Translations under genes and position numbers: made by a program
Shown: positions 1 through 32,000 of the stretch, in pieces
Position numbering within the stretch: the stretch's first letter is position 1
How the letters are laid out: each line of letters starts with the position of its first letter
Assembly (NCBI GenBank): GCA_020632335.1
Contig: JACKFV010000001.1
Coordinates: 210,001 to 242,000 of the forward strand
Origin: Candidatus Saccharimonadota bacterium
GTDB taxonomy: Bacteria; Patescibacteriota; Gracilibacteria; UBA4473
Direction of reading: 5' to 3'
DNA: 32,000 nucleotides
The notes under the pieces: generated by a model
Told to the model about the DNA's origin: nothing
The model's input: only the letters and a program-made list of their open reading frames with translations
Databases searched by the model: none

Positions 1-531
1 GTCATCGACATGCAACAGGGCTTCCGCTACCCCGAGGCCACCGCTATCCTCCCCCAAGTACAGCAGCTGGTGGAGCGCTTCCCTGGGCAGGTGGTGCTGA
101 GTCTCTTCCGTAATGAGCCGGGGAGTTTCTTCGAGACCCGCCTCCGGTGGAAGAAGATGCAGCGTGAAGAGGAGAGAGCCCTCATGCCCGAGCTCGACCG
201 GGCTTTACTCCCGCGGTTCTGGCACAGTGGGTACACGGTGCTCACCCCCGAACTCGTGCAGTATATAGAGGCCTACGCGCCTGATAGGGTCTATATAGCG
301 GGCATTTATACCGACGTCTGCGTGCTGCACACGGCCCTCAGCGCCGCTGACCACGGGTGGCATACGCTGGTGGTGCGTGACTGCTGCGCGTCGCTGCATG
401 GCTACCGGCACCACGTCATGGCGCTGGAGACGCTCCTCTATGCGCTGGGAGAGGAATATATGGTGCCGCTGCAGTCGCTCCTCCCGCAGGAAGATTCCCC
501 CTTGCCAGCCCGTAAAAACGCCCTAGAGTAG
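1..531 (+). CDS. Isochorismatase-family cysteine hydrolase; 5' end runs off the window
   Basis: The frame is open from base 1. It reads V-I-D-M-Q-Q-G-F, matching the family's N-terminal ..VIDMQNxF block that carries the catalytic Asp. 'VYIAGIYTDVCVLHTA' supplies the nucleophile Cys. Stop at 529-531. Confidence 0.75.
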   Translation, partial: VIDMQQGFRYPEATAILPQVQQLVERFPGQVVLSLFRNEPGSFFETRLRWKKMQREEERALMPELDRALLPRFWHSGYTVLTPELVQYIEAYAPDRVYIAGIYTDVCVLHTALSAADHGWHTLVVRDCCASLHGYRHHVMALETLLYALGEEYMVPLQSLLPQEDSPLPARKNALE

Positions 532-535
532 GAGT

Positions 536-1306
536 ATGACCCTCACGCTACTAGCGTATTGCTTTGGTCTGCTAACGGTACTGGCCCCGTGTGTGCTGCC
601 GGTGCTGCCGGTGGTCATTGGCGGTACTGTGGCGGGTGAGGGCCGCTGGCGCCCCTATGTCATCACGCTGTCGCTGGGGGTGAGTATTTTCCTCTTCAGC
701 GTAGGGCTGCAGCTGCTGAGCCGCGTTATATTCATCAACCCCGTGTGGCTGAAGACTGTATCGGTGGTGATTCTCATCGGCTTTGGGCTCATCACGCTCT
801 TCCCGCAGCTCTGGGAGGGGGCAAAGCGCGTACTGCACCTGCGCGATGGCACCGCGGCTCTCTCCGTTGCAGGGCGTACACCGGGGCTCTGGGGGGCGAT
901 ACTGACGGGAGCGGCGCTCGGCCCGGTCTTCAATAGCTGCTCACCCACCTACGCGCTCATCCTCTCTACTGTGCTGCAGCAGCAGTTCTGGTACGGGGTG
1001 TGGCTGCTCTTGGTGTATGTCTTGGGACTGAGCACTATTGTGCTCCTCATTGCGGTATACGGCGGCCGACTGATACAGCGGCTGCGCGGCGCGGCAGACC
1101 CTCGCGGGTGGTTCAAGCGCCTCCTTGGGGTCCTCTTTATCCTCGTGGGGGTGATGGTGTGGCAGGGGTGGGATAAGCAGCTCGAGGCCTTTATTATTCG
1201 CCAGGGGTGGTATATAGATACTACCGCACTGGAAGAAACCTCCCTCAGCCCTACGCGTGAGCACCTGCAACGCCAGAAAGCTCCGCCAGGGAACGCTTCT
1301 TCTTAA
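536..1306 (+). CDS. ccdA: CcdA/DsbD-core thiol:disulfide transmembrane electron transporter
   Basis: 256 aa polytopic membrane protein. 'LAPCVLPVLPVV' and 'NSCSPTYALI' are the two Cys-bearing helices typical of CcdA. ATG verified at 536, 4 nt after the upstream stop. Confidence 0.75.
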   Translation: MTLTLLAYCFGLLTVLAPCVLPVLPVVIGGTVAGEGRWRPYVITLSLGVSIFLFSVGLQLLSRVIFINPVWLKTVSVVILIGFGLITLFPQLWEGAKRVLHLRDGTAALSVAGRTPGLWGAILTGAALGPVFNSCSPTYALILSTVLQQQFWYGVWLLLVYVLGLSTIVLLIAVYGGRLIQRLRGAADPRGWFKRLLGVLFILVGVMVWQGWDKQLEAFIIRQGWYIDTTALEETSLSPTREHLQRQKAPPGNASS

Positions 1307-1317
1307 CCCCCTTTCTT

Positions 1318-1536
1318 ATGAAGCACACTCCTCTTCACTCGGCTGCGTGGATCCTCGTTCTGGTCGGCGCGCTCAACTGGGGCCTTGTTGGCCTTGGTAG
1401 CTTCTTCGGCGGCAACTGGAACGTGGTGAACCTTATTTTTGGTTCTGTTCCCGTACTCGAGAGTATCATCTACCTCCTGGTAGGGATTGCCGGTGTCCTC
1501 ATGCTTACCTCCTGCGGCAGCTGCAAGACCAAGTAA
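1318..1536 (+). CDS. DUF378-type small membrane protein
   Basis: 72 aa with two TM helices. 'VGALNWGLVGL' matches the DUF378 signature as I remember it. ATG verified. Confidence 0.65.
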   Translation: MKHTPLHSAAWILVLVGALNWGLVGLGSFFGGNWNVVNLIFGSVPVLESIIYLLVGIAGVLMLTSCGSCKTK

Positions 1537-1574
1537 TACTTGCTCTCAGAGGTCAAACCCCCTAGGGTCACCTC

Positions 1575-2900
1575 ATGGAATTCTGGCGGTCTATCACCCC
1601 TCCCTTGCTGCGGCTCTGGCAGAGCGGAGGGGTGTGGCTGCTCGTCAGCGCAGGGGTGAGCAAAGTGCTGGGCATCGTGCGGGATAACCTGCTGCTCAGC
1701 CTCTACCACGACCCCCACACGGTAGACGCCATCTTCACGGCCTTTCGTGTGCCGGATTTTTTCTTTGCGCTGCTCATCTCTGGCACGGTGGCGAGCCTGC
1801 TGCTGCCCCGGGTGTCGGCCCTTGGGGAGGCAGAACAACGCCAGTGCACGCAGAGCTTCTTGTGGGGGGTGATTCTCCTCTTTGGCGTGGTGGTGGGAGT
1901 GGCTATAGTCCTCGCGCCGTGGCTGCTGCGGGTCTTTGCCAGTGGCTTTACCCCCGCCGAGCAACTGCAGATCCTCCCGCTGGTACGGCTGCTTTTTGGC
2001 TCGGTGTACCTGCTGGCGGTGTCGTCGGTATTCTCTGCCTCGCTGCAGCAGCAGCACCACTATGGCTGGATTTCTCTGTCTCCCGTGCTCTATACGGGGG
2101 GTATCTGCCTGCTGCTTTCCCGAGCCCTGGGGACAGACGTGCCGCTGGCCTACACGGGCGTGGCGGCCATTACGGGGGCGGGGCTGCATCTGCTGGCTAC
2201 GGTGCTAGGGTACCGCCTGCACGGGGGCGGCTTTGGGTGGAGCTGGAGGACGCCGCTCAGCGCCTTTATGGGGTTTTGGAAAGATTTCTCGCAGCGGGTG
2301 GCCAATGGGTCTGTGTTTCAGGTCAACTACACGGTGGATATCCTCATCGCACAGCACCTGGTAGCGGGAGCCGTCACTGCCACCAGCATCGGGATCAACA
2401 CCGGGCATGTGCTGCTGAGCCTGCTGGCCTACCCCGTGGCGCAGTATGTCTTCCCGCATCTCACCCGCGCGCAGGGCAACTTTACCCGCCAGTGGAGCGT
2501 GCTGAGGCGCACCCTGCAGCTGCTGCTCCTGCTCACGGTGCCGGTGTGCCTGGTGGCTGCGGTACTCTCGCCGTGGTTGATCCCCGCGGTGTTCCGCTCG
2601 CTCACGGGCCCTACGCTCACCGCCACGGTGCAGATCTTCACCATCGTGGTATTGTCGCTGCCCTTTGCCTGCTGTATACCGGTGCTGTCGCGGCTCTTCC
2701 TGGCCAATAACGACGCGCGCACGCCGCTGCGCATCAGCATCATCGCCCTGGGGACGGGCAGCCTGCTCTCGCTGCTGCTCAGCTTTTTCGTCCTGCCGGA
2801 GCCAAGCGCTGTCCTCGGGATAGCCATGGGAACTGCGGTGGCCAATGCCCTCTCGGCGCTGCTCTATGCTTGGCACCTGCGGCGATATCTGCTAGCATAG
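1575..2900 (+). CDS. murJ: Lipid II flippase MurJ/MviN family
   Basis: 441 aa with about 12-14 TM segments. The N-terminal block 'RDNLLLSLYHDPHTVDAIFTAFRVPDFFFALLISGTVASLLLP' matches the conserved MurJ N-terminus (R..., DAF..AFxxP). ATG verified. Confidence 0.75.
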   Translation: MEFWRSITPPLLRLWQSGGVWLLVSAGVSKVLGIVRDNLLLSLYHDPHTVDAIFTAFRVPDFFFALLISGTVASLLLPRVSALGEAEQRQCTQSFLWGVILLFGVVVGVAIVLAPWLLRVFASGFTPAEQLQILPLVRLLFGSVYLLAVSSVFSASLQQQHHYGWISLSPVLYTGGICLLLSRALGTDVPLAYTGVAAITGAGLHLLATVLGYRLHGGGFGWSWRTPLSAFMGFWKDFSQRVANGSVFQVNYTVDILIAQHLVAGAVTATSIGINTGHVLLSLLAYPVAQYVFPHLTRAQGNFTRQWSVLRRTLQLLLLLTVPVCLVAAVLSPWLIPAVFRSLTGPTLTATVQIFTIVVLSLPFACCIPVLSRLFLANNDARTPLRISIIALGTGSLLSLLLSFFVLPEPSAVLGIAMGTAVANALSALLYAWHLRRYLLA

Positions 2901-2915
2901 AGGGGCCCCCTCGTT

Positions 2916-3344
2916 ATGAGCCCCACGCCAGAACTCACCGGCATCATAGACCAGCTCTCCCCCGTTATCCTCGCCATGGCGGATATCATCGGGTTGATCG
3001 GGCTCTTTATCATTGTGGTGGGGTCAGTGAAGGCCATGTATTACTTCTTCGACTCGCTCTTCACGAGGGATCACCAGCACCACCAGCACAGCCATATACG
3101 GTCTGTACTGGGGGCGCATCTCATCCTGGGGCTGGATTTCCTCGTCGGCAAAGACGTCATCGACACCCTGCTTATCCACTCCATCGGTGAGATCTGGGAG
3201 ACGCTAGCGAGCCTGGTAACGGTGGTGGGGATACGGATAGTCCTGACGGTATTCCTCATCAAAGAGCTGGAGAAGTTCCAGAACGAGGACGCACTGCTGA
3301 GCCATATCATGTTCGGGGAAGAGGACGATACGCCCTCCTCATAG
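2916..3344 (+). CDS. DUF1622-type membrane protein
   Basis: 142 aa. 'IRSVLGAHLILGLDFLVGKDVIDTL' and 'VGIRIVLTVFLIKELE' resemble the conserved DUF1622 helices. ATG verified. Confidence 0.55.
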   Translation: MSPTPELTGIIDQLSPVILAMADIIGLIGLFIIVVGSVKAMYYFFDSLFTRDHQHHQHSHIRSVLGAHLILGLDFLVGKDVIDTLLIHSIGEIWETLASLVTVVGIRIVLTVFLIKELEKFQNEDALLSHIMFGEEDDTPSS

Positions 3345-3773
3345 CTAACGCCCGCCCTTCACATAGCCGTCGGCTTCGGCCTCCAGTGCGGTCTCATAGT
3401 AGCGGCGATTCTCCGGCGCCACTGACCGCGCATAGTGCGTCGTACTCTCGTAGTACTTGCCGGAGTCCGCATTGGCCGTGTAGGGGTAGCGAAGCAGGGG
3501 GAGATCCGCCGTGGTGGGCACCTGGCTGAGCGGCACGGTGAGCGTCCCATCAGTGACCTCCTGCAGGTGTGTGCCCGTCCATACCGCTCTGGCCGTACCC
3601 GTGACCGCTATGGTGAGGGTGTCCCCCTCCACCGCAGTGAAATCCAGCACCGGCACCGTGGGAGGGAGCGCCGTGACCTCTGCTAGCGGGGGAGACAGCG
3701 TCAGCCGCGCAACAGTAGCCCCTATGATGCCCCCCAGGAGTACCAGCACTACCGACCCGAGCAGCTGCTTCAT
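3345..3773 (-). CDS. Membrane-anchored hypothetical protein with a Cys-less 'sunset/Ada-Zn-like' C-terminal motif
   Basis: N-terminal TM helix 'LLGSVVLVLLGGIIGATVA', then a Thr/Val-rich beta-type ectodomain. C-terminus is 'GKYYESTTHYARSVAPENRRYYETALEAEADGY'. It lies 39 nt downstream of the MacB-type permease on the same strand. ATG verified. Confidence 0.55.
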   Translation of the reverse strand: MKQLLGSVVLVLLGGIIGATVARLTLSPPLAEVTALPPTVPVLDFTAVEGDTLTIAVTGTARAVWTGTHLQEVTDGTLTVPLSQVPTTADLPLLRYPYTANADSGKYYESTTHYARSVAPENRRYYETALEAEADGYVKGGR

Positions 3774-3812
3774 ACCCGTACTCTAGGCCAGGTCTGCGCT
3801 GCTGCAAGCGCT

Positions 3813-5063
3813 TTACTCGTAGCGCAGTGCCGTGATGGCGTCCATCTGCGCTGCCTTCTTGGCCGGGCTATAGCCAAACACCGCCCCCACCACCACCGCC
3901 GTACCGATGCCCACCGCCACGGCTATGGGGTCAATGCTGAAGGCCCACTCATAGCCCTGCCGGCGCGCCAGCACCGCCACCAGGTAGCTGAGCGCCATGC
4001 CCAGCGCCGTACCAATGAGCCCCCCCAGCACCGTCAGCACGAGCGTCTCGGTGAGGAATTGCAGCCGTATAGACCCCGCTTTTGCCCCCAGCGCCTTCCG
4101 CAGGCCTATCTCCTTAGTGCGGCGCTGCACGTTAGCCAGCATGATATTCATAATGCCGATGCCCCCCACTATCAGGCTAATGCCCGCCACCAGCGCGAGA
4201 AACACCCGCACCGCACTGGTGATGCCCGTCACCATATTCAGCGCGTTCACCACCAGCCGCACGCTGAAGTCGCTCTCCTCGCCCGCCGCTATACGGTGCC
4301 GGTACCGCAGCCGCTGCTCCACGGCCTGCTGGACAAAGGACAGATAGCGGTCCTCGGTCACGCTTAGCCGCACTGCCTGGATGTAGTCTACCCCTGCCAG
4401 GCGCTTCTGCGCGGTGAGCACCGGCACATAGATGGTCTCGTCCGGGCTGCCAAATACCTGCGACCCCTTCTTCTGGAGGATACCCACCACGGTGTATTTC
4501 TCCTCGCCTATCGTCACCCGCTCGCGTAGCAGCCCCAGTGGCGAGGCCCCCGAGGGGCTCAGATCCTCCGCAATGGTGGCCCCCAGCACCACCACCCGCG
4601 CCGCACTGCGGTTCTCCTCCGCGGTGAAGAAGCGCCCCGCACGCATGGTCAGCCCGTCTACCAGCGCAAACCCAGGGCTGCGCCCCTCATAGCTCACGTC
4701 CAGTGTGGTCCGCCCATGCTGCAGCGTACTCGTGCTCTGGTAGACTGCCGTGACGCCCTCTATGTAGGGGATGTCCTCCAGCGCAAGCGAATCCTCGTAA
4801 GTGAGCGTGGTGACGAGTATCCCCTGCGCCGCCGCCGGGGGGCCGTTCTCATCCGACGCGCCGGCCAGTACTGTGATGGTCCGTGTACCCACCTTGGCGA
4901 TACTGCCCGTGATGAGGCTCTGCCCGCCGGCCCCCACGCTGATGATGGTGATGACGCTGGCCACCCCGATGATAATGCCCGCCATGGTGAGCAAACTGCG
5001 CCCGATATTCACCGCCAGTGCCCGCCACGACTGTGATACCGCCAGTGCTATCTCTCGGAGCAT
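3813..5063 (-). CDS. ABC transporter permease, MacB/FtsX family
   Basis: 416 aa with N-terminal TM 'LLTMAGIIIGVASVITIISVG' and a large extracytoplasmic domain. The C-terminal FtsX bundle carries 'RTKEIGLRKALGA'. ATG verified. There is no adjacent ATPase gene. Confidence 0.85.
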   Translation of the reverse strand: MLREIALAVSQSWRALAVNIGRSLLTMAGIIIGVASVITIISVGAGGQSLITGSIAKVGTRTITVLAGASDENGPPAAAQGILVTTLTYEDSLALEDIPYIEGVTAVYQSTSTLQHGRTTLDVSYEGRSPGFALVDGLTMRAGRFFTAEENRSAARVVVLGATIAEDLSPSGASPLGLLRERVTIGEEKYTVVGILQKKGSQVFGSPDETIYVPVLTAQKRLAGVDYIQAVRLSVTEDRYLSFVQQAVEQRLRYRHRIAAGEESDFSVRLVVNALNMVTGITSAVRVFLALVAGISLIVGGIGIMNIMLANVQRRTKEIGLRKALGAKAGSIRLQFLTETLVLTVLGGLIGTALGMALSYLVAVLARRQGYEWAFSIDPIAVAVGIGTAVVVGAVFGYSPAKKAAQMDAITALRYE

Positions 5064-5120
5064 ACTCTCAGTCTAGCCCAGCCAACGCCAAAAAACCAGC
5101 AGAAAGCCGGCTATACAGAG

Positions 5121-5190
5121 AAAAAAACTCAAGATACCGATATCAAAACCAAAGGATAGTAGTACAGATATAAATATCTTGAGTTTTTTT
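5121..5190. repeat. ~70-nt AT-rich imperfect palindrome; a possible bidirectional terminator or recombination-type hairpin 3' of the islet ORF
   Basis: 5121-5136 AAAAAAACTCAAGATA pairs perfectly with 5175-5190 TATCTTGAGTTTTTTT. The helix continues at 5140-5144 / 5167-5171 after a 3x3 internal loop. It sits 11 nt beyond the stop of ORF 5202-5972. Confidence 0.6.
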
Positions 5191-5201
5191 GTGAACAATT
5201 A

Positions 5202-5972
5202 TTATTGTCTCAGCGGGAGTATTTGTGCTTTACCTCCAGGGTAGGTTACCTTGGTATAGTCCCCTGGGAGAGCGATAATCTCTATGGGCCCATTAGAAGT
5301 TTCAATTTCTATCCGGGCTCCTTTCTCAAGAGATTTTAAAGTATTTTTTACCTTATCGACTGTTGCCTGGTTTAGTTCAACAGTCGAAACCTCGTAGCCA
5401 TTTTCAAATGCATTAAACAAGACATCACTAAGTCTTGTATGATTTGAAGTAGCTGCTATGGTTAGAGTTCTTAAGGGATCTCTTAAACGCTGAAATATAT
5501 TAAACGAACTAAGAAAACACTCAGCGAGTAGGACTCCTTCTTCGTTGTATATACTTGCTGTGGGCTCTACCCCATAGGTCTGGGAATAATGCCATTTCCC
5601 ATTATTACTGCGGATCGCCACGCCAGAGATCGGAAATCTTACACCGCTGTATTTTATTTCTACCCTCTTGGGTAGTAACGGTAAATTTTCTCGTTTTAAC
5701 TGGACATTTACCCAGTATTGAACGATTACATCCAATCCTTGATGGGATATAATCGGCTGCATCCAACGAGAAAACTCCTCTTGAGTTATGCTCTCTCGAA
5801 CACCAGCGAACAAGGCTCTCTCATGGGAATCCCAGATGGGATGTCTCTCATTAGCACTATTAGTAATGCTACCAAAATTTTTTGCAGCGTCATATGTTCC
5901 CGAGCTTCTGCAAGAAATAAGGTTAATAATCATGCCACCACATAGGATGGCGAAAAAGAATACTCTTTTCAT
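5202..5972 (-). CDS. Orphan lipoprotein in an AT-rich islet
   Basis: 256 aa. The signal peptide plus lipobox 'MKRVFFFAILCGGMIINLISC' fits L-I-S-C. I recognise no family. Hand-counted G+C is 23/60 and 25/60 in lines 5281-5340 and 5341-5400, against 37/60 in line 4981-5040. ATG verified. Confidence 0.6.
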   Translation of the reverse strand: MKRVFFFAILCGGMIINLISCRSSGTYDAAKNFGSITNSANERHPIWDSHERALFAGVRESITQEEFSRWMQPIISHQGLDVIVQYWVNVQLKRENLPLLPKRVEIKYSGVRFPISGVAIRSNNGKWHYSQTYGVEPTASIYNEEGVLLAECFLSSFNIFQRLRDPLRTLTIAATSNHTRLSDVLFNAFENGYEVSTVELNQATVDKVKNTLKSLEKGARIEIETSNGPIEIIALPGDYTKVTYPGGKAQILPLRQ

Positions 5973-6055
5973 TGTTGATATGGTTTTTTAGTGAAAAAAT
6001 AAGAGTCCTGCTACCCCGCCGCAGCCGAGTAGTATGGACGCTTACTCTTCACTTT

Positions 6056-6070
6056 TCGGTATCTTGAGTT
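6056..6070. repeat. Third copy of the islet-bounding repeat (TCGGTATCTTGAGTT)
   Basis: Perfect 15-nt inverted repeat of 5126-5140 (AACTCAAGATACCGA). It also shares the 11-nt direct repeat TATCTTGAGTT with 5175-5185. Confidence 0.7.
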
Positions 6071-6242
6071 ATAAAGGAACCCCAGAAGCAGCGGTATCCC
6101 TGCGCTTATGGTATATATAGTCTCTACCACAAATACTGCAAATAGTCAATATTTTTGTAGAATTTCCCCAGCGAGGAGCGCCATTTCCTTGACAGAAAGG
6201 CCCCGGGTTCTACTCTACCACTTGTATAAACGCCCGCGATTC

Positions 6243-6500
6243 ATGCCACTTATCCGATCTGCCATCAAACAAATGCGGCAAAACCGCACCCGTCGCCAGC
6301 GGAATCTCATCACCAAGCGACAGTATAAATCTCTGATGAAGCAGTACGAAACGCTGATAAAAGCCGGGGAGAAGGACAAGGCCGCGGCGCTCTACCCTCA
6401 GGTGCAGAAGTCACTCGACATGGCCGCGAAGAAGAACCTCCTCCACCCCAAGAACGCCGGGCACAAGAAATCACAACTGGCCAAGATGCTGGCCGCCTAA
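6243..6500 (+). CDS. rpsT: 30S ribosomal protein S20
   Basis: 'MPLIRSAIKQMRQNRTRRQRNLITKRQYKS...LLHPKNAGHKKSQLAKML' is an S20-type sequence. Homology begins at the internal ATG 6243, so the track ORF start 6108 is an AT-rich upstream extension. Confidence 0.9.
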   Translation: MPLIRSAIKQMRQNRTRRQRNLITKRQYKSLMKQYETLIKAGEKDKAAALYPQVQKSLDMAAKKNLLHPKNAGHKKSQLAKMLAA

Positions 6501-6511
6501 GCCCCAGAGCC

Positions 6512-6814
6512 ATGGCGCAGGTAACCGTACAGAACCGATTGGGTGAGAACGAGGGCTGCTTCACCGGTAATGCCGAGGAGTCGCTGGGCGTGCAAGCGCA
6601 AGACGAGGGCATCCCCGTGCCATTCAGCTGTGGGGTGGGCGCCTGCCGCACCTGTATGTGTACTGTGCTGGAGGGTCTGGAACACATCGACCGCGAGGCC
6701 GTGGGGCCGCAGCAGATCCCTACCGAGGAGGACGCCATCCTCAGCTGCATCGCCAGTCTGAGGGAAGACACCCCCCCCGACGCGCAGGTTACGCTCCGCA
6801 GCGAGAATCTCTAG
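6512..6814 (+). CDS. 2Fe-2S ferredoxin (plant/adrenodoxin-type Cys pattern)
   Basis: 100 aa. 'SCGVGACRTCMC' gives C-x4-C-x2-C, and a distal Cys lies in 'ILSCIA'. ATG verified. Confidence 0.8.
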   Translation: MAQVTVQNRLGENEGCFTGNAEESLGVQAQDEGIPVPFSCGVGACRTCMCTVLEGLEHIDREAVGPQQIPTEEDAILSCIASLREDTPPDAQVTLRSENL

Positions 6815-6838
6815 CCCTCCTGCGCAGCATGCCAAGAG

Positions 6839-6867
6839 AAAACCCCACCATTGCTGGTAGGGCTTTT
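6839..6867. terminator. Candidate bidirectional intrinsic terminator between convergent ferredoxin and groEL
   Basis: AAAA-CCCCACCA-TTGC-TGGTAGGG-CTTTT forms a 7-bp stem with one bulged A and a 4-nt loop. It is flanked by an A-run and a T-run. Confidence 0.45.
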
Positions 6868-6896
6868 AGTCTCTCTTGCGGGAGCGTCTGCGCGGT

Positions 6897-8558
<1,662 letters not shown>

Positions 8559-8578
8559 TTAGAAAAATAAAGGATTGT

Positions 8579-8866
8579 CTACACTTCTTTAGCCAGCACG
8601 CTCTTCGCGTCGAGGATATAGAGTTCCTCCCCGTTGATCTTCAGCTCGGTAGGGGCATACTTGGTGAAGTACACCGTGTCCCCCTCCCGCAGCTGCTGCA
8701 GCGTCTGAGCCTGGTCAATGGGCGTGGAGCTCAGCGCTACTACTATCCCCTTCATGGGTTTTTCTTTACTCGCGGTATCGGGGATGATAATGCCAGAGCT
8801 GGTCTTCGTCTCGGCGGTAACGGGCCGCACCAGTAGGTTATCTCCAAGCGGTTGCAGTGATGTCAT
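8579..8866 (-). CDS. groS: Co-chaperonin GroES (Cpn10)
   Basis: 95 aa from the internal ATG 8866 ('MTSLQPLGDNLLVRPV...GIIIPDTA...'). The longer track ORF (to 8974) would read through the CIRCE operator. Confidence 0.93.
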   Translation of the reverse strand: MTSLQPLGDNLLVRPVTAETKTSSGIIIPDTASKEKPMKGIVVALSSTPIDQAQTLQQLREGDTVYFTKYAPTELKINGEELYILDAKSVLAKEV

Positions 8867-8894
8867 CGGAAGAAATAAGGAATACAGCGGCATC

Positions 8895-8921
8895 TTAGCA
8901 CTCAGCACCACGGAGTGCAAA
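8895..8921 (-). promoter_or_regulatory. CIRCE (HrcA operator) upstream of groES
   Basis: TTAGCACTC-N9-GAGTGCAAA has one mismatch to the consensus TTAGCACTC-N9-GAGTGCTAA. It lies 28 nt upstream of the groES ATG. Confidence 0.8.
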
Positions 8922-8959
8922 TAATTTTTGCGGCTTCTCTCTCCACCTCTATCCCTCAT

Positions 8960-8988
8960 AAAAAGCCCCCGCACCAGCAGAGGCTTTT
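8960..8988 (-). terminator. Candidate intrinsic terminator after the acidic lipoprotein gene
   Basis: Minus-strand sequence is AAAAGCCTCTG-CTGGTG-CGGGGGC-TTTTT. The stem is 7 bp including two G-U pairs, the loop is 6 nt, and a T5 run follows. Confidence 0.45.
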
Positions 8989-9019
8989 CTGTATACGGTT
9001 CTGTAGCAAGGATATACCC

Positions 9020-9388
9020 CTACTGCGCGGTGGTAGTTGTGGTGTCGTCCATATCGTTCCTGTCATCAGCGTCCATCTCGTCCATATCGTCGTCATCCAT
9101 ATCATCCATGTCATTCATCGCGCTTTTTACGCTGTCTTCCACCTTCTCAGCGGCGTCCTCTGCGGTAGTAGCGATGTCATCAGCGGTCTCTACAATGGCA
9201 TCTTTAGCCGTAGTGGCACCATCTACGATGACATTTCCCGCGTCCTCCAGCACGTCACCCGTCATGTCTACGACATCTGTAGCGCCCGTTTTTACCGCAT
9301 CGGCGGTACGGTCCATAGCTTTCTCAGCACCACAACCAGCCAGTGATACCACGACCACCAGGCCCAGGAAAAGACGAAATGCGTTCAT
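9020..9388 (-). CDS. Highly acidic lipoprotein with a Asp/Met-rich tail
   Basis: Internal ATG 9388 gives 'MNAFRLFLGLVVVVSLAGC' (lipobox LAGC). The mature part is Ala/Asp/Thr/Val-rich helical repeats ending in 'DMDDMDDDDMDEMDADDRNDMDDTTTTTAQ'. Confidence 0.6.
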   Translation of the reverse strand: MNAFRLFLGLVVVVSLAGCGAEKAMDRTADAVKTGATDVVDMTGDVLEDAGNVIVDGATTAKDAIVETADDIATTAEDAAEKVEDSVKSAMNDMDDMDDDDMDEMDADDRNDMDDTTTTTAQ

Positions 9389-9472
9389 GTAATGGGGGAT
9401 TACCTTGCTGTCACCGTATAACAAACCGCAGACGTGGCAAGTGAATCTACTGCGAAACTCTCAAAAGATACA

Positions 9473-9502
9473 TTGACCAGTTGCGTTATATGATTGTATA
9501 GT
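9473..9502 (+). promoter_or_regulatory. Candidate sigma70-type promoter for the DHH-like gene
   Basis: TTGACC (9473-9478), an 18-nt spacer, then TATAGT (9497-9502), all inside an AT-rich divergent intergenic region. Confidence 0.3.
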
Positions 9503-9556
9503 ATATTAATACACACAAACACAGCGTTTTTTTCACGAGATACCCCCCAAAAAACC

Positions 9557-10846
9557 ATGAAACCACCCTTCAGCGCGATAGATTCTCTCATCACCCATGC
9601 CCGGAAGATCCTGCTCATTACCCCCGGGCAGCACGTGGGCGGCGGCGTCATGAGCGTGCTGGCGCTGCAGGCGGCGCTCCAGGGGCCAGAGAAGGAGCTG
9701 CTGGCGGTGAGTAGCGAGCAAATACCGCGCACACTCCAGCGGCTGATAGACGGCCAGCCACTGCAGACGGACCTCACGCAGGAGGGCGATTTTGTCCTCA
9801 CGCTCAGCACGCTGCGGGCACAGGTAGACCACATCCGCTACATCGTGAAGGACGACCACGTCGACATTCTCATCACGCCCAAGGAGGGACAATTCACCCC
9901 CGAGGACCTGCAGTACCGCGCCGCGCCAGGGCAGCTGGACCTCATCATCACCATCGGTTGCGCGAGCGTTACGCAGCTGGGGGAGGTGTTCCTCCAGCAC
10001 CCGGAGGTCTTTGCCACTACGCCGATCCTCAATATAGACACCAGCCCCAGTAACGAATACTACGGCCAGGTGAACTGGGTAGTGCCCGAGGCCGGCAGCG
10101 TCTGCGAGCTCATCACCCAGTACCTGTATAAGAAGCAGGCGCTGACCCCCGCCATCGCTACCGATCTCCTCACCGGGCTGCTGCTGGATACCGTGAGCTT
10201 CACGGCGGAGGAGACACGCCTGGGGAGCTTCCAGGTGGCGGAGGTGCTGCTGGAGGCCAAGGCCGACCACCGCTCTATCGTCAACGAGCTCTTCCTCACC
10301 AAGCCCATGAGCAGCATGAAGCTCTGGGGTAAGGCCTGCGAGAACCTGCAACTGGACCCCCACTATGGCATCGCGTGGACGAGCGTGAGCGAGGGGGAGC
10401 TTCGTAGTATATCGGCTACTCCGGAGGATATGGATATCTTCGGCGATGCGATATTGCGGTATATAGAGGACAGTGACGTGGGGGTGCTGAGCTTCCGGTA
10501 CGACGGGCTGACCACCGTGCATATCCGCCCGCTGCGCGCCCAGTACCCCCTGGCAGAGCTCTTCCCCTCGCCTGACTGGCAGGCCACCCCCGAGCGCTAT
10601 GGCCTATCGCTCACCAGCACGGCGCCGCTCGCCATCATGGAGGAACAGGTGCTGCGGGTACTCCAGACCCACCAGGCCGGTGCGCGTTCCCTCCCGGTAG
10701 AGGCTCCGCTAGAGTCGCTCCGCACGACCCCCCATGTGCCCCGTACAGGAGCCAGCAGGCACGCTGTAGAGCCGCACCATACCGGCAATAGCACCCCACA
10801 GAAGCCCACCGCCGTGCCCTTTATTGCTCCGCAGCAGGGGGAGTAA
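9557..10846 (+). CDS. DHH/DHHA1 (NrnA-like) phosphoesterase homolog with degenerate catalytic motifs
   Basis: 'ILLITPGQHVGGGVMSVLAL' aligns to DHH motifs I-II (HxxPDGDAxGSxLAL). 'ILNIDTSPSNEYYG' aligns to motif III (IDHHxxN). The Asp/His ligands are replaced in both. Start taken at ATG 9557 ('MKPPFSAID'), because the track start 9494 lies inside the putative promoter. Confidence 0.55.
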   Translation: MKPPFSAIDSLITHARKILLITPGQHVGGGVMSVLALQAALQGPEKELLAVSSEQIPRTLQRLIDGQPLQTDLTQEGDFVLTLSTLRAQVDHIRYIVKDDHVDILITPKEGQFTPEDLQYRAAPGQLDLIITIGCASVTQLGEVFLQHPEVFATTPILNIDTSPSNEYYGQVNWVVPEAGSVCELITQYLYKKQALTPAIATDLLTGLLLDTVSFTAEETRLGSFQVAEVLLEAKADHRSIVNELFLTKPMSSMKLWGKACENLQLDPHYGIAWTSVSEGELRSISATPEDMDIFGDAILRYIEDSDVGVLSFRYDGLTTVHIRPLRAQYPLAELFPSPDWQATPERYGLSLTSTAPLAIMEEQVLRVLQTHQAGARSLPVEAPLESLRTTPHVPRTGASRHAVEPHHTGNSTPQKPTAVPFIAPQQGE

Positions 10847-10861
10847 ACACCAAAAAGAGGG

Positions 10862-11578
10862 CTACAACAGCTGGTACTTCACTCGGGTAGTGCCCTTCTT
10901 ATGCTGCACCGCGCGGATCTCTATCTGCCCTATCTCCCCTGAGCGGGCCACATGCGTCCCCCCACAGCCGCAGCCATCGGCCGCATACCCGGCAAAGAAC
11001 ACCACCCGCGCCGACTTGCCCGGGGGGGCCATCATGCCCCGTTCAGCCGCCTGGGAGGGGGAGAGCTCCTCCACCACGAGAGGAATATCCGCCGCTACCA
11101 GCGCCTGCGCCTGCGCTGCTAGTATGCGCTGCCAGCTGCTGGGGTCCTCCAGCATGCCGTCATACTCCACATAGGGCCCCTCGGCAAAGTGATAGCCCTT
11201 CGTGGGGGTGAGCCCCGTAATGCCCGAGAGCCGCACGGCAAGGTCGATCAGGTGCCCCGCCGAGTGCAGCCGGGCATTCAGTTGCCTGCGCGGAGCCTCT
11301 ACCAGGAGCGTCACCGCATCACCAGCAGCTAGCATACCACGGGTAAACGTGCCATAGTGGTATACCTCGCCCTCTGGCGTCAGGCGGACATCATGCACGG
11401 CAAACTCCCCCGCAGACCCGGTGATGGTGCCGTGGTCCGCCGGCTGCCCGCCTCCCTGAGGGTAGAAGAGGGTCTGATCCAGGACGAGCGCTGTACCGTG
11501 AGTGGTCTGCTCACCGCGGAGGACAGTGGCGCTGGCGCGGTACTGGTAGGTATCAGCGAGGTAGAGAAGCGTTGTCAT
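10862..11578 (-). CDS. alaX: Alanyl-tRNA editing protein AlaX (free-standing AlaRS editing domain)
   Basis: 238 aa. The zinc motifs 'HSAGHLI' (HxxxH) and 'CGCGGTHV' (CxxxH) of the Ala/Thr-tRNA synthetase second additional domain are present. ATG verified. Confidence 0.85.
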   Translation of the reverse strand: MTTLLYLADTYQYRASATVLRGEQTTHGTALVLDQTLFYPQGGGQPADHGTITGSAGEFAVHDVRLTPEGEVYHYGTFTRGMLAAGDAVTLLVEAPRRQLNARLHSAGHLIDLAVRLSGITGLTPTKGYHFAEGPYVEYDGMLEDPSSWQRILAAQAQALVAADIPLVVEELSPSQAAERGMMAPPGKSARVVFFAGYAADGCGCGGTHVARSGEIGQIEIRAVQHKKGTTRVKYQLL

Positions 11579-11584
11579 ATGCCT

Positions 11585-11612
11585 ATGCTACTGCCCTGCG
11601 CGGTGCTGTCTC
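11585..11612 (-). promoter_or_regulatory. Candidate promoter placing the TSS at the alaX ATG
   Basis: Minus sense reads GAGACA-N16-TAGCAT, then 6 nt (AGGCAT), then ATG at 11578. Confidence 0.3.
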
Positions 11613-11624
11613 CCCACATTTCTC

Positions 11625-11652
11625 TTGTCATTTCTCTGAAACTCCCTAGTAT
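11625..11652 (+). promoter_or_regulatory. Candidate promoter for the DoxX gene
   Basis: TTGTCA (11625-11630)-N16-TAGTAT (11647-11652). The ATG is 21 nt further on. Confidence 0.3.
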
Positions 11653-11673
11653 GGCAGCACCTAATACCCCCTT

Positions 11674-12150
11674 ATGAAGTGTTCTTCTTCTTGTTGGAAT
11701 AGCCCCTCGGTACTCAATATGCTCTGCCGCGTGGGTGTCTTTGTACTGTTTTTCTTCCCCGGACTCCAGAAGATCCAGGACCCCAGTAGCTTCATCCCCA
11801 TGATAGAAGCCGGCTTTGGGCTCAGCGGAACCGTGGCGGTCATCGTGGCGTGGCTGGTTATCCTCGCAGAAGTCTTCGGCGGGTTGGCTATCTTGCTCGG
11901 CAAACTCGTACCACGCTCGCTCTACAAGTTCTCGGTCTTTGGGCTGCTACTCGTGAGCCTGGGGATCCTCTACCTGCAGACGGCCGACCCAGCCATGATG
12001 ATGATGTGGTCTACAACGCTGCTGATCATCCTCGTGCTGGTGGGGCTGCTCTTCAGCGCGCCGCTGTGCAGCATGGGCATCACCGGCTACAAGTGCACGC
12101 AGAGCGCCTGCAAAGCCACCGAGAAGGACGTTATCGTCATCGACGCCTAG
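11674..12150 (+). CDS. DoxX-family membrane protein
   Basis: 158 aa with four TM helices. 'LCRVGVFVLFFFPGLQKI...' and 'VAWLVILAEVFGGLAILLG' are typical of DoxX. ATG verified. Confidence 0.7.
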   Translation: MKCSSSCWNSPSVLNMLCRVGVFVLFFFPGLQKIQDPSSFIPMIEAGFGLSGTVAVIVAWLVILAEVFGGLAILLGKLVPRSLYKFSVFGLLLVSLGILYLQTADPAMMMMWSTTLLIILVLVGLLFSAPLCSMGITGYKCTQSACKATEKDVIVIDA

Positions 12151-12180
12151 GGGAATATACGCTTACTTCTGGTACATAAT

Positions 12181-12203
12181 AGGGGCCTCAGGCCCCTTTT
12201 TTT
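12181..12203 (+). terminator. Rho-independent terminator after the DoxX gene
   Basis: A-GGGGCC-TCA-GGCCCC-TTTTTTT: a perfect GC stem followed by a T7 run. Confidence 0.8.
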
Positions 12204-12208
12204 GACGG

Positions 12209-12236
12209 TTGACAGGGGGCCGCAACACAGTACAGT
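12209..12236 (+). promoter_or_regulatory. Candidate promoter for the FtsL-like/Jag gene pair
   Basis: TTGACA (12209-12214)-N16-TACAGT (12231-12236), immediately after the terminator. ATG at 12264. Confidence 0.35.
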
Positions 12237-12263
12237 GCAGGGAGTTAGCTCGCCCTACAGCGT

Positions 12264-12650
12264 ATGCACGCTCTTCAGGAGGATTCATCGTATTCGCCCC
12301 ATCAGGCCAGGCAGGTGCTCCGGCGCCGTCTGGTGGTGGCACGGCAGATACGCTGGGCGCAGCAGGGCATGAGCGCGCTGCTGCTTACCATCGTTGGGCT
12401 GATAGGTGCGGGGTATATCCTCAGCCTGAATGCACAGAATGTCGCGGGGTATTCCGTCAGCCAGCTGATGCGTGAGCAAGCCGACCTCAAGGCCGAGATC
12501 CACAGTCTGCAGGCCAAGATAGCCCGTGCCAGCGCGCATGATTTCGTCTCGCAGAGTCCTACCTCGGGTACAATGGTGCTGCAGGGGACGCCTAGTTTCC
12601 TCGTCTTGCAGCCCAGTTCGCTCGTGCAGGCCACTCCTTCTACTCCTTAA
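12264..12650 (+). CDS. FtsL/DivIC-like bitopic protein (single TM plus coiled coil); function inferred
   Basis: 128 aa with a basic N-terminus and TM 'ALLLTIVGLIGAGYILSL'. Then 'SQLMREQADLKAEIHSLQAKIARAS', a heptad-like coil as in septum-formation initiators. Confidence 0.45.
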   Translation: MHALQEDSSYSPHQARQVLRRRLVVARQIRWAQQGMSALLLTIVGLIGAGYILSLNAQNVAGYSVSQLMREQADLKAEIHSLQAKIARASAHDFVSQSPTSGTMVLQGTPSFLVLQPSSLVQATPSTP

Positions 12651-12656
12651 ATCCTC

Positions 12657-13106
12657 ATGGAAACCATTATCAAACGCACACTCACGCAGCTCCTGGACCT
12701 CTTTGGCGCTCCGTATGATGTCATCGGCGTGACCGATGAAGACGGCCACTACCGCGCGAATATAGAGACGGTTGACCCCGGGCAAATCATCGGGACGCGT
12801 GGGGGGGTGCTCCATGCGCTGGAGACGCTGCTGCAGCACTTCCTCTGGAAGGAGACGGGCGACCGGGTATTCTTCTCGCTCGACGTGGACAACTACCGCA
12901 AGCAGAAGGACGAGGAGCTGCTGGAGCGGATCCGGGAGAATATTACCTTCATGAAGGAGAACGGCCTGGCGGAATTTCAGCTGCGGCCCATGCGGCCCTA
13001 CCTCCGGCGGATTGTGCACCTGCATATTGCCTCCCACTACCCGGAGCTGACCACCGATTCCACCGGAGAGGGCCGTGACCGCGCGGTGAAGATCCTCTAC
13101 AAGTAG
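12657..13106 (+). CDS. Jag/KhpB-type RNA-binding protein (KH + R3H domains)
   Basis: 149 aa. The C-terminal 'LRPMRPYLRRIVHLHIASHYPELTTDSTGEGRDRAVKI' is an R3H domain, preceded by a KH-like 'IIGTRGGVLHALETLL'. Confidence 0.75.
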   Translation: METIIKRTLTQLLDLFGAPYDVIGVTDEDGHYRANIETVDPGQIIGTRGGVLHALETLLQHFLWKETGDRVFFSLDVDNYRKQKDEELLERIRENITFMKENGLAEFQLRPMRPYLRRIVHLHIASHYPELTTDSTGEGRDRAVKILYK

Positions 13107-13141
13107 ACCATCGGGAGACGCATAGACGCCCTGTTGTACTG

Positions 13142-14269
13142 CTAGAGCGCTTCTTGGTAGACCTGCCAGACCTGCTCAGCGCTCACATCCCAGCTGAAGT
13201 GCTGTAGCCGCTCTTGTCCCTTGGCCACCAGGGTGTTTTGTAGCGCCGTGTCACTGAGCAGTCGCTGGAGTTGCTGAGCGATATCCAGCGTGGAGGTGGG
13301 GTCACAGTAGAGGGCACTATCCTCACAGACCTCCGGCAAAGACGACGTATGGCTCACCAGCGTGGGCGTGCCACAGGCCAGCGCCTCCAGCGGCATGATG
13401 CCAAAGCCTTCGTAGAGGCTGGGGTGCACGTGCACCGTGGCCGCGGTATAGAGCGCAACGAGGTCTGTAAGCGGCACATGCCCCACGGTACGCACCTGCT
13501 CCTGCAGCTGCAGCTGAGCGATGGTATCGGGGACCTCGGGGTAGCGAGGGTTTGGCGTGCCGGTGATGACCAGCTGCACGTCGTGGTAGTCGGGGTGTGA
13601 GCGCAGCTTGGCAAAGGCACGCAGCAGCCGCGGGACATTCTTATGCTGGCTCCAGTTGCCTACATAGAGGAGAAACCGCCCCGGCAGGTCATAGCGCTCT
13701 CTTATGCGGGTCTGCTCGGCCAGAGGTGCGGGGGTGAATTCGGCTCCCACGGCGTTGTAGATCACCCGGATTTTCTCCTCCCGCACGCGGTACTGCGAAA
13801 GAATATCGCGCTTGGTACTCTCACTCACGGTGATGATCTGCCGGCTACCGTACGCCGCACGGGCTATCACACCGCTGTAGGCCAGGTACTGTAACCAGCT
13901 GAGGAGCGGGCTCCTGGTGGTGGACTTCTGAAAGAGGGTGATAATGAGGTCGTGGATGGTCACCACAAAGGGGCGCATATACCCCAGCGGCATATTGAAA
14001 TTGGTAAAGTGCATGAGGTCCAGCCGCTCCCGGTAGAGCTGCGCGAGGAAGCGGGTTTGCTCGGCCACGCTGTAGTAGGGCGTGTCTGCCAGCACCTTCT
14101 CTACCTGCGGCGGGAAGCTATATTGGCTGTACTGCGGCTGGTTCATAAAGAGTACCCAGGTGACGTCTGTATGCCGCTCTACCAGGCGGGTAATGATCTC
14201 GTGGTTCACCCGGCCGATGCCGGTGAAGGCATCACTGTACATGCGGGCGTCGATGCCAATGCGGATCAT
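13142..14269 (-). CDS. Glycosyltransferase family 4 (GT-B, RfaB-like)
   Basis: 375 aa. 'PSLYEGFGIMPLEALACGTPTLVS' is the GT4 E-x7-E region. ATG verified. Confidence 0.85.
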   Translation of the reverse strand: MIRIGIDARMYSDAFTGIGRVNHEIITRLVERHTDVTWVLFMNQPQYSQYSFPPQVEKVLADTPYYSVAEQTRFLAQLYRERLDLMHFTNFNMPLGYMRPFVVTIHDLIITLFQKSTTRSPLLSWLQYLAYSGVIARAAYGSRQIITVSESTKRDILSQYRVREEKIRVIYNAVGAEFTPAPLAEQTRIRERYDLPGRFLLYVGNWSQHKNVPRLLRAFAKLRSHPDYHDVQLVITGTPNPRYPEVPDTIAQLQLQEQVRTVGHVPLTDLVALYTAATVHVHPSLYEGFGIMPLEALACGTPTLVSHTSSLPEVCEDSALYCDPTSTLDIAQQLQRLLSDTALQNTLVAKGQERLQHFSWDVSAEQVWQVYQEAL

Positions 14270-14286
14270 GGGAGGGTATGCAGCTA

Positions 14287-16326
14287 CTATAACTCTAGCT
14301 CATAGACCTTCTCTTTGGTCAGTACATAGGCGCGCAGCCCAGACTCATTGACATAGAAGTCGCGTGCATCGGGGATATCAAAAAGCACCTGGCGCTTATA
14401 CGTCAGCGTATTGGCGTCCTTGCCGAAGAGGAGAATGCGCTGGTTCTCGGGGTCCAGCACATAGAGCAGGTCATGGTTATTGGTAGTGAAGATGCGCAGC
14501 CCCGCGCCACTCATGGCAATGCTGGGCAGATCGAGGATATCGAGATCTACGGCCTCACCACGCATGTACTTCTGGATCTCACCGTTGTCAGTGATGACAT
14601 AGATGCTCCCGTCGATGGCCATACTCACGGCCCGGGAGAGATCGCCGCGCGAGTCGATATTATAGGGTGATGCGGGGCCATACTGCGTGCGCAGGCGCTC
14701 GTACTTCCAGATCTGGTTCTCCACCGGGTCGAGGACGTAGATGTACTTATCCAGGTAGGTTTTGAGGTCGATACCGCGCTTCCAGGTGGTGTCCTCGGTA
14801 TCCATACGGGTGGCCACGCCGTCACGGTACTCGATGATACGGGGGGTGTCGGTCATCACCACGAGGGTCTTCTGGCCGTCTCGCCCGGCAATGGAGAGGA
14901 GATTCTCGTTCTCGGTCACGATGCCAGTAGCCGTGCCCACCACGCTCCGCAGCACCTCAAAGACCCCACGCCGCTCATAGACATAGAGCGCGTCGCCCAC
15001 CTGGGTCATGCCCAGGGCGTCTACGTTATCCGCCTTCAGTGATATATCCGCCATGATGCGCTGGCTGGCCTGCTCGGCATTCTCGACGCTCATGCGCTTC
15101 TCCTTCACCTCCTCGAGGATCTTGGTGGCGTCATAGCGGTAGACCTCGTTATTGGTACTGAGGATGGTTTTGGCCGCGTTCTCCGCCCGGGTGAGGTACT
15201 CGTTGGCCTCGTTACGCTTGCCCTCTAGCAGAAACCTGCCGGCCTGCGCGAGGGCCTCATAGCCGATTTCCTTCTGCAGCCGGAGTTCTGCGGTGCTCTC
15301 GCTCTCGGTGGGACTGACGCCCGTCAGGCTCCGCACCAGCAGTATGCTCCCGATGACTACCCCTATGACGATGAGCAGGTGCTTCGGGCGTATGCCATAG
15401 CGGTTAAGCAGGCGTATGAGCCCCTCCCTGGCCTGCTGCCAGGCTCCTCTGCCGCCACTACTGAGCTTCCCCAGCCAGTCGCGCTGGCCTGCTTTCCGCC
15501 GGCTACTGCGCGGGAACGTAGCGTGTATGGGCTGCACCGGGGGCACCATATGCGGCGTCTGGTCGTCCTCAGGGGGGTACTCCTGCACCTGCATAGCGCT
15601 CTCGGTGGCGGGGGGGAGGGTCTGGTGCTCGACGTCTCGGTGGAGGAAGCCAGCACTGCGCGCGTGCGTGTCATTCCGCGCGATGCCGATACAGGTCATG
15701 ATGATATCCTCTGGCGCGTGCAGCGTTAGCTCATGCCGCAGGTCACTCACCGCGGCCGTGAAGTCGCTCTGGCTGAGGGTGAGGCGCAACTGATTCGGCG
15801 TCAAGTAGCGCAACACCCGGGTGCTGGAGAAGAGAATGGCGTCACCCACCTGCACCGTCCCGCTGAGGATATGCTCGAACAGTTTGCCCCCGGTGCCCGC
15901 AGACTCGGTTATCTGGCTCAGGCTGTCCTCGCGCAGCAGGTAGGCCTCGGCAGTGCCCGACTGGCTGAGGTAGAGCTCGTAGAAGTCAAAGAGTGCGATG
16001 AGCGCGTTGGGAGGCTCGCTCAGGTGGGGCCGAAGTTTCTCGGCCTCGGTATTCACGGCGCGTAGGGCGTCCTCGAATCTGTCGTAGGTGCTGGTACCCG
16101 GCGACTCCTCATAGGCCGTGAGGAAGCTGTCGTAGAGCGTCTCGGCGATCTCCCTCTGCTGGTGTGACCCGGGCTGGAACTGCAGCAGCAGGTAGGCGCG
16201 CGTCCCCTCACCGATGACGTCGTGGAAGCTATAGCTGCGCGCGGCGCCGTTCTCGGTACTGGGGTTGGTCTCAAAGGTATGGGTGGCAAACGACATGCGT
16301 CTTTTGCTAGTAATCTTCCTCAGCAT
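14287..16326 (-). CDS. Large bitopic membrane protein: N-terminal PP2C-like (degenerate) domain, TM helix, coiled region, C-terminal beta-propeller-like repeats
   Basis: 679 aa. 'GTAEAYLLREDSLSQIT', 'GDAILFSSTRVLRYL' and 'EDIIMTCIGI' parallel PP2C motifs (GDSRxYLxR, GDxLLLCSDGL, DNITxxxx) but lack the Asp ligands. TM is 'LLIVIGVVIGSILLV'. The C-terminus repeats 'xYVLDPxxxxIxxF/Y'. ATG 16326 verified; an alternative ATG is at 16296. Confidence 0.55.
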   Translation of the reverse strand: MLRKITSKRRMSFATHTFETNPSTENGAARSYSFHDVIGEGTRAYLLLQFQPGSHQQREIAETLYDSFLTAYEESPGTSTYDRFEDALRAVNTEAEKLRPHLSEPPNALIALFDFYELYLSQSGTAEAYLLREDSLSQITESAGTGGKLFEHILSGTVQVGDAILFSSTRVLRYLTPNQLRLTLSQSDFTAAVSDLRHELTLHAPEDIIMTCIGIARNDTHARSAGFLHRDVEHQTLPPATESAMQVQEYPPEDDQTPHMVPPVQPIHATFPRSSRRKAGQRDWLGKLSSGGRGAWQQAREGLIRLLNRYGIRPKHLLIVIGVVIGSILLVRSLTGVSPTESESTAELRLQKEIGYEALAQAGRFLLEGKRNEANEYLTRAENAAKTILSTNNEVYRYDATKILEEVKEKRMSVENAEQASQRIMADISLKADNVDALGMTQVGDALYVYERRGVFEVLRSVVGTATGIVTENENLLSIAGRDGQKTLVVMTDTPRIIEYRDGVATRMDTEDTTWKRGIDLKTYLDKYIYVLDPVENQIWKYERLRTQYGPASPYNIDSRGDLSRAVSMAIDGSIYVITDNGEIQKYMRGEAVDLDILDLPSIAMSGAGLRIFTTNNHDLLYVLDPENQRILLFGKDANTLTYKRQVLFDIPDARDFYVNESGLRAYVLTKEKVYELEL

Positions 16327-16345
16327 AGCCAGCAGAGCTCAGCGG

Positions 16346-18130
16346 TCAACGCTCGTCTTCTTCCGGCTCTATGCCGATCATGCCCCCCTGCTGGTGCGCG
16401 CACAGCTCCGCGTACACCCCCCCCAGCGCTAGCAGCTCCTCGTGCCGCCCCTCCTCCACCACCTCTCCTCGACGCAGCACGATGATCCGGTCCATCTGCA
16501 TGATGGTGCTCAGCCGATGCGCGATCACCAGCGTCGTCCGCCCCTCCATCAGCGCCGTGAACGACTGCTGGATATACTGCTCTGACACTGTATCCAGGCT
16601 ACTGGTTGCCTCGTCGAGGATGAGCAGCGGCGCCTGCTTCAGCATTGCCCGGGCGATGGCCACCCGCTGGCGCTCTCCGCCGCTCAGCTTGACCCCGCGC
16701 TCCCCCACCAGCGTCTCATAGCCCCTCGGCAGCTGCGTGATGAACTCGTGCGCGTGCGCCTTCTTGGCCGCCGTGATGACCTCCTCGTCGGTCGCGTCGG
16801 GCCGCCCGTAGGCGATATTTTCCCGCACCGAGCGGTGAAACAGCAGGCTCTCTTGCGGCACGTAGCTGATGTGTCGCCGCAGGTCGTCTTGCGTCAGGTG
16901 GGCGATGTTTTGCCCGTCGATGGTGATGGCCCCTGACTGTGGGTCCATGAACCGCAGCAGGAGCTTGGTCAGCGTGCTCTTCCCGCTCCCAGACTGCCCC
17001 ACAATGCCCACGCGCTGCCCTGCGGGTATGTGCAGATCTAGCTGGTGGAAGACCGCTTTTCCCTCATCGGTATACGCAAAGCTGAGATTCTCGAGGCTGA
17101 TTTCTCCTCGTGTGATGTGGCAGGGTTCTGGCGTGGGTGGGTCGAGGACCTCCACCGGACTCTCCATAATCTCGACGAGTTCAACACCACTACTCAGGGC
17201 TTTCTCGAAATTCTTAACATCTTGCCCGAAGCTTGCCAAGGAGCGGTTGAGCTTCAGCGCGTAGGTCTGGATCAGCACGATGGTACCGATGGTAATAGTG
17301 CCCGAAGACCACAGGGAGAGAGACACCACGAGAATGAGTATCTGCAGCCCATAGCCGAGGAGGTCTTGGATGCTCTCCATCCCCTGCCCCCATCCCCAAG
17401 CGTACCACCGCGACACGGCTTCCTCACGCACCTGCCCGGCGTAGACGGCTTGCTCCTCGGAGGATCGGCTGAAGGACTTCACCGCGAAGACATTGGTGAT
17501 GATGTCAGCCAGAGAGCCATCTACCTTTGATTTCTGTCGATTCACGCGGAGGCTCCAGCGGTAGAAGGGCTTCTTTATCCACCAGAGAAGCCCTACAAAG
17601 ACCCCACTCCAGCCGAGAAAGAGCAGCCCCACCACCGCCGAATGCCAGAAGAGCACGACTAGCGAGGCGAAATACACCACAAGAAACTGGGGGATACTGT
17701 GGACGATAATCCAGTTGAGGTCAAAGAAGATGTCTCGGGTACGGGTCATTTGCGAGATCAGAGCACCGATTTTCTGGTTAATAAAGAAGCGATGAGAGTG
17801 CGCCATCACTCGCTGGAGTACCTCATTTTGGAATCGCTCTAGAGTATTAATAACCACTGAGTGGTGTAGCCAGTACTGGATGCGCTCCAGTACAAAGGCC
17901 ACCGCGGTGGTTATACCCGCTCCTACAATGGCCTGTCTCGCCAGGAGAATGCCCTGCTCACGGTGCTCCATCCCCAGCTCTAGCGCGTCAAAAAACTGCG
18001 CCACAAAGAGCGGCACCACGATATCCGCTGCGATGATGACCAGTATGGTGAGGAAGATCTTCCAGATATACCCCCACTTCTCGTGCTGCACTACAAGCGT
18101 ATAGAGATAGCGAATGATCGGATTTCTCAT
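16346..18130 (-). CDS. ABC exporter, fused permease/ATPase (MsbA/ABCB-type half transporter)
   Basis: 594 aa with six N-terminal TM helices. Walker A 'GQSGSGKST', signature 'LSGGERQRV' and Walker B 'LLILDEATS' are present. ATG verified. Confidence 0.9.
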   Translation of the reverse strand: MRNPIIRYLYTLVVQHEKWGYIWKIFLTILVIIAADIVVPLFVAQFFDALELGMEHREQGILLARQAIVGAGITTAVAFVLERIQYWLHHSVVINTLERFQNEVLQRVMAHSHRFFINQKIGALISQMTRTRDIFFDLNWIIVHSIPQFLVVYFASLVVLFWHSAVVGLLFLGWSGVFVGLLWWIKKPFYRWSLRVNRQKSKVDGSLADIITNVFAVKSFSRSSEEQAVYAGQVREEAVSRWYAWGWGQGMESIQDLLGYGLQILILVVSLSLWSSGTITIGTIVLIQTYALKLNRSLASFGQDVKNFEKALSSGVELVEIMESPVEVLDPPTPEPCHITRGEISLENLSFAYTDEGKAVFHQLDLHIPAGQRVGIVGQSGSGKSTLTKLLLRFMDPQSGAITIDGQNIAHLTQDDLRRHISYVPQESLLFHRSVRENIAYGRPDATDEEVITAAKKAHAHEFITQLPRGYETLVGERGVKLSGGERQRVAIARAMLKQAPLLILDEATSSLDTVSEQYIQQSFTALMEGRTTLVIAHRLSTIMQMDRIIVLRRGEVVEEGRHEELLALGGVYAELCAHQQGGMIGIEPEEDER

Positions 18131-18169
18131 AGCGGCACTGTAACCAGGAGCTCTGGTGTGGCAAGCAGG

Positions 18170-19300
18170 CTACCTCCAGCGTTTACTCTGGGTGAAGGAG
18201 ACGTGCTCTGAGATATGCAGCAGCATACCCAGACTCAGCAGCGTGAAGATGAGGCTGGACCCCCCAGAGGAAATGAGCGGCAGCGTAATGCCTGTATTGG
18301 GGAAGAGCGCTAGATTCACCGCAATATTGGCAAAGGCCTGCCCCACCACCATGGTCGTCAGCCCCACAGCCAGGTAGCGAGTGAAGTCATCCGGGGCGTA
18401 GCGCGCTATGCGAAACCCCCGGTAGGCGATGAAGAGATACAGCCCCAGCAGCAGCACAATACGCACAAATCCCAGCTCCTCACTGATGGCGGCAAAGATG
18501 GTATCTGACTGTACCTCGGGCAGGTAGTCAAACTTCTGTATCCCCTGCTGGAACCCTCGCCCCCACACTCCCCCAGAGCCAATGGCGATGAGCGCCTGCT
18601 CTATCTGGTACGCGGCATCTGACCCGGCCTCTGGCTGCCAAAAGGTCATGAGACGCCGGAGCACGTAGTCGTAATTGAGGATTTTAATCAGCCCCAGTAC
18701 CCCCAGCAGCCCCCCCATCCCCCCCAGCAGGATATGCCGCACATGCCCCCCCGCCGCAAAGTACACCGCCAGCGAACTCAGCACCAGCACGGCCAGAGAC
18801 CCCAGGTCTGGCTGCGCGAAGATGAGCGCCGCGGGCACCCCCAGCACGATGAAGAAGGGCAGAAGCCCGCCCCCCACGGTGTCAGCGTCCAGCTTCCCCG
18901 AGCCGAACATCGCCGAGAAAAACACGATGATAGCGGGCTTCATGTACTCCACCGGCTGCAGCGACGGTAGCGGCCCCAGCTGTAGCCACTGCCGCGCGGC
19001 GGTGTTATAGTCCGTCCCCACCACAAAAACCGCTATCAGCAGTGCTACCCCCACCAGATAAATAAGCGGCGAGAAGCGCTTGAGCGACTCGTAGGGGAAG
19101 CGGTAGCCGAGGAAAAAAGCCCCCACCCCCAGCGCCAAATAGCGCATATGCCGGAAGAAATAGAAGTTATTGGTCGGGCCGGTGAGGCTGTCCTTGGTGA
19201 GTTCGTAGCTGGCTGAGATGCTCATGGAGCTCATCATCACCAGCCCAAACACCGCCAGCACCACCACCGCCAAGAGAAGCCACCGGTCAAAAGCCTTCAT
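18170..19300 (-). CDS. ftsW: SEDS-family peptidoglycan polymerase FtsW/RodA
   Basis: 'YLPEVQSDTIFAAISEELG' and 'LPLISSGGSSL' are SEDS hallmarks. The track start 19324 is a GTG, so I use the first ATG (19300, 'MKAFDRW'). Confidence 0.85.
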   Translation of the reverse strand: MKAFDRWLLLAVVVLAVFGLVMMSSMSISASYELTKDSLTGPTNNFYFFRHMRYLALGVGAFFLGYRFPYESLKRFSPLIYLVGVALLIAVFVVGTDYNTAARQWLQLGPLPSLQPVEYMKPAIIVFFSAMFGSGKLDADTVGGGLLPFFIVLGVPAALIFAQPDLGSLAVLVLSSLAVYFAAGGHVRHILLGGMGGLLGVLGLIKILNYDYVLRRLMTFWQPEAGSDAAYQIEQALIAIGSGGVWGRGFQQGIQKFDYLPEVQSDTIFAAISEELGFVRIVLLLGLYLFIAYRGFRIARYAPDDFTRYLAVGLTTMVVGQAFANIAVNLALFPNTGITLPLISSGGSSLIFTLLSLGMLLHISEHVSFTQSKRWR

Positions 19301-19348
19301 GCTGAGGGAGCATAGCCCGTGCACGGCGCTTGTACACTCGGAATTGTA

Positions 19349-19849
19349 CTACGCGTCTGGACTCGGCATAGCAGCACTATACGCCTGCTGGAGGGCCGCT
19401 ATATCGAGTCGGCGCATATGCCACAATGCCTGGGTGAGCGCGGCACACTGCGCGGGAGTCCCCTCTCTCATCCAGGTGTCATAGGCTGTGGGGAGTATCT
19501 GCCAGCTCACGCCGAAGGGATCTCTCACCCATCCGCAGTAGAGATCCTCCCCTCCCTCCGCCACCAGAGCGCTCCAGTAGTGGTCTATCTCGGCCTGGTC
19601 GCTGCACCATAGCATGAGGGACATGGCGGGGGTCAGCTGGTACTCGGGCCCGCCATTCAGCAGGAGGAAGTCATGCCCGGCCATACGCAGGCTGAGCGTC
19701 ATGGGGGTGCCAGCGGGCATTTGCAGAGGGTTGGGCTCGGTGTATACGTTCTGATACAGCACCTGAGCGTCCGGGAAAACACGAGTATAGAAGGCCGCTG
19801 CGGCTTCCAGTTTGCCGTCCAGCCAAATGCAGGTAGCCAGCGATGTCAT
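19349..19849 (-). CDS. VOC/glyoxalase-superfamily protein (PhnB / '3-demethylubiquinone-9 3-methyltransferase'-domain type)
   Basis: 166 aa. '[22 protein letters not shown]' and '[17 protein letters not shown]' match that family's conserved blocks. Its ATG overlaps the msrAB stop (ATGA at 19846-19849). Confidence 0.7.
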
Positions 19850-21021
19850 GGTGTGGGGGTGCTAAAAAGGGGAAGATAGTCACCGTAGCCCTCGGCCTCG
19901 AGGGACTCCAGGGGGATAAAGCGCAGCGACGCGGAGTTGGTACAGTAGCGCAGGCCGGTGGTATCCGCGGGGCCATCAGTGAAGACATGCCCCAGGTGGG
20001 TATCGCCCGAGCGAGAGCGGATCTCGGTGCGCTGCATACCCAGGGTGGTATCGGGCAGCTCAATGATGGCGCTGGGGTCCAGAGGCTGGTCGAAGCTCGG
20101 CCACCCTGACCCCGAGTCGTACTTATGCGTGGAGGAGAAGAGCGGCTCGCCACTGAGCACGTCGACGTAAATACCCGGGGCGTCGTTATCCCAGTACTCG
20201 TTGGCGAAGGGCTGCTCGGTGGCGCCCTTATCGGCTATCTGGCAGACCTCCAGCGGGAGGGAATCCAGTACCTCCAGGCGGCGCTCCGGGGTGAGGGTAT
20301 AGGGGTTCTCGGCTAGGGGGCGCTCCTCCAGCGAGGCCGTGAGCGCGTCTTTCTTGGCCTGCTCCCGGGTGTAGGGCCCGCGCCCAGAGCCCTCCTTATA
20401 GCGCTGGTAGCGCTCGGGGGCCTTCTTATAGTAGTCCTGGTGGTACTCCTCCGCGGGGTAGAAGGTCGGCACGGGGAGGATCTCCGTCACGATGGGGGCG
20501 CTGTGCTTGGCCTGCTCGGCGTCGCGACTGTGCTCAGCCGTGGCCTGCTCCTCGGGCGTGGCGTAGTAGATGGCGGTGGTGTACTGGTGCCCACGGTCAG
20601 CGAATTGCCCGCCGTCATCAGTGGGGTCTATCTGCCGCCAGAAGGTCTGCAGGAGCGCTGCGTAGCTGGTCACGGTGGGGTCATAGTACACCTGTACGGC
20701 CTCTCTGTGGGGGGTGGTGCCGGTGCTCACCTGGGCATAGCTGGCCTCTGCGCTACTCCCCCCGGCATAGCCACTCACGGCCGCATAGACCCCCGGCAGC
20801 GCCTCCATCGGCGCCTCTATACACCAGAAGCACCCCCCGGCAAACGTGGCTACCGCGGCGGCATCAGGTATAAGGGACGGCATAGCAGCAGGAGATAGAA
20901 GCACACGCGCGCGAGACGCCCCCCACGCCACAGCGCCGAGCACGAGAAGGAACAGTATGAGGGGCCAGCGTCGCATAGGGGCAGCATAGGCAACCAGCGC
21001 GAGAAGCCAAGCGTCTGCCAT
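19846..21021 (-). CDS. msrAB: Membrane-anchored bifunctional methionine sulfoxide reductase MsrA-MsrB
   Basis: '[10 protein letters not shown]' is the MsrA active site and '[11 protein letters not shown]' is the MsrB active site. The N-terminus is hydrophobic ('[20 protein letters not shown]'). The track start 21036 is a TTG. In-frame ATGs are at 21021 and 20976; 20976 gives the cleanest signal-anchor. Confidence 0.88.
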
Positions 21022-21049
21022 TGCCGAGGAGGCCAAGAAATGCTATCAT
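21021..21049 (+). promoter_or_regulatory. Candidate promoter placing the TSS at the ABC-ATPase ATG
   Basis: TTGCCG (21021-21026)-N17-TATCAT (21044-21049), then 6 nt, then ATG 21056. On the other strand TATGAT (21050-21045) overlaps it, facing msrAB. Confidence 0.45.
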
Positions 21050-21055
21050 AGCCAC

Positions 21056-21751
21056 ATGGCGCTCATCGTGACCGAGAACCTGCACAAGAAGTATTTCTCC
21101 GGGCTGGAGACCGAACTCCACGTGCTTAGGGGCATCAACCTGACCATAGAGGCGGGGCAGAGCGTGGCGATCATGGGCCCCAGCGGGAGTGGGAAGAGCA
21201 CGCTCATGCACTTGCTGGGCTTCCTCGACACCGTGACGGAGGGCCGGTATTTCTTCGATGGAGAGGACGTGAGCCACTTCACCGAGGATGAGCTGGCCAG
21301 CATACGGAATACGCGCGTGGGGTTTGTCTTCCAGCAGTTTCATCTCCTCCCGCGCACCAGCGCCATCGAGAACGTGCAGCTACCGATGATCTACGCCGGG
21401 GTGAGCAGCGCTGAGCAAGTCCGTCGGGCCACCGAGGCACTGGAGGCCGTGGGGCTGGGAGACCGGCTGGACCACCTGCCCAACGAACTGAGCGGCGGGC
21501 AGCAGCAGCGGGTGAGCATAGCGCGAGCACTGGTGAATAACCCCAAGGTGCTGTTTGCCGATGAGCCGACGGGCAACCTAGACACACAGAGCAGCGAGGA
21601 AATCATGGAGATCTTCATGCAGCTGAACCGTGAGGGCAAGACGCTCATCATGGTGACGCACGAGCCGGACATAGCCCAGTACTGCGAGCGGGTCATCCAC
21701 CTGCGCGACGGGGTGATAGAGCGCGACCAGCGGCGAGCCCCCCGTGCCTAG
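21056..21751 (+). CDS. ABC transporter ATP-binding protein, MacB/LolD/FtsE-type
   Basis: 231 aa. Walker A 'GPSGSGKST', Q-loop 'FVFQQF', signature 'LSGGQQQRV' and 'LFADEPTGNLD' are present. ATG verified. Confidence 0.9.
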   Translation: MALIVTENLHKKYFSGLETELHVLRGINLTIEAGQSVAIMGPSGSGKSTLMHLLGFLDTVTEGRYFFDGEDVSHFTEDELASIRNTRVGFVFQQFHLLPRTSAIENVQLPMIYAGVSSAEQVRRATEALEAVGLGDRLDHLPNELSGGQQQRVSIARALVNNPKVLFADEPTGNLDTQSSEEIMEIFMQLNREGKTLIMVTHEPDIAQYCERVIHLRDGVIERDQRRAPRA

Positions 21752-22458
21752 CGCCCGAGATACAGCGAGCCGACTTTCGGGTCTGCGAGGAGAGAGGCGC
21801 CCGTGCCGGTGAGGGCATTACGCCCGAGCTCCAGCACATAGCCGCGGTCACTGATCTCCAGTGCTTTGGCGGCGTTCTGCTCGACCATGAGGATACTGGT
21901 GCCCTGGTCACGGATGCGCTGTATCTGCTGAAAGACCTCAGTGATGACCTTGGGCGCCAGGCCAATGCTCGGCTCGTCCAGCAGCAGCACCTCGGGGCTC
22001 AGCATCAGCCCCATACCCAGCGCCAGCATCTGCCGCTCTCCGCCGCTCAGCAGCCCCGCGGTGTGCCGTGCATAGGCCTGCAGCTGCGGGAAAAACGCCA
22101 TAATCTCCGCGTACTTCTGCTGTACTTCTGAGCGGTTGGTCATGGTGTAGGCGGCCATCTCGAGGTTCTCGGCCACAGTGAGGTCGGGGAAAATATTGAG
22201 CCCCTGTGTCACAAAGGCAATCCCAGAGCGGATGCGTGAGGCCACCGGGAGAGGGGTGAGGTCCCGCGAGCCGTGGTGCACGGTGCCGTGGCGGAGGCTA
22301 GTGAGGCCAAGAATGCTCTTCAGCAGGGTGCTCTTGCCCGCGCCGTTAGGGCCGATAATCGCAACAATCTCCCCCTCATGGAGGGTAATAGAGACCTCGT
22401 GGAGGATATCAGGGCCGTTGCCGTAGCCCGCCGTTACCGCTTCTACAGAGAGGATCAT
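21748..22458 (-). CDS. livF: Branched-chain amino acid ABC transporter ATPase LivF
   Basis: 236 aa. 'GPNGAGKSTLL', 'LSGGERQML' and 'LLLDEPSIGLAP' are present. It is the last gene of the livKHMGF order. ATG verified. Confidence 0.85.
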   Translation of the reverse strand: MILSVEAVTAGYGNGPDILHEVSITLHEGEIVAIIGPNGAGKSTLLKSILGLTSLRHGTVHHGSRDLTPLPVASRIRSGIAFVTQGLNIFPDLTVAENLEMAAYTMTNRSEVQQKYAEIMAFFPQLQAYARHTAGLLSGGERQMLALGMGLMLSPEVLLLDEPSIGLAPKVITEVFQQIQRIRDQGTSILMVEQNAAKALEISDRGYVLELGRNALTGTGASLLADPKVGSLYLGR

Positions 22459-22459
22459 G

Positions 22460-23197
22460 TTAGGCGCCTAAGTATGCTTCGAGGACTCGGGGGTCTGTCT
22501 GTACCTTCTCGGGGGTGTCTTGCATCAGGAATCTCCCATTCTCCATCACTACCACTTCGTCGGCGATGCGCATGAGGAAGGGCATGTGGTGCTCGATGAT
22601 GAGGAGGGTTTTGCCATCACGGTTCAGGCGGCGGATGAGGCGCTCCACCGTGCGCAGGAGGGTAGGGTTTACGCCCGCAGCGGGCTCGTCCAGGAGGATG
22701 AGATCAGCGTCCTGCAGCACACAGCGGAGGATCTCGACCAGTTTACTCTGGCCATAGCTCAGCTCTGCAGCGCTGTGGTCGAGGTAGTCTTGTAGCCCCA
22801 CCTCCTCTAGAAGGGCCGTGAGGCGCTCCAGGTGGAGGTCTTCATCTACCGGGGAGAAGCTGGACCACCAGCCGTCATAGGTGTGGCTGCAGGCCAGCAG
22901 GAGGTTCTCGCGCACGGTGAGGTTACGAAAAAGCCGTATCTGCTGGAAGGTCCGCGCTATGCCCTTGCGCACGATGCGGTGGGCTGGCACCCTCCGGAGG
23001 TCCTCGCCCTGGTAGAGGATCTGCCCACTCTCAGCCGGGACGAAGTGCGTGATGAGGTTAAACGCGGTAGTCTTGCCCGCGCCGTTGGGGCCGATGAGCC
23101 CCGTGATGGAGCCGGGCCGCACCGTGAAGCTCAGGCCGTCTACTGCCCGTACACCCCCGAAGGATTTGCTGAGGTTCTCGACAAGCAGGAGGGTCAT
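22460..23197 (-). CDS. livG: Branched-chain amino acid ABC transporter ATPase LivG
   Basis: 245 aa. 'LSKSFGGVRAVDGLSF', 'GPNGAGKTT', 'LSYGQSKLVE' and 'ILLDEPAAGVNP' are present. Its ATG overlaps the hicA stop (ATGA at 23194-23197). Confidence 0.85.
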   Translation of the reverse strand: MTLLLVENLSKSFGGVRAVDGLSFTVRPGSITGLIGPNGAGKTTAFNLITHFVPAESGQILYQGEDLRRVPAHRIVRKGIARTFQQIRLFRNLTVRENLLLACSHTYDGWWSSFSPVDEDLHLERLTALLEEVGLQDYLDHSAAELSYGQSKLVEILRCVLQDADLILLDEPAAGVNPTLLRTVERLIRRLNRDGKTLLIIEHHMPFLMRIADEVVVMENGRFLMQDTPEKVQTDPRVLEAYLGA

Positions 23198-23382
23198 GAT
23201 AGCGGGGGGACATCGAGTTGCTTACAGATGAGCCGTGCGGTCAGGTCTGCAATCTCTGTATGCCGTGGAACAACAGAGACGCTCCCATTGGTCCTATTTT
23301 GTACCTTCTCGTGCTTGGCGCCGCGCTGCAGGAGTATACAATTGTGCGCCTTGAGATGCATTACCAGTTGACGACGCTTCAT
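23194..23382 (-). CDS. hicA: HicA-family mRNA-interferase toxin
   Basis: 62 aa. 'MKRRQLVMHLKAHNCILLQRGAKHEKV...VSVVPRHTEIADLTARLICKQLDV' follows the HicA/YcfA pattern (K..ELxxxL, G-x-K/S-H, VPxHxxEI, ILKQ). ATG verified. Confidence 0.8.
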   Translation of the reverse strand: MKRRQLVMHLKAHNCILLQRGAKHEKVQNRTNGSVSVVPRHTEIADLTARLICKQLDVPPLS

Positions 23383-23600
23383 ACAGAAACCGTGCCAAAG
23401 AGTTCTTGTTCTATGGGACTATCGGTATCCCATTCAAACTGAGCACGGTTGCCACTCAGCATCATCTCGAGCGCCTCGGTGATGTTCTCGCGCACCTCTT
23501 CTAGTGTCTTGCCCTGGGTGATGACCCCTGGTACTTCTGGGATAGTAGCTACTATCCAACCATCTGAAGAGGTATAGGCCAGCGTAAGAGGAGTATGCAT
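23379..23600 (-). CDS. hicB: Short HicB/UPF0150-family antitoxin with no DNA-binding domain
   Basis: 73 aa from internal ATG 23600. 'SDGWIVATIPEVPGVITQGKTLEEVRENITEALEMML' matches the HicB N-terminal fold motif (PdLPGcxTqGeTleEa). Its stop overlaps the hicA ATG (ATGA at 23379-23382). Confidence 0.75.
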   Translation of the reverse strand: MHTPLTLAYTSSDGWIVATIPEVPGVITQGKTLEEVRENITEALEMMLSGNRAQFEWDTDSPIEQELFGTVSV

Positions 23601-23607
23601 GCGATGA

Positions 23608-24492
23608 TTATATGGAGGCCCTCCGGCGTGTAAAGAGCCACACCACTCCCCGAGGCGCAAAGAACATACAGCTGATGAGCAGCGCTGCGTAGAGCAGGTT
23701 GCGTGCGGGGCCGATGAGCGCGTCCGGGAAGCCCACAAAGCGCGGCACCTCCCCCAGCAGCAGCACGATAACCGTGCCCCCTATAGCGCCCGAGAAGCTC
23801 CCCTGGCCCCCTACAATGAGCATGAGCAGGAGGAAAATAATCTCTGGGAGTGCGAAAATGCTGGGGTCGAGGAAGAGCCGGTAGTGCGCGTAGAGCCCCC
23901 CTGCCACCGCTGCAAAGGCCGCACTGAGCGTCAGGCTCCACACCTGCGAGCGGAAGGTATCCTTCCCGAGGCCCTTGGCGGCGATCTCGTCATGCGCGAT
24001 GGCCCGCTGCAACCGGCCAAATGGTGAGCGAAACAGCCGCCACAGCACCCACTGGCAGGCGATGACTATCACCAAGTAGAGCGCCAGCACGGCCCAGGAG
24101 CTGCTGAACTCAACCCCTAAGATGCTCGGCTGGCTGATGCCCCGTATGCCCATGGGGCCGTTGGTGAGGGAGATCCAGTTAGTGGCCACCACGATGGCGA
24201 TCATGGCTGCCCCGAGGGTGGCGATAGCGAGGTAGTGGCCGCTCAGCCGGAGGGTCAGTAGCCCCAGCACCGCGGCAAATGCCCCCGCGATGAGCGCCCC
24301 GAGGAGGAGATTCAGGAGGAAGGGCGAGCCAAACTGCGTGCTGAGGATAGCCGCCGTGTACGCCCCCATGCCGTAGAAGATGATGTGCCCGAGGTTAAAG
24401 AGCCCGGTGAGACCAAAGCTGAGGTTATAGCTCTGGGTCAGCAGAGACCAGATCGTCATGAGAATCGCCAGCGACAGGAGGTATTCGAGCAT
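23608..24492 (-). CDS. livM: Branched-chain amino acid ABC transporter permease LivM
   Basis: 'NLSFGLTGLFNLGHIIFYGMGAYTAA' is the LivM/LivH-family core. Start set at ATG 24492 ('MLEYLLSL'), because the longer track ORF overlaps the preceding AT-rich gene. Confidence 0.8.
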   Translation of the reverse strand: MLEYLLSLAILMTIWSLLTQSYNLSFGLTGLFNLGHIIFYGMGAYTAAILSTQFGSPFLLNLLLGALIAGAFAAVLGLLTLRLSGHYLAIATLGAAMIAIVVATNWISLTNGPMGIRGISQPSILGVEFSSSWAVLALYLVIVIACQWVLWRLFRSPFGRLQRAIAHDEIAAKGLGKDTFRSQVWSLTLSAAFAAVAGGLYAHYRLFLDPSIFALPEIIFLLLMLIVGGQGSFSGAIGGTVIVLLLGEVPRFVGFPDALIGPARNLLYAALLISCMFFAPRGVVWLFTRRRASI

Positions 24493-24497
24493 GAGGT

Positions 24498-24878
24498 CTA
24501 AATACGCCCAATAAAAAAGCCCAAAATAGCCCCGATAATACCAATGAGTGTGGGAATAAGTTTGTCTCCACGCACAAAGTTGACCCACTGTACTTTTCGA
24601 AAATATTCAAATCCGTGCAATTTTTCTTGTTGTTGCTGCTTAGCTTGTTCTTCTAATTTTGATAAATGTTTATAACCGGCATCCGTTATCATTAATATGC
24701 CGCTAGCATCGGATAGGAAGGGATGAAACGAAACATACCCATTCTTCTTCATTTTAGCAGTCTCTGTATACAAAGTGGCATTACTGGCCTCAATATATTC
24801 AAAAATATCAACTTTTTGGTGTTCTTTTCTGTCTTTGAGAGCTTGGAGAACCTGGTATTCGATGGTAGAAGAGGTCAT
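24498..24878 (-). CDS. AT-rich orphan gene: winged-helix-like N-domain, Gln/Glu-rich linker and C-terminal TM anchor
   Basis: 126 aa. 'YQVLQALKD...IFEYI...KKNGYVSF...GILMITDAGYKHL', then 'EEQAKQQQQEK', then TM 'IPTLIGIIGAILGFFIG'. It starts 9 nt after the livH stop and ends 5 nt before the livM ATG. G+C is 18/60 and 24/60 in lines 24601-24660 and 24661-24720. Confidence 0.55.
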   Translation of the reverse strand: MTSSTIEYQVLQALKDRKEHQKVDIFEYIEASNATLYTETAKMKKNGYVSFHPFLSDASGILMITDAGYKHLSKLEEQAKQQQQEKLHGFEYFRKVQWVNFVRGDKLIPTLIGIIGAILGFFIGRI

Positions 24879-24887
24879 GGGAATCTC

Positions 24888-25775
24888 TTAGTGTCTAATA
24901 GCAGTAAAGCGGGTACCAAAGAGCCCCGCGGGCTTGACCAGCAGCATGAGAATCAGTACCACAAAGGGAATAGCCGCGGTGAAACCACTAGGGATAACCC
25001 CATACCCCACCAGCAGGCTCTGCAAAATGCCGATGATATAAGCCCCCACAATGGCCCCCGGCACCGACCCCACCGCCCCGAGTATCAGCGCCGCAAAGGC
25101 CATAATGCCGATCTGCACGCCCATGGTGGGCTCCAGGTTCTGCTCATAGCCGAGGAAGACCCCCGCCACCGCGGCCAGTACCGTCCCGATGCCGAAGATC
25201 CACCGCATGGCGCTGTCCGCACTCAGCCCAAACATACTCGCCAGGCTGCGGTTACTACTGACGGCCCGCAGCATCTTCCCCGGCCGTGTGTAGGTGAGGA
25301 AGCTCTGCAGCCCCAGCATCAGCAGTAGCGAGGTCACCAGCGCGATAATCTGCACCGGGGTGGCCAGCAAATGCCCCGACAGCAGCGCCATGTTGGGCGC
25401 CGCGCCATCGCTAATGGTGAGGATACCAGCCCCAAAGCCGATGAGAATAAGCGCCTGGATGCCGATGCTCAGCCCAATAGAAACCACCAGCGGGATGAGC
25501 GCATCGCGGTCGCGCAGGGGGCGGAAGAAGACGCGCTCTATGAGGAGGCCCACCAGCAGCGTCACCCCGAGCGTCAGCAGCAGCGCGGGCACTACCGGCC
25601 AGCCCCAGTACTTGTGAGAGACCATAAAGCTATAGGCGCCCACCGCCACCAGCTCTCCGTGAGCGAACTGGAGGAAGCCCCCCACGCCGTAGATGAGAGT
25701 GAGCCCCAGCGCCACAAGGGCGATGAGGCTCCCGGTCACGATGCCATTCCAGAGCAGCTGGAGGAGAAGATCCAT
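24888..25775 (-). CDS. livH: Branched-chain amino acid ABC transporter permease LivH
   Basis: 295 aa. 'GVGGFLQFAHGELVAVGAY' is the family core. Its ATG overlaps the livK stop by 1 nt (TAATG). Confidence 0.85.
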   Translation of the reverse strand: MDLLLQLLWNGIVTGSLIALVALGLTLIYGVGGFLQFAHGELVAVGAYSFMVSHKYWGWPVVPALLLTLGVTLLVGLLIERVFFRPLRDRDALIPLVVSIGLSIGIQALILIGFGAGILTISDGAAPNMALLSGHLLATPVQIIALVTSLLLMLGLQSFLTYTRPGKMLRAVSSNRSLASMFGLSADSAMRWIFGIGTVLAAVAGVFLGYEQNLEPTMGVQIGIMAFAALILGAVGSVPGAIVGAYIIGILQSLLVGYGVIPSGFTAAIPFVVLILMLLVKPAGLFGTRFTAIRH

Positions 25776-26950
25776 TATTCAGCAGGGACAAAATCAGTGC
25801 CGTTGAAGACCAGCAGCGTATGCGCGAGGTTGGTGACGTCTCCGTTCTCGTCAAAGGCCATATCGCCCGAGATACCCGCATATACCGGCATGGCGTAGAG
25901 TGAATCGCGGATGGCAGCGGTATCGCTTGGGTTGGGGATGTGGTTCAGGATATTCCCGAGAATATGCATGCCGTCATAGGCCACCCCGGCGTAGTTCGCG
26001 ATCTCAATAGGGCCGTACTGGGCCTCATACCGGGTGACGAAGTCTTGGAATGCTGGCGTGTCTACCCCGAGAAATGCAGCGCCCGCCACGTCACGATCTC
26101 CGAGGAAGTCACGGAATGCGAGCACATACTTCCCATTATCAGTAGCGATAAACTCGTTCCCCAGAATGGGCAGCATGACCTGCTGTTCTTGCAGTTGCTT
26201 CATGAGGAGCTCCATCTTCGCGGGGGTCTGGGGGTTGAGGAAGAGGGCATCGGCGTCGGCGTTTTTGATTTTCGTGATGCGGGTTTTGAAGTCTGATTCC
26301 GTACTGAGGAAGGTCTCTTCCATCACCTCCCCGGCAAAGTACTCCTGGAATACGCGCGCCACGGCCACCGCGTAGTCGGTTTGTTCGGTCAGCATGGCGA
26401 CTTTCTGGTAGCCTTTTTCATTGGCATACTCGGCCATGATCTTGCCCTGGATGCTATCAGAGGGGAAATTCCGGAAAACAAAGTCCCCGGCCTCGGTGAC
26501 ATCGGGGCTGCTGGACATAGGCGAGAAGAGGATCACCTGCGCTTTCTCGGTTATAGGGGCGGCGGCGAGCGTCTCTCCGCTACACCCCCCACCAAAGATC
26601 ACCGGCACTTTGTCGATATTCACGAGCTTCTGCGCGGCGGCGGAGGCGTCTTTCGGGTTACACTTGCCGTCTTCCCACCGTACCTCCAGCGGGCGGTCAT
26701 GGATGCCCCCAGCGGCGTTGATGTCCTCTACCGCCAGCATGGCTGCCTGCTGTACGGCCGTCCCGTAGATGGCTCCATCACCGGTGAGCGGTAAGACCCC
26801 CCCAATAACAAAGGGCTCTACCGTAGGCGCAGGAGCCTCTGCTGTGGGGGTAGTAGATGCCGTGGTACTGGTGCCGGTGGGCGCCGTGACCTGGCTGCCG
26901 CAGCCGGCCAAGAGCAGCACTGCGAACGCTGAGAATGCCGTGTACTTCAT
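25775..26950 (-). CDS. livK: Branched-chain amino acid ABC transporter substrate-binding lipoprotein (LivK/LivJ type)
   Basis: 391 aa with lipoprotein signal 'AFAVLLLAGC'. 'IGGVLPLTGDGAIYG' and 'INAAGGI' are the type-I periplasmic-binding (Leu/Ile/Val) blocks. ATG verified. Confidence 0.85.
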   Translation of the reverse strand: MKYTAFSAFAVLLLAGCGSQVTAPTGTSTTASTTPTAEAPAPTVEPFVIGGVLPLTGDGAIYGTAVQQAAMLAVEDINAAGGIHDRPLEVRWEDGKCNPKDASAAAQKLVNIDKVPVIFGGGCSGETLAAAPITEKAQVILFSPMSSSPDVTEAGDFVFRNFPSDSIQGKIMAEYANEKGYQKVAMLTEQTDYAVAVARVFQEYFAGEVMEETFLSTESDFKTRITKIKNADADALFLNPQTPAKMELLMKQLQEQQVMLPILGNEFIATDNGKYVLAFRDFLGDRDVAGAAFLGVDTPAFQDFVTRYEAQYGPIEIANYAGVAYDGMHILGNILNHIPNPSDTAAIRDSLYAMPVYAGISGDMAFDENGDVTNLAHTLLVFNGTDFVPAE

Positions 26951-27019
26951 CAGAGGGGGAGGGTAAGGAATACCCCCACCCTACTAGGCTGAGCGGGGGT
27001 GTCAATGGGCCCTCTCCGG

Positions 27020-27367
27020 CTAGTGCTGGCGCAGCAGAGGCGCGTGGGGCAAGATATACACCAGGTGCACGGTAGTGAAGATGAGCAGAAAGAGGCTCAC
27101 CAGTACCGCCACCACGGCGCCATTATGCAGGGCGTTTATCTCCAGCATGCGGGTGGCCATAGCGTGGTTGGCGTCTAGCGGCGTGATGCCCAGTGTCTCT
27201 AGCTTCTCGGCCATGGCGGTGTCGTTCACGCTCTGGTAGATGATGGTCTGGATCTCATTCACATAGAGGGTTTTATCCGTTGCGCGCAGCTGCAGCGCCA
27301 CCCCTAGCCCCATGGCCAAGAAGGACACGAGCAGCAGCAGGCGGGTAATACGAGGAACGGCAGTCAT
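27020..27367 (-). CDS. Small two-TM hypothetical membrane protein
   Basis: Start taken at the internal ATG 27367 ('MTAVPRITRLLLLVSFLAMGLGVAL...VVAVLVSLFLLIFTTVHLVYIL'). The longer track ORF would overlap the gatB start region. I recognise no family. Confidence 0.4.
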   Translation of the reverse strand: MTAVPRITRLLLLVSFLAMGLGVALQLRATDKTLYVNEIQTIIYQSVNDTAMAEKLETLGITPLDANHAMATRMLEINALHNGAVVAVLVSLFLLIFTTVHLVYILPHAPLLRQH

Positions 27368-27423
27368 GGTGAGGGGGTGCAGTAGCCCCACCATAGACCA
27401 AACCCTGAGAGAGCGCAAGCCCC

Positions 27424-27451
27424 TTGCCAGGAATGCTCTGCGGAGTAGGCT
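27424..27451 (+). promoter_or_regulatory. Candidate promoter placing the TSS at the gatB ATG
   Basis: TTGCCA (27424-27429)-N16-TAGGCT (27446-27451), then 7 nt, then ATG 27459. Confidence 0.4.
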
Positions 27452-27458
27452 CCCCCAC

Positions 27459-28880
27459 ATGCAGCCCCTCGACCTAGAAGTCATCATCGGCCTGGAGATA
27501 CACGCGCAGCTGAATACCGCGTCGAAGCTCTTCTGTGGGTGTGATAATGATGCCTTTGGCGCTGAGCCCAACACGCGCGTCTGCCCGGTGTGCATGGGCT
27601 TCCCCGGTATGCTGCCGGTGCTGAATGCCCGCGCGCTGGAGAAAGGTCTGCAGGTGGGGGCGGCGCTGGGGTGCCAACTGCAGCCGTATAGTAAGTTTGA
27701 CCGGAAGAACTACTTCTACCCAGACCTGCCGTGCGGGTATCAGATCAGCCAGTATGATGAGCCCATCGCCGAGCACGGGCATCTCTCTTACCCGGTAGAC
27801 GAGCAGACTGTGCAGAGCGCTGGCATCACCCGGGTGCACCTGGAGATGGACGCCGGCAAGCTCACCCACACGGCCAGTAAGACGCTCTGCGACTACAACC
27901 GCAGTGGTACGCCGCTGGTGGAGATCGTCACCGAGCCAGACCTGCGCAGCGCCACCGAGGCCAGGGAATTTGCGAAGATGGTGCAGCGGACGCTCCGGGC
28001 TACGGGCGCCAGTGACGCGGATATGGAGAAGGGTATGATGCGCTTTGACGCCAGTGTGAGCCTGCGCCCCAGGGGGGACGAGCAGCTCTACCCGCGGGCG
28101 GAGATCAAGAATCTCAATAGCTTCACCAGCCTCTACAAAGCCCTGCAGTATGAGGTCATGCGGCAGCGGCAGCTCTGGGAGGCCGGGACTCCTCCCACAC
28201 AAGAGATCACGGTAGGGTGGAGAGACGATGAGGAGCGCACGCACCTGCTGCGGGAGAAGGAATCTGCGACGGACTACCGCTACTTCCCCGAGCCGGATCT
28301 GCCCCCCATTACCCTCAGCCAGGAGGCCATAGCAGCGGTGGAGAGCACTCTGCCCATGCTGCCCATGGCGGTGTATACCCGGCTGCGGGCCGAGCACATA
28401 CCGCATGAGGAGGCGCTGAGTATCATTGATGATCCTCGGACGGGGGATTTCCTCAGTGCTGCGGTAGCGGCTGGCGCGCCGTACAAGAAGGCCGTGAATG
28501 TCCTGCTGAGCGTGCTGGGCGCGCATGCAGACTGGCAGGATTCGCTGGTGACCCCTGCGCAGGTGGCGGACGGCATAGCCCTGGTGGAGGCGGGGAGGCT
28601 CAGCAGCAGTGGGCTCCGGCAGGTGCTGGAGGCCGCGATGACTACCCCGGGCAGCGCAGAGAAGATTATGCAGCAGCTGGGCGTGGAGCTCAGCCAAGAC
28701 ACCGGGCAGCTGGAGGCGTGGGTACAGGAGGCCCTAGACGGCAACCCGCAGAGCGTAGCTGACTACCGGGAGGGGAAGGAGAAGGCGCTCCAGTACCTGG
28801 TGGGGCAGGTGATGCAGCGTAGCCGCGGGCAGGCCAATCCGCCACAGGTGATGCAGCTGCTGCGGGAGAAACTCGGCTAG
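27459..28880 (+). CDS. gatB: Asp/Glu-tRNA amidotransferase subunit B
   Basis: 'LEVIIGLEIHAQLNT', 'CPVCMGFPGMLPVLN', 'RVHLEMDAGK' and a C-terminal YqeY-like tail are present. Homology starts at the internal ATG 27459, not at the track start 27312. Confidence 0.93.
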   Translation: MQPLDLEVIIGLEIHAQLNTASKLFCGCDNDAFGAEPNTRVCPVCMGFPGMLPVLNARALEKGLQVGAALGCQLQPYSKFDRKNYFYPDLPCGYQISQYDEPIAEHGHLSYPVDEQTVQSAGITRVHLEMDAGKLTHTASKTLCDYNRSGTPLVEIVTEPDLRSATEAREFAKMVQRTLRATGASDADMEKGMMRFDASVSLRPRGDEQLYPRAEIKNLNSFTSLYKALQYEVMRQRQLWEAGTPPTQEITVGWRDDEERTHLLREKESATDYRYFPEPDLPPITLSQEAIAAVESTLPMLPMAVYTRLRAEHIPHEEALSIIDDPRTGDFLSAAVAAGAPYKKAVNVLLSVLGAHADWQDSLVTPAQVADGIALVEAGRLSSSGLRQVLEAAMTTPGSAEKIMQQLGVELSQDTGQLEAWVQEALDGNPQSVADYREGKEKALQYLVGQVMQRSRGQANPPQVMQLLREKLG

Positions 28881-28944
28881 AGCCCGCCCGACAAAACACA
28901 GGCATCCGAAAAGGCACTCACAGCTGTGAGAGAACCCATCTCCA

Positions 28945-29019
28945 TGGTGCCGCGGGTTAGAATCGAACTAACGACACGAGGCTCTTCAGGCCTCTGCTCT
29001 ACCACTGAGCTACCGCGGC
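28945..29019 (-). tRNA. tRNA-Phe (anticodon GAA), CCA encoded
   Basis: Minus strand reads GCCGCGG-TA-GCTC-AGTGGTA-GAGC-A-GAGGC-CTGAAGA-GCCTC-GTGTC-GTTAG-TTCGATT-CTAAC-CCGCGGC-A-CCA. All four stems pair perfectly. Length is 75 nt. Confidence 0.92.
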
Positions 29020-29059
29020 GCGAGCGCACCTTAGGAGTCTGGCGGTGGGTGTCAAGCCC

Positions 29060-29087
29060 TTGCGGAGTAGAGAAATATCGCTATAGG
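29060..29087 (+). promoter_or_regulatory. Candidate promoter placing the TSS at the dus ATG
   Basis: TTGCGG (29060-29065)-N16-TATAGG (29082-29087), then 7 nt, then ATG 29095. Confidence 0.35.
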
Positions 29088-29094
29088 GCGGGGC

Positions 29095-30090
29095 ATGCAG
29101 AGCTTCTGGCATACCCTTCCTCGGCCGCTACTGGTACTGGCCCCCATGAGCGGCTACACCGAGAGCCCCTTCCGGCGGCTTATTAAGGGGATAGAGCCCA
29201 GCACCGTCCTGGTGAGCGAGCTTATCTCTGCGGAGGGAATGCGCCGTGGGAGCGAGAAAACGCTGCGGCTGTGTAGCTTCCACTCGGAGGAGAAGGGCTA
29301 CTACTGTGTGCAGCTCTTTGGCAAGTCGAGCGAGGCCTTCATCGACGCGGGGCAGATGGTGGAGGCGATGGGCGCTGATGGGATCGACATCAACCTGGGG
29401 TGCCCCAGCCCCAAGGTGGTGGGGTCTGGCCATGGGAGTGCGCTGCTGCGGGCCCCCTGCACTACGGCTGAGATGCTCCGGCAGTTGGTGCAGAGCGTTG
29501 GCATCCCCGTGAGCGTGAAGATGCGATTGGGGTTCTATGACAGTGGGCTGCTGCTGGAGACCGTGCGGGCCTTTGAGCAGGCGGGGGTGCAGAGCATAGC
29601 CATCCACGGCCGTACCACGAAGCAAAAGTACACCGGCCAGGCAGACTGGGAGCCGATCTATGCAGTGAAGGACAGCGTGGGCATCCCGGTCATCGGCAAT
29701 GGGGACATCACCAGCGCCTTGATAGCCGCGAAGAAGCTGCGGCACCTGGACGGGGTGATGATAGGCCGGGCGAGTCTGCGCAATCCTTATATATTTCGGC
29801 AGGTGCGAGCGGTATTTGACCAGCTGGCACGCGGCACAGCGCTGGAGGACGTGACGGTACCGCCTAAGCCCTCCCTCCCCCAGCAGCTGGACTTCTACCG
29901 GCATCATGCCACGCTCAGTACGGAGTTTAAGGGCGAGCAATGGGCTATGCGAGAGCTGCGGAAGCACTTTGCGCACTTTGTGCGGGGGGTGCGGTATGCG
30001 TCGGCCTTCCGTGAGCGGCTCATCCGGGTGGAGTCTCGCGCGGAGCTGGAGGCGATATTTGCGGAGATAGAGGAAGCAGCCAAGCACTAA
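29095..30090 (+). CDS. dusB: tRNA-dihydrouridine synthase (DusB-like)
   Basis: 331 aa. 'LAPMSGYTESPFRRL', 'IDINLGCPSPKV' (catalytic Cys) and 'IAIHGRT' are present. ATG verified. Confidence 0.88.
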   Translation: MQSFWHTLPRPLLVLAPMSGYTESPFRRLIKGIEPSTVLVSELISAEGMRRGSEKTLRLCSFHSEEKGYYCVQLFGKSSEAFIDAGQMVEAMGADGIDINLGCPSPKVVGSGHGSALLRAPCTTAEMLRQLVQSVGIPVSVKMRLGFYDSGLLLETVRAFEQAGVQSIAIHGRTTKQKYTGQADWEPIYAVKDSVGIPVIGNGDITSALIAAKKLRHLDGVMIGRASLRNPYIFRQVRAVFDQLARGTALEDVTVPPKPSLPQQLDFYRHHATLSTEFKGEQWAMRELRKHFAHFVRGVRYASAFRERLIRVESRAELEAIFAEIEEAAKH

Positions 30091-30101
30091 AAAGAGAGAC
30101 C

Positions 30102-30134
30102 AAAAAACCTGTAATTTCTCTCAAAATTACAGGT
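30102..30134 (-). terminator. Minus-strand rho-independent terminator with no annotated gene upstream of it
   Basis: Minus strand reads ACCTGTAATTT-TGAGAG-AAATTACAGGT followed by TTTTT. The stem is a perfect 11 bp (30107-30117 / 30124-30134). On the plus strand no T-run follows it. Confidence 0.6.
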
Positions 30135-30179
30135 ATTAACCTTAGTCAAGAAAATGATCACTTTGATACTCTATGGTAT

Positions 30180-30311
30180 CTAGTGACGTTCACCATTTTC
30201 ATTTACTTTTGCATCTGTTCGATGCAGATCGTTGCCGGCGGTATCAGGATAGATACAATTTTCTATTCTTGGACCGGCTGGTAAATAGTCTGGATTTTGA
30301 AAATTTTTCAT
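30180..30311 (-). CDS. Possible 43-aa small ORF in an AT-rich gap (too short for the ORF track)
   Basis: I translated it by hand as MKNFQNPDYLPAGPRIENCIYPDTAGNDLHRTDAKVNENGERH*. ATG at 30311-30309, TAG at 30182-30180, 45 nt upstream of the minus-strand terminator. There is no clear RBS, and it could be a chance ORF. Confidence 0.2.
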   Translation of the reverse strand: MKNFQNPDYLPAGPRIENCIYPDTAGNDLHRTDAKVNENGERH

Positions 30312-30398
30312 GATTTAGAATTTAATGTGTTTAAAAAAATTAATGTTTGGTGTCGACTCCAAATGGTTCTTTCCTTAACTGTATGTAAAAGATGTCAG

Positions 30399-30454
30399 CT
30401 AAGGATTCTCATAGAAAGGAAATAGAGAAACTGCCTCCCTGTGGGAATCCTTAG
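30399..30454. other. 10-bp inverted repeat (possible RNA stem-loop) in the AT-rich gap
   Basis: CTAAGGATTC (30399-30408) and GAATCCTTAG (30445-30454) enclose 36 nt. Confidence 0.3.
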
Positions 30455-30521
30455 AACTGAACACTTCTGACTCTGAAGATTCTGGGGCTGGTGTCAAGAA
30501 AAAAAGCAGAAAAACTCCCCC

Positions 30522-30549
30522 TTGCCAATGCGCCGCAGCCAAGCATACT
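30522..30549 (+). promoter_or_regulatory. Candidate promoter placing the TSS at the ATG of the DUF2797-like gene
   Basis: TTGCCA (30522-30527)-N16-CATACT (30544-30549), then 6 nt, then ATG 30556. Confidence 0.35.
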
Positions 30550-30555
30550 GCGTGC

Positions 30556-31461
30556 ATGAATCTTCAGCTCTTTGCCTACCGGTGGCACGACGATGCCGTA
30601 ACGGAGCTCCAGGCCATAGCTGACGGGCGGTACTATGGCACGCGGCCGGTGCGACTGGGGGAGACTATGAGCATCACCAGAGTCAGTGAGAAGCACTGCG
30701 CGGGCTACCGCCGGGAGGGCGTGTGGCACCCCTGCACCAGTGGCAGCCCCGCGGGCAAGGCCCAGTGTGATAGCTGCGGTGCCAAGGAGGGCAGTTTTGT
30801 CTTCACGGTGTTTGACGGGTTTGACCAGAGCGCGCTCACGGCTGAGGACCTCCAGCGGCTGCAGCACCCCACACAGGTGTACCTAGCGCTCTTTGACCGG
30901 GAGATCATCAAGGTGGGAGTGACCGCCAGCCACCGGGGCGACCGTCGGCAGTGGGAGCAGGGCAGCAGCTACACGGCCTATATAGCCGACGTGCCCGACG
31001 GCATCACCGCACGGCAGATAGAGACGCTGGTACGGCGGCTAGGGGTGGCGGATAAAGTCCCTGCGTCGAAGAAGCACTCGCTGGTGCTACCACCGGTAGA
31101 CGCGGCTGAGGCCACAGTGCTCCTCCAGCAGCTCTATGAGCGGATACAGACAGAGGCCTTCACCGAGCACCCCCACCTCCAGAGCTTCCTCAGCCCCACG
31201 CTCACGGTGCAGGACTGGGGAGAAGTCTATGGTACCGCGGCGCTCGGCATCAGCCCTGCGGCCGTACAGCACTTGGAGCTGCAGGTAGGCGAGGGCATCA
31301 GCGGTACGGTGCGCGCGATGAAGGGCGTGCACCTGCTGCTGGAGGCCGGCGACGAGTGGCACAGCCTCTGTATGAAGGACCTCTACGGCTGCGGGGTAGA
31401 CTGCGCGGAGCGCGCCACGGGCACCCACCTGCAGACCGCCACGCAGAAGAGCCTCTTCTAG
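30556..31461 (+). CDS. Cys-rich hypothetical protein, DUF2797-like (assignment from memory of the family pattern)
   Basis: 301 aa. It has a four-Cys cluster 'HCAGYRREGVWHPCTSGSPAGKAQCDSCG' followed by 'VYLALFDREIIKVGVTASHRGDRRQWEQGSS'. ATG verified. Confidence 0.45.
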   Translation: MNLQLFAYRWHDDAVTELQAIADGRYYGTRPVRLGETMSITRVSEKHCAGYRREGVWHPCTSGSPAGKAQCDSCGAKEGSFVFTVFDGFDQSALTAEDLQRLQHPTQVYLALFDREIIKVGVTASHRGDRRQWEQGSSYTAYIADVPDGITARQIETLVRRLGVADKVPASKKHSLVLPPVDAAEATVLLQQLYERIQTEAFTEHPHLQSFLSPTLTVQDWGEVYGTAALGISPAAVQHLELQVGEGISGTVRAMKGVHLLLEAGDEWHSLCMKDLYGCGVDCAERATGTHLQTATQKSLF

Positions 31462-32000
31462 CGGGGTTCGCGGTAGATCTCCAGCGTCATCCCCGGGGCG
31501 AACTCGAGGTTCTTGTGCGCGACTTTCATCCCGCATTCCACCCCGGCGTTAGCCTCGCTGACGACCTTCTGCCCCAGCTGCACGCTGCCTACATCCGCCC
31601 GGCCATAGGCCATGAGCCCGTCTTCGCGCTCGCTGGTCTCGCCGTCCTCGGCCTTGCGGAGGATACGCAGCTGCGCCTTGGCCTTCAGCACGCCCACGGT
31701 CACCTCACCACCCAGTACCGCCATGCGCTTATTAGACGCAAACACGGCCTTGATGACAAACTGCCCGAGGATCTCCTCGCCCACTTCTTCCTTCTCGCGC
31801 CCTTCCAAGATGTCCTGAATATGCTCCTGCAGCTGATAAATCACCTCAGACGTGAAGACGCTCACGCCCTGTTGTTCGGCGGTTTTTTTGATCCTTCCGG
31901 GTAGCTCCACACTGAAGCCAATCAGCAGCGCCTGCCCCGCAGAGGCCAGCATCACGTCTGACTCAGTGAAGTCGCCAATGCCCTTGTGCACCACCTTTAC
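31458..32000 (-). CDS. infB: Translation initiation factor IF-2, C-terminal part (gene continues beyond the window)
   Basis: 'VHKGIGDFTESDVMLASA..ALLIGFSV', '..VIYQLQEHIQDILEG' and '..AVLGGEVTVGVLKAKAQLRILR' are the IF-2 C1/C2 domain blocks. The frame is open to base 32000. Confidence 0.9.
   Translation of the reverse strand, partial: VKVVHKGIGDFTESDVMLASAGQALLIGFSVELPGRIKKTAEQQGVSVFTSEVIYQLQEHIQDILEGREKEEVGEEILGQFVIKAVFASNKRMAVLGGEVTVGVLKAKAQLRILRKAEDGETSEREDGLMAYGRADVGSVQLGQKVVSEANAGVECGMKVAHKNLEFAPGMTLEIYREPR

What the first reader, a model, noticed from the sequence alone, without database searches (positions are those of the whole stretch)
5121..6070. AT-rich single-gene islet bracketed by three copies of one repeat, including a ~70-nt palindrome (cassette-like geometry, no recombinase seen)
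**Composition.** The orphan lipoprotein gene 5202-5972 lies in a compositional islet. G+C is 23/60 and 25/60 in lines 5281-5340 and 5341-5400, against 37/60 in the flanking line 4981-5040.

**Repeat copies at the edges.**
- Copy A: 5126-5140, AACTCAAGATACCGA.
- Copy B: 5175-5190, TATCTTGAGTTTTTTT.
- Copy C: 6056-6070, TCGGTATCTTGAGTT.

**How they relate.**
- A and C are a perfect 15-nt inverted repeat separated by 915 nt.
- B and C share the 11-nt direct repeat TATCTTGAGTT on either side of the ORF.
- 5121-5136 pairs with B as a 16-bp stem, extended by 5140-5144 / 5167-5171. This forms a ~70-nt imperfect palindrome right after the ORF stop.

**Interpretation.** An ORF, a 3' imperfect palindrome and a copy of one palindrome arm at the 5' boundary is the layout of a mobile gene cassette or a hairpin-ended element. 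Comparable layouts are integron attC cassettes and IS200/IS605- or MITE-type ends. However, the integron core GTTRRRY is not matched (GTTATAA and GTTTTTT here). No integrase or transposase is present in the 32 kb. A simpler reading is a terminator plus a chance repeat, but a 15-nt perfect match sitting exactly at both edges of the compositional break argues against chance.
Basis: seen in the sequence. Interest (0 to 1): 0.62.

Follow-up and report, generated by a model that had tools for sequence, protein, structure and literature searches.

The report
Foreign gene inside a split terminator hairpin
A 1-kb stretch of AT-rich imported DNA with one orphan lipoprotein gene appears to sit inside a broken-and-rebuilt transcription-terminator hairpin, and three other imported genes in the same tiny genome show the same layout, which hints at how such genes get in but fits no known mobile-element family.

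Summary
In detail: all three repeat copies, the ~70-nt palindrome and the AT-rich islet are real.

- **Not a dispersed repeat.** The 14-mer occurs only at these two places in the 703-kb genome.
- **The gene.** It encodes a real secreted lipoprotein of a rare, uncharacterised family. A distant homologue is native to a 34% GC genome.
- **The palindrome.** It starts 11 nt after the stop codon and ends in U7. I read it as the gene's intrinsic terminator.
- **The far copy C.** It is the exact complement of the distal terminator arm, including three bases that the proximal arm B fails to pair. Deleting 5171-6055 in silico restores a perfect 19-bp hairpin plus U-tract.
- **Recurrence.** Three other AT-rich islets in this genome have the same layout with unrelated sequences. 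This exceeds non-cognate pairings, mirror-sequence controls and native genes (p about 1e-3).

Best reading: a horizontally acquired, moron-like gene unit lodged in a terminator palindrome that was rebuilt. Membership of integron attC, IS200/IS605, MITE and REP families was tested and not met.

The mechanism is inferred. The scan had already judged other AT-rich orphan islets of this genome ordinary. What is new here is the recurrent split-terminator geometry.

The parts
5112..6165 (.). AT-rich compositional islet (40% G+C in a 59% G+C genome)
   Evidence: Log-odds segmentation gives C1:215112-216165, which is window 5112-6165. The sliding G+C profile agrees.
5202..5972 (-). Single gene: 256-aa predicted lipoprotein (signal peptide with lipobox LISC) of a rare uncharacterised family
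   Evidence: - ORF listed.
- No Pfam, PHROG or NCBIfam match.
- Absent from the 60 relatives searched.
- Distant homologues: P0002 (E 1e-10) and P0003 (E 1e-6).
- P0003 is native to a 34% G+C genome.
- One further homologue lies in a gammaproteobacterial MAG.
5121..5190 (-). About 70-nt imperfect palindrome: the likely intrinsic terminator of the islet gene. Layout is A7, a 16-bp stem, a 3x3 internal loop, a 5-bp stem, a 22-nt loop, then U7.
   Evidence: - Arms 5121-5144 and 5167-5190.
- RNA fold -26.7 kcal/mol, z = -6.5.
- It starts 11 nt after the stop codon and lies 57 nt upstream of the macB start.
5126..5140 (.). Copy A: core of the distal terminator arm (the 3' arm A' in gene sense)
5175..5190 (.). 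Copy B: the proximal terminator arm (B' in gene sense). It pairs with the outer part of A plus the A/T run. It has TTT where a perfect partner would have CCG.
6056..6070 (.). Copy C: the perfect complement of A, including CCGA. It lies 83 nt upstream of the start codon.
   Evidence: Found. The motif occurs only twice in the genome.
5171..6055 (-). Inferred insert (885 nt). Removing it in silico restores a perfect 19-bp hairpin, AACTCAAGATACCGATATC / GATATCGGTATCTTGAGTT, with a 22-nt loop followed by U7 in minus sense. The junction is ambiguous by 1 nt (5172-6056 is equivalent).
   Evidence: and for the simpler join.
5991..6052 (-). Stable leader hairpin with a conserved stem base, GTGAAGA...TTTTTTCAC. 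It is one of three copies in this genome.
   Evidence: - Fold -31.1 kcal/mol, z = -6.2. The larger leader fold gives z = -4.0.
- The other copies lie at C1:205581 and C1:599718.
- A covariance model finds only these three copies and none in 42 relatives.
6069..6079 (-). T-rich junction motif TTCCTTTATAA (consensus TTCYTTKATAG), immediately 5' of copy C in gene sense. It is shared by all four islets with this geometry.
   Evidence: Found. Not enriched at other islet edges. Its role is unknown.
6121..6149 (-). Weak candidate promoter: TTGACT, 17 nt, TAGAGA. If it is used, copy C lies in the 5' UTR.
   Evidence: Read directly from the sequence. The consensus scan did not report it. Native promoters here look like TTGACA-17-TAGnnT.

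Best explanation
Window 5112-6165 is a horizontally acquired, moron-like single-gene unit.

**What is there.** An AT-rich orphan lipoprotein gene (5202-5972, minus strand) with a structured leader. It is followed by an intrinsic terminator, the 5121-5190 palindrome, which shields the downstream macB gene.

**How the three repeats relate.**
- A (the distal arm) and C (the far copy) are the two halves of one perfect terminator palindrome. The gene now separates them.
- B is a near-copy of the displaced arm at the gene-proximal end of the intervening DNA. It rebuilds a working hairpin with A and the U-tract.

**Inferred history.** Foreign DNA entered, or was captured in, one arm of a pre-existing terminator hairpin, four bases from its loop. 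The terminator was then reconstituted. This resembles the way elements that integrate into tRNA or small-RNA 3' ends rebuild their target.

**What is shown and what is inferred.**
- Shown: the composition, the uniqueness of the repeat, the fold, the exact complementarities, the restored 19-bp hairpin on in-silico deletion, the recurrence at three other islets and its statistics, and the absence of the relevant recombinases.
- Inferred: terminator function, the direction of history (insertion rather than a designed element), and the enzyme or repair process responsible.
For: 1. **Foreignness.**
   - G+C is 40% against 59% for the genome.
   - The gene is absent from 60 relatives.
   - Apart from the window's own protein, only P0003 appears among 5.8 billion proteins, and only in the profile search. 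An all-against-all HMMER search finds two distant homologues.
   - One homologue is native to a 34% G+C genome.
2. **Terminator reading.** The hairpin gives -26.7 kcal/mol at z = -6.5. It starts 11 nt after the stop codon and is followed by U7. Native terminators in this genome have the same A-run, stem, T-run style.
3. **C is tied to A, not to B.** C matches rc(A) over 15 nt, including CCGA. B has TTT at that spot. Removing 5171-6055 gives a perfect 19-bp stem plus U7.
4. **Recurrence with unrelated sequences.** In each case below, joining the two flanks gives a clean hairpin followed directly by a T-run.
   - C1:389677-389741 with 390190-390201: 12 nt, or 15 of 16.
   - C1:621522-621535 with 622103-622116: 14 nt.
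   - C1:243642-243652 with 243974-243984: 11 nt.
5. **Statistics.**
   - Of 28 single-gene islets, 4 have at least 11 nt of 5'/3' complementarity, against 8 of 756 non-cognate pairings.
   - At 12 nt or more: 3 of 28 islets against 5 of 666 native ORFs. At 14 nt or more: 2 of 28 against 1 of 666.
   - Of 56 terminator-like hairpins, 7 have an upstream complement of the 3' arm of at least 10 nt. The figures are 1 for downstream and 0 and 0 in two mirror controls.
   - Inverted repeats of at least 12 nt bracketing low-GC DNA: 5, against 0 in the control.
6. **Same rule in three islets.** The proximal arm pairs the outer part of the distal arm plus the T-run. The far copy pairs the inner part, covering exactly the positions where the proximal arm is defective.
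Against: - **No empty site.** The nearest relatives are only 43-50% identical at MacB and are not syntenic. Logan contigs of the same population are identical to the window.
- **The origin of arm B is unexplained.** Its pairing with the A/T run here, and with seven further outer bases at the 389.7-kb islet, is too good for chance. The diagnostic bases (CCG against TTT) also lie on the wrong sides for a crossover inside the 11-nt shared core. Neither a simple target-site duplication nor conservative site-specific recombination therefore fits.
- **No gene for the inferred ancestral terminator to stop.** At this locus it would point away from any upstream co-oriented gene, because rpsT is divergent.
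- **Limited scope.** Only 4 of about 28 single-gene islets show the geometry, all in one genome.
- **Non-canonical hairpin.** It is AT-rich with a 22-38-nt loop, and the canonical terminator scan did not call it.
Confidence: 0.5

Rival explanations
1. Functional long-range RNA pairing. Copy C lies in the 5' UTR. It serves as a second partner for the 3' terminator arm, forming a 5'-3' panhandle or an alternative helix. This could stabilise the mRNA, or secure termination when a ribosome at the stop codon masks the proximal arm.
For: - C complements the distal arm exactly, rather than copying the proximal arm. That is the signature expected of selection for pairing. It holds in three to four islets with private sequences.
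- A weak TTGACT-17-TAGAGA promoter upstream would put C in the transcript.
- The proximal arm starts 3-11 nt after the stop codons, within a ribosome footprint.
Against: - The local hairpin (-26.7 kcal/mol) should out-compete a partner 900 nt away.
- Both helices end in the same U-tract, so switching between them gives no regulatory logic.
- The helices are perfect with abrupt ends and no G-U pairs or mismatches. That looks like a copy or junction rather than a selected RNA helix.
- No such enrichment is seen at 62 terminator hairpins in a relative's genome.
- The transcription start is unknown, and a T-rich upstream motif 20-35 nt before many start codons could be the real promoter region.
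Confidence: 0.15
2. Non-autonomous transposon of the mobile-insertion-cassette or MITE-with-cargo type. A and C are 15-bp terminal inverted repeats of an element spanning 5126-6070. B is a subterminal sequence that folds against one end. The transposase acted in trans and is gone.
For: - Perfect 15-bp inverted repeats bracket one passenger gene.
- The same bracket occurs at three other islets.
- T-rich sequence lies on both outer sides, and a shared T-rich motif sits next to the far repeat. This could reflect a T-rich target preference.
- The genome does hold IS-like genes elsewhere.
Against: - There is no convincing target-site duplication at any of the four islets (direct reading of the sequences).
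- Each islet has different repeat sequences, which would need a different transposase each time.
- There is no second copy of any repeat and no IS with matching ends in the genome.
- The proximal arm also pairs with the T-run outside the supposed element.
Confidence: 0.12
3. An ordinary terminator plus a chance repeat.
For: AT-rich DNA has many short repeats. The 11-nt copies, such as 5779-5789, are at chance level. Mirror controls reach 10-13 nt.
Against: - A 15-nt exact match is expected about 0.06 times per window, even allowing 2 mismatches in a 14-mer.
- There are two more islets with 14 and 12 nt.
- Cognate pairs exceed non-cognate pairs (4 of 28 against 8 of 756) and exceed native genes.
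Confidence: 0.05
4. An integron-type cassette with an attC-like site, or an IS200/IS605-type hairpin-ended element, moved by a structure-specific recombinase.
For: An imperfect palindrome sits 3' of a promoter-poor ORF. Each unit has private sequences, as attC sites do. No recombinase lies nearby, as with CALIN arrays.
Against: - There are no R''/R' cores.
- The far copy complements the distal arm, not the proximal one.
- It is a single unit, not an array.
- The only tyrosine recombinase is Xer-like: 119 bits on the integron-integrase model against a cut-off of 265.
- There is no Y1 HUH transposase.
Confidence: 0.03

Closest known systems
Morons and AT-rich ORFan islets. Morons are defined as independent transcription units spread by horizontal transfer (PMC3594210, abstract seen). 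Small laterally acquired orphan-gene islets are the same idea in chromosomes.
   Same: One gene with its own leader and terminator. Deviant composition. Wedged between core genes. No mobility gene.
   Different: Morons are defined in phage genomes. No inverted-repeat bracket or split terminator is part of their description. Here the unit lies in a bacterial chromosome and no phage relative was found.
Integrative elements that land in the 3' end or terminator of tRNA or small-RNA genes and rebuild it. [quoted passage not shown] That the site overlaps the sRNA terminator (Balbontin et al. 2008) is from my own knowledge; that paper was not read here.
   Same: The target is a hairpin with dyad symmetry. 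The incoming DNA carries a near-copy of the displaced part, so the structure is rebuilt. A short direct repeat (11 nt here) remains at both junctions.
   Different: - There is no integrase in or near the islet.
- The element is one gene, not a prophage or island.
- The diagnostic bases lie on the wrong sides for a crossover inside the shared core.
- Targets and repeats differ at each islet.
Integron gene cassettes (attC)
   Same: A single ORF followed by an imperfect palindrome with a private sequence. No recombinase within the unit.
   Different: The core sites, the polarity of the 5' copy, the array context and IntI are all missing.
Mobile insertion cassettes and MITEs with cargo (for example MIC231 of Bacillus cereus; from my own knowledge)
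   Same: Terminal inverted repeats around a passenger gene, with no transposase.
   Different: No target-site duplication, no cognate IS, a single copy, and different repeats at each islet.
IS1397/ISKpn1-type insertion into loops of REP palindromes, and class C group II introns that target terminators (from my own knowledge)
   Same: Palindromic or terminator hairpins act as preferred landing sites.
   Different: Those are autonomous elements with their own enzymes and fixed ends. None of those features is present here.

Membership tests
Integron gene cassette / attC | Imperfect palindrome with R'' (RYYYAAC) and R' (GTTRRRY) core sites | tested here: not met
   In gene sense the arms read AAAAAAACTCAAGATA and TATCTTGAGTTTTTTT. 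Neither contains the cores.
Integron gene cassette / attC | The 5' end of the cassette carries the last bases of R', so it is identical to the distal arm and complementary to the proximal arm | tested here: not met
   Copy C is complementary to the distal arm A (15 nt) and shares a direct repeat with the proximal arm B (11 nt).
Integron gene cassette / attC | An IntI integrase with attI, or an array of cassettes | tested here: not met
   The genome has a single PF00589 hit. It scores best as XerC/XerD. On the integron-integrase model it reaches 118.8 bits against a cut-off of 265. The unit is single. The genome is 89% complete.
IS200/IS605 and PATE elements | A Y1 HUH transposase in the genome, and similar subterminal hairpins at both ends | tested here: not met
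   No PF01797 hit. Only one end has a hairpin.
MITE / mobile insertion cassette | Terminal inverted repeats | tested here: met
   A 15-bp perfect inverted repeat at 5126-5140 and 6056-6070.
MITE / mobile insertion cassette | A target-site duplication of fixed length flanking the repeats | tested here: not met
   The flanks are ...GAGAAAAA on one side and ATAAAGG... on the other. At most there is a trivial AAA. No consistent duplication exists at the other three islets.
MITE / mobile insertion cassette | Several copies, or a parent IS with the same ends | tested here: not met
   The 14-mer occurs only at these two places in the genome.
REP/BIME-type dispersed palindromes | Many copies spread through intergenic regions | tested here: not met
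   Two occurrences only. Perfect hairpins of at least 12 bp are rare genome-wide: 14 in total.
Intrinsic (Rho-independent) terminator | A stable stem-loop directly followed by a U-tract, just downstream of a gene | tested here: inconclusive
   The structure gives -26.7 kcal/mol at z = -6.5, is followed by U7, and starts 11 nt after the stop codon. But the stem is AT-rich and long, with a 22-nt loop, and the canonical scan did not call it. Function cannot be tested with these tools.
Horizontally acquired ORFan islet / moron-like unit | Deviant composition, a self-contained single gene, and absence from relatives | tested here: met
Integrase-mediated insertion at an RNA-gene or terminator att site | A direct repeat (core) at both junctions, with flanks exchanged as expected for a crossover within the core | tested here: not met
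   The 11-nt direct repeat is present. However, the four bases next to the core (CCGA at the far copy, TTTA at the proximal copy) are on the opposite sides from those expected.
Integrase-mediated insertion at an RNA-gene or terminator att site | An integrase gene at one end of the element | tested here: not met
   No recombinase lies in the islet. The nearest is the Xer-like gene about 11 kb away, outside the window.

The most novel reading that the evidence does not exclude
The four islets could be products of an undescribed, structure-guided way of slotting single foreign genes into terminator hairpins. In this reading the incoming DNA carries an arm matched to the target's distal arm and U-tract, so that a terminator is rebuilt. 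A short conserved junction motif, TTCYTTKATAG, would mark the other end. No element-encoded recombinase would be needed.

This would be the terminator counterpart of the recombinase-less, target-matched cassettes that this scan has flagged at tRNA T-loops in other candidate-phyla bacteria (note e1-2036944, unchecked).
Probability: 0.15. Interest if true: 0.8.

Novelty: new variant of a known kind. Interest (0 to 1): 0.45.

Why it matters
Ultra-small CPR genomes carry many orphan genes of foreign composition, and nobody knows how these enter genomes that have almost no mobility genes.

If foreign genes are repeatedly lodged in terminator palindromes that are then rebuilt, three things follow:
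- It gives a concrete, testable route for gene gain.
- It explains why the newcomers are transcriptionally insulated from their neighbours.
- It offers a sequence signature for dating and delimiting insertions without needing relatives: a far copy that perfectly complements the distal terminator arm.

If the alternative RNA reading is right, it would be a new case of 5'-3' end pairing in bacterial mRNAs. As it stands, this is a lead from one genome, not a demonstrated system.

Tried and rejected
- **Empty-site search.**
  - MacB orthologues in 43 family genomes reach at most 50% identity and have no rpsT or Fer2 next to them.
  - The metagenome scan reached 43% at best.
  - Exact-protein look-ups of MacB, S20, Fer2 and the 142-aa neighbour returned only three additional short Logan contigs (besides L004) from two runs, all 100% identical to the window.
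- **Read-level test for excised or empty junctions.** I did not feed run ids from elsewhere into read laying.
- **Function of the protein.**
  - No match in Pfam, PHROGs or NCBIfam, and only weak PDB sequence matches (best E 0.41).
  - AlphaFold without an alignment gave pLDDT 40, which is unusable, so no fold search was run.
  - No viral relative was found.
- **Rfam.** Nothing in 4800-6500.
- **Same test in a relative.** The first 400 kb of closed genome G015 turned out to be 39% G+C, so it has no AT-rich islets to compare. Its 62 terminator hairpins show no upstream-complement excess.
- **RNAduplex energies.** Cognate against non-cognate flanks were uninformative, because GC-rich flanks dominated. 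I replaced this with exact-match lengths.
- **Templates for the hairpin spacers.** None was found, apart from an 11-mer at the 389.7-kb islet that copies the end of dnaA in inverted orientation. Its significance is borderline.
- **Junction motif TTCTTTTATAG.** It is not enriched at other islet edges: 5 inward hits against a mean of 2 and a maximum of 7 for shuffled motifs. There are no unsplit sites with the motif followed by a hairpin.
- **CCGTAG...CTACGG hairpins at three islet edges.** Judged a hexamer coincidence.
- **A 13-nt copy of the native terminator at C1:204343.** It lies 3.9 kb away inside coding DNA and was judged chance.
- **Models considered and rejected as complete explanations.** Each leaves either B's or C's extra complementarity to A unexplained in at least one islet.
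  - A simple target-site duplication.
  - A Campbell or att crossover inside the 11-nt core.
  - A circle opened at its hairpin.
  - Inversion between A and C.
Full report
**Where this is.** The window is C1:210001-242000 of a two-contig, 703-kb genome that is 59% G+C and 89% complete. I did not verify the name. At the macB loci of 24 family relatives G+C is 33-48%, and a closed relative is 39%. This genome is therefore a GC-rich outlier in an AT-rich family.

**Observation.**
- A and C are a perfect 15-nt inverted repeat. B and C share 11 nt as a direct repeat.
- The palindrome has 24-nt arms, 5121-5144 and 5167-5190, at 88% complementarity.
- As minus-strand RNA it folds at -26.7 kcal/mol, z = -6.5.
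- The 14-mer CGGTATCTTGAGTT is expected 0.06 times in the window even with two mismatches. It occurs only at these two places in the whole genome. It is therefore neither chance nor a REP-type dispersed repeat.
- The AT-rich segment runs from 5112 to 6165. Copy C lies about 95 nt inside the right edge.

**The gene.**
- ORF 5202-5972 (minus strand) encodes 256 aa with a lipoprotein signal (…LISC).
- It has no Pfam, PHROG or NCBIfam match and only weak PDB matches (best E 0.41). It has no homologue in the 60 relatives searched.
- A word-indexed search of 5.8 billion proteins returned only a fragment of the protein itself.
- An exhaustive HMMER search found two true distant homologues of similar size and membrane-anchored architecture: P0002 (E 1e-10) and P0003 (E 1e-6).
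- P0003 sits among housekeeping genes of a 34% G+C genome at native composition. Another homologue lies in a gammaproteobacterial MAG. None is in viral contigs.
- The gene is therefore real, rare and imported from low-GC organisms. The structure prediction was too poor to use.

**The islet is one of many.** The genome has about 40-49 low-GC islets, mostly holding one orphan gene. Several abut tRNA genes. One has a 13-nt duplication of a tRNA 3' end. Earlier follow-ups in this scan judged several of these islets to be ordinary laterally acquired orphan genes. I agree at that level.

**What the palindrome is.** It begins 11 nt after the stop codon, ends in U7 in gene sense, and lies 57 nt upstream of macB on the same strand. 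Native terminators of this genome have the same A-run, stem, T-run design. I read it as the islet gene's intrinsic terminator. This is inferred. The canonical scan did not call it, because the stem is AT-rich and the loop is long.

**What the third copy is.**
- In gene sense the order is C', leader, ORF, B', 38 nt, A', U7.
- B' equals the reverse complement of A' over 24 nt, except that it has TTT where a perfect partner needs CCG.
- C' has exactly that CCG. It is AACTCAAGATACCGA, a 15-nt perfect complement of A'.
- So C' is tied to A' by complementarity and is not a copy of B'.
- Removing 5171-6055 (885 nt, junction ambiguous by one base) joins GATA (5167-5170) to TCGGTATCTTGAGTT (6056-6070). 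This yields a perfect 19-bp hairpin with the existing 22-nt loop, followed by U7.

**Recurrence.** The same search over the genome found the same layout at other AT-rich islets, each with unrelated sequences.
- *C1:389.7 kb.* A 112-aa membrane-protein gene lies between dnaA and trxB. It has a 16-bp A4/T4 hairpin 3 nt after the stop codon. A 12-nt (15 of 16) complement of the distal arm lies 106 nt upstream of the start.
- *C1:621.5 kb.* A 154-aa lipoprotein gene lies between convergent genes, bracketed by a 14-nt perfect inverted repeat.
- *C1:243.6 kb.* An 11-nt example.
- In all four islets, joining the flanks gives a clean hairpin directly followed by a T-run.
- In the three islets with a local hairpin, the proximal arm pairs the outer part of the distal arm plus the T-run. 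The far copy pairs the inner part, covering the positions where the proximal arm is defective.

**Statistics.**
- Inverted repeats of at least 12 nt bracketing low-GC DNA: 5, against 0 for a complement-only mirror control.
- Longest edge-to-edge inverted repeats in 39 islets: 15, 14, 12 and 12, against a control maximum of 10 and of 13 in the two mirrors.
- Of 56 terminator-like hairpins, 7 have an upstream complement of the 3' arm of at least 10 nt. The figures are 1 downstream and 0 and 0 in the mirrors.
- Cognate 5' (250 nt) against 3' (120 nt) flanks of 28 single-gene islets reach 11 nt or more in 4 cases, against 8 of 756 non-cognate pairs. The Poisson probability is about 2e-4.
- Crude native ORFs give 21 of 666 at 11 nt or more, 5 of 666 at 12 or more, and 1 of 666 at 14 or more. 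The islet excess holds at p about 1e-3, on small numbers.
- A relative's 62 terminator hairpins show no such excess.

**Known families.**
- *Integron attC.* The cores are absent and the polarity of the far copy is opposite. There is no array. The only tyrosine recombinase is Xer-like.
- *IS200/IS605.* There is no Y1 transposase and only one hairpin.
- *MITE or MIC.* Terminal repeats are present, but there is no target duplication, no second copy and no parent IS.
- *REP.* Only two copies exist.
- *Integrase att logic.* An 11-nt direct repeat is present. But the bases next to it lie on the wrong sides for a crossover inside the core, and no integrase is there.
- The genome's one serine recombinase lies in a different AT-rich island, at 358-361 kb.

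**Mechanism, and how far it is supported.**
- The reading that explains most is this: the foreign DNA lies within one arm of a terminator palindrome whose two halves are now A and C, and B rebuilds the terminator.
- This resembles elements that integrate into tRNA or small-RNA 3' ends and restore them. The Salmonella sdsR locus is a known landing site (PMC3333887).
- What it does not explain is where B comes from. B's complementarity to the T-run, and at 389.7 kb to seven further outer bases, is too good for chance. A simple target duplication or short-homology crossover does not predict it.
- Snap-back templated synthesis at a broken hairpin arm, or selection among insertion events for those that regenerate a terminator, would account for it. 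Both are speculation.
- The main rival is a functional 5'-3' RNA pairing. It explains the perfect complementarity. It is weakened by the much stronger local hairpin, by the lack of any regulatory logic, and by the abrupt, mismatch-free helices.

**Other things in the region.**
- The leader between C and the start codon forms a very stable hairpin (5991-6052, -31 kcal/mol). Its conserved stem base, GTGAAGA...TTTTTTCAC, recurs at two other genes of this genome only.
- An 11-nt T-rich motif (consensus TTCYTTKATAG) abuts the far copy in all four islets. It is not enriched at other islet edges. I leave it unexplained.

**What could not be done.** No closer relative exists in the collections searched. 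The direction of history and the transcript ends therefore remain untested.

Noticed in passing
window 5991-6052 (-); also G000:C1:205581-205634 (+) and C1:599718-599766 (-): A family of three very stable leader hairpins (-28 to -33 kcal/mol). The stem base is conserved in sequence (GTGAAGA ... ATTTYTTCACT), while the interior varies but stays paired. Each sits 20-40 nt upstream of a start codon. A covariance model finds only these three copies and none in 42 family genomes. The inverted repeat of the 243.6-kb islet (GTGAAGCCTGC / GCAGGCTTCAC) looks like a split fourth member.
   Followed up: partly
window 6069-6079 (-); C1:390214 (-), C1:621511 (+), C1:243995 (-): A T-rich motif, TTCYTTKATAG, lies immediately 5' of the far repeat copy in all four islets with the split-hairpin geometry. 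Two of the four match at 10 of 11 positions at the same offset. It is not enriched at other islet edges, and no unsplit site with the motif followed by a hairpin was found. Similar motifs directly precede some tRNA genes.
   Followed up: partly
window 5990-6000 (-) and upstream of at least 5 other genes (C1:142622, 205625, 599727; C2:20488): The sequence ATTTTTTCACT, followed by 15-35 A/T-rich bases and then ATG, recurs before several islet genes and some non-islet genes. It could be a promoter-proximal or ribosome-loading element in an organism that largely lacks Shine-Dalgarno sequences.
   Followed up: no
whole genome against family relatives (loci L006-L029, G015): This genome is 59% G+C. 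All 24 sampled family relatives are 33-48% at their macB loci, and closed genome G015 is 39%. The AT-rich islets may therefore come from, or resemble, the family's ancestral composition.
   Followed up: partly
window 5787 and 5983 (ends of Logan contigs L004, L141, L142): Contigs from two independent runs both begin at exactly 5983, and another ends at 5787. All are identical to the window. The shared break inside the islet could be low coverage or a branch in the assembly graph caused by population variants.
   Followed up: partly
window 24482-24908 and 30055-30514: Two further low-GC islets lie in the same window. The first carries a 126-aa orphan ORF (24498-24878, minus strand). The second has no ORF of at least 70 aa and an 11-nt direct repeat (GCAGCCAAGCA) at its edges.
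   Followed up: no
G000:C1:358331-361000: A 2.6-kb AT-rich island carries the genome's only serine recombinase (about 457 aa) and an IS1-like zinc-finger ORF. It is bracketed by a 12-nt inverted repeat, CACAGGTTATCA. A separate IS1595-like ORF lies at C1:429629-430306.
   Followed up: no
G000:C1:389709-389719 against 390280-390290: The spacer of the terminator hairpin at the 389.7-kb islet contains an inverted 11-nt copy of the last codons plus stop codon of the upstream dnaA gene (GTGAAATAATT). This may be a templated patch at an insertion junction. Its significance is borderline.
   Followed up: partly
39 islets, genome-wide: Short direct repeats of at least 10 nt at the two edges of islets are more frequent than in the mirror controls: 13 of 39, against 2 of 39 and 5 of 39. 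This hints that short-homology joining is a general feature of how these islets were inserted.
   Followed up: partly

What the first reader, a model, noticed from the sequence alone, without database searches (positions are those of the whole stretch)
23194..23607. hicB-hicA toxin-antitoxin pair translationally coupled inside the liv operon, with a short DNA-binding-less HicB
**Position.** A HicB-like gene (23379-23600, 73 aa) and a HicA-like gene (23194-23382, 62 aa) lie between livM and livG on the same strand.

**Coupling.**
- hicB starts 7 nt after the livM stop.
- The hicB stop overlaps the hicA start (ATGA at 23379-23382).
- The hicA stop overlaps the livG start (ATGA at 23194-23197).

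**Composition.** It is intermediate: 33/60 and 29/60 G+C in lines 23281-23340 and 23341-23400.

**Departures from the E. coli K-12 prototype.** There, hicA precedes hicB and HicB carries a C-terminal DNA-binding domain for autoregulation.
- Here the gene order is antitoxin first.
- The HicB is only the N-terminal toxin-neutralising fold (UPF0150-like).

**Consequence.** With no visible operator-binding domain and no room for its own promoter, expression of the pair and of the downstream ATPase genes livG/livF appears slaved to liv transcription and translation. That wiring links an mRNA interferase to amino-acid uptake. It could serve as an addiction module for the operon or as a nutrient-linked growth switch.
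Basis: partly seen in the sequence, partly recalled or inferred. Interest (0 to 1): 0.62.

Follow-up and report, generated by a model that had tools for sequence, protein, structure and literature searches.

The report
Toxin-antitoxin cassette inside liv operon
A small "poison and antidote" gene pair (hicB-hicA) of an already described compact class has landed between the permease and ATPase genes of an amino-acid transporter operon in a tiny uncultivated bacterium, and it appears to have its own strong promoter, so it is an ordinary selfish or defence cassette in a tight spot, not a nutrient-controlled switch.

Summary
hicB (23379-23600, 73 aa) and hicA (23194-23382, 62 aa) lie between livM and livG on the minus strand, with the stated 7-nt gap and two ATGA overlaps.

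Both family assignments hold. HicA has the HicA fold, and its G21 and H24 align to E. coli G20 and H23. HicB has the partial RNase H fold and no DNA-binding domain.

The pair is a compositionally foreign, lineage-specific insertion. GC3 is 0.50-0.57 against 0.79-0.83 for its neighbours livM and livG. It is absent from the livM-livG junction in 4 family relatives and about 35 metagenomic liv loci.

The "departures from E. coli" are not departures. They define Class 2 hicBA of Gerdes 2024, one of the two most common classes, and 23 of 25 related loci in this bacterial class share the layout.

The key inference, "no room for its own promoter", fails. TTTACA-N16-TATAAT ends 6 nt before the hicB ATG, and the livM stop codon lies inside the -10 box. 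This is one of only 15 sites in the genome matching at least 11 of 12 consensus positions. It fits the genome's leaderless rule: 117 first-ATG starts have TAnnnT exactly 6 nt upstream, against about 10 at other offsets.

This scan has already found hicBA cassettes inside operons of other CPR-type genomes. No transcript data could be obtained. Interest is low to moderate.

The parts
23607..23634 (-). Predicted leaderless sigma-70-type promoter of hicB. The -35 TTTACA lies at 23634-23629, inside the livM codons L-F-T. A 16-nt spacer follows and contains the palindrome GGAGG-G-CCTCC. The -10 TATAAT lies at 23612-23607 and contains the livM stop codon TAA. Six nt (CATCGC) then lead to the hicB ATG.
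   Evidence: It is the best promoter-like site in 21500-27500, at 11/12. Only 15 sites in the whole 703-kb genome reach 11/12. The -10-to-ATG spacing of 6 nt matches a sharp genome-wide peak: 58 of 465 promoter-like sites, and 117 of 854 first-ATG starts against about 10 at other offsets.
23379..23600 (-). hicB, a 73-aa antitoxin consisting of the partial RNase H (UPF0150) fold only, with no DNA-binding domain.
   Evidence: Pfam UPF0150 35.6 bits (cut-off 27.3) and HicB_lk_antitox 25.7 bits. PHROG 497 'HicB-like', E=8e-8. [quoted passage not shown] The best PDB folds are the B. pseudomallei HicB N-domain 6g1c/6g1n, 4p78_A, 6hpb_B and 2dsy.
23194..23382 (-). hicA, a 62-aa mRNA-interferase-type toxin with conserved G21, H24, P39-R40-H41 and C53.
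   Evidence: Pfam HicA_toxin 23.7 bits, below the cut-off of 27. However, all 40 sequences of alignment A1 (this protein and 39 homologues) match HicA_toxin, best E=1.8e-14. The profile aligns to E. coli HicA 6hpb_A with G21/H24 on G20/H23. The model has pLDDT 95.8 and an alpha-beta-beta-beta-alpha topology. The top PDB folds are HicA 1whz, 6g26_E, 6hpb_A and 4p78_C. PHROG 353 'toxin', E=7e-9.
23608..24492 (-). livM, the permease gene upstream of the insert. It is intact. Its last codons and stop codon overlap the predicted hicB promoter.
   Evidence: BPD_transp_2 E=3e-40. It is 58-67% identical to livM of relatives, and the alignments start near residue 33 of the long ORF, which favours the ATG at 24492. 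The C-terminal tail is comparable in length and charge to those of relatives.
22460..23197 (-). livG, the ABC ATPase gene downstream of the insert. It is intact. Its ATG overlaps the hicA stop codon (ATGA), and no Shine-Dalgarno-like sequence lies upstream.
   Evidence: ABC_tran E=2e-33 and BCA_ABC_TP_C. It is 57-72% identical to livG of four family relatives. In two of those relatives the same ATGA overlap joins livM directly to livG.
21748..22458 (-). livF, the second ABC ATPase gene and last gene of the unit. It starts 1 nt after the livG stop.
   Evidence: ABC_tran E=2e-31. It is 59-70% identical to livF of relatives. The scan found no terminator-like site between hicB and the end of livG; the one it found on this strand (22218-22200) lies inside the livF coding sequence.

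Best explanation
This is a Class 2 hicBA type II toxin-antitoxin cassette: a short HicB without a DNA-binding domain, followed by and overlapping HicA. It was acquired horizontally and inserted precisely at the livM/livG junction of the liv ABC-transporter operon of a small-genome (703 kb) CPR-type bacterium.

**Inferred mode of action (from the family).** HicA is a ribosome-independent mRNA-cleaving toxin. HicB holds it inactive by binding it with its partial RNase H domain.

**Expression.** The cassette is most likely transcribed from its own strong leaderless promoter, TTTACA-N16-TATAAT-N6-ATG. This promoter sits in the last codons and the stop codon of livM. Read-through from the liv promoter probably adds to this.

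**Downstream genes.**
- No terminator-like site was found in hicBA or between it and livG.
- hicB/hicA and hicA/livG overlap by ATGA.
- No ribosome-binding site is visible before hicA or livG.
- Therefore hicA, and then livG-livF, are probably translated by termination-reinitiation. hicA has taken the coupling role that livM plays in relatives.

**Biological role.** The pair is best seen as a selfish or defence-type (possibly anti-phage) module. It is tolerated at this site because it preserves livGF expression. It is not a device that ties growth to amino-acid uptake.

**Shown:** gene identities, folds, conserved residues, the insertion, the foreign composition, the promoter-like site and its fit to the genome-wide rule.

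**Inferred:** promoter activity, translational coupling, toxicity and neutralisation, biological role.
For: **Identity**
- The HicA fold model has pLDDT 95.8 and its top PDB matches are all HicA structures.
- The HicB fold model has HicB N-domains as top matches.
- Profile alignment places G21 and H24 on E. coli HicA G20 and H23. That H23 is the catalytic residue is established knowledge of E. coli HicA (6HPB), not a tool result.

**Class**
- Gerdes 2024 defines Class 2 as hicBA with a HicB of 63-103 codons lacking a DBD, with genes usually overlapping.
- 23 of 25 related loci in the same bacterial class show hicB before hicA. Those read in detail carry 67-74-aa HicBs, mostly with a 4-nt overlap.

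**Insertion**
- livM and livG overlap by ATGA in G005 and G003.
- They are 6 nt apart in G012 and about 90 nt apart in G006.
- About 35 metagenomic liv loci have gaps of 0-180 nt and no hicA or hicB hit.
- GC3 is 0.50 for hicB and 0.57 for hicA. The liv genes have 0.72-0.83, and the genome's long ORFs average 0.73 +/- 0.09.

**Promoter**
- The site matches 11 of 12 consensus positions.
- It is one of 15 such sites in 1.4 Mb of searched strands.
- The 6-nt spacing peak is 58 against about 5, and 117 against about 10 in a test that does not depend on the -35 box.
- Nine host leaderless promoters are likewise embedded in an upstream gene's 3' end.
- No other liv gene start has such a site.

**Precedent for coupling to a host gene**
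- In G198 (L046) the hicA stop overlaps the start of a K+ channel gene by ATGA.
- In G005 (L023) hicA abuts a gene I read by eye as folD.
- In G249 (L030) the gap to the next gene is 5 nt.
Against: - Promoter activity is therefore inferred from sequence statistics only.
- The -35 element and the spacer lie in what looks like native livM coding sequence. The promoter could be partly fortuitous.
- HicA alone scores below Pfam's gathering threshold (23.7 against 27 bits).
- No close homologues exist; the best is about 49% identical. Purifying selection on this particular copy could not be measured.
- No member of Class 2 has been tested experimentally. Toxicity and neutralisation are extrapolated from Classes 3 and 4.
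- How a HicB without a DNA-binding domain would be regulated is unknown.
Confidence: 0.72

Rival explanations
1. The pair has no promoter or operator of its own and is expressed only as part of the liv mRNA. Toxin and antitoxin synthesis, and livG/livF synthesis, then follow amino-acid-transporter expression. The module would act as a nutrient-linked growth switch or as an addiction module for the operon.
For: - The cassette lies inside the operon on the same strand with minimal gaps.
- HicB has no DNA-binding domain.
- No terminator-like site separates livM from hicB, so liv read-through transcription is expected.
Against: - A near-consensus leaderless promoter sits exactly where this genome places its promoters.
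- The same cassette type occurs next to unrelated genes in relatives: a K+ channel gene and genes I read by eye as folD and argG. That argues against a liv-specific function.
- Four relatives, and the metagenomic liv loci in which livM lies directly upstream of livG, lack the pair at that junction.
Confidence: 0.12
2. This is a domesticated or decaying cassette. The toxin is no longer active. The two small ORFs persist mainly because their promoter and the hicA termination event are now needed to transcribe and translationally couple livG-livF. They would serve as a spacer or bridge, not as a working toxin-antitoxin system.
For: - livG has no visible ribosome-binding site, and its ATG overlaps the hicA stop.
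- The cassette's GC content lies between that of the AT-rich insert at 24498-24878 and the host genome. That pattern may reflect a longer residence and partial amelioration.
- It is the only HicA in the genome, and no PIN, ParE/RelE or PemK toxins were found in the 89%-complete assembly.
Against: - All family-wide conserved residues are intact: G21, H24, P39-R40-H41 and C53.
- Both ORFs are full length relative to homologues.
- Both model confidently as complete domains.
Confidence: 0.12
3. The two ORFs are chance reading frames in an unusually long livM-livG spacer and are not genes.
For: - HicA alone is below Pfam's threshold.
- The word-indexed homologue search found no hit for HicA.
Against: - 394 homologues were found in the exhaustive search.
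- Both proteins have confident folds that match solved HicA and HicB structures.
- The hicB-hicA overlap architecture is conserved in relatives.
Confidence: 0.01

Closest known systems
Class 2 hicBA modules (Gerdes 2024, mBio 15:e03293-23; PMC10865869)
   Same: - Gene order is hicB then hicA.
- HicB is 73 aa, within the class range of 63-103 codons, and has no recognisable DNA-binding domain.
- HicA is 62 aa, within the typical range of 60-85.
- The genes overlap by 4 nt, which suggests translational coupling.
   Different: - Nothing differs in the module itself.
- The location is particular. The cassette sits between the permease and ATPase genes of a liv operon. Its predicted leaderless promoter overlaps the livM stop codon, and the hicA stop overlaps the livG start.
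E. coli K-12 HicAB (PDB 6HPB) and Burkholderia pseudomallei HicAB (PDB 6G26, 6G1N, 6G1C); Classes 3 and 4
   Same: [quoted passage not shown]
- HicB has the same partial RNase H toxin-binding domain.
   Different: - The gene order is reversed.
- HicB lacks the C-terminal HTH or RHH domain that represses the classical operons, so autoregulation by operator binding cannot work in the same way.
- Sequence identity is only about 15-30%.
Stand-alone UPF0150 proteins of Thermus thermophilus (TTHA1013 1WV8, TTHA0281 2DSY, TTHA1756 2YZT)
   Same: They are single-domain proteins of about 70-87 aa with the partial RNase H fold. They give weak sequence matches and fold matches.
   Different: Sequence similarity is low (E 0.08-0.3). 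Their partners and functions were not examined here.
hicBA cassettes at operon junctions in other CPR-type genomes, noted earlier in this scan (ribosomal str/S10 operons, ATP synthase operon, men operon)
   Same: A small hicB-hicA cassette is wedged between same-strand housekeeping genes of a reduced genome, and the surrounding operon stays intact.
   Different: - Here there is no displaced copy of the upstream gene's tail and no target duplication.
- The host operon is a liv transporter.
- Those notes are AI notes on other DNA, and I did not re-check them.

Membership tests
HicA toxin (Pfam PF07927) | Score above the Pfam gathering threshold | tested here: inconclusive
   The protein alone scores 23.7 bits against a cut-off of 27, E=5e-5. 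All 40 sequences of alignment A1 (this protein and 39 homologues) match HicA_toxin at E<=0.01, best E=1.8e-14. PHROG 353 'toxin', E=7e-9.
HicA toxin (Pfam PF07927) | [quoted passage not shown] | tested here: met
   The AlphaFold model has pLDDT 95.8 with elements H3-12, E15-20, E24-29, E35-39 and H46-55. Foldseek's top hits are 1whz, 6g26_E, 6hpb_A and 4p78_C, with TM 0.67-0.82 and probability 0.97-1.00.
HicA toxin (Pfam PF07927) | Conserved catalytic His preceded by Gly in the beta1-beta2 region (H23 in E. coli HicA) | tested here: met
   The profile alignment to 6hpb_A places G21 and H24 on G20 and H23. G21 and H24 are conserved in at least 90% of the 40-sequence alignment. That H23 is the catalytic residue is established knowledge and was not tested here.
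HicA toxin (Pfam PF07927) | RNase toxicity that the cognate HicB neutralises | not testable with these tools
   This needs expression and rescue assays.
HicB / UPF0150 antitoxin (Pfam PF21748, PF15919) | Score above the Pfam gathering threshold | tested here: met
   UPF0150 scores 35.6 bits against 27.3. HicB_lk_antitox scores 25.7 against 27, just below. PHROG 497 'HicB-like', E=8e-8.
HicB / UPF0150 antitoxin (Pfam PF21748, PF15919) | Partial RNase H fold (beta-beta-beta-alpha-beta) | tested here: met
   The model has pLDDT 85 with elements E2-12, E15-19, E27-30, H33-47, E54-58 and E66-72. The top Foldseek hits are 6g1c_V (E=4.6e-4), 6g1n, 3kwr, 6g26_B, 4p78_A and 6hpb_B. The model rests on only two sequences, and only one of the five models was confident.
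Classical HicB (Classes 3/4, E. coli and B. pseudomallei type) | C-terminal HTH or RHH DNA-binding domain | tested here: not met
   The protein ends after the RNase H-like domain at 73 aa. There is no HTH or RHH Pfam hit, and the model's C-terminal part is beta-strand only.
Class 2 hicBA (Gerdes 2024) | hicB upstream of hicA, HicB of 63-103 codons without a DBD, genes closely linked or overlapping | tested here: met
   hicB is 73 codons and hicA 62 codons, with an ATGA overlap at 23382-23379. The class definition was read.
Autoregulated type II TA operon | Own promoter with an operator bound by the antitoxin | tested here: inconclusive
   A promoter-like site is present and fits the genome's rule. 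An 11-nt palindrome, GGAGG-G-CCTCC, lies in the spacer but is not statistically unusual. HicB has no DNA-binding domain.

The most novel reading that the evidence does not exclude
In reduced CPR-type genomes, promoter-bearing Class 2 hicBA cassettes may insert preferentially at stop/start junctions inside or just ahead of host operons and become wired into them. In this case the -10 box of the cassette's leaderless promoter supplies the stop codon of livM. The hicA stop codon takes over the translational coupling to livG that livM provides in relatives. The toxin gene would then be an obligatory transcriptional and translational feeder of the transporter's two ATPase genes, which would make the cassette hard to lose without disabling the operon. 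That would be a positional form of addiction that needs no DNA-binding antitoxin.
Probability: 0.2. Interest if true: 0.55.

Novelty: new member of a known kind. Interest (0 to 1): 0.3.

Why it matters
**What is ordinary.** The module itself belongs to a class that is already catalogued.

**What is mildly useful.**
1. It is a clean natural example of a DBD-less Class 2 hicBA with a recognisable promoter and no obvious operator. Gerdes 2024 raises the regulation of this class as an open question and states that no member has been tested.
2. It shows how a toxin-antitoxin cassette can be accommodated inside a functional transporter operon of a 0.7-Mb genome without breaking it. The cassette brings or creates a promoter in the 3' end of the upstream gene, and it re-creates the ATGA coupling to the downstream gene.
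3. It adds to a recurring pattern. Small hicBA cassettes sit at operon junctions in CPR-type genomes, and other genes are inserted in the liv operon both here and in a relative.

It does not provide evidence for a link between an mRNA interferase and amino-acid uptake.

Tried and rejected
- **Word-indexed homologue search.** It found no hit for HicA. For HicB it found only the protein itself and one 58%-identical fragment. The exhaustive search was needed.
- **The search for related loci with the HicA alignment.** I used the genome search instead.
- **Metagenome scan with LivG.** I was looking for closer relatives to date the insertion. The best hit was only 65% identical, so no dating was possible.
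- **Footprints of the insertion mechanism.**
  - There is no target-site duplication and no inverted repeat at the borders.
  - There is no displaced relic of the livM tail or the livG head; alignment scores are at shuffle level.
  - A perfect 13-nt direct repeat, GGGGCCGATGAGC (23087 and 23707), lies inside livG and livM. At both sites it encodes LIGP. I read it as codon-level coincidence.
- **Operator or RNA structure at the junction.** The spacer palindrome is not enriched. The RNA fold of 23560-23680 has a z-score of 0.09.
- **Defence-system profiles (PADLOC).** Neither protein gave a hit.
- **Literature on hicAB or leaderless mRNAs in CPR/Patescibacteria.** The two searches listed nothing that, from title and abstract, deals with either topic; I opened one of the papers (PMC12641178) and its mentions of leaderless mRNA were not relevant.
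Full report
**1. The observation**

The minus strand of 21748-26950 carries a liv-type branched-chain amino-acid ABC transporter operon. Its genes, in order of transcription, are:

| Gene | Coordinates | Pfam evidence |
|---|---|---|
| Binding protein | 25775-26950 | Peripla_BP_6 |
| livH | 24888-25775 | BPD_transp_2 |
| livM | 23608-24492 | BPD_transp_2 |
| livG | 22460-23197 | ABC_tran + BCA_ABC_TP_C |
| livF | 21748-22458 | ABC_tran |

- hicB is at 23379-23600 (73 aa). Its ATG lies 7 nt after the livM stop TAA (23610-23608).
- hicA is at 23194-23382 (62 aa).
- ATGA overlaps lie at 23382-23379 (hicB/hicA) and 23197-23194 (hicA/livG).
- The G+C counts of 33/60 and 29/60 are exact.

**2. What the two proteins are**

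*HicB*
- It passes Pfam's UPF0150 threshold (35.6 bits against 27.3). It nearly passes HicB_lk_antitox (25.7 against 27).
- It matches PHROG 497 'HicB-like'.
- It gives weak sequence matches to solved HicB structures and to the Thermus stand-alone UPF0150 proteins.
- Its model (pLDDT 85) is beta-beta-beta-alpha-beta-beta.
- The best structural neighbours are the N-terminal domain of B. pseudomallei HicB (6g1c, 6g1n), Y. pestis HicB3 and E. coli HicB.
- The protein has no sequence or helices left over for an HTH or RHH domain.

*HicA*
- Alone, it scores below Pfam's threshold (23.7 against 27 bits).
- An exhaustive search found 394 representative homologues, mostly 61-65 aa and up to 49% identical among the closest.
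- All 40 sequences of the alignment (the window protein and 39 homologues) hit HicA_toxin, best E=1.8e-14.
- The profile of that alignment finds E. coli HicA (6hpb_A). It aligns G21 and H24 to G20 and H23.
- G21, H24, P39-R40-H41 and C53 are at least 90% conserved in the subfamily.
- Six of its eight best PDB matches are HicA toxins, including all of the top six.

Neither is met.

**3. The 'departures from E. coli' define a known class**

Gerdes (2024, mBio; PMC10865869) sorts HicA contexts into 14 classes.
- The genes of this class usually overlap.
- Classes 1 and 2 are described as the most prevalent.
- They have not been tested experimentally, and their regulation is an open question.

The window's pair fits every point of that definition.

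I surveyed 301 genomes of the same bacterial class with the HicA profile.
- 22 genomes carry the subfamily.
- In 23 of 25 loci other than the window's own, a HicB-like ORF lies directly upstream of hicA. In the loci I read in detail the HicB is 67-74 aa, mostly with a 4-nt overlap.

**4. It is a lineage-specific, foreign insertion**

Four relatives of the same family have an orthologous liv operon, with LivG 57-72% identical. Their livM-livG junctions are as follows:

| Relative | livM-livG junction |
|---|---|
| G005 | ATGA overlap |
| G003 | ATGA overlap |
| G012 | 6 nt apart |
| G006 | about 90-nt palindromic spacer |

- None of the four has hicA or hicB at that junction.
- Of 80 metagenomic liv loci, about 35 have livM directly upstream of livG. 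In these, the distance from the end of the LivM alignment to the livG start is 0-180 nt. None gave a HicA or HicB hit.
- GC3 is 0.50 for hicB and 0.57 for hicA. The neighbours livM and livG have 0.83 and 0.80. The genome's long ORFs average 0.73 +/- 0.09, with a 5th percentile of 0.58.
- I found no target duplication, no terminal inverted repeats and no displaced relic of the livM tail or the livG head. The insertion mechanism is therefore not visible.
- livM, livG and livF are intact.

**5. The pair appears to have its own promoter**

Directly upstream of hicB lies TTTACA-N16-TATAAT, followed by 6 nt (CATCGC) and the ATG (23634-23607).
- This is an 11/12 match to the sigma-70 consensus and the best site in 6 kb.
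- Only 15 sites in the whole genome, both strands, reach 11/12. The hexamer TATAAT itself occurs only 74 times.

The spacing matters more than the match. This genome places its promoters so that transcription would start on the start codon.
- Of 465 promoter-like sites (at least 9/12), 58 have the ATG or GTG of an ORF of at least 100 aa exactly 6 nt after the -10 box. Most other distances have about 5, and 7 nt has 18.
- A second test ignores the -35 box. Of 854 first-ATG starts of long ORFs, 117 have TAnnnT exactly 6 nt upstream. Other offsets have about 10.
- Nine of the 66 best such host promoters lie inside the 3' end of the preceding same-strand gene, with gaps of -4 to 30 nt. The hicB arrangement therefore has native precedents.
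- No other gene start in the liv operon has such a site.
- The livM stop codon TAA lies inside the -10 hexamer, and the -35 lies in the L-F-T codons of livM. The livM tail resembles those of relatives in length and charge. I cannot say whether the promoter came with the cassette or arose in place.
- The spacer palindrome GGAGG-G-CCTCC is not statistically unusual. The region has no significant RNA structure.

**6. How it most likely works**

- *Shown:* a complete Class 2 hicBA cassette sits at an operon junction and has a promoter-like site that fits the genome's rule. The scan found no terminator-like site in hicBA or before livG; the one it found on this strand (22218-22200) lies inside the livF coding sequence.
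- *Inferred, transcription:* hicB-hicA-livG-livF is transcribed as a leaderless unit, in addition to read-through from the liv promoter.
- *Inferred, translation:* hicA and livG lack visible ribosome-binding sequences. They are probably translated by termination-reinitiation at the two ATGA overlaps. hicA thereby inherits the coupling role that livM has in G005 and G003.
- *Inferred, function:* by homology, HicA is an mRNA interferase held inactive by HicB. The role is selfish maintenance and/or phage defence, as Gerdes proposes for the family.

Several results argue against a liv-specific function.
- In G198 (L046), the same kind of cassette is fused by the same ATGA overlap to a K+ channel gene.
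- In G005 (L023), it abuts a gene I read by eye as folD.
- In L043, it follows a gene I read by eye as argG, with a 20-nt gap.
- Earlier notes of this scan report hicBA cassettes inside ribosomal-protein, ATP synthase and menaquinone operons of other CPR-type genomes. I did not re-check those notes.
- Within this genome it is the only HicA and the only UPF0150 protein. I found no PIN, ParE/RelE or PemK toxins in the 89%-complete assembly.

**7. Verdict**

- The family assignment is correct.
- The architecture is a known class.
- The premise that expression is slaved to liv transcription is contradicted by sequence statistics, although not by experiment.
- The remaining points of interest are the tidy way the cassette is wired into a working transporter operon, and its value as a test case for how DBD-less hicBA modules are expressed.

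Noticed in passing
window 24498-24878 (minus strand): A second, much more AT-rich insert lies in the same liv operon, between livH and livM. It has GC 38% and GC3 0.36, and encodes a 126-aa ORF. The ORF gives a weak winged-helix hit (HTH_34, 20 bits), and I read its C-terminus by eye as a hydrophobic membrane anchor. Only 9 nt and 5 nt separate it from its neighbours. An earlier agent of this scan has already followed it up.
   Followed up: partly
whole genome G000 (window = C1:210001-242000): Leaderless transcription appears to be the rule in this genome. TAnnnT lies exactly 6 nt before the first ATG of 117 of 854 long ORFs, against about 10 at other offsets. A TTG(C/A)CA-like -35 box typically lies 16-17 nt upstream. 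Nine such promoters are embedded in the 3' end of the preceding gene.
   Followed up: yes
L015 (G005:C22) 1356-2993 and 5948-6295: The orthologous liv operon of a low-GC relative carries two other unrelated same-strand inserts. One is a 115-aa ORF that I read by eye as four-helix-bundle-like (like the 23S rRNA intervening-sequence proteins); it lies between the binding-protein gene and livH. The other is a 545-aa Cys-rich protein between livG and livF. In G012 and G003 a binding-protein paralogue sits between livH and livM. liv junctions seem to be permissive insertion points in this family.
   Followed up: partly
L003 (G006:C20) about 2040-2125: In the closest relative (LivG 72% identical), the livM-livG junction holds a spacer of about 90 nt made of AACTTAAGAA-type direct and inverted repeats. 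Other relatives have an overlap or only 6 nt at this point. It could be a small palindromic element or a scar.
   Followed up: no
L046 (G198:C51), reverse strand, oriented coordinates 1133-2519: In a same-family genome, a hicB-hicA pair with an ATGA overlap is in turn fused by a second ATGA overlap to a K+ channel gene carrying the TVGYGD filter motif. This mirrors the hicA/livG junction of the window. A TAAAAT box lies 7 nt before the hicB ATG.
   Followed up: partly
window 23087-23099 and 23707-23719: A perfect 13-nt direct repeat, GGGGCCGATGAGC, lies 620 nt apart, inside livG (Walker A region, 'LIGPNGAGKT') and inside livM ('ALIGPAR'). It brackets the cassette together with about 100 nt of each neighbouring gene. 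I read it as a codon-level coincidence, although it is a potential deletion substrate.
   Followed up: partly
window 26951-27010 (minus strand, upstream of the binding-protein gene): The head of the liv operon has TTGACA-N16-TAGGGT followed by a 27-nt leader rich in GGGGG and CCCTCCCC. Unlike hicB and many other genes of this genome, it would not be leaderless.
   Followed up: no
whole genome G000: Profile searches found no PIN, ParE/RelE or PemK/MazF toxin genes, and only this one HicA and one UPF0150 protein, in the 703-kb, 89%-complete assembly. The hicBA pair may be the only classical type II toxin-antitoxin module of this organism.
   Followed up: partly

Follow-up and report, generated by a model that had tools for sequence, protein, structure and literature searches.

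Small transcriptional regulators of PadR subfamily 2 (LmrR of Lactococcus lactis) and the small MarR proteins combine an N-terminal winged helix with one long C-terminal helix in about 110 residues. A 126-codon reading frame, here called X, which lies between the amino-acid permease genes livH and livM of a CPR bacterium, is predicted to encode a protein of similar build; its best Pfam matches, both sub-threshold, are to PadR and HTH_34 and span the recognition helix together with the NGYV strand after it. PadR and MarR regulators are soluble, whereas X adds a predicted C-terminal transmembrane helix, and X differs from them further in a slightly acidic domain without the typical basic wing residues, and in the lack of an evident operator or of a neighbouring gene that it might regulate.

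Membrane-integrated one-component regulators of the ToxR/CadC type are a known class (PMC5430869, PMC10629549). X would share with them a cytoplasmic N-terminal winged-helix head and a single transmembrane helix; however, ToxR and CadC carry an OmpR/PhoB-type effector domain, for which X gave no Pfam match, and a periplasmic sensor after the transmembrane helix, where X has Arg-Ile only. Also unlike this class, X lacks homologues and does not occur in related liv operons. An amino-acid permease, LysP, exerts further control over CadC, which would parallel the location of X between amino-acid permease genes. A literature search on tail-anchored or PadR-type membrane winged helix-turn-helix (wHTH) proteins returned nothing relevant beyond the ToxR/CadC class.

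Short, AT-rich bacterial ORFans, as reportedly treated by Daubin and Ochman in 2004, are said to be generally attributed to a phage or mobile-element origin. X resembles them in being short, far more AT-rich than its host, without homologues and lineage-specific; it differs in that it sits seamlessly in a core transporter operon between two translationally coupled genes, and neither in an island nor beside a tRNA or integrase gene. In none of the families tested did X reach the sequence score required of a member, and the weak structural evidence suggests a resemblance to known classes at the level of fold and architecture only.

Gene X in the liv operon

The window, i.e. the whole 32-kb stretch of DNA that was analysed, carries on its minus strand an operon with the gene order livK-livH-X-livM-hicB-hicA-livG-livF (Table 1); this order, first proposed in a sequence-only reading of the same DNA, was confirmed by Pfam domain matches. 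The NCBI record that holds X is assigned to Candidatus Peribacteria bacterium (630,865-bp contig). The coordinates and the tight packing proposed for X were likewise reproduced from the sequence: on the minus strand, X follows livH in the same frame (ATT AGA CAC TAA gagattccc ATG ACC TCT) and is followed directly by livM (GGG CGT ATT TAG acctc ATG CTC GAA TAC). A longer livM reading frame from a GTG at 24588 was discarded as an ORF-calling artefact, because in all relatives LivM starts with M-[LI]-E-Y at the ATG that corresponds to position 24492.

The X frame is the sole stop-free one of the six in this region, the other five containing 3-11 stops each. When the 395-nt segment was shuffled, only 0.14% of the shuffles had 126 or more codons free of stops in any of the frames (p=0.0014), and the X reading frame is more than chance.

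Short-read contigs from Logan (SRR12358676 and SRR12358675), found via exact-protein look-ups of the LivH and LivM of the window, match the window across X at 99.9% and 100%, with two differences in all, both within livM. An assembly artefact is ruled out, as the two separate short-read assemblies are identical across X. An exact look-up of the X protein in assemblies gave no record, although L006 and L007 contain X DNA: in L006 no gene is called between livH and livM, and in L007 just a 5'-truncated call of X (121 aa) is present.

The genes of the liv operon overlap or stand 1-9 nt apart, and most genes in the window, X and livM included, have no Shine-Dalgarno motif in front of them. No minus-strand promoter-like site was found between livK and hicB, X included, and the notion that the AT-rich insert carries an internal promoter for livM was rejected. 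The sole terminator-like match from livK to hicB lies in livK, where a weak stem of 5 bp is no more than chance would give. Together with the short spacers on both sides of X, the lack of promoter-like and convincing terminator-like sites supports the earlier proposal that X is co-transcribed with the liv operon, which appears to be the only plausible reading.

Table 1. Coordinates of gene X, its predicted parts and its neighbours in the window
Feature	Position	Strand	Remarks
livK-type substrate-binding lipoprotein	25775..26950	-	Peripla_BP_6, PF13458
livH-type permease	24888..25775	-	BPD_transp_2, PF02653
Spacer, livH TAA to X ATG	24879..24887	-	9 nt
Gene X	24498..24878	-	126-codon ORF, ATG start; NCBI hypothetical protein H6771_01180
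Putative PadR/MarR-like winged helix-turn-helix	24675..24869	-	residues 4-68; matches weak, below family thresholds
Gln/Glu-rich long helix (EEQAKQQQQEK)	24573..24674	-	residues 69-102; helix 66-102 in both models
Predicted C-terminal transmembrane helix	24507..24560	-	residues 107-124; hydropathy and sequence reading
Spacer, X TAG to livM ATG	24493..24497	-	5 nt
livM-type permease	23608..24492	-	BPD_transp_2, PF02653; true start ATG at 24492
Sigma-70-like promoter TTTACA-16-TATAAT (11/12)	23607..23634	-	ends 6 nt before hicB ATG
hicB	23379-23600	-	UPF0150/HicB-like; between livM and livG; hicBA 51-53% GC
hicA	23194-23382	-	between livM and livG; hicBA 51-53% GC
livG ATPase gene	22460-23197	-	ABC_tran and BCA_ABC_TP_C
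livF ATPase gene	21748-22458	-	
Second AT-rich ORF	5202-5972		256 aa, lipoprotein-like, 41% GC; search found no relatives

Related loci, homologue searches and base composition

Ten related liv loci were available for comparison, nine of them distinct (L009 and L010 share one operon); their LivH and LivM are 58-71% identical to those of the window, the closest LivM in the databases is about 70-71% identical, and no nearer relative was found. With relatives this distant, the 'very recent' insertion proposed in the sequence-only reading gained no support. X is absent from all ten, as is hicBA (L005 and L009-L011 being among the loci inspected). The livH-livM spacer measures 4 nt in L005 (TAG-tctc-ATG), where livM overlaps livG (ATGA), 11 nt in L009/L010, also with a livM-livG overlap, 41 nt in L008 and about 55 nt in L003; L001 and L002 carry 128-141 nt of palindromic repeat-like sequence at this site, and in L004 and L011 it holds a whole gene for a second substrate-binding protein. 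In some of these relatives the junction is filled by AT-rich spacers of 41-141 nt. Because its content varies in this way among the relatives, the livH-livM junction is a recurrent insertion point.

The view of X as a lineage-specific insertion is borne out by its absence from the ten loci, several of which have a tight, 'empty' livH-livM junction; clade-wide homologues at the same liv position were looked for in these loci and not found. X gave no Pfam or NCBIfam match to the LivK, LivH, LivM, LivG or LivF families, and conserved presence in orthologous operons, by which a Liv/HAAT component would be recognized, amounts to 0/10 loci. X is thus not a Liv subunit, and since unrelated insertions land at the same place, lying between the permease genes says little about its function.

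A search for homologues in protein, viral, phage and plasmid collections, as suggested from the first reading, found none beyond X itself. In a word-indexed search of 5.8 billion protein clusters X matched only itself, and when 1.84 billion representatives were read exhaustively by HMMER, X was joined by just three marginal multi-stretch matches, which were dismissed as spurious (phage-tail-repeat, RTX and PAS-containing repeat proteins). No homologues were found in IMG/VR, GenBank phages or PLSDB plasmids, and tblastn of X against the 32-kb window recovered X only; X is an orphan gene without detectable homologue. An RNA element in the insert was rejected, with no Rfam match even at E <= 1.

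The foreign appearance that had been ascribed to X on hand counts proved even stronger when computed over the whole gene, i.e. 38% GC versus 62% in its neighbours. X has a GC content of 37.8% (GC1/2/3 = 0.47/0.30/0.36), as compared to 0.623 for livH (GC3 0.80) and 0.626 for livM (GC3 0.83); livH, livM, livG and livF are all at 62-63% GC with GC3 of 0.79-0.83, and the GC profile in 300-nt windows drops to 0.36 at X. The in-frame pattern of X (GC1>GC3>GC2), with 29% G at the first codon position, is what genes of low-GC genomes typically show. The related liv loci are at 39-47% GC throughout, with a liv-gene GC3 of 0.24-0.62, and the organism of the window, at 62% GC, is a high-GC outlier in a low-GC clade. 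Because the relatives have these values, the composition of X would fit a donor from the same clade, as expected for a gene of an ordinary clade member or of the mobile elements of the clade. Of the last eight codons of livH three end in G or C, which might mean that the foreign tract reaches into the 3' end of livH; the end of livK, which likewise abuts a coupled start, has two such codons of eight. An AT-rich non-coding spacer of 465 nt is present elsewhere in the window, at 30091-30555.

Predicted X protein

The X gene probably encodes a membrane-anchored winged-helix protein, as judged from the fold models and the hydropathy of its product. A wHTH in the first ~60 residues had been read directly from the sequence; all weak profile and fold matches are consistent with it, but no gathering score was reached and the models are of low confidence. 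The best Pfam match, HTH_34 (PF13601), aligns residues 7-68 of X with positions 2-65 of the 80-position profile (20 bits, E=7.8e-4), and PadR (PF03551) covers residues 27-51 (15 bits, E=0.025); the gathering score is 27 bits in both cases. Weaker matches comprise Mrr_N in Pfam (E=0.054), the wHTH parts of KdgR, MntR and Csa3 in NCBIfam (E about 0.1-0.2), and the wHTH portion of CasR as the best match in PADLOC (E=0.0032, 15 bits); no Pfam MarR match was obtained at E <= 1, and the match to the MarR-family PDB structure 3zpl was not significant (E=0.25). The weak profile matches, from more than eight independent profiles, all fall on residues ~4-75 in one register.

The single-sequence AlphaFold2 model of full-length X is of low confidence (pLDDT 54), and the model without the transmembrane helix is worse (pLDDT 46). 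The full-length model shows helices at residues 4-15 and 34-45, followed by a β-hairpin (49-64), the long helix (66-102) and a last helix (108-125), i.e. the topology H-(E)-H-E-E-long H. When this low-confidence model was compared with the PDB by Foldseek, all of the top 50 matches were DNA-binding proteins with a wHTH, chiefly from the PadR (LmrR) and MarR families (probability up to 0.98, E 0.02-0.17, TM-score 0.35-0.48), with LmrR as the top match (probability 0.97, E=0.02, TM-score ~0.4). The structure and fold searches suggested for the 126-aa protein gave wHTH folds throughout the top 50 matches, but from a low-confidence model, and the N-terminal winged helix is a low-confidence assignment supported by many weak, mutually consistent matches.

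The Gln/Glu-rich helix is likely a dimerisation or linker helix. The single C-terminal transmembrane helix that had been pointed out earlier is clear from hydropathy (mean Kyte-Doolittle value 2.49 over residues 107-123), and G113, G116, G120 and G124 stand on it in glycine-zipper spacing. Since just two residues (Arg-Ile) follow this helix, X is predicted to be tail-anchored, with its head in the cytoplasm. The head domain is slightly acidic (pI 6.0), and in the alignment with 3zpl the basic wing residues of MarR are replaced by Ala or Ser in X, by direct reading; DNA binding by X is therefore doubtful, and less certain than the fold.

Origin and possible roles of X

We consider X to be, probably, an orphan gene gained by horizontal transfer, which entered the livH-livM junction and is not part of the transporter. 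It would be transcribed from the liv promoter and, to judge from the 9-nt and 5-nt spacings and the general lack of Shine-Dalgarno motifs, translated by termination-reinitiation coupling. A tight operon might tolerate an insertion only as an abutting, translated reading frame that delivers ribosomes to livM, and the 'perfect packing' of X would then reflect such a survivorship filter rather than service to the transporter; however, this reading is weakened by relatives that tolerate untranslated livH-livM spacers of 41-141 nt, so that strict translational coupling is not universal in the clade. The product would be tail-anchored with its N-terminus inside, comprising a winged helix (residues ~4-68), the Gln/Glu-rich helix (~66-102) and a zipper-type transmembrane helix (107-124), and the long helix and the glycine zipper would promote dimers or oligomers. 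Its activity might be, speculatively, that of a membrane-tethered DNA- or protein-binding factor, e.g. a small repressor or a tethering protein, and its origin a mobile element of a low-GC relative. If it still acts at all, X could be a repressor or tether for a lost element, an exclusion factor or a co-opted regulator.

The locus is a case of foreign-gene capture inside the core operon of a CPR bacterium, with no evidence of a new mechanism or of a role in transport, and current understanding is not overturned, AT-rich orphan genes being a well-known by-product of gene transfer. What the locus illustrates is that a reduced, packed CPR genome absorbs foreign genes within an essential-looking operon and leaves it unbroken: X and hicBA, modules unrelated to each other, have both been fitted between coupled genes without a seam, and the livH-livM junction has been struck repeatedly in relatives. 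The host lineage has moved to 62% GC, and its acquisitions still look about 40% GC.

Alternatively, X may be a functionless passenger or 'spacer' reading frame, either too recent to have decayed or kept open for ribosome delivery to livM and for mRNA protection. The missing homologues, and hence the missing sign of selection on the X protein, agree with this view, as do the tight packing among SD-less genes and the acidic wHTH domain without typical basic wing residues. However, a frame of this length is improbable by chance (p=0.0014), the matches in wHTH register, the wHTH-only folds and the clean terminal transmembrane helix indicate that X derives from a real gene, and relatives function with untranslated spacers at the junction; we regard the passenger explanation as rather unlikely.

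Less likely again is that X is functional and has been co-opted, either as a transporter-coupled regulator that contacts LivH/LivM through its glycine-zipper helix or as a factor for exclusion or for tethering DNA to the membrane, with the related idea that foreign genes enter SD-less, translationally coupled CPR operons only as seamless reading frames at specific, permissive junctions. If functional, X would be a membrane-tethered winged-helix factor of very small size that lacks a sensor domain and known relatives and whose synthesis is tied to that of an amino-acid permease, and would offer a simple model for tethered DNA binding or transporter-coupled regulation.

A specific accessory of the Liv transporter, i.e. 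a tail-anchored regulator that touches LivH/LivM through its transmembrane helix and signals the state of transport, much as in CadC-LysP or MalT-MalK, would be favoured by the location of X exactly between the permease genes, where it would be made in stoichiometric coupling with both, by its glycine-zipper membrane anchor and wHTH-like head, and by the established class of membrane-integrated wHTH regulators. Set against this are the absence of X from the ten related liv loci, its foreign composition and orphan status, and the lack of a periplasmic sensor and of an OmpR-type domain; the unrelated insertions at the same junction in relatives further reduce what the position can say, and such a role is very unlikely.

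The hicBA pair is a second lineage-specific insertion in the operon, and because it has a promoter-like site of its own and a GC content of 51-53%, as compared to 38% for X, the sequence suggests that it was acquired separately. In the sequence-only reading, X had also been considered as a defence or exclusion factor or as a partner of hicBA. Small membrane proteins from mobile elements often act in exclusion, hicBA lies 0.9 kb downstream of X in the same operon, and PADLOC gave weak matches to the wHTH portions of CasR, CARF-TM and PRTase proteins. These matches are to generic wHTH (E 0.003 or weaker), and none of the PADLOC defence-system models matched X significantly; hicBA is a complete pair with a strong promoter-like site, and livM lies between it and X, in line with independent acquisition. 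No link between X and hicBA and no evidence for a defence function was found, nor does X co-occur recurrently with hicAB in other genomes, which is impossible for a gene without homologues. A part for X in defence or exclusion, or as third member of the hicBA toxin-antitoxin module, is marginally less credible even than the accessory role.

Nothing was found that would mark the mechanism of insertion, be it a donor, a gene for mobility, terminal inverted repeats or a target duplication of significance. The hexamer GAGGTC is present at both junctions of X (24493-24498 and 24871-24876), as had been noticed earlier; its interpretation as a sign of precise insertion or target duplication did not hold, as it occurs 34 times in the 32-kb window. 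A target-site duplication was rejected on this ground and because the junction alignments are not significant, and a MITE, an IS remnant or another transposable element because X has neither terminal inverted repeats at its boundaries nor a significant target duplication. The two junction regions share the 9-mer TCGAATACC (24854-24862 and 24480-24488), which encodes I-E-Y in X and L-E-Y in livM, in frame, as one of several collinear exact matches (GACCTC, TCGAATACC, CGGGGCT.TTTGG, CTC.TTGGTA). The number of bases in collinear exact 6-mers exceeds that of 99.8% of equally spaced control pairs (p ~0.002, post hoc), an excess partly inflated by the repetitive ATT-GGN codons of the X transmembrane helix; ordinary local alignments of the junctions are not significant against empirical nulls (p about 0.05 and 0.46). 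A junction duplication behind the X insert is possible. A local origin, with an AT-rich livH-livM spacer expanded by duplicated gene ends and the reading frame arising de novo, would suit the collinear matches, the AT-rich spacers in relatives and the absence of homologues, but is the least probable explanation of all, given the non-significant alignments, the codon-inflated k-mer excess, the wHTH-like matches that argue for descent from a real gene, and a 62%-GC genome (GC3 0.80) that should neither generate nor preserve a 38%-GC sequence unless it arrived recently. The second AT-rich reading frame in the window (Table 1) is likewise without relatives, so that acquisitions of this kind recur in this genome.

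Base composition and AT-rich regions

The host DNA has about 62% GC over the whole window, with a GC3 of about 0.80, whereas the liv loci of Peribacteria and Gracilibacteria with which it was compared (L001-L005 and L008-L011) all have 39-47% GC. The comparison indicates that the GC content rose strongly and specifically in the host lineage, a shift that makes recent acquisitions conspicuous.

The second AT-rich island of the window contains an ORF for a 256-aa protein with a lipoprotein-type signal (...LISC) and a GC3 of 0.37; this ORF is an orphan, and its sole database match is its own copy on a Logan (short-read assembly) contig. For the AT-rich spacer next to the dus-like gene, no ORFs of at least 60 aa were found and Rfam matches were at chance level only; the spacer may be the remnant of a degraded insertion, or else an uncharacterised RNA or regulatory element. 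The lipoprotein-like ORF in a stretch of lower GC content encodes an Asp/Met-rich, extremely acidic tail (...DDMDDMDDDDMDEMDADDRNDMDD...).

Features in the window and in related liv loci
Feature	Location	Strand	Remarks
AT-rich island	5064-6240		about 40% GC; flanked by FtsX-like permease gene and rpsT
256-aa ORF in the island	5202-5972	minus	
Lipoprotein-like ORF, 134 aa	9020-9424	minus	48-53% GC
hicB-hicA with promoter-like site	23194-23634	minus	inserted at livM/livG junction
AT-rich spacer, 465 nt	30091-30555		about 40% GC; between dus-like gene and next gene
Upstream regions (examples)	21031-21055; 24879-24903; 26951-26975		no Shine-Dalgarno-like motif
Second substrate-binding-protein gene	L004 6879-7991		livH/livM junction
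Second substrate-binding-protein gene	L011 2357-3493		livH/livM junction
Palindromic REP-like sequence	L001 6886-7013		livH/livM junction
Palindromic REP-like sequence	L002 6886-7026		livH/livM junction

Translation initiation and the hicB-hicA pair

Shine-Dalgarno-like motifs are absent upstream of nearly all of the approximately 25 window genes inspected, and TATAAT-like or TATCAT-like hexamers lie a few nucleotides 5' of several gene starts; together, these features suggest that initiation may be leaderless or Shine-Dalgarno-independent, with a heavy reliance on translational coupling. The hicB start follows the livM stop by 7 nt, and the hicA TGA overlaps the livG ATG. A sigma-70-like promoter (TTTACA-16-TATAAT; 11/12 match) ends 6 nt upstream of the hicB start codon (ATG); with this spacing, the hicB-hicA transcript would probably have almost no leader. 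None of the relatives with a readable livM-livG junction carries the pair.

Variation among related liv loci

The content of the livH/livM junction differs among the clade members compared: L004 and L011 hold a second substrate-binding-protein gene there, and L001 and L002 hold palindromic REP-like sequences, which are 128-141 nt long and end in ...CGCAATGAC. At L005, a related locus on a JGI contig, a frameshift breaks the livM homologue (249-1164) into two ORFs, 249-935 and 658-1164, which overlap but are read in different frames; it reflects either a sequencing error or a pseudogene.
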